Origin: an uncultured Verrucomicrobiota bacterium | GTDB taxonomy: Bacteria > Verrucomicrobiota > Kiritimatiellia > JAAZAB01 | Length of the DNA stretch: 26,329 bases | Direction of reading: 5' to 3' | Assembly (NCBI GenBank): GCA_964565485.1 | Contig: CAZMFH010000005.1 | Coordinates: forward strand, 1 to 26,329 | In this document: positions 1 through 26,329 of the stretch, piece after piece | Layout: each line of letters starts with the position of its first letter | Numbering within the stretch: position 1 is the stretch's first letter | The notes under the pieces: generated by a model | The model's database searches: none | The model's input: only the letters and a program-made list of their open reading frames with translations | Told to the model about the DNA's origin: nothing | Position numbers and translations under genes: made by a program

Positions 1-450
1 AATAAAGCCGGCGAGTTCCGCAGCCTTCTTTGTTACAGCAATCTGCGGCTGTTCAAAGGCGGCTGGGATTGTAATGACTGCGGCATCGATTTGTTCGCCG
101 CGCTTGCGTTCGACTGATGCTCTGAGTTCTTTCAGGATTTCGGCAGAGAGTTCTTCCGCCCGATATTTTCTGCCTGTATAGGGGAACAGGAATGTATCAT
201 CCGTTCCCATTCTGCGTTTAAACTCGATGTGAACGTTGTCCACGTCCTCCCACCGATGGGAGCTAAAATAGCGATAAGCAGTCTTGCCGACCTGACAATG
301 GCCTTTGTTGGAATAAGCAACGGCTGACGGTGTAATACGTTCATTGTAATTGTTCTCAATCACCATCGGCCGCGAACCCGGGTCAACACAGGCGATTTCA
401 CTATTTGTAGTGCCGAGGTCAATTCCGTAGTCTATTGTTTGTCTATTCAT
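1..450 (-). CDS. Hsp70/DnaK-family protein, non-canonical; N-terminal 150 aa only (continues past the left edge)
   Basis: Not in the ORF track. Manual translation from ATG 450 gives MNRQTIDYGIDLGTTNSEIA...ITPSAVAY...EFKRRMG...AAVITIPAAF...TKKAAELAGFI. This contains the Hsp70 phosphate-1 motif GIDLGTTNS plus the TPS, FKRxMG and AVITxPAxF motifs. AAAGGA RBS lies 9 nt upstream, and the frame is open to base 1. Confidence 0.93.
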   Translation of the reverse strand, partial: MNRQTIDYGIDLGTTNSEIACVDPGSRPMVIENNYNERITPSAVAYSNKGHCQVGKTAYRYFSSHRWEDVDNVHIEFKRRMGTDDTFLFPYTGRKYRAEELSAEILKELRASVERKRGEQIDAAVITIPAAFEQPQIAVTKKAAELAGFI

Positions 451-473
451 GGTCGGTATTCCTTTCTGTTTGG

Positions 474-980
474 CTAAATTGTTTTGGGTTGCGATGGCGG
501 CCCCTCGATAATGACGTCCCCCGCCTGCACAAACTTATCGTTGAAAAATATTGTTGGCTTTAGTGTTTCACAGATACGGTCGGACGCAAGAGACGCATTC
601 GGTTGCGACGATATGACATTCAGTGCCATTCCTTGGACAAAAGGCTGGCCGATATAGTCGACTATTTTCACGCCAAGTTTGTCAAGATTATCCAATGCAG
701 ACAGGATTGGACGCAAAACCTTCTTCATTTCGAGGGACACGGCACCTTCTTTTCCTGTACCAACAATGCGTTGTTTTGCTCGCCATAGATGCGTTGCCAA
801 CTCCGATAGGGTCCGCGTGTCGCATGAATCAATGGCACACCGGCAGCATTCCGTCATTTTCTGAGTGGACGTGGCAGTCATGAACCCCTGAACGATTTTA
901 TCAGCACCCTTGGGGAATTGTGTTTTTTGAAATGCCAACGGGTTCGGCCTCCGCAGTTCCATTCGCCTTCGTTTATTCAT
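474..980 (-). CDS. GrpE-like nucleotide exchange factor (divergent)
   Basis: The C-terminal half LDNLDKLGVKIVDYIGQPF...ICETLKPTIFFNDKFVQAGDVII follows the GrpE pattern (LxxxGVxxI..G..F; final beta strands ..ExxxxGYxxxxxxxRxAxVxV). It sits directly upstream of the Hsp70 and has an AAGGA RBS. Confidence 0.65.
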   Translation of the reverse strand: MNKRRRMELRRPNPLAFQKTQFPKGADKIVQGFMTATSTQKMTECCRCAIDSCDTRTLSELATHLWRAKQRIVGTGKEGAVSLEMKKVLRPILSALDNLDKLGVKIVDYIGQPFVQGMALNVISSQPNASLASDRICETLKPTIFFNDKFVQAGDVIIEGPPSQPKTI

Positions 981-995
981 AGAGTACTTCCTTTC

Positions 996-3149
996 TCATC
1001 GCATGGCATTGTAGCGAGCGACCTTTGCGTTCACGTCATCAATCAATTGTTTGTATTCATTATAGGTGGATTCCCTTTGTGCAGCCAAAGCGCGCAGCCG
1101 TTCAACATATGAGTTGTACGTAGGCACGAGGTCATTATAGGCAGAGACGTAGTCCGCTTTTTTGTAATTATCCATTTGTTGCCTATATGATTCCAGACTT
1201 CGTTCCTTTTCATCAATCTGCTTATCAAATGCTTTAATACGTGCTTCGAATTCTGTGGCTCGACGTTTTCCAAAATTAATTTCTTGAGCAAGCTTACTTT
1301 GAGGCGAGTGGTTAGGCGGCGTATAGGGTTGAGGCCGCTTGTATGATCCTACGCTATAAGGCAAGGGATAACTTGCTGCTGGCGAAATAGAACTCGAAGA
1401 AGATGAGCATGAATTGATGTTACCGATGACGATAAAAAACAAAACGATTCCGCACAATATCACCGATCCAATCAATTTAGCGCGCCTTTCCGAGCGAATA
1501 TGCTCGACACGTTGTTGGCACGTGCGGCGATCATTATCTATGGCCGCCAAGAAATCACCGTCCTTGCAAAGTTTGCCGGCTCTTTGAATGGCCTCCAAGG
1601 CAAGATCGTAATTTTTGCTCTCATTATACAGCGCAATGGAAATACTTCGAAGACAAACAGCACAAATATCAGCAACGATCTTATATGCTTCCGACGTGTG
1701 GCCGACTCTGTCTCCAATGTCGTTCAACCTTGGCAACACCATGCTAAGAAACTTTCGATAACGCTCCTCCGGAGTCGAGCGTGGACCGATAATTTGATCG
1801 CCTGCCACAAAACCGGTTTCTTGCATGATTGCATCACACAAGTTCTGAACTGGCTTAACCTCTCTCTCGGTGACCTGCCAGTGGGCATTAGCCTCAAGCG
1901 TTGCCAGATTCTTAGTAAAGCGATCTTTAAGCGCCTCGCTGTGCGCAATCGCCAGAAGTTCTCGATTTGGTTCGACCATTGATTCCCAGTCTTGAGTCTT
2001 TTCTCCGTATGCGATAAGACCAGTCATAGCTGCGTCTGCGACGGCATCATGTGCTGAGAAGCCGATACCGAGAACACCATTAGCATTCAAGACCGATAGG
2101 CATTTCAAAAGTGGTCGAGTGTTTTCCAGCAGTTTGATCGCCGCCGACAACCCGGTTTCGGGATTCTGCAGGACTTTTTTTTCCATGAGTTTACTGATCA
2201 AATGCACTTGATTCGCAACAGGAGTGGTGGCCTGCCGTAATGCGTTGTGACGATGTTTGTCGCTGAATTTGGAGACCTGAATCGTTTGGGCATGGCGTTC
2301 TGCGTGCAAATGCAGATCGTTGTTACAATAGACGATTGCCAGTTGCGCGTTGATCGACAAGAGTGATTCAGGTAGTTGTTCCCTGATAACTTCGATTTTG
2401 TCCGGGGTTATTGTCTCATCGAGCTCGGCTGCTCGGTTGGCCAACTCCGCCCAGAAGTCCATATTGATCCAGAGTTGGGACCAACATGAATCCGCGGATT
2501 TCCATAACGCCGAGAGTTCTAGTTCTTTTTCTGGTAGCGGCGGTGGCCGCTTGGGAATGCGAAGTTTTTTTTTGCAGTTTGGACAATCAACAATGTTGCC
2601 AAACATATCTGGCGTGGCCTCAAGATGTTGTTGGCAATGAGGACAGTAGAACTTGGTAGAGCGTTGAGGTCTGTATGAATTTTCCGCTTCCAATGCTGTA
2701 AGATGATAGAAAACTGCCAAATTATGCAATGAGACGGCGTTTCTACGTTCTGATTCTATGGCAGCAAGCCATGTGGTCCTGGCTGTTTCCTTGTCGCCAG
2801 AATGTAATGCCTGAAGAGCAATGTCCGGTTGATGAGCATTCTGGGGCCAGAACCAGAACAACTCCTCGACTATGCGGCGGTATGGATGGCTGAGTTTATG
2901 GTCAACAGCGTGTTTAATGTCCTCATCATCGGGCGGTGTTGCTAATGGAAATATTGACGATTGCAGGGAAGGCGGGATAATGCCAATTCGACGACACTGT
3001 TCGCGTTCTTTGGAAAATTTGATTGCTTCTTTTTGGGATATGGTAACATCAAGTCCGGTTACCCGGAAAGCATTGTATGCGTAGAGATCGGGGTTGCATA
3101 CATCTTTAAGGAACTGCATTTCGTTTTGCTCTGCTCTATGCCCTATCAT
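996..3149 (-). CDS. Multidomain membrane protein: N-terminal J-domain-like region without HPD, TPR-like helical repeats with a zinc-ribbon insertion, one TM helix, Ser/Pro linker, C-terminal coiled coil
   Basis: 717-aa ORF with GAGG RBS. NAFRVTGL...ISQKEAIK and DIKHAVDHKLSHPYRR resemble J helices I/II and III. It has a CPHC-x17-CPNC motif, a hydrophobic stretch LIGSVILCGIVLFFIVIG, and a heptad-rich tail. Confidence 0.65.
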   Translation of the reverse strand: MIGHRAEQNEMQFLKDVCNPDLYAYNAFRVTGLDVTISQKEAIKFSKEREQCRRIGIIPPSLQSSIFPLATPPDDEDIKHAVDHKLSHPYRRIVEELFWFWPQNAHQPDIALQALHSGDKETARTTWLAAIESERRNAVSLHNLAVFYHLTALEAENSYRPQRSTKFYCPHCQQHLEATPDMFGNIVDCPNCKKKLRIPKRPPPLPEKELELSALWKSADSCWSQLWINMDFWAELANRAAELDETITPDKIEVIREQLPESLLSINAQLAIVYCNNDLHLHAERHAQTIQVSKFSDKHRHNALRQATTPVANQVHLISKLMEKKVLQNPETGLSAAIKLLENTRPLLKCLSVLNANGVLGIGFSAHDAVADAAMTGLIAYGEKTQDWESMVEPNRELLAIAHSEALKDRFTKNLATLEANAHWQVTEREVKPVQNLCDAIMQETGFVAGDQIIGPRSTPEERYRKFLSMVLPRLNDIGDRVGHTSEAYKIVADICAVCLRSISIALYNESKNYDLALEAIQRAGKLCKDGDFLAAIDNDRRTCQQRVEHIRSERRAKLIGSVILCGIVLFFIVIGNINSCSSSSSSISPAASYPLPYSVGSYKRPQPYTPPNHSPQSKLAQEINFGKRRATEFEARIKAFDKQIDEKERSLESYRQQMDNYKKADYVSAYNDLVPTYNSYVERLRALAAQRESTYNEYKQLIDDVNAKVARYNAMR

Positions 3150-3170
3150 GAAAAACCTCTGATGCCTTTT

Positions 3171-4265
3171 TTACATGACAACGCCCTTGCGCCAGAGTTG
3201 AATCTGGTACTCGTAACGCAATCGCATAGCCGGAGCAGCATTAACGGCCTCTTCGAGAATATCGGCCGCCTCGATGAGTTTTCCGGCGTCTATTGCCAGG
3301 TGAAAAGCCTTTGCGATCATCTTTTCCGCATTGTTCACGTCGGGAGCTGTGCGTTGGCCTAACGCAATTTTGGACACAGTGACTGAAGATGGCAGTTTTT
3401 TCTCGCCAGTCGGTTCCTTCTTCTTCCACGCCGTTAGGTCTGCAAGCATTGCGCCTGCGTTCTGGTAACGGTCTTTTGGGTTCAAGGTGAGTGCCTTTAG
3501 AATGATCGAGTCAAGAGATGGATCCACATCTATGTTCAGGCGGCTTGGCGGCGTGATTGGCCGCTTCCACCGATTCCCGATGGCAAACTCGCTTGCATCC
3601 AATTCTGGAAATGGGAGTTGGTCGGTTAGCAAAAGATACATTGTCGTGCCAACGGCCCACATGTCGGTGGCCGTGGAATCCTTCTTCTCCAGAAACTCGG
3701 GTGCCTTGAAGGCAAGTGTGCCTTGGGCGCTGGCAATGAGGGTCATGGGATTAACGCGTTTGGCTAGGCCGAAATCCGATATGCGAACTCGTATGCCAGC
3801 GCCGTCATAACCCACGAGAATATTCTGAGGCTTAATATCGCGATGGATTATGGCAGGCCGTTCAGAGTGTGCAACCATCAATCCTTGACAAACTTGTTTA
3901 ATGATATCGACCGTTTGTTCAATTGGAATAAAACGACCGGCAAATGAGCGCCAATAACGATCTAGTGTTCCCCCAGCGACATATTCCATTGTGAAGAAAC
4001 CAGAGGGACCGGCATTCGTCTCAAAGACATCGGCATTGAACACTCGGACAATGTTGGGATGACCAATGCGCGATAGCATTATGGCCTCGCCGAGCGTTTC
4101 TTCCGTCTCTTTAGCTGTGAGGCCGACGCGTTTGAACACCTTCATGGCCTGACGGCCGAGAAAGCGATGGCGGACACGGTATACTTCGGCGAAAGCGCCT
4201 TCGCCTAAGAATCTTTCAATCTCATATGCCTCTTGTATTGTCTGTCCTTCGTTCAAAAGTCTCAT
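3171..4265 (-). CDS. Hanks-type Ser/Thr protein kinase with a short C-terminal TPR-like helical region
   Basis: All core motifs are intact: LGEGAFAEV, AMK, HRDIKPQN, DFG, GTLAFKAPE, DMWAVG. Start moved from 4520 to ATG 4265 (MRLLNEG), which has an AAGGA RBS and places the kinase domain at the N-terminus; 364 aa. Confidence 0.95.
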   Translation of the reverse strand: MRLLNEGQTIQEAYEIERFLGEGAFAEVYRVRHRFLGRQAMKVFKRVGLTAKETEETLGEAIMLSRIGHPNIVRVFNADVFETNAGPSGFFTMEYVAGGTLDRYWRSFAGRFIPIEQTVDIIKQVCQGLMVAHSERPAIIHRDIKPQNILVGYDGAGIRVRISDFGLAKRVNPMTLIASAQGTLAFKAPEFLEKKDSTATDMWAVGTTMYLLLTDQLPFPELDASEFAIGNRWKRPITPPSRLNIDVDPSLDSIILKALTLNPKDRYQNAGAMLADLTAWKKKEPTGEKKLPSSVTVSKIALGQRTAPDVNNAEKMIAKAFHLAIDAGKLIEAADILEEAVNAAPAMRLRYEYQIQLWRKGVVM

Positions 4266-4273
4266 GATGAAAA

Positions 4274-4480
4274 TTAATCCTTGCCATGTTGTCTCTGCCA
4301 GTTCTGCGCGCGATCGAGGCGCCAATGCTCCAAGGTCTCGTGATGCAATCGGCGCGGACGTGAAACTGTAGGATTGAATGAGACGGAGTTGGTCGCCTTG
4401 CCCAATTTGGCCGCTATGGTGGCTTCGGATCCTATATCGCATCCCGCCGAAAAACGAAAAGGCGCGGACTCCAAGCTCAT
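4274..4480 (-). CDS. Possible small ORF (68 aa) with an HTH-like segment, upstream of the kinase
   Basis: ATG 4480 is preceded by GGGAG, and the stop ends 8 nt before the kinase ATG. SEATIAAKLGKATNSV...SRPRRLHHETLE loosely resembles a sigma region-4 HTH. Weak. Confidence 0.3.
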   Translation of the reverse strand: MSLESAPFRFSAGCDIGSEATIAAKLGKATNSVSFNPTVSRPRRLHHETLEHWRLDRAQNWQRQHGKD

Positions 4481-4693
4481 GCCTCTCCCAGTGACCAGCA
4501 AGCCCCATCCAGAAACACAAAGCAAGAAGCCGCGCCCCTTTATCGGAGCGCGTTCCTCACAGTGTCGCCTCTGGATACAAAAATTGCTGGTTTTGGGAGA
4601 GCCGATTACTGCGCGTTAACGCAAAATTATTTTATCAGATATTTGAGTTTGTCACCTCATTGTTATTGGCCAGCATCACGCTGACTGATCAAA

Positions 4694-4722
4694 ATTATAG
4701 AGCTTTCCCCGCGGACAGACAA
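4694..4722 (-). promoter_or_regulatory. Sigma70-type promoter for the kinase-Hsp70 operon
   Basis: On the minus strand TTGTCT-N17-TATAAT (-35 at 4722-4717, -10 at 4699-4694), in the AT-rich gap between the integrase and the kinase. Confidence 0.6.
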
Positions 4723-4832
4723 TCAGAATAATTCAGTGTTTTTGAGCAAGGGCGCAAGTCAGTATATCCCACATGAGTTTTGTCTTGTGGCTTCGGCGCC
4801 AGTTTTGTTCTGCGCCCTTATCGTTTGTTTTT

Positions 4833-6479
4833 TCACGATGCTTTGTCCTTCAGGATCGCCAGCGCCCGCGCTTTGTCCCTATTGCACGTCTTCGGGGTCA
4901 TGCCTTCGATAATCTCGCGTAACTTTTCATCTCTGCTTTTGGCGCCGCTCATCAGCATCCGGGGCATGGCCTTCTCAAACTCGCGGCGAAAATCTTCGCG
5001 CCCTGGTTTGAAATAATGCTTGCGCACAATATCAACCGCCGTATGGCCGGTTACGCGCCTGACCAACTCTTCCGGCATGCCGGCAGAAAGCGCCCGTGTA
5101 ACAAAACTTGTGCGGAAGGAATGCCAGCCAAGGATGCTGCTACGATTCAAGCGTTGTACCGTGCCATCCTTCGCATGGATGGAGCCCCTGATCATGGAAG
5201 GCATAAATTGCGGGGCCGGGCGGCGTAGAACCGACGCGCCGATCAGGTTTTCAATCTCGTGTAGGTGCAAAGAAACAGTGCCCTTGCTTACGCCAAGCTC
5301 GCGGGCAATTGTCGGCAGCCCCTTTCCGTCCATGTAGGCCATAAAAATAGTTTTCATTCGCTCCCGTTTGGCATCGCTCATTCTGCCGGCGACAATTGCT
5401 TTCAGTCCCCGGCGCCGGAGTTCGTCCGGCGGCAATTCCGGCAACGCTGGTCTTTGGTCTGGCTTTTCCTGCTCCCTGGCCTTGAACCGTTCGGCCATCG
5501 CCGCGTCTACGAAGCCCGCCCGGGCCAGGATCATACGTAAATGCCGGTTAAGTCCGTATGGGTCTGCCTGATAAAGTTCCGCTGCTTTCGGGAAGACATA
5601 CTCACTTTCCGTTTTCGGCATGCGGCTCAACTCATCGCGTAACATTGGCAGGATAGGGATCTCCGCCGTTTCGCCGGTCTTGCTCGTGCGGACCTCGATA
5701 AAGCCTGCATTCATGTCCACGCTTGACCATTTCAGCAGGGCACAGTCTCCACGCCGCATGGCCGTACAGACGGCGGTTACAATCGGACCGCGCATAATTT
5801 CATCATCCTGCGCTGCCGCCAGAATGGCTTTGATTTCGTCATCTTGAAAAGGTTTCCGGTGAATAGTGTCTTCGTCTTTCTCGCTCACGTCCTTTAGGAA
5901 ATTCCGGTAAGCATCGGCGTTTGGTTCCAGCCGCCGGAAGATGGTCTTTAGCAGTTTCAAGGTGATGTTCCATGTTCGGGGCGCAATGCCGCGCTTGGCC
6001 TCATCATCCAGGAAGCCCCGGACATGCTCTGACCGGACAGCGGCAAGATCTTCTGTTGAGGGATAGCGCTGACGCATATAGTCGGCAAAGCAGACCAGTT
6101 TGTTCTTGGTTGTCTCGGTGTACTGCGGAGATGGTGTCCGCTTGCGTGGGAACGTGTTCCATGCTTCAGGGAGCGCCGCCACCTTGATGAAGTCCAGTCT
6201 GGTTCCCGTCTTTGCCTCGATTATCCGTTGCGAGAGCTCCTCGACGTGTTTCTTCGATAACTCTTGCTTAAGCAATTCGTCATGTTTATCCTTTGCTGCG
6301 CCATAGGACCGCTGAAAGGCTGCGTTCTGCCAGTTGGCAACGTCAGTCAGGCTCGGCGGGCGCTTGCCCTCGATCTTAAGATCGAGGTTAACCCGCCGTA
6401 ACTTGCCGTTGATCATGAATCGAGCATACCACCAGCGGGACGTTTTTTTATTTCCAACGCCATGAGTTAATTCTCCCAA
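4833..6479 (-). CDS. int: Tyrosine recombinase/integrase of the tRNA-Gly island, with an HTH-containing insertion; start uncertain (TTG 6479, or ATG 6463 via frameshift)
   Basis: Catalytic residues are present: R (TAMRRGD), K (TSKTG), HxxR (HSFR), H (GHT), Y (HYF). N-terminal arm-binding-like beta region WWYARFMINGK. Adjacent to the tRNA 3' end. Confidence 0.93.
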   Translation of the reverse strand: MGELTHGVGNKKTSRWWYARFMINGKLRRVNLDLKIEGKRPPSLTDVANWQNAAFQRSYGAAKDKHDELLKQELSKKHVEELSQRIIEAKTGTRLDFIKVAALPEAWNTFPRKRTPSPQYTETTKNKLVCFADYMRQRYPSTEDLAAVRSEHVRGFLDDEAKRGIAPRTWNITLKLLKTIFRRLEPNADAYRNFLKDVSEKDEDTIHRKPFQDDEIKAILAAAQDDEIMRGPIVTAVCTAMRRGDCALLKWSSVDMNAGFIEVRTSKTGETAEIPILPMLRDELSRMPKTESEYVFPKAAELYQADPYGLNRHLRMILARAGFVDAAMAERFKAREQEKPDQRPALPELPPDELRRRGLKAIVAGRMSDAKRERMKTIFMAYMDGKGLPTIARELGVSKGTVSLHLHEIENLIGASVLRRPAPQFMPSMIRGSIHAKDGTVQRLNRSSILGWHSFRTSFVTRALSAGMPEELVRRVTGHTAVDIVRKHYFKPGREDFRREFEKAMPRMLMSGAKSRDEKLREIIEGMTPKTCNRDKARALAILKDKAS

Positions 6480-6576
6480 GGGGTTAAAAAGGGGAACATT
6501 CCTCTTAAGCTATGTCGGAAGTTATCGGACAATACGGGGCAAGAGTCAAGAAGTAAATTTCCCCTTTTTGAACCCT
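6479..6576. repeat. 18-bp imperfect inverted repeat pair between int and the tRNA (candidate arm-type or regulatory sites)
   Basis: AGGGGTTAAAAAGGGGAA (6479-6496) versus the reverse complement of 6559-6576, AGGGTTCAAAAAGGGGAA; 16/18 identical. Confidence 0.65.
6521..6549 (-). promoter_or_regulatory. Candidate integrase promoter
   Basis: TTGACT-N17-GATAAC on the minus strand, located between the two inverted repeats. Confidence 0.45.
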
Positions 6577-6613
6577 AAAAGGGGCAAGCAGCAAGATTGC
6601 CGGCTACAGAAAT

Positions 6614-6636
6614 CAGCAAATAGCGCGTATTTACTG
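6614..6636 (-). terminator. Possible hairpin terminator downstream of tRNA-Gly
   Basis: On the minus strand CAGUAAAUA-CGCGC-UAUUUGCUG (9-bp stem with one G-U pair), followed by AUUUCU. AT-rich, weak. Confidence 0.3.
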
Positions 6637-6645
6637 GGTTTTTTG

Positions 6646-6719
6646 TGGAGCGGGCGAAGGGAATCGAACCCTCACAACCAGCTTGGAAGGCTGGGGCTCT
6701 ACCATTGAGCTACACCCGC
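6646..6719 (-). tRNA. tRNA-Gly (anticodon TCC)
   Basis: GCGGGTGTAGCTCAATGGTAGAGCCCCAGCCTTCCAAGCTGGTTGTGAGGGTTCGATTCCCTTCGCCCGCTCCA. Cloverleaf with anticodon arm CCAGC-CTTCCAA-GCTGG, GTTCGA T-loop and encoded CCA. Confidence 0.97.
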
Positions 6720-6803
6720 AAAAAAACCTGTTCTATACTTGCGGAAAATCTGCGGGTGTCAAGCTTGTTTTTACGCAATGCGCAGCCCCGCAGACCTGGC
6801 AGT

Positions 6804-6917
6804 GCTGCGTCATGCTCGGCGGCTCGCCCGGAGGTCTCGCCCCACCAAAGCCACATTTGGCTGTAATGATCGGGCGAAGCGTCCCGGCCGAGCCGTCTTT
6901 TTTGAACATGACGCAGC
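6804..6917. other. Structured multi-stem hairpin (candidate ncRNA or miniature repeat element)
   Basis: Nested complementary segments: 6804-6814/6907-6917 (11 bp perfect), 6818-6826/6889-6897 (9 bp with one G-U), 6837-6842/6872-6877 (6 bp) and 6849-6853/6858-6862 (5 bp). Confidence 0.55.
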
Positions 6918-6933
6918 CCCGGCAGGGGGAGGC

Positions 6934-6987
6934 TTGACATTTCGTCTGTGCGTGTTACCATATTACGTTTTTACGAAAACGTAACAC
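6934..6987 (+). promoter_or_regulatory. nikR operon promoter with overlapping candidate NikR operator
   Basis: TTGACA (6934-6939)-N16-TACCAT (6956-6961) with an extended -10 TG. GTGTTAC (6952-6958) and GTAACAC (6981-6987) are inverted, and there is an inner 9-bp palindrome TTACGTTTT-N4-AAAACGTAA (6963-6984). Confidence 0.6.
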
Positions 6988-6989
6988 CA

Positions 6990-7409
6990 ATGAAAAAACA
7001 AAAACAGACACTTTGCAGGTTCAGCGTTTCCATGGCGGCGGATTTGCTGAAGCAGTTTGATTTGATGATCAAGAGCCGCGGCATGCGCAATCGCTCACAG
7101 GCGCTGGCGGAAGTGGCGCGCGCGCAATTGGTTGAACATTATGCGCAACTGGGCAATCATCAGATTGCCGGCACGGTTACCATGGTGTATGATCACCATC
7201 AGCGCAATATTCAGCCGCTGTTGACGGAGATTCAGCATGCGCACGGCGCTTTGATTATTGCCGCATTGCACGTTCATCTTGACCACCATAACTGCATGGA
7301 AGTGCTTGCTGTGCGCGGCCAGGCGGCGGCAATTCAAAAAATGACTGATGCGCTTTTGGCGGTTAAAGGCGTTCAACACGGCAAATTAACAGTCACAACA
7401 ACCGGATAA
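6990..7409 (+). CDS. nikR: Nickel-responsive transcriptional regulator NikR
   Basis: Ribbon-helix-helix N-terminus (RFSVSM...NRSQA) and Ni-site motifs YDHH, QH and HVHLDHHNCMEV. Start set at ATG 6990 (139 aa). Confidence 0.95.
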   Translation: MKKQKQTLCRFSVSMAADLLKQFDLMIKSRGMRNRSQALAEVARAQLVEHYAQLGNHQIAGTVTMVYDHHQRNIQPLLTEIQHAHGALIIAALHVHLDHHNCMEVLAVRGQAAAIQKMTDALLAVKGVQHGKLTVTTTG

Positions 7410-7423
7410 AGGGGAAAGGCGCA

Positions 7424-9346
7424 ATGTTCAATAAGTTTTTACGGCGGATGGTTTTGGGCCTGGTTTTGTTTGGGGCATGGGTGGCGGATGCGGAAGAGCC
7501 GGACACGAATGCGCCTTTTGCTTTTGTGGCTGAAGAAATAGTGGTAACCGCCACGCGCATGGCCAGAAAAGTCAAGGATGTAACTTCGGCTGTCAGCGTG
7601 ATTGATGAAAAGGAAATAGAATCCGCCAATGCGGATTATGTAATGGATGTTATCGGCAGTTGTCCGGGCGTTTATATTCGGCGTGATGCGATTTATGGTC
7701 GGCAGGATATTGAAATTCGCGCGCTGGGTTCCAATGCGCGAAGGATTTTGACGCTTGTGGACGGGCGTCCGGAAAAGATGTCCCTTTTCGGCTGCACGGT
7801 TACCCAGACTTTACCGCTTTCCAATGTCGAGCGGATTGAGGTTGTGCGCGGACCGGAATCGGCGCTTTACGGTTCGGATGCGATGGGCGGAGTTGTCAAT
7901 ATCATCACCAAACGCGTTACCGACCCCGGCTTTCAATCCGGCGGTTTGTTTTCCTTCGGCAGTTACAACACTTTGCACGCTTTGGCGCGACATGGCGGCA
8001 ATATTCATGGCTTTGATTACTATGCCACTTATGATCACAAGCAGACAGACGGGTATCGTCCGAATTCGAGCTATGACGCCGATTTTCTTTCACTGCGCAC
8101 CGGCTATCAGCTTGACGAGATCTGGCGTCTTGAACTTGCGGGCCAGCATTTCCATGATTACGGCAAGGATCCGGGTCCGGTTACCAATCCATATACGCAT
8201 GACGACCGGCGGAAATACAGGCGTTATTCCTGGGATGCCGATCTGATCGGCAAGTGGGATGATGACGCCGAATTCGGTTTGACCTTCTATGAAAATGCCG
8301 GCGAGCATGATTTTACCATGCCGTCCATTGCCGATTACTGGCATTCCAAGGATCGCACAATGGGGTTGCAGACGAAATATGCCCGCAAGCTGTTTGAAAC
8401 CGATTGTTTGCGGGAAGTGCTGACGGCAGGGTATGATTATCAGCATCAATGGGCTGCGCCGCAGGAGGATTGGATCGCCTGGGCGCGCGCCAATATGCCG
8501 GCCAGATTCATGGATTTTGGCGATTACACACGCAATAACCATGCTCTTTTTGTCTTTAACGAATTGACTTACGGTTGTTGGGTCAATACGCTCGGCTTGC
8601 GCGGGCATTGGGACGACACGGCGGAAAAATGGGAGGCCATTCCGTCTGCCGGCTTGCTTTGCCATGTTACGGATTCGACCACCGCGCGCGCCAAGGCGGC
8701 CAAGGGTTTTCGGCAGCCTGCGTTCAGCGAATTGCATTTGTTTCCGGCGCATAACGAAGAGCTTCGTCCGGAGAAGGTTTGGAGTTATGAGCTGGGTTTG
8801 AACCAGCAGTTTGCGCAGTGCTTGAGCGCCTTTGTTAATCCGTTCTATATGGATGTCGGCAATCTGATTCAGCAGGAAGCCAATGCGGCGCCGCCGCCAA
8901 ATTTTATTAATCGCAATTCCGGGCAATTTCATATCCGCGGTTTGGAGACGGGTGTGGAGATCAGGCCGTCGGACAAGCTGGAGTTTGGGCTTGTTTATAC
9001 CCTCACGGATGTCGAGGATGGTCCGGAGCATAATCCGCATCTGAACCGTGAAGGCAAGCCGGAGCATATTTTTAATGCGGTGGCTCAATGGCGTATCGGC
9101 AAGTTGACGCTGACCTGTGATGCCGAATATGTCTTGGGTTTGTATGATAGTGATTTGCTGGCCGGAGGCGCCATTCAAAAAGTTTCTGATTTCTTTGTCG
9201 CCAACATCAAAGGTTCTTATGCGTTGCAGCAATATCTCGATCTGTTCATGGGGGTGGATAATATCTTTGATCGGGATTATGAGCAAATCCCAGGTTATCC
9301 CATGCCGGGAGTAACGGTCTTTGCCGGCCTTAAGGCGCAAATTTAA
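7424..9346 (+). CDS. TonB-dependent outer-membrane receptor
   Basis: Signal peptide, TonB-box-like EEIVVTATR, plug motif VERIEVVRGPESALYGSDAMGGVVNIITK, and C-terminal GVDNIFDRDY...PG. Confidence 0.93.
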   Translation: MFNKFLRRMVLGLVLFGAWVADAEEPDTNAPFAFVAEEIVVTATRMARKVKDVTSAVSVIDEKEIESANADYVMDVIGSCPGVYIRRDAIYGRQDIEIRALGSNARRILTLVDGRPEKMSLFGCTVTQTLPLSNVERIEVVRGPESALYGSDAMGGVVNIITKRVTDPGFQSGGLFSFGSYNTLHALARHGGNIHGFDYYATYDHKQTDGYRPNSSYDADFLSLRTGYQLDEIWRLELAGQHFHDYGKDPGPVTNPYTHDDRRKYRRYSWDADLIGKWDDDAEFGLTFYENAGEHDFTMPSIADYWHSKDRTMGLQTKYARKLFETDCLREVLTAGYDYQHQWAAPQEDWIAWARANMPARFMDFGDYTRNNHALFVFNELTYGCWVNTLGLRGHWDDTAEKWEAIPSAGLLCHVTDSTTARAKAAKGFRQPAFSELHLFPAHNEELRPEKVWSYELGLNQQFAQCLSAFVNPFYMDVGNLIQQEANAAPPPNFINRNSGQFHIRGLETGVEIRPSDKLEFGLVYTLTDVEDGPEHNPHLNREGKPEHIFNAVAQWRIGKLTLTCDAEYVLGLYDSDLLAGGAIQKVSDFFVANIKGSYALQQYLDLFMGVDNIFDRDYEQIPGYPMPGVTVFAGLKAQI

Positions 9347-9377
9347 ATTTGCAATGGTTCGTTGCGACTGGTTTATC

Positions 9378-10247
9378 ATGGCGCAGAAAGGCAAATATTT
9401 TGCGAGGTTTGGCGCGCTGGTTATTTTTGCCGCCATGTCTTGGCGCCTTTGCGCCCCAATTGGCGCAGAACCTGCCGCGCAGGCGCAGGCGTTGGCCGGC
9501 CTGCCGCCTTTGCGGATCGTATGCACAACCACATTGATTGCTTCAATTGCCGAGGCCTTGGGCGGCACGAATATTGTCGTGCGGACGATTATTCCGTATG
9601 GTATGTGTCCGGGGCATTTCGATTTGACTCCCGGTGAGGTCAATCAGATCAAGCAAGCCGATTTGCTGTTTTATCACGGGTTTGAACGCTTCCTGCGCAA
9701 CCTGGCTCCGCCCAAAGGCGCGAAGCTTGTGCGGATTGGAGTGGCCGGAAACTGGATGATTCCGCGTTTGCACAAAGAGGCGGTTTCTGAATTGATGGAA
9801 GTTTTGGCGCGGCAGCGTCCGGATTTGTCCGCTTGCTTGGCGGATCGTGGCGCGGCATATCTGGATGCAATCACCCGTGCCGATCAATTTTGGCGGGCGC
9901 AAATGCATGTTTGCGCCGGTGTGCCGGTTGTTTGTTCGCAAATCAATCGCGATTTTGTGGAATGGATGGGATTGGTTGTGGCGGCTGATTTTAGGCGTGA
10001 CGAGGAAATGTCGCTTAAAAGCATGCATGCCGCGCTTGCGGCGGGACGGACGCAATCCGCCAGGCTGGTTTTGGACAACACGCAGAGCAGCGGCAAAGTC
10101 GGGCAGACCTTGGCGGAGGCGTTGCAGATTCCGCTGGTGATGCTCAGTAATTTTCCCGTGCCGGATCGGCGGAATGACGCTCAATTTTATTATCTGGCGG
10201 CCTTGTCGAATAATTGCCAAGCGGTCATACGGGCTTTAACGCCATAA
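9378..10247 (+). CDS. Metal ABC transporter substrate-binding protein (ZnuA/TroA-like, atypical ligands)
   Basis: IVCTTTLIASIAEALGG, PYGMCPGHFDLTP and ADLLFYHGFE patterns. Start set at ATG 9378 after the receptor stop. Confidence 0.85.
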   Translation: MAQKGKYFARFGALVIFAAMSWRLCAPIGAEPAAQAQALAGLPPLRIVCTTTLIASIAEALGGTNIVVRTIIPYGMCPGHFDLTPGEVNQIKQADLLFYHGFERFLRNLAPPKGAKLVRIGVAGNWMIPRLHKEAVSELMEVLARQRPDLSACLADRGAAYLDAITRADQFWRAQMHVCAGVPVVCSQINRDFVEWMGLVVAADFRRDEEMSLKSMHAALAAGRTQSARLVLDNTQSSGKVGQTLAEALQIPLVMLSNFPVPDRRNDAQFYYLAALSNNCQAVIRALTP

Positions 10248-10251
10248 GCGG

Positions 10252-11040
10252 GTGATCATGCAGCCGTTTTTATCAATTGAACATTTGCGTGTGGCGCGCC
10301 GCCACAAAATTGTTTTGGATGATTTTTCGCTGGCATTAAACAAGGGCGATGCCGTGGCGGTTCTTGGCGCGAACGGCGTTGGGAAGACAACGCTTTTGCG
10401 GTGCATTATGGGGTTCATTGCGCCCGCTGCCGGGGAGATCAGGTTTGCCGGCGCGCATGTCGGTAATTTCCGGCAGTTGCGCAAGCGCATTGGCTATGTG
10501 CCGCAGAATCCGGCCATTGATTTCAAAATGCCATTGAGCGCGCGCGAAGTGGTTGCCATGGGGCGGTTGAGCATTGCCGGCATCGGGCGGCGGCTTGATG
10601 CGGAGGATTATCTGGCAGTTGACGAGGCGTTGCAGGAGACCGGGATGGCTGCTCTGGCGCAGCGTCCGATTGGCCATCTCTCCGGCGGCGAGATGCAGAA
10701 AGTTCAGCTTGCGCGGGCCTTGTGTCGGAGGCCGGAGTTGTTATTGCTTGACGAACCGACCGGCAATTTGGATCTGGGCGCACAGCAGGAATGCCTCGCA
10801 TTGATCGGACGCATGCATGTCCGGCATGGCTTGACGACCATGATTGTGATGCATGATTTAAAATCCATTGCTTGCCGATGCGAACGCGCCGTTATCATTG
10901 ATGATGCGCGCAAAGTGTTTGACGGCGTCATGAGCGATGTTTTTGTCGAATCAAATCTGAAGCACCTCTATAAGCGTCAGGCGCCGTCCGTCCTTCAGGC
11001 GCTGCTTGCGGATTTGGCGCGGAGCGGGAGCCGGGTATGA
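10252..11040 (+). CDS. Metal ABC transporter ATP-binding protein (ZnuC-like)
   Basis: Walker A GANGVGKTT, Q-loop GYVPQ, signature LSGGE, Walker B LLLLDEP, switch HD. Confidence 0.93.
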   Translation: MIMQPFLSIEHLRVARRHKIVLDDFSLALNKGDAVAVLGANGVGKTTLLRCIMGFIAPAAGEIRFAGAHVGNFRQLRKRIGYVPQNPAIDFKMPLSAREVVAMGRLSIAGIGRRLDAEDYLAVDEALQETGMAALAQRPIGHLSGGEMQKVQLARALCRRPELLLLDEPTGNLDLGAQQECLALIGRMHVRHGLTTMIVMHDLKSIACRCERAVIIDDARKVFDGVMSDVFVESNLKHLYKRQAPSVLQALLADLARSGSRV

Positions 11041-11843
11041 TGGAATTCTGGCAACACGAGTTTTTTCGGAATGCCCTGTTGGCCTGCCTGTTGGGAGGAA
11101 GCGGCTTGGCGCTGATTGGGGTTTGCTTGACCTTGCTGGATTTGCCTTTCCTTGGCATCAGCATGTCGCATGCCGCTTTTCTTGGCGGAGTGGTCGGCTT
11201 GTTGTGCGGCTTTAACCCGCTGCTCGGCGCTTTGGGCGCTTGTACGCTGGCCGGGTTGCTGATCGGGCCGCTGGCCGACAAAACGGGCGCATCCTCCAAT
11301 GTGATTTTGGCGGTTTTATTTTCGGCGGTGATGGGGGCGGCGTTTCTTTTGTTGGCCAGGATTCCTGGGCCAAAGAGCGAGGCCTTGAACCTGATTTGGG
11401 GCAGTATTTTAACCATTTCGCGCGCGGAACTGGTTGTGCTGGGGTTGATCTATGCGCTGGCGCTGGGCTTGTTGGTTGTGTTTTTTAAGGAAATTGCGGC
11501 GATATGCCTGAGTCGTGAGATCGCGGCAGCTTGCGGGGTGCCGGAAAAATTTTTTTATTATGGCTTGCTTGTCATGGCTGGATTATTGATTGGCGCCAGT
11601 TTGGATATTGTCGGCGGGCTGCTGGTTTTTGCTTTGCTGGTCAATCCGTCCGGCGCGGCCTATCAGCTTACCTATCGTCTCAAGACGATGTTTGTTCTGG
11701 CGACTGTCTTTGGGGTTGCGTCCTGTCTGTCCGGTTTGTTATGTTCTTATTGGTTTGATGTTCCATCCGGAGCTGTTATTGTGCTGTGTTCTTCCGGTAT
11801 TTATCTGCTGGCCTTTCTTGTTTCGCCCAAACGTCGCATGTAG
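11037..11843 (+). CDS. Metal ABC transporter permease (ABC-3/ZnuB-like)
   Basis: Polytopic membrane protein with SMSHAAFLGG, LIWGSIL and VGGLLVFALLVNP motifs; overlaps the ATPase stop by 4 nt. Confidence 0.9.
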   Translation: MMEFWQHEFFRNALLACLLGGSGLALIGVCLTLLDLPFLGISMSHAAFLGGVVGLLCGFNPLLGALGACTLAGLLIGPLADKTGASSNVILAVLFSAVMGAAFLLLARIPGPKSEALNLIWGSILTISRAELVVLGLIYALALGLLVVFFKEIAAICLSREIAAACGVPEKFFYYGLLVMAGLLIGASLDIVGGLLVFALLVNPSGAAYQLTYRLKTMFVLATVFGVASCLSGLLCSYWFDVPSGAVIVLCSSGIYLLAFLVSPKRRM

Positions 11844-11859
11844 GGGAAAGGAGCGGGTT

Positions 11860-12756
11860 ATGTTTTGGACAAGTTTTCTTGAGTCGCTCCGGCATTACAG
11901 CACGGAAATTATCCCGGCTTTGGTGGTTGGTTTCCTTTTGAGCGGCTTGCTGCATGAATTTCTGCCTGACCGGTGGGTGCGCGCCAATCTGAGCGGACGC
12001 GCCCTCAAAGGCATTTTGTATGCCACCTTGATCGGCACGTTGGTGCCCGTCTGTTGCTGGGGATGCTTGCCTTTGGCCATCAGCATGCGCAAAAAAGGCG
12101 CTTCGTTAGGGCCGATTCTGGCGCTTTTGGTGGCGACGCCGGCTACTTCCATTAATGCCTTGATTGTTACGGGCAGTTTATTGGGAATAAAATTTGCCGC
12201 CTACCTCTTTGGGGCGGTTGTCGCCATGGGGGTTGGCATCGGCTTGGTTGGAAACAGGTTGACAGCTCGTCCGTTGGCGCAAAATACGGAAAGTTGCGCT
12301 TGTCATGATCGTCCTGTGGATGATGACAGAAAAGATGGCCGGCCCTTTGGACTTCGAATCCGGGCGGCTTTGAAATTTGCCGCCGTGGATATGCCGAAGA
12401 CCATTGGCAAGGAACTGCTGTTGGGTCTGGTGCTGGCGGCGCTGGTCAATTCGGTGCTGCCCATCGGGATATTTGTGCGCAGTTATTTGATCGGGTTGCG
12501 CGGTTATGTTTTTGCCGTGGTGCTCGGTTTGCTGATGTACATGTGTGCCACGATGAGTGTGCCTTTGGTTGATGCCTTGATCCGACAAGGCATGGATGTC
12601 GGCGCCGGTTTTGTTCTGCTCCTGATCGGGCCGATTACAAGTTATGCGACGATCCTGGTGATTTGGAAGGAATTCGGCTGGAAAGTTCTGGCGGTTTTTC
12701 TGTCATTTATTTGTTTGCTGGCTGTCCTGCTGGGCTATCTTTACACCTTGATTTAG
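11860..12756 (+). CDS. Predicted permease, DUF318/ArsP-like
   Basis: Two repeats with PVCCWGCLP and YMCATMSVP motifs, plus ATPATS and LLIGPIT. True start ATG 11860 after an AAGGAG RBS, not 11590. Confidence 0.85.
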   Translation: MFWTSFLESLRHYSTEIIPALVVGFLLSGLLHEFLPDRWVRANLSGRALKGILYATLIGTLVPVCCWGCLPLAISMRKKGASLGPILALLVATPATSINALIVTGSLLGIKFAAYLFGAVVAMGVGIGLVGNRLTARPLAQNTESCACHDRPVDDDRKDGRPFGLRIRAALKFAAVDMPKTIGKELLLGLVLAALVNSVLPIGIFVRSYLIGLRGYVFAVVLGLLMYMCATMSVPLVDALIRQGMDVGAGFVLLLIGPITSYATILVIWKEFGWKVLAVFLSFICLLAVLLGYLYTLI

Positions 12757-12761
12757 CCTGA

Positions 12762-12797
12762 ATTCTGCTTTCAAAAGTTGACTTTTGAAAGCAATTC
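12762..12797. repeat. 36-bp palindrome (terminator-like; related to 15920-15955)
   Basis: TGCTTTCAAAAGT-TG-ACTTTTGAAAGCA is a perfect 13-bp inverted repeat just after the permease stop, between convergent ORFs. Confidence 0.75.
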
Positions 12798-12841
12798 TTA
12801 TGATGACGCGCGATTTTGCAACCAAGACCATCCTGGCCTCA

Positions 12842-13093
12842 TCACGGATTGTTTGGTTTGGGGGAGCTTTGTTGTTGTTTTGCTGTGCTTTTACCGAATC
12901 GGCAATAAAACCAGATGGCAATCAAGAAAGCCGCGAAAAAATAGGCCGGAGCATATTCGATTAGCACCGTTTGCCAGGTGTTTTGTGGATGTTTGTGCAA
13001 GGCAATTAAAGTTGCCGCAATCATGCCTGTTGCCAGTCCGATCGGATTGCCGGGTGAGGCAAAGGCTGAGTTTTTGTTTATGCTTTGGGGCAT
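12842..13093 (-). CDS. Small hypothetical membrane protein (83 aa, two TM segments)
   Basis: Hydrophobic segments IGLATGMIAATLIAL and YAPAYFFAAFLIAIWFYC; fills an otherwise empty intergenic region. Confidence 0.5.
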   Translation of the reverse strand: MPQSINKNSAFASPGNPIGLATGMIAATLIALHKHPQNTWQTVLIEYAPAYFFAAFLIAIWFYCRFGKSTAKQQQSSPKPNNP

Positions 13094-13205
13094 TTTCCGC
13101 TTTCACGAAAATTGACGGCGTTTTTGTTATTAAATTTGAAATTGATTTTTATTTCAAGCATATTCCGAAGAGCATGCAAACGAAAAAAGTGTTGGAAACA
13201 TACCG

Positions 13206-13233
13206 TTGACAGTGAATCCATAACAGCTATTAT
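13206..13233 (+). promoter_or_regulatory. Sigma70-type promoter
   Basis: TTGACA-N16-TATTAT upstream of the AGAAGG RBS and ATG 13260. Confidence 0.55.
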
Positions 13234-13259
13234 AACCGTCCAAAAGAAGGTTGTTGCTT

Positions 13260-14120
13260 ATGAAGAACAAACCGAATGCAATCATGGCGGTGATGGCGAT
13301 CTGTCTGACCTCTTGTGCGGTCTTGTCTGCTACGCCGGTTTCATTGACGCTGCGGCTTGTGCCGGCGAAGGCAATGCTCTATGAGCGTGTTAAGGCCAGC
13401 ATTTCCATCCGCAATAATAGCGGGCAATTATTATCGTTTGATTCCGGTCAGGAAGGTGCGGCGCGGTTTGATCTGGATGTGGAGTACGGCAAAAACCGTT
13501 TTCTGGAGAGCCGCGCAGTCGCGTCTTTGTTGCAGGGCGTTCGGGTCATGCCGGGTGAAACACGCATTGTTGAGTGCGACCTGACGGATATTTATGCCAT
13601 CCATACCGTTGGCCGTTATCGTGTGACTGCCGTTTTGGATTGGAACCGGCAGACGTATCTTTCCAAGGCGGCGGTGCTGGATATCGAGAAAGGCATCGAA
13701 TTGCAGCGTCTGAGTGCGGGCATGCCCGGCGATGCTTCCGTGGCGCGCAATTATGTATTGGCTTTTTTACAGCGGGATAATCATGAGGTGCTTTGTCTGC
13801 GGATAGAGGATGCGGGTGGGGGCAATATATACGGATTGTTTGAGCTTGGCCCGATGTTGCGCACGCGTCCGCCTGTTTTGAATATTGATTCCGCCGGCAA
13901 TGTGCATGTTTTTTTTCAGGCGGTTGGCATGGCTTACATCCATTCGGCGTTTACCCCTTATGGCGTTCACTTGTTTTCAACCGATACGCGCCTGGCGTCG
14001 GAACAGGGCGAGATTGTTCAAAGCAATCTGCCTGCGGCGGCTGATTCGGTGGGTGCGCGTCAAAAGCCTTCCGGCGGCATGCTGGGCCGGTATTTCAATT
14101 CCAGCAAAGGCGCAGATTGA
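13260..14120 (+). CDS. Secreted hypothetical protein with a probable beta-sandwich N-terminal domain
   Basis: Signal peptide-like MKNKPNAIMAVMAICLTSCAVLSA; beta-strand-rich; no recognised catalytic motif. Confidence 0.75.
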   Translation: MKNKPNAIMAVMAICLTSCAVLSATPVSLTLRLVPAKAMLYERVKASISIRNNSGQLLSFDSGQEGAARFDLDVEYGKNRFLESRAVASLLQGVRVMPGETRIVECDLTDIYAIHTVGRYRVTAVLDWNRQTYLSKAAVLDIEKGIELQRLSAGMPGDASVARNYVLAFLQRDNHEVLCLRIEDAGGGNIYGLFELGPMLRTRPPVLNIDSAGNVHVFFQAVGMAYIHSAFTPYGVHLFSTDTRLASEQGEIVQSNLPAAADSVGARQKPSGGMLGRYFNSSKGAD

Positions 14121-14129
14121 TCCTTCCGT

Positions 14130-15101
14130 TCAGGTGGCGACGGCAATCCACCAGACGCTCAGGCCGAAAAAGAGAATGTTGATCATCAAGGGGATATCGG
14201 TCAGCAGAATGGCTTCCGGCTGGTCGCCCATTGCTTTGCGGTAAACGAGGTGGAGATAGCGGAAGATTCCGAAAATCACGAAAGGAATGGTCAGGCACAA
14301 CCAGGGTGTTTCAAACTTGGCGACGGTATCGGGCCATTGCGTGTAGATCGAATAGGTTACAATGACGGCGCCGGCGGCGATGGCGATCAATTGGTCGAAA
14401 AGTTTTTCATTATCGGCATCCAGATTCGGGCGGAATGTAAAGACATTTGTTTCCGCCGCAAGTTGTTTTTCCCGCCGGCGTTTGCAGAGCGCCAGAAAGA
14501 GAGCCATCAGGAATCCGCAAATTAACAGCCATGGCGAAATGATGACGTTGACTGCAAAACCGCCCGCCAGCGCGCGCAGCACGAATCCGATTGCGATCAC
14601 GAAGACATCAATCAGGGCGAGTTGTTTAAGCCAGAGTGTGTAGGCGATTTGTAAAAAGACATAGGCGATTGCTGTTAAGGCAAAGCCTGGTGTGATGAAC
14701 CAGGCGCTTCCAATGCCCGCGCCGAGCAGAACAAATGTGGCGCTCCATGCCCAGGCTTCCGGCAGTTTTCCCGCCGCCAGCGGACGCAGGCGTTTAACCG
14801 GATGCGCGCGGTCGCGTTCGACATCCATGAGGTCATTGAAGATGTAGATGGCGCTTGAAATTGCGACAAATAAGACACCGGCCAGCAGCGCCCAGGCGAA
14901 GAGATGCGGATTGATATGTTGCTTTTTGTCGCCTAACGCGAAGAAAAACGCGGCTAAAACAACCATGTTTTTGGTCCATTGCCTCGGACGCATGGCGCGC
15001 AAGAGCGCTGTCCAGCGCGCCGCCGGCGGTGTGTCCGTCTTTTGGGTGGGCGCGGCGGGAATGGCATCTTGCATCTGCGTAAAACGATTATTGACCGTCA
15101 T
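14130..15101 (-). CDS. UbiA-family prenyltransferase (decaprenyl-phosphate phosphoribosyltransferase-like)
   Basis: RAMRPRQWTKN and YIFNDLMDVERDRAHPVKRLRPLAAG motifs, multiple TM helices, KRRRE. Confidence 0.9.
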   Translation of the reverse strand: MTVNNRFTQMQDAIPAAPTQKTDTPPAARWTALLRAMRPRQWTKNMVVLAAFFFALGDKKQHINPHLFAWALLAGVLFVAISSAIYIFNDLMDVERDRAHPVKRLRPLAAGKLPEAWAWSATFVLLGAGIGSAWFITPGFALTAIAYVFLQIAYTLWLKQLALIDVFVIAIGFVLRALAGGFAVNVIISPWLLICGFLMALFLALCKRRREKQLAAETNVFTFRPNLDADNEKLFDQLIAIAAGAVIVTYSIYTQWPDTVAKFETPWLCLTIPFVIFGIFRYLHLVYRKAMGDQPEAILLTDIPLMINILFFGLSVWWIAVAT

Positions 15102-15859
15102 GGGGTGATTTCGCGGCTTGGTTGTTCTTGGTGCGCCGGATGTTTCCTTTTGGGCGCGCGGAAGCGCAGGCGCAGCACCATGCCCAGCGCCTCACGGATG
15201 ATATTGACATTCATTTTGGAACATCCGGAATGGCGATCTTCAAAAACGATCGGCGTTTCCTGGACCCGGAAGCCGAGTTTCCAGGCTGTGTAAGTCATTT
15301 CAATCTGAAAAGAATAACCGTTCGAGCGAATTTTATCGAGGTCAATAGATTCAAGCACCTCACGTCGGAAACATTTAAACCCGCCGGTTGGATCAGTAAA
15401 GGGCATTCCGGTCAGCATGCGCACATAAATACTGGCGCCCTTGCTGAGGATGAGGCGGTGGAGCGGCCAATTGATGATTCTGATTCCATTCAGATAGCGC
15501 GATCCTAAAACGAGGTCGCAGTTTTGAATGGTTTTGAGGAAATTTGGTATTTCCGCGGGATTGTGCGAAAAATCCGCGTCCATCTCAAAAATAAAGCGAT
15601 AGTGTTTGCCCAAGGCCCACTTGAATCCGGCGATATAAGCCCGGCCCAAACCTTGTTTGTCGTTTTTGTGCAACGTATGGATGCGCGGATTTTGACGTCC
15701 CATCTGATCGGTCAGGTTGCCCGTGCCGTCGGGTGAGTTGTCGTCCACAAAGAGAATGTGCGCGTCCGGACAGGCATTCAGTGTGGCTTGGGCGATTTGC
15801 CGGACGTTTTCCGCCTCGTTGTAGGTCGGAATGATGATTAAAGTATCTGCCATGTCCAT
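15098..15859 (-). CDS. GT2 polyprenol-phosphate mannosyltransferase (Dpm1/Ppm1-like)
   Basis: IIIPTYNEAEN, VDDNSPDGT, GLGRAY, EMDADFSHNP and DPTGGFKCFRR motifs. Confidence 0.92.
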   Translation of the reverse strand: MDMADTLIIIPTYNEAENVRQIAQATLNACPDAHILFVDDNSPDGTGNLTDQMGRQNPRIHTLHKNDKQGLGRAYIAGFKWALGKHYRFIFEMDADFSHNPAEIPNFLKTIQNCDLVLGSRYLNGIRIINWPLHRLILSKGASIYVRMLTGMPFTDPTGGFKCFRREVLESIDLDKIRSNGYSFQIEMTYTAWKLGFRVQETPIVFEDRHSGCSKMNVNIIREALGMVLRLRFRAPKRKHPAHQEQPSREITP

Positions 15860-15919
15860 ATTTTAGAAAAAACGCTTGTTTTTGGCAATCGGCAACTTTT
15901 TACATTTTGGGTTGGACGC

Positions 15920-15955
15920 ATTCTGCTTGCAAAAAATGATTTTTGCAAGCAGAAT
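15920..15955. promoter_or_regulatory. Perfect 16-bp inverted repeat forming symmetric divergent promoters (or an operator)
   Basis: ATTCTGCTTGCAAAAA-ATGA-TTTTTGCAAGCAGAAT; each strand reads TTGCAA-N17-CAGAAT, between the divergent GT2 and def genes. Confidence 0.6.
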
Positions 15956-16027
15956 AGCAGCATTCACTGTTATTGATTTATTTGGGTTGGGCTGTTTTGG
16001 CGGATTTAAGAGAGACGGGCTGTTTTT

Positions 16028-16585
16028 ATGAAATACCGATTGCGCATTTATGGCGATCCGGTGCTTCGTCGCAAGGCGGAAGAGATTGTGCGGATTGATG
16101 CGGCGACCAGGGCGCTGGCGGATGGTATGCTCCGGGTTATGGGCGAAAAAAAAGGCGTTGGTTTGGCGGCTCAGCAGATCGGCCAGATCGAGCGGATTTG
16201 TGTGGTGGATGTGCCTGCTTGCGCGGATATGGCCGAACCGAATGGTCCGCGCCTTAATCCGGATGTTGTGTTTCCGTTGATTATGATCAATCCTGTGATC
16301 CGCGCGCGTCGCGGCAGTATGCTCGACAAGGAAGGGTGCCTGAGTGTGCCGGAGATTTGGGCTCCGGTGAGCCGTGCGGCGGAAATTGAGGCGGAGTATC
16401 TTGATTTGGAGGGCAGGATGCAAGCGATTCTCGCGCGCGGCATGTTGGCGCGCGCCATTCAGCATGAGCTTGATCATTTGGATGGTGTTCTCTTTGTGGA
16501 CCGTGTTTCGACTGTTAAAAAGGTTGTTTTAACGGGCAAACTCCGGCGTCTGCGTGAACGCGGCGAGGCGGAAGCCGGTTCGTAG
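16028..16585 (+). CDS. def: Peptide deformylase
   Basis: GVGLAAQQIG, EGCLS and QHELDHLDG motifs. Confidence 0.97.
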   Translation: MKYRLRIYGDPVLRRKAEEIVRIDAATRALADGMLRVMGEKKGVGLAAQQIGQIERICVVDVPACADMAEPNGPRLNPDVVFPLIMINPVIRARRGSMLDKEGCLSVPEIWAPVSRAAEIEAEYLDLEGRMQAILARGMLARAIQHELDHLDGVLFVDRVSTVKKVVLTGKLRRLRERGEAEAGS

Positions 16586-16588
16586 CGA

Positions 16589-17566
16589 TTAATTGGAAGC
16601 AGCCGGTTCCGGTGTGGATGCCGGCGGGACATCTTGCGGGGCGGGGGGTGTTGCGGGCGCTTCCGCGTTCTGCGTTATCACTGCTGTTTCTGTTTGGTTG
16701 GAAGCGGCAATATTTACTGTTTCCGGTGGCGTCTTGTTTTCCGCTTGCGGAGTGGCGGCCTGGTTCGGCTTGGCGGCTTGTTTGGGCGGGGGGGTGTGCC
16801 GTTTCAGGAATTCGCGCGCCATGGCCCGATAGGCTGCGGCGCCTGCGCCGCGTGGATCGTAGAGAACAATCGGCTTGCCGAAGCTGGGCGCTTCACTGAG
16901 CCGGATTGTGCGTGGGATGGCGGATTTATAGACGCGCTCTCCAAAATGTTTTTGCACCTCTTCAATGACCTGCGCCGCCAGGCGTGTGCGTCCGTCAAAC
17001 ATGGTCATAATGATGCCGTCCAAAGTCAGCCCCGGATTGGCGCCGGCATTGCGCAATTGCTCGATCAGGCGCGTGATCATGCTCAGCCCTTCCAAAGCCA
17101 GGTATTCGCATTGCACGGGAATGATGATGGCGTTCGCGGCAGTCAGGGCGTTACAGGTTAGAATGCCAAGCGAAGGCGGGCAGTCAATAAAAATGAATTC
17201 GTGGCGGGCGGTTTGCAGGAGTGGCGCGAGCGCTTTTTGAAAACAGTGCAGATAACGATCGGCGCGGGCGATTTCCACCTCCGCTCCGGCCAGATTGACT
17301 TCGGCCGGGATAAGCTCCAGATGCTTGAGCTCGGTGCCGATGATAAAATCCTGAAGCGGACGTTCGCCGAGCATGGCGGCATAAACGCTTCGATCAGGCA
17401 GTTTTTCCGCTCCAAGCGCGCTGGTGGCGTTGGCCTGCGGGTCCAGATCAATCAGGAGGACTTTGTGCCCGCGTTCGGCGATGCAGGCGGCCAGATTGAC
17501 TGCGGTGGTGGTTTTACCGACGCCGCCCTTCTGGTTGGCAAAGGCTATGACCTGTGTTGTTTTCAT
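16589..17566 (-). CDS. parA: ParA/Soj-family ATPase with a Pro/Ala-rich C-terminal extension
   Basis: Deviant Walker [29 protein letters not shown] and LSEAPSFG motifs. Confidence 0.92.
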
Positions 17567-18126
17567 CGCTTGGCTTTGATCATGCCGGTTTGCCGCGCAT
17601 GCGCGAACAAGCCGCCAGCCTTGACGACCGGGGCAACCGCGCCCAGCGGCTTCAGGGCAAAGGATTTGTCGGAAGCGATCCGAATGATTTCCGGTTTATC
17701 GAGCCGGAGTTCGGCCTCGTCGCCGGTTTGGAAAAAGTCGCGCAGGTTAACGGGGGTTTCACAAGGGTATTGTTCGCCGGTGGCAATGGCGTTGCGGAAG
17801 AAAATACGCGCGTAGGATTCCGCCACGATGGCCTTGATGCCGGCTGCCCCCAAGGCAATTGGCGCATGTTCGCGTGATGAGCCGCAACCAAAATTACGCC
17901 CGGCGATGATGATGCCGTATTCCGATTGCCCGGCGCCCGGCTTGATGAAAGGCAGGCAATCCGCCGGCAAGCCGCTCAGGGCATACGTGCCCAATTTGCG
18001 GTATTCGTCCGGTATGGTCGGCACAAGATTGAGATATTGGGCCGGAATGATCTGGTCGGTGTCAATATTGTCGCCCAACACATAGACGCGGGCGCGGATG
18101 ACGGATGATGCTTGTTGATTGGCCAT
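17563..18126 (-). CDS. leuD: 3-isopropylmalate dehydratase (or homoaconitase) small subunit
   Basis: [22 protein letters not shown] and SYARIFFRN motifs. ATG 18126 has an AAGGA RBS; 18159 is an alternative start. Confidence 0.88.
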
Positions 18127-18169
18127 GGAATGATTGTCCTTGTTTTGTCTTGGTTCCATGCGGCAGGTT

Positions 18170-19468
18170 TTAGATAAATTCGCGCGGATCGGTGATGTGT
18201 CCGGTGACGGCCGAAGCCGCCGTCGTTAGCGGCGATGCCAGGTAGATTGGCGCATTTTTCGAACCCATGCGTCCGATAAAATTACGGTTGGTTGTGCTGA
18301 TGACAACCTCGTTGCCGTGTGTGCGGCCGAAGGTGTCCGGCGGTCCGCCCAGACAGGCGGCGCAAGATGGCGGCGCGATGGGCAGGCAACCTGCCGCTTC
18401 GAAAATTTCAGCCAGCGTTTTGCCGTTCAGTTTTTGGGTCTTGATTGCATCAGCAACTTCCTGCGTGGCCGGAACCAGGAATGTATCCACGCTCACCCGG
18501 TGTCCGTCCAAAACAAGCGCCGCCGCTTCAAAATCGGCCAGCTTGCCGCCCGTACAGGAACCGATATAAGCGCGGTTGATTTTTACCTGTTTGACGTCCT
18601 GCGCCGTGGCATAACGATCCGGGGCATGCGGCTGCGCCACACAGGGCTCAAACTCGGCAATGTTATAGACATAGTCGTGGGCCACCTTGCAATCAGGGTC
18701 GCTGTCAAGCGGAACAAATGACTTGCTGGTGCGTTCCCGCACATAAGCAAGCGCTTTTTTGTCCGGCGCAATGATGCCGTTTTTGCCGCCGGCCTCGATT
18801 GCCATGTTGCAGATGGTCATGCGCTCTTCAACCGACAATGCTTCAATGGCTTCGCCTCTGAATTCCATGGCGCAATAGGTGGCGCCATCAAAGCCGATGT
18901 CGCCAATTATGCGCAGGATGATGTCTTTGCCCATGATGTGCCTGGGCTTGATGCCGTTCAGGGTAAAGCGCAAAGTGGGTGGGGTTTTGATCAGCAGTTT
19001 GCCGGTGCCCATTACAAAACCGGCATCAGTATTGCCGATACCCGTGGCAAATGCGCCAAGCGCGCCGTGTGTGCAGGTGTGTGAATCCGTGCCAAATATA
19101 ACCTCACCGGGCCGCACATGGCCTGCCTGGGGCAGGGCCACATGGCAGACGCCTTTGTATGACGTGGTGCCGGGGTCGTAGAAGTAGGGCAGATTCTGTT
19201 CACGCGCAAAATGGCGCAGATTTTCCACATTGCGCAGGGACATTTCGTCCTTGGTGAAAATGTAATGATCGGGAATGATCACCAGTCGTTCGCGATCCCA
19301 GACTTTGGCATTGGCGCCGAATTCGCGTTGGAAGACGCCGATCGTGCCCGGCCCGCAGATGTCGTGCGTCAGCAAAATGTCCGCTTTAACCCATATATTG
19401 TCGCCCGGCGCAACGGATGCCTGATCCGCCGCGCGCGCCAGTATTTTTTCGGTGATGGTCATGCTCAT
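18170..19468 (-). CDS. leuC: 3-isopropylmalate dehydratase (or homoaconitase) large subunit
   Basis: MTITEKIL, PDH, GTDSHTCTHGA, Fe-S ligand motifs GSCTGG and CAAC, and STTNRNFIGRMG. Confidence 0.9.
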   Translation of the reverse strand: MSMTITEKILARAADQASVAPGDNIWVKADILLTHDICGPGTIGVFQREFGANAKVWDRERLVIIPDHYIFTKDEMSLRNVENLRHFAREQNLPYFYDPGTTSYKGVCHVALPQAGHVRPGEVIFGTDSHTCTHGALGAFATGIGNTDAGFVMGTGKLLIKTPPTLRFTLNGIKPRHIMGKDIILRIIGDIGFDGATYCAMEFRGEAIEALSVEERMTICNMAIEAGGKNGIIAPDKKALAYVRERTSKSFVPLDSDPDCKVAHDYVYNIAEFEPCVAQPHAPDRYATAQDVKQVKINRAYIGSCTGGKLADFEAAALVLDGHRVSVDTFLVPATQEVADAIKTQKLNGKTLAEIFEAAGCLPIAPPSCAACLGGPPDTFGRTHGNEVVISTTNRNFIGRMGSKNAPIYLASPLTTAASAVTGHITDPREFI

Positions 19469-19654
19469 GTTTTTTTGATCCTTGTCGCAATGTGTTTGGT
19501 CTGCAAAAGAAAATACCGTTCCGCTTGATGAAGCGCAATCTCAAAAGATCAAAAAAATATTTTGTTGTTTTTGGCGAAACCTGACTTGCGCTGCAACCTG
19601 CAATCAAGCTTGTGCCTCCGTGATGGGCGAAGAATTCGCGGTTAGGTTAATTTG

Positions 19655-19683
19655 TTGACTTGCCGGACGGATTGAAGCAAAAT
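19655..19683 (+). promoter_or_regulatory. Candidate sigma70 promoter
   Basis: TTGACT-N17-CAAAAT. It overlaps ATG 19682, which supports the downstream GTG start. Confidence 0.4.
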
Positions 19684-19768
19684 GAAAGCTGATTTGGAAA
19701 ATGAAATTGTTGATGAATTATTATGGTTCCGGTTCTGCCGGGTTGGGTATGATGGGAGGAAATTCAAG

Positions 19769-20674
19769 GTGAAACCGACATTGGTTGTGATGGCCGCAGG
19801 TGTGGGCAGTCGTTATGGGGGGTTGAAACAGATTGAGCGGGTGGGGCCGGGCGGCGAAATCATGCTCGATTATTCCGTTTATGACGCGATTCGCGCCGGA
19901 TTCGGCAAGGTGGTTTTTATCATCAGGCATGATATTGAGCAGGATTTTAAATCCGCGATTGGCGCGCATTTTCAGGGGCGGATCGAGGTGGAATATGTTT
20001 TCCAGGAGTTGGACTGTTTGCCGGAAGGGTTTGCCGTTCCGGCGGGGCGCGTCAAACCGTGGGGGACAGGTCATGCCATTATGCAATGTCAGAACGCTGT
20101 GCGCGAGCCTTTTGCCGTGATTAATGCCGATGATTTCTACGGCGCGCAATCTTACCTTGCCATTGCGCGTTATCTGGGGCGTTTGACGCCTTCCGCAAAC
20201 GACTATGCGCTGGTTGGGTTTCGGTTGTTCAATACTTTGTCGGAACATGGTTCCGTAACACGCGGAATTTGCGAAGTTGATGCGCGGAGCATGCTGGTTG
20301 GCGTCAAGGAGCGCTTCAAAATCGAAAAAACACCGGAAGGCGCGCGTTATGAAGATGAAGGCGGTCAATGGGTCAAATTGCTGGGCGCTGAAATTGCCTC
20401 AATGAATATGTTTGGTTTTACGCCCTCGCTTTTTGGATTTTTGAACGAGAAATTTCCGCTTTTTCTAAAAAACAGTTCCGGGAATCTGAAAGCCGAATTT
20501 TTGATACCGGCTATTGCCGATGAATTAATTCGTGAACGCCGTATTACCATGCGCGTTCTGGATACCCCTGAAAAGTGGTTTGGGGTAACTTACAAGGAAG
20601 ACAAGGAACATGTCGCGCGCGGAATTCGGCGTTTGATTGACACCGGCATTTATCCGCAAAATCTTTGGGGTTAA
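19769..20674 (+). CDS. Sugar-phosphate nucleotidyltransferase family protein
   Basis: LVVMAAGVGSRYGGLKQ, KPWGTGHA and INADDFYG motifs. Start set at GTG 19769 after GGAGG. Confidence 0.9.
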   Translation: MKPTLVVMAAGVGSRYGGLKQIERVGPGGEIMLDYSVYDAIRAGFGKVVFIIRHDIEQDFKSAIGAHFQGRIEVEYVFQELDCLPEGFAVPAGRVKPWGTGHAIMQCQNAVREPFAVINADDFYGAQSYLAIARYLGRLTPSANDYALVGFRLFNTLSEHGSVTRGICEVDARSMLVGVKERFKIEKTPEGARYEDEGGQWVKLLGAEIASMNMFGFTPSLFGFLNEKFPLFLKNSSGNLKAEFLIPAIADELIRERRITMRVLDTPEKWFGVTYKEDKEHVARGIRRLIDTGIYPQNLWG

Positions 20675-20687
20675 GACAGGGCTGCGT

Positions 20688-21734
20688 TTACCGGAAACAA
20701 AACGCGGAAATGAGCGCATCCATTACCACGAGCGTGGTGTGCAGATAAAAGCCATGCTCCACATAACGTCCGTAATAAGGCCGCATGTGTTCGTAATTGC
20801 CCCAGGCGCCTTGCGGGCGTTGGGTGTTCAGCAGATATTCCAGTGAGCTTCGGTAGATCGGCGTGTCGGTCTGTTGCAGGTAGCTCATGCAGGAATTCAG
20901 TTCGGCGGTGATGTCCGGATCATCGCGATGCATGCCGGCTTCGGTTAAAACGGCAAGCGTTGCGCGCAGGTAATGCTTGTCTTCCGGGCTGAAAAAATCG
21001 GCGTCGCGCTTGCGTCCGAATTCATAAGGCACAAAGATTTCATGCGTGAGGTCATAGGCCTTGTGATTGCCGATCATGGTCAGCGGGTCGGTGCGCGCTT
21101 TGATCAGGCCGGTTTCAAATGCGCCGGCAAGCGGAAATGGCTCCGGCAGGTTGAAATGCCGGTAATATTCATCAAAAGCCATGCGTTGGTTTACTCCGCG
21201 TGTCGGCATGTGCGCGTTTAGACGCGCAACGCATTTTTGAATTTCACGGCGATAGAGCGTGGTATCCAGTTTCAGTTCGTCCATTAACCGGGCGACGCGC
21301 AGATAGGAGGTGGCGTCCTGCTTGAAAACCAGATCGTCAACCGCAAGCATGTCATGATAGTCCGGATTTGCGGTAATGGCGGTGATGGTTCGGATTCTTT
21401 GCATCAGGCGCGGACGCGCCGCAGCGGAAGCGATATCGTGCAGCCAGAGATAAGCGTCAAGCTGTTCGGCCAGTTTTTTTTTGCCTTTGACGCCGAATTG
21501 ACGCAGTTCGATTGGGTTCACTTCCAGCCGGTCCAGCCAATTCCAGGCTTTTTGAATGGCCAGCATGGCGCGAGGAGTGTTTTCATCCAGAAAGCTGTCG
21601 GTTAATTCCTGTTCGGCGTAAGGGTCATTGGCAAATGAGGCTTGTTCCGCCGGAGCTTGATTGCCATAAACGAGCAGGATGCTGGTCAAGATGGGCGGAA
21701 TGAGCGATTTGATTTTATTCGCCAATGATTTCAT
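20688..21734 (-). CDS. Secreted alpha-helical protein, probable (alpha/alpha) barrel (DUF6895-like)
   Basis: True start is probably ATG 21734 (signal-like MKSLANKIKSLIPPILTSILLVYG). YDLTHEIF, DITAEL, a QW-like motif TQRPQGAWG and HTT are present; 348 aa. Confidence 0.6.
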   Translation of the reverse strand: MKSLANKIKSLIPPILTSILLVYGNQAPAEQASFANDPYAEQELTDSFLDENTPRAMLAIQKAWNWLDRLEVNPIELRQFGVKGKKKLAEQLDAYLWLHDIASAAARPRLMQRIRTITAITANPDYHDMLAVDDLVFKQDATSYLRVARLMDELKLDTTLYRREIQKCVARLNAHMPTRGVNQRMAFDEYYRHFNLPEPFPLAGAFETGLIKARTDPLTMIGNHKAYDLTHEIFVPYEFGRKRDADFFSPEDKHYLRATLAVLTEAGMHRDDPDITAELNSCMSYLQQTDTPIYRSSLEYLLNTQRPQGAWGNYEHMRPYYGRYVEHGFYLHTTLVVMDALISAFCFR

Positions 21735-24267
21735 AAAGACCGGGGCTTTTTCCGGAAAACAACACGCGTTCAGCGCTGATATCCTTTGGATGAGCTTCCA
21801 GATTGCCGTGGCACAAAACGACCGGCCGTTGCTTGAACGGCGCTGGAAAATCCAGCGTTTGACCCGGCGCGGCCCAGCCGGTTGTGCGTCTTTCGTTTTG
21901 GCGATTGGCGCGCGCGTCGTAAGTGAAAACTCCCAAGACCTGAACGGGCGCATCCAGCGCCTCGAACTGCAGCGTATGTATGCCGTAGCCGAGATTGAGG
22001 ATGCCCTTGCGATTTTCAAGATAAAGTTTGTTGCCGGCGGCATCCTGGTAGTATTGGTTGGCCGGCTGGCGCAGGCGTTCCTGTCCGTTCACCCGCACAA
22101 CCAGAGTGCCGCCATCCGGTTGGTCGGCATAAGCCGCCGAGATGTCGGTTGCGATGACGTCCAGTTCAAGCGTCTGGCCGGGAGTGATCCGGATGATATT
22201 TGTTCCAAATGGCGCGCCCCAATCCGATTCAAAATGTGTTACTTGCAGGTTGTTGTGCCGCCAGAGCGGAGTTTCGGCGCCAAACCATGCGCGTTGCGGA
22301 CAAATCTTGCAGTCGGCGGCCGCGATGGCGGCGTTTGCGCCGGACACCTCCACGATATGCCGGTTGCCGAGCGGCAGACGTCCGTGCGCAAAAGTTGAAT
22401 TGCGCGTGTCGCGCCTGGTCATGGAACGGCCACGATGCGCGGTTTGTTGCGCTCCGTTCAGCCAGACTTCAACTTTATTTGTGCCGTTATTCGCCCAAAG
22501 ATTGATGACGGTGTCGTCGAGAATCATGCGTTTGCCTTGATTGATGCGCGGATGCGGCGCCTGATATGTTGCGATATCGCCCTCCCATCCGTAAGCATTG
22601 GGGTGCAGGCGTTCCGGCAATTGCAATTGCGCCTGGCCGGGTTGAATGGGATCCCAGCATTCAAAGGCTTTTTCCGCTTGTTTAAACCAGATATAATGCG
22701 CGGCGGCCTGCGGGTGGCCGTCAATCGGCACCAGTGTGTAACGGTTGCACCAGCGTGTTATTTCATCAAGCGTCTGTCCGCAATCGAGCATGGGTATCTG
22801 GTAGCGCAACGCGAGCGCCTGCAAGTCGCCGACATTGGGTGTATAGCCGCCGCGGTTCTGGAACATGCTGAACAGAAATTCGGTGTTCGGGTAGTGGCGT
22901 TGCATCCAGCGAATGATTCCTTCAAAAACGGCGACTTCATCAGGAGTATCCACTTTCTCGTTGGCGCCGCTGCCGAAAAGCACCAGATCAGGGCGCGGTC
23001 CTTCCGGGCGCGCGAACAAATCGGGGTATAGTTCAAGCCATGTTTTCCCGGTGGGGTGTCCGTTGGCGTTTTCACCGGGCGGAATGCGCAGGGCGCAATA
23101 ATCTTCCAGGGCGGAGTGCGACTCCGCTGCGCAGGAACCGTCGCAAGCCATGAAATTGAGCAGGATCCTGGATGCCGGCAAATTGAATTTGCGCATCAGC
23201 TCGAGGCGCAGACGTCCGGACCAGCTCCAGTAATGCCGCCATTCGCCGATATAGTCGGCCAGATCAGGGCGGCCAATGCGCGCTGAATCAAATTTGCCGT
23301 ATGAAAGGGGCTGTTTGAAAGTTGGCGATTGCGGATTTTCGTCATAAAAGAAACAGGACGGATTGGCGCTGGCGCGGTCAATGCTGGAGCCCATCACGAT
23401 GATATGGATGGGTTCGCCTTTCCAAAGTTTCTGGATGGTGCGTGGCAGATGGCGGTAATAGGGAATCATGGCGCGGGCCGGCGGCAGGTTTCCCTGTGCC
23501 TTGGCGCTGCGGCTTAACGAGGGCTCTGCGATCCAGGCATCGCTGTTTGTGCCGGTATTGGCGAAAACAATTTCAATGCCGATGGTGTTGATGTCTTTGG
23601 AACGCGATTCTTTGCCTTCACTGAAATGGCCGATGATTTCGGCGTCTTCGATTTTCAGGATCATTGCGCCGGTCTGGCCGGCATGTTGCTCGTATTCCTT
23701 TGCGGCAATCAGTTCGCCGCGGCTATGCCGCTGGTAGGCAATATCCTTGCCGGCGCCGATGAAATCCTTCGGTTGCCATGTTCCGTCCTCGCTATCCAGT
23801 TTCATCAGGCGGATGCTTGCGCGCAATGCGTTGGGTTCGCTCTGATAGCCATAAACCTGGAGACTGATCCGGTCGCCATGCGCGAGGTTGGCTTCCGGAA
23901 GCGTTAAAAACTGCCGGATTATTTTGCCGGGCTTGATGGCAACCAGATTGCGCGCCGCCGTTCCGGCGCGGACGGCGCGCATTTTCTCCGCCGTTGCGGG
24001 GTCGCTGAAGTCGAAGCTGTCAAGATGCGCTGCGCGGATAACTCTGATGTCATTCCAGGCATCCGTGTTCCAGAAAGCGGCATACCCGGCGGTGTGCCGC
24101 GGCGCCAGACCGAGCCGGTGGTTGTCGAAAACATGGAAGTCAAAAGCCGGATTCAGGATCAGGTTCATGGCGGATTCCTCAGCATGGATTTGCAATGCGC
24201 AGAGAGCCAGCAACCAGATTGTGATCTGGTATATGTTTTTTGGTTTGGTGCGGGCAAATGGTTTCAT
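21715..24267 (-). CDS. Large secreted SGNH/GDSL-family hydrolase with beta-rich accessory domains
   Basis: Signal peptide; block I IIVMGSS, block III GSGANE, block V DGHP; 850 aa. Confidence 0.75.
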   Translation of the reverse strand: MKPFARTKPKNIYQITIWLLALCALQIHAEESAMNLILNPAFDFHVFDNHRLGLAPRHTAGYAAFWNTDAWNDIRVIRAAHLDSFDFSDPATAEKMRAVRAGTAARNLVAIKPGKIIRQFLTLPEANLAHGDRISLQVYGYQSEPNALRASIRLMKLDSEDGTWQPKDFIGAGKDIAYQRHSRGELIAAKEYEQHAGQTGAMILKIEDAEIIGHFSEGKESRSKDINTIGIEIVFANTGTNSDAWIAEPSLSRSAKAQGNLPPARAMIPYYRHLPRTIQKLWKGEPIHIIVMGSSIDRASANPSCFFYDENPQSPTFKQPLSYGKFDSARIGRPDLADYIGEWRHYWSWSGRLRLELMRKFNLPASRILLNFMACDGSCAAESHSALEDYCALRIPPGENANGHPTGKTWLELYPDLFARPEGPRPDLVLFGSGANEKVDTPDEVAVFEGIIRWMQRHYPNTEFLFSMFQNRGGYTPNVGDLQALALRYQIPMLDCGQTLDEITRWCNRYTLVPIDGHPQAAAHYIWFKQAEKAFECWDPIQPGQAQLQLPERLHPNAYGWEGDIATYQAPHPRINQGKRMILDDTVINLWANNGTNKVEVWLNGAQQTAHRGRSMTRRDTRNSTFAHGRLPLGNRHIVEVSGANAAIAAADCKICPQRAWFGAETPLWRHNNLQVTHFESDWGAPFGTNIIRITPGQTLELDVIATDISAAYADQPDGGTLVVRVNGQERLRQPANQYYQDAAGNKLYLENRKGILNLGYGIHTLQFEALDAPVQVLGVFTYDARANRQNERRTTGWAAPGQTLDFPAPFKQRPVVLCHGNLEAHPKDISAERVLFSGKSPGLYEIIGE

Positions 24268-24330
24268 GGCGCTCTATATTATATGCTTGTGTGTGGTTTG
24301 GCAAGGATGCTCCTAAATGCATAATCTTTT

Positions 24331-24359
24331 TTGCTTGCGTTCCGGGATGATGGTAAACT
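24331..24359 (+). promoter_or_regulatory. Candidate rdgB promoter
   Basis: TTGCTT-N17-TAAACT with an extended -10 TGn. Confidence 0.45.
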
Positions 24360-24445
24360 ACGCTGCTCAATCGAATTGACCGGCGCGGCTTTTCCGGCAA
24401 CCAGCCCTTGCGGGCGGTTGGCGGGTATTTTGGGAATGTAAAAAA

Positions 24446-25084
24446 ATGAAATTACTGATTGCCAGTCGCAACCGGCACAAGCTTGCCGAAATTCGCGCCA
24501 TTTTTAAAGCGCCGAATCTTGAAATAATCGGCGCTGACGATTTGGAAGGTTTGCCGGATATAGTCGAGGACGGTTTGACTTTTCAGGCTAATGCGGTCAA
24601 AAAGGCGGTAACGCTGGCGTTGCGCGCCAGACTTTGGACGCTGGCTGATGATTCCGGGCTTGAAGTTGAGGCGTTGAACGGCGAGCCCGGTGTGCGCTCG
24701 GCGCGATTTGCCGGAGAACAGGCGGACTATCGCGCCAATAACGAGAAGCTTTTGCGTTTGCTCGAACGACAGGCGAACCGCGCGGCGCGTTTTATGTGCG
24801 TGCTTGCCTTGGCCTCTCCCGAAGGGCGCGCGCAAATGGTGGAAGGGGTCTGCGGCGGCGTGATTACCGAAAGCGGGCGCGGAACGAGCGGATTCGGTTA
24901 TGATCCGCTTTTTGTTCCGCAAGGTTATGCCGAGACTTTTGCGGAAATGGATCCCGAGTTGAAGAATCGGCTGTCTCACCGCGCGCAGGCTCTGGCGCTT
25001 GCGATGAACACATGGGGCGCTATTTTCAACGGGCATACCACGGGCTGGCCGCCGCGTCCCAGCCGGCGCGACCGGTCGGCTTGA
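24446..25084 (+). CDS. rdgB: Non-canonical purine NTP pyrophosphatase (RdgB/HAM1)
   Basis: ASRNRHKLAE, NAVKKA, ADDSGLEVEALNGEPGVRSARF, GFGYDPLF and SHR motifs. Confidence 0.96.
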   Translation: MKLLIASRNRHKLAEIRAIFKAPNLEIIGADDLEGLPDIVEDGLTFQANAVKKAVTLALRARLWTLADDSGLEVEALNGEPGVRSARFAGEQADYRANNEKLLRLLERQANRAARFMCVLALASPEGRAQMVEGVCGGVITESGRGTSGFGYDPLFVPQGYAETFAEMDPELKNRLSHRAQALALAMNTWGAIFNGHTTGWPPRPSRRDRSA

Positions 25085-25126
25085 GCATGTTGCGGCGCCG
25101 TCCGCCAATGCCGGGCGGTGTGGCGC

Positions 25127-26329
25127 TTATTTGGACGGACGTTTATTTGTTCGTCCCTTGGCCATTTGCAGCGCCACAGTCAAATGATCATCTTTGATAG
25201 AGGCCTCAATGGTGGCGCCTTCCGGCGGCGCTTCGGCGAGGAGCAGCCTGGCAATGGGCGTTTCGAGTTCCTGCTGTAAAAAGCGTTTTAACGGTCTGGC
25301 GCCATAAACCGGATCATAACCGTTGCGGGCGGCAAATTGAAGGGCGGCTTCGGTCAATTCCAGATTGATCCGGCGCTCGGCCAGGCGCGCGCGCAATTCA
25401 CGGATCAGCAAATCCACAATCTGCCGGAGTTCCGGTTCGGTCAGCGGTTTGAAGAGCACGACATCGTCAACGCGGTTCAGGAATTCCGGACGGAACGTAC
25501 TGCGCAGCATATCGTTGATTCTGCGCCGCGCATCTTCTGTGATTTGTCCGGCGCGGTCTATGCCTTCCAGGAGAATGGGGGATCCAATGTTGCTGGTCAT
25601 GATCACAACGGTGTTTTTGAAATTGACCGTGCGTCCGTGCGAATCCGTCAGGCGTCCTTCATCCAGCATCTGGAGCAGGATATTGAAAACATCCGCATGC
25701 GCTTTTTCAATTTCATCGAAGAGGATCACGCAGTATGGTTTGCGGCGCACGGCCTCGGTCAGTTGTCCGCCTTCTTCGTAGCCGATATAGCCTGGCGGCG
25801 ATCCGATCAGGCGCGAGACGGAGTGTTTTTCCATATATTCGCTCATGTCAATGCGCGTCATGTTTTCTTCGGTGTCGAAAAGCGCGGCGGCCAGCGCCTT
25901 GGCGAGTTCGGTTTTGCCGACGCCGGTTGGGCCCATAAAAATAAAGGAACCAATCGGACGTTGCGGGTTTTTGATGCCGCTGCGCGCGCGCAGAACGGCA
26001 TCCGCCACGGCGCGGACGGCTTCGTCCTGGCCGATAACCCGTTCATGCAGCAATTGATCAAGACGCAGGAGTTTTTCACGTTCGCCTTCCAGGAGGCGCG
26101 TCAGCGGAATTTTGGTCCAGCGCGAAACGACTTCGGCGATTTCTTCCTCGGTAACTTCTTCGCGTAAAAGCGGCGCTTGGCCGGATTCGGGCGCTTCATC
26201 AAGGGCGCGGAGTTTGCGTTCGAGTTCAGGGATGACTCCATGCCGCAGTTCGGCCACTTTGGCGAGATTGTAGTCGCGTTCGGCTTCTTCCGATTCGCGG
26301 CGCGCTTTTTCCAGTTGCTCGCGCAGGTT
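25127..26329 (-). CDS. clpB: ATP-dependent chaperone ClpB, C-terminal part (continues past the right edge)
   Basis: The frame is open to base 26329 ([31 protein letters not shown], the M-domain end). NBD2 motifs [37 protein letters not shown] and GARPL are present. Confidence 0.97.

Follow-up and report, generated by a model that had tools for sequence, protein, structure and literature searches.

Gene layout and the island border

The window, by which we mean the whole analysed stretch of 26,329 nucleotides from an uncultured Verrucomicrobiota bacterium, begins with four co-oriented genes on the minus strand (ORF calls), encoding in order a kinase, a 717-aa protein, a 168-aa protein and an Hsp70. 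The intergenic gaps of 21, 15 and 23 nt given in a preliminary description of the locus are exact in the sequence. An SD for every gene, also part of that description, is seen at the last three starts, where purine-rich SD-like motifs (AGAGG, AAAGGAAG and GAAAGGAA) sit 7-9 nt 5' of the start, whereas the kinase candidate AAGGA lies rather far upstream (~15 nt). The leader region (4266..4722, minus strand), characterized by site counting and folding, comprises a promoter-like site followed by a structured leader of 429 nt. The site, TTGTCT-17-TATAAT at 4722-4694 (-), had been taken as the one near-consensus promoter of the operon. This view lacks statistical support: six promoter-like sites occur in the region when 5.0 +/- 2.2 are expected, which is chance level, and a terminator-like hairpin (4552-4531) intervenes before the kinase start, ~430 nt downstream of the site. 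The leader folds with an MFE of -157.7 kcal/mol (z = -3.47), a stability equalled by 0 of 100 shuffles. It matched no Rfam family and is not conserved among the relatives compared.

Upstream of the leader lies the first gene of the island, encoding a tyrosine recombinase/integrase of 548 aa (4833..6479, minus strand; ORF), followed by a tRNA-Gly with anticodon TCC (6646..6719, minus strand; ARAGORN; Rfam tRNA, 71.4 bits), which is the integration target at the island border. PF00589 is recorded on the identical integrase gene in the metagenome contig L001, and NCBIfam matches to XerC and integron integrases are weak. GC content is 0.46-0.52 over positions 1-4500 as against mostly 0.52-0.59 for the rest of the window. 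An integrase at the tRNA 3' end together with deviating composition identifies a tRNA-integrated genomic island, and the position of the four genes beside such an integrase was thus described correctly. Core GC is not uniform and has two dips of its own; the greater AT-richness of the genes relative to the core, also claimed earlier, stands despite them. No direct repeat of the tRNA 3' end occurs in the window or in L001, and the far island border lies beyond both. The left flank, whose retrieval had been proposed, was obtained from L001, which is 99.9 % identical (7 mismatches in 6676 nt) and ends at tRNA position 44. This contig supplied the full 836-aa Hsp70, a 59-aa ORF, a 455-aa Clp_N+AAA protein and hsdM of a type I restriction-modification system. 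The four-gene locus is 99.9 % identical across independent samples, and the phage, viral and plasmid collections searched gave no matches.

An atypical Hsp70 and its partners

The Hsp70 gene is cut at the window edge after its first 150 codons (1..450, minus strand; PF00012, 3.8e-26) and is complete in L001 (6227-8737; PF00012, 3.6e-68). The family profile matches the DnaK nucleotide-binding domain (NBD) at 6.7e-84; the match to SBD-beta is weak and comes after an insert of ~120 aa, and the protein carries a long helical tail. The ATPase motifs DLGTTNS, Lys70, Glu171 and DxGGGTFD are invariant in 52 members, and the equivalent of DnaK Arg167 is never Arg in the family. A canonical DnaK is recognized by its equivalog score and by ~640 aa with NBD, conserved linker, SBD-beta and lid; here the scores are 233 bits against a cut-off of 822.55 (TIGR02350) and 232.5 against 648 (NF001413), with only the NBD aligning. 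These scores and the island location uphold the earlier claim of an Hsp70 distinct from the housekeeping dnaK-dnaJ-grpE set. HscA (218 vs 708) and the YegD type (PRK11678, 45 vs 331) were likewise rejected. HscC has 550-580 aa, lacks a nucleotide-exchange factor and partners with true HPD J domains (PMC8215388), so that a protein of 836 aa with a GrpE-fold gene always adjacent does not qualify. PADLOC-DB v2 gave no matches for the full Hsp70 and only chance-level ones for the 150-aa fragment.

The 168-aa protein (474..980, minus strand) had been called GrpE-like, and structure prediction agrees. Even with a family profile, there was no sequence match in Pfam, NCBIfam or PDB, nor one in PADLOC, and the sequence family PF01025 is not recovered. 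The AF2 model (pLDDT 78.6) has the paired helices and following compact beta domain of the GrpE fold, and in a Foldseek search of the PDB GrpE and GrpEL1 structures take all of the first 12 places (E 1.3e-5 to 1e-2, probability 1.00, TM 0.35-0.55), the next match having an E of 0.46. An exhaustive HMMER search collected 1372 cluster representatives of this family. On the strength of the model and of the invariant adjacency to the Hsp70 gene, we presume that the protein is a private nucleotide-exchange factor.

The 717-aa protein (996..3149, minus strand; ORF, profile comparison) belongs to no Pfam, NCBIfam or PADLOC family, with chance-level matches only in PADLOC-DB v2. A word-indexed search yielded a family of 46 proteins, in which a conserved N-terminal part of ~460 aa is followed by variable C-terminal modules. 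At its start, residues ~20-100 (2850..3092, minus strand; hhalign, AF2) form a J-domain-like region, after which come the invariant motifs ELFWFWP and HNLAV. At the profile level, the similarity to J domains (PF00226, against which the template sequences were validated) reaches a probability of 89.7 % and a score of 38.4, compared with at most 18.8 among 100 column-shuffled controls and 11.4 when the alignment is reversed. Pfam DnaJ is absent for the family among the best-scoring or most widely shared matches listed (E <= 5). The HPD motif is missing from all 22 aligned members, the aligned position reading 'lG..'. The AF2 model of the region is confident (pLDDT 91.4), and Foldseek returned nothing at E < 1 for it, with J domains at E 1.4-10 and TM 0.45-0.51; in the viral library, J proteins make up 13 of the top 50 matches, which are not significant. 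Canonical J-stimulation is unlikely, since HPD is absent and the Arg167 equivalent is never Arg, and with both the J-like HPD and the J-contacting Arg of the Hsp70 missing, the module is not a canonical triad.

Further along the adaptor, a CxxC...CxxC zinc-ribbon insert (aa 163-198; 2556..2663, minus strand; weak Zn-ribbon Pfam matches and alignment) is found in 2 of the 22 aligned family members. A Kyte-Doolittle scan predicts a single transmembrane helix at aa ~555-577 (1419..1487, minus strand), with hydrophobic segments at the equivalent place in several aligned homologues. As RSERRAK precedes this helix, the N-terminus is predicted to be cytoplasmic. A later stretch (999..1322, minus strand), judged from the sequence, would be an extracytoplasmic Ser/Pro linker and a coiled coil of ~100 aa with repeated YN motifs; it is conserved in a subset of homologues and gives only weak coiled-coil-type matches. 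One family member has a DnaJ_C client-binding domain (4.6e-13) and others carry HEAT or Sel1 repeats, an architectural logic like that of class C J-proteins. Of the earlier designation as a J-like membrane protein, the anchoring and the profile resemblance therefore remain, without the HPD motif and without a significant fold match. Gene linkage and the distant profile match lead us to infer a putative adaptor role.

The kinase as an accessory of the core

The gene at the head of the operon (3171..4265, minus strand) encodes a cytosolic Hanks-type Ser/Thr protein kinase of 364 aa (Pfam Pkinase, 2.9e-45) with a short helical C-terminal tail and no predicted transmembrane segment. All hallmarks of the type (Gly loop, VAIK Lys, aC Glu, HRD..N, DFG and APE) are present, and in an alignment of 17 orthologues the motifs GxGxF, AMK, aC-Glu, HRD..N, DFG and APE are invariant or nearly so, in agreement with the activity first ascribed to the gene. 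PADLOC matches to the PD-T4-6 and mad6 models are strong (7.4e-54 and 4.7e-61) and cover the generic kinase domain only. Assignments to MAD6 and PglW failed, with NCBIfam scores of 148 against a cut-off of 460 and of 90 against 990. The kinase instead makes up a separate group of orthologues that goes with the Hsp70 module.

Orthology was defined by an HMM score above 380, other kinases scoring at most 104. By this measure, the kinase stands upstream of the module in the same orientation, mostly directly beside the J-like gene, in 15 of 46 species-level loci, annotated as Lentisphaerae, Ca. Magnetominusculus, Acidobacteria, Anaeromyxobacteraceae, Bacteroidia, Frankia/Parafrankia and Chloroflexi. 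It is also found in every close relative whose contig covers the upstream flank, and it goes together with the long version of the fifth gene, TPR-TM-OmpA. Since the other 31 loci do without it, the core machine does not depend on the kinase, which accompanies the conserved core as an accessory and is not, as first supposed, a defining member.

Conservation and genomic context of the module

The module was surveyed in 46 species-level GTDB loci with enough flanking sequence, spread over many phyla. In every one of these informative loci, the core of J-like, GrpE-like and Hsp70 genes is complete: the GrpE-like gene is always directly upstream of the Hsp70 gene, and the J-like gene lies upstream in 42 loci and downstream in 4. 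The genes of the preliminary description do form a conserved unit, with this triad as its core, and further genes have to be added, namely TPR-TM-OmpA (20 loci), which usually follows Hsp70, and Clp_N-X (at least 8 loci), a Clp_N-fused output gene that is also downstream. In the lineage of the window, the fifth gene is the 59-aa ORF, whose similarity to the TPR-TM-OmpA protein is confined to the first 35 residues of the latter. Most kinase-type relatives retain this protein, the loci L061 and L064 lack or truncate its OmpA part, and the closest relative whose contig reaches far enough has OmpA and then Clp_N-AAA. With the TPR-TM-OmpA gene lost, the window's copy may work differently or not at all. 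The 455-aa Clp_N protein has a single AAA+ domain and ends at the D1 lid with no apparent M-domain; in relatives it is fused to a cyclase. In L068, a gene for an FHA protein follows, and the L056 lineage is openly pseudogenised. Neither the four ORFs of the window nor the Clp_N-AAA gene is disrupted, and their catalytic motifs are conserved.

The neighbourhood survey called for by the proposed defence role gave a divided answer. In the closest clade, comprising the eight loci with at least 50 % Hsp70 identity and including the window's island, six lie within 10 kb of genes for restriction, abortive infection or toxin-antitoxin pairs: hsdM in the window's island (L001), a PIN toxin-antitoxin and DUF499 in L059, AIPR, Z1 and DUF4420 in L060, McrBC, a YprA-like helicase with MZB, SNF2 and WYL in L061, Mrr in L062, and McrBC, HNH and GmrSD in L064. 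In distant clades, no defence families recur among 113 flanking ORFs, and the neighbourhoods are stable and non-defence. Verrucomicrobial/Opitutia loci share conserved neighbours, and TamB/BamA adjoin the module in Ca. Magnetominusculus. Cultured carriers include Nocardia, Frankia, Actinomadura, Nonomuraea, Microlunatus and Opitutaceae EW11.

Relation to known systems

The earlier statement that no characterized system has such a composition stands, as neither Pfam, NCBIfam, PADLOC nor the searchable literature holds a description. Several known systems share parts with it. Like the module, HscC-DjlB/DjlC of E. coli combines a non-housekeeping Hsp70 with its own co-chaperones and an adaptor on a single inner-membrane helix, and in both the client range is probably narrow (PMC8215388). 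The module differs in the size of its Hsp70, the insert and helical tail, the GrpE-fold partner, the HPD-less adaptor and the kinase. DnaK-DnaJ-GrpE with ClpB is similar in pairing an Hsp70 with intact ATPase, a GrpE-fold and a J-related protein with a nearby ClpA/ClpB-like Clp_N AAA+ partner. The module, however, falls below the equivalog cut-offs, has neither HPD nor an Arg167 equivalent, is island-borne and kinase-linked, and its Clp-like protein diverges from ClpB in the single AAA+ domain, the absence of an apparent M-domain and the cyclase fusions of relatives. A further analogy, of parts only, is offered by the mitochondrial import motor, which contains mtHsp70, the membrane-anchored Pam18, the HPD-less J-like Pam16 and the GrpE homologue Mge1. 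The motor has an inner-membrane-tethered Hsp70, an HPD-less J-like protein and recycling by a GrpE-family factor, as the module would have, but no translocon or Tim44 counterpart was identified for the module.

In one theme of the GTPase-centric GAP1-N2 systems, which are predicted conflict systems, Kaur, Burroughs, Iyer and Aravind (2020, PMC7159879) described modules of Hsp70, GrpE and DnaJ/TPR. The likeness lies in a private Hsp70 and GrpE that act close to the membrane or cell wall with a protein fused to DnaJ or TPR. These systems are defined by GAP1, one or two (paired) ZnR-GTPases and an FNIII-repeat protein, and their kinase theme is separate from, and exclusive of, the Hsp70 theme (PMC7159879). 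Pfam annotations of the window, L001 and close relatives contain no GAP1, GTPase or FNIII. CnuD and Hsp70-fused McrB also resemble the module in Hsp70-like NBD/SBD parts with helical or HEAT-like extensions at defence loci (PMC11090510). CnuD of type III CoCoNuTs has degenerate Walker motifs and predicted RNA binding and is accompanied by coiled-coil homologues of McrB and McrC (Bell et al. 2024, PMC11090510); the type requires linked CnuB/CnuC (NxD McrB GTPase, McrC N-domain) with coiled coils (PMC11090510). CnuD lacks a GrpE or J partner, whereas the module always has both and its ATPase motifs are invariant. McrBC is absent from the window's island and adjoins the module only in L061 and L064. 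As for the kinase, PD-T4-6, the single-gene Stk2 of Staphylococcus, PglW of BREX and MAD6 of MADS are also active Hanks kinases in a defence-island setting; the module's kinase is set apart from PD-T4-6 and mad6 by a match confined to the kinase domain and by its own orthologous group.

A possible chaperone switch and its alternatives

The gene identities, the conserved active sites, the gene order, the predicted membrane anchoring and the genomic contexts are observed; from them we infer how the parts interact, what the client and the trigger are and which role the whole plays. The module belongs to a widespread and apparently undescribed class of private Hsp70 machines. Its core parts are the ~830-aa Hsp70, the upstream GrpE-fold, presumed exchange factor and the HPD-less J-like/TPR-like adaptor with variable C-terminal modules, headed in the window's subtype by the Hanks kinase, with TPR-TM-OmpA as a presumptive cell-wall anchor that is lost here. 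The module probably works as a chaperone switch that is anchored in the membrane and has the kinase as its output, and it may have a defensive role; the phosphorylation control, membrane sensing and anti-phage use proposed earlier are likewise conjecture. In such a scheme, the adaptor would tether the Hsp70 to the inner membrane and present or release a client, and the GrpE-like protein would reset the Hsp70 through ADP release. The switch itself would be the cycle in which the Hsp70, driven by ATP, takes up and lets go of its client, for which the kinase of the operon or the Clp_N-fused protein is the most plausible candidate. The output would be Ser/Thr phosphorylation, or in relatives a cyclase or AAA+ unfoldase, and the trigger a perturbation of the envelope or proteome. 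Because the module in this lineage is horizontally mobile and resides among genes for restriction and abortive infection, conflict or stress defence would be its likeliest use. We give about even credence to the four genes being the window's part of an accessory, island-borne, self-contained Hsp70 machine that serves such defence by a co-encoded kinase/Clp_N switch.

A bolder version, which we regard as rather unlikely, would place a so far unrecognised class of bacterial Hsp70 machine beside DnaK, HscA and HscC as the fourth, one that serves immunity as a switch anchored in the envelope. When a phage disturbs the envelope or the proteome, the HPD-less J-like adaptor and the TPR-TM-OmpA anchor would signal this, chaperone titration would serve as the infection sensor, and the ATP cycle of Hsp70 and GrpE-like protein would release or remodel a held client. 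The kinase, or in relatives the cyclase or Clp-like unfoldase, would thus be licensed to arrest the cell or dismantle phage proteins. Somewhat less doubtful, though still on the unlikely side, is the same machine devoted to quality control of envelope and membrane proteins or to stress tolerance, similar to HscC-DjlB/DjlC, with no immune function and with defence neighbours incidental to horizontal transfer. The membrane-anchored adaptor and its conserved peptidoglycan-binding TPR-TM-OmpA partner fit this well, as do the stable inheritance of the core with conserved neighbours in Opitutia/Verrucomicrobia, TamB/BamA beside it in Ca. Magnetominusculus, the distant kinase-type loci free of recurrent defence genes, and Clp_N/ClpB-like partners that recall the DnaK-ClpB disaggregase pairing. 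Against it speak the defence genes near six of the eight closest-clade loci and the variable C-terminal modules of adaptor and Clp_N protein, which are usual in conflict systems, while kinase, FHA and cyclase components point to signalling over bulk proteostasis.

That the kinase is an independent single-gene defence kinase of the PD-T4-6 or Stk2-like kind, merely adjacent to and uncoupled from the Hsp70 triad, we consider improbable. The strength of the PADLOC matches and the 31 core loci that do without it would agree with such independence; however, those matches are generic, the scores for MAD6 and PglW are far below cut-off, and the orthologous subfamily is always upstream and co-oriented in seven differently annotated lineages, with a gap of 21 nt to the next gene and co-occurrence with the long TPR-TM-OmpA form. 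The idea that the window's copy is a decaying remnant, no longer functional as a system, seems to us no more probable. It is prompted by the truncated fifth gene, by the OmpA and Clp_N-AAA genes kept in the closest relative with sufficient sequence and by the pseudogenised L056 lineage, and is countered by the intact ORFs and catalytic motifs, the near identity of the locus in independent samples and the OmpA part also lacking or truncated in L061 and L064. Least of all do we expect the genes to be the normal heat-shock operon (dnaK-dnaJ-grpE) of the host or to belong to the described GAP1-N2 or CoCoNuT CnuD systems, despite the DnaK-like NBD, the comparable modules in GTPase systems (Kaur et al. 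2020, PMC7159879) and two relatives that adjoin McrBC genes. The scores far below the DnaK/HscA cut-offs, the length and insert of the Hsp70, the lack of an HPD J-protein and the island location speak against the former, and neither the GTPase, GAP1 and FNIII genes nor the degenerate Walker motifs of CnuD nor an adjacent McrBC are seen in the window's island.

Implications for the Hsp70 family

Three types of prokaryotic Hsp70 are recognised, of which the specialised HscA and HscC dispense with an exchange factor (PMC8215388). The family described here contradicts this picture, being a large and phylogenetically wide class with its own GrpE-fold factor, itself diverged enough that sequence models miss it. 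The loss of HPD from the J-like scaffold and of the matching Arg from the Hsp70 implies a different coupling between co-chaperone and ATPase. Similarly, the links to a kinase, FHA, cyclase and Clp_N-AAA proteins and cell-wall anchors suggest an Hsp70 that is a signalling switch and not a folding helper. These questions are testable in the cultured carriers. Should the association of the kinase-type clade with defence islands be a functional one, bacterial immunity would gain a mechanism based on a chaperone.

A mobile operon around an atypical Hsp70

The part of the module inside the window takes up its first 4.3 kb, on the minus strand. ORF coordinates reproduce exactly the four co-oriented genes of the preliminary description, with gaps of 21, 15 and 23 nt: a Ser/Thr kinase of 364 aa (3171-4265), a J-like protein of 717 aa (996-3149), a GrpE-like protein of 168 aa (474-980) and an Hsp70 that the window edge cuts off after 150 codons (450 to base 1). 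Shine-Dalgarno-like purine runs, previously ascribed to every gene, precede the last three, whereas the AAGGA of the kinase is more distant. Upstream of the kinase and on the same strand follow a tyrosine recombinase of 548 aa (4833-6479) and tRNA-Gly(TCC) (6646-6719). GC content is 0.46-0.52 over the module region versus mostly 0.52-0.59 past the tRNA, in keeping with the earlier view of AT-richer cargo beside a tRNA-linked integrase. Right of the tRNA lies ordinary core with a UbiA, an aconitase-family protein and a metal-uptake cluster (6948-12756) of NikR, a TonB-dependent receptor and a ZnuABC-type transporter (ZnuA-like binding protein, ABC ATPase, ABC-3 permease) together with an ArsP-type permease; within this cluster, T strongly outweighs A at 11-12.5 kb.

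The left flank, in which the rest of the Hsp70 and any further genes were to be sought, was recovered through the metagenome contig L001, which begins within the tRNA and matches window positions 1-6676 at 99.9 %. It completes the Hsp70 to 836 aa and encodes downstream, in order, a 59-aa ORF, a 455-aa Clp_N-like/AAA+ protein and the type I restriction-modification gene hsdM, which starts directly past the module on the same island (L001 10482-11054).

Upstream of the kinase, positions 4722-4694 read TTGTCT-17-TATAAT, but this region has no more promoter-like sites than shuffled sequence does, and a terminator-like hairpin (4552-4531) lies inside the 430-nt leader; the single near-consensus promoter proposed earlier lacks statistical support. 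The leader itself (429 nt, 4266-4694, minus strand) folds with an MFE of -157.7 kcal/mol (z = -3.47, 0 of 100 shuffles as stable). It matched no Rfam family and showed no similarity to the regions upstream of related kinases. A regulatory leader specific to this lineage is one possible reading, a piece of the island att region another.

Biophysical and structural features of the module proteins

The Hsp70 family profile matches the nucleotide-binding domain (NBD) of DnaK at 6.7e-84, but the NCBIfam score for DnaK is 233 against a cut-off of 822, and those for HscA (218/708) and YegD (45/331) likewise stay far below theirs. The NBD is followed by an insert of ~120 residues, an SBD-beta matched weakly in the correct order and a helical tail far longer than the DnaK lid. 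Scores, architecture and location speak strongly against a housekeeping dnaK operon, as had been anticipated. DLGTTNS, the equivalents of Lys70 and Glu171, and DxGGGTFD are invariant across 52 family members, and an ATPase-competent, atypical Hsp70 can be regarded as established. In DnaK, Arg167 contacts the HPD motif of the J domain; its equivalent here is never Arg and is Pro in 36 of the 52 members. Relatives of ~830 aa are numerous and named merely 'Hsp70 family protein' or 'molecular chaperone DnaK', and no specific NCBIfam model was found for any module protein. The proteins P0229 (L065 10001-13741) and P0230 are longer variants of ~1250 aa, each containing two HSP70 Pfam stretches; at locus L065 the variant is accompanied by a J-like protein of 1166 aa with HEAT repeats.

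Neither sequence nor profile matches were obtained for the 168-aa protein from Pfam, NCBIfam, PADLOC or PDB (the last by phmmer and profile searches). Its AlphaFold2 model (pLDDT 78.6) shows a pair of helices with a beta domain after them. GrpE and GrpEL1 structures take all of the best 12 places among the Foldseek PDB matches (E 1.3e-5 to 1e-2, probability 1.00), and the 13th match reaches only E 0.46. The name GrpE-like, already used in the preliminary description, is therefore supported at the fold level and a GrpE-fold partner established; this protein is probably the exchange factor for the module's Hsp70. An exhaustive HMMER search returned 1372 cluster representatives, 749 of them at E <= 1e-10, and the family is therefore large and missed by sequence models. 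Scanning GTDB genomes with an alignment of the close GrpE-like relatives returned no loci.

The 717-aa protein was not identified by sequence alone (Pfam, NCBIfam, PADLOC; phmmer and profile searches against PDB), and just 46 relatives, all unnamed, came out of a word-indexed search. Conservation is confined to the N-terminal ~460 residues, in which the motifs ELFWFWP and HNLAV are invariant, beginning P.LY..NAFRV.GL.V.A..RE..RR…LPL..PPD…A.QRL.DP.RRLVDELFWFWP. Profile-profile comparison with eight J domains, each confirmed as PF00226, places residues 22-95 on J positions 5-70 (probability 89.7 %, score 38.4), while the best of 100 column shuffles scored 18.8 and the reversed alignment 11.4. 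The HPD position reads 'lG..', and the motif is absent from every aligned family member. Foldseek searches of PDB and BFVD with an AlphaFold2 model of residues 5-160 (pLDDT 91.4) gave nothing significant; J domains appeared at E 1.4-10 only, yet made up 13 of the 50 top viral-library matches. Given a distant profile match, no HPD and no significant fold match, we call this N-terminus a putative degenerate J-like domain instead of a J domain, an assignment that is distant. The earlier label of a J-like membrane protein is thus borne out by the profile similarity and a predicted membrane helix, but not by motif or fold search.

Beyond the J-like domain, a lineage-specific zinc ribbon is followed by a helical region, a single predicted membrane helix (aa ~555-577, positively charged on its N-terminal flank), a Ser/Pro linker and a coiled coil of ~100 aa. 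In place of this C-terminal part, other members carry HEAT repeats, Sel1 repeats or, once, a DnaJ C-terminal client-binding domain (4.6e-13). Such swappable modules follow the architectural logic of class C J-proteins and support a role as co-chaperone or adaptor. A distantly J-related partner with a predicted membrane anchor and interchangeable C-terminal modules is established, and we lean towards this protein being the module's targeting partner. Two J-like paralogues share a locus in L003 (8160-13072, in tandem), where the second copy has the DnaJ client-binding domain, and in L018 (1835-8181). Locus L066, the nearest relative on a long contig, encodes a small genuine J-domain protein of 171 aa (PF00226, 9695-10210, minus strand) 4 kb past the module on the opposite strand; it may be a real HPD partner, or its position may be coincidental.

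The kinase domain matches Pfam Pkinase at 2.9e-45, and the Gly loop, AMK Lys, aC Glu, HRD..N, DFG and APE are kept in 17 orthologues, which confirms the proposed Ser/Thr kinase and establishes it as active. No membrane segment is predicted in it. Its PADLOC matches (PD-T4-6, mad6) are generic kinase-domain matches, and its NCBIfam MAD6 and PglW scores fall far under the cut-offs.

Conserved core and exchangeable genes

Surveying one genome per GTDB species with an Hsp70 C-terminal profile yielded 53 loci, in which module genes were identified by ORF calling and HMMs from alignments built in this analysis. Many are actinobacterial (Frankia, Parafrankia, Nocardia, Actinomadura, Nonomuraea, Microlunatus); the others are annotated as Acidobacteria, Verrucomicrobia/Opitutia, Gemmataceae, Lentisphaerae, Bacteroidia, Ca. 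Magnetominusculus, Anaeromyxobacteraceae and Chloroflexi. In all 46 loci with more than 2.6 kb upstream, the GrpE-like gene ends at most ~150 nt from the Hsp70 start and a J-like gene is present (42 upstream, 4 downstream). With more than 0.7 kb upstream, 48 of 49 loci have the GrpE-like gene, the exception being L040 (1-1116), an Opitutaceae MAG on a 6-kb contig. An orthologous kinase, upstream and in the same orientation, occurs in 15 of the 46 (HMM score >380 versus <=104 for other kinases). J-like, GrpE-like and Hsp70 genes thus make up the core, and their linkage is tight and widely conserved. The kinase lies outside this core, marks a subtype and is found in every close relative (50-76 % Hsp70 identity) for which upstream flank is available. 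One further locus, L056 (4675-11319, a Chloroflexia MAG), has the entire module in fragments, with pieces of kinase, GrpE-like and Hsp70 genes, and looks like a pseudogenised copy. A second, divergently transcribed kinase of ~550-610 aa lies 3-4 kb upstream of the Hsp70 on the minus strand in loci of Frankia, Parafrankia and Nocardia (L021, L023, L033, L051, L052, L045, L049 and L053); Nocardia has this kinase but lacks the orthologous one.

The module also extends beyond the four genes first described. In 20 loci the gene directly past the Hsp70 specifies a protein of ~300 aa (TPR-TM-OmpA) that combines a cytosolic TPR and a single membrane helix with a peptidoglycan-binding domain that is OmpA/MotB/TssL-like; 17 verrucomicrobial loci have a shorter TPR protein in its place. 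Most kinase-type relatives have the TPR-TM-OmpA gene at this position. What the window's lineage keeps of it is an N-terminal remnant, the 59-aa ORF (L001 8709-8888), which matches just residues 1-35 of the protein (43 % identity, E 6e-4). The 71 %-identical relative L066 keeps the OmpA gene, followed by Clp_N-AAA; the fifth gene was therefore lost in the window's lineage. The variable sixth gene carries a ~140-aa Clp_N-like domain fused to differing outputs. These are a single AAA+ domain, of ClpA/ClpB type in the 455-aa protein of the window's lineage (L001 8893-10260; also L061 13140-14423, L064 7199-8572 and L066 6464-7840), an adenylate/guanylate cyclase (L004 15764-16903), or a cyclase with a ClpB-like double AAA+ (L010 12354-14888, L054 12034-15180). 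An FHA protein lies directly past the TPR gene of a kinase-type module in L068 (8353-8667), which fits phospho-threonine signalling; FHA also occurs in two distant flanks.

Relation to known systems and possible role

In its working the module comes closest to specialised Hsp70 systems, HscC-DjlB/DjlC being the nearest, and DnaK-DnaJ-GrpE-ClpB is its parent scheme, but it belongs to neither. A 2021 review of bacterial Hsp70 machines names only DnaK, HscA and HscC and describes the specialised ones as needing no exchange factor (PMC8215388). Conflict systems with an Hsp70 have been described twice: GAP1-N2 GTPase systems join Hsp70, GrpE and DnaJ/TPR-FNIII proteins (PMC7159879), and CoCoNuT systems include the Hsp70-type component CnuD, whose ATPase motifs are degenerate (PMC11090510); the defining genes of both systems are absent here. 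As the preliminary description had stated, no characterised system of this composition was found in the freely accessible literature searched, Pfam, NCBIfam or PADLOC. The module is a private Hsp70 system of undescribed composition, and the window's copy is without one usually conserved gene. The initial observation is thus confirmed and its interpretation partly supported.

Island location is established for the module, and the neighbourhood of its closest clade (at least 50 % Hsp70 identity; the window's island and seven relatives, genes within 10 kb) bears on an anti-phage role. Next to an integrase and type I restriction-modification on the window's island, there are PIN and other toxin-antitoxin pairs with DUF499 (L059), an AIPR-Z1-DUF4420-HATPase cluster (L060), McrBC, a YprA-like helicase with MZB, SNF2 and WYL (L061), Mrr (L062), and McrBC, HNH and GmrSD (L064), while the short contigs L066 and L068 show nothing obvious. 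Around 13 distant kinase-type loci, none of the 25 commonest families of 113 flanking ORFs is a recurrent defence family, a comparison that may miss single genes, and the defence link is limited to one subclade. The main rival is a role in envelope or proteostasis stress: in Ca. Magnetominusculus the module adjoins TamB/BamA, and the Opitutia loci have conserved neighbours in common. We regard anti-phage defence as possible but rather unlikely. A phage- or plasmid-borne origin is unsupported, with no module relatives found in IMG/VR (pattern scans), INPHARED phages or PLSDB plasmids.

That the module genes act together is very likely. The J-like adaptor may hold the Hsp70 at the inner membrane and, because it has no HPD and the Hsp70 no matching Arg, would couple to the Hsp70 ATPase through a non-canonical interface or serve as a scaffold only. 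The GrpE-like protein would reset the cycle, and the Hsp70 would hold or remodel a specific client, the first candidates being the kinase or the Clp_N-fused protein. Envelope or proteome disturbance would thereby be turned into phosphorylation and, in relatives, into cyclic nucleotide synthesis or unfolding.
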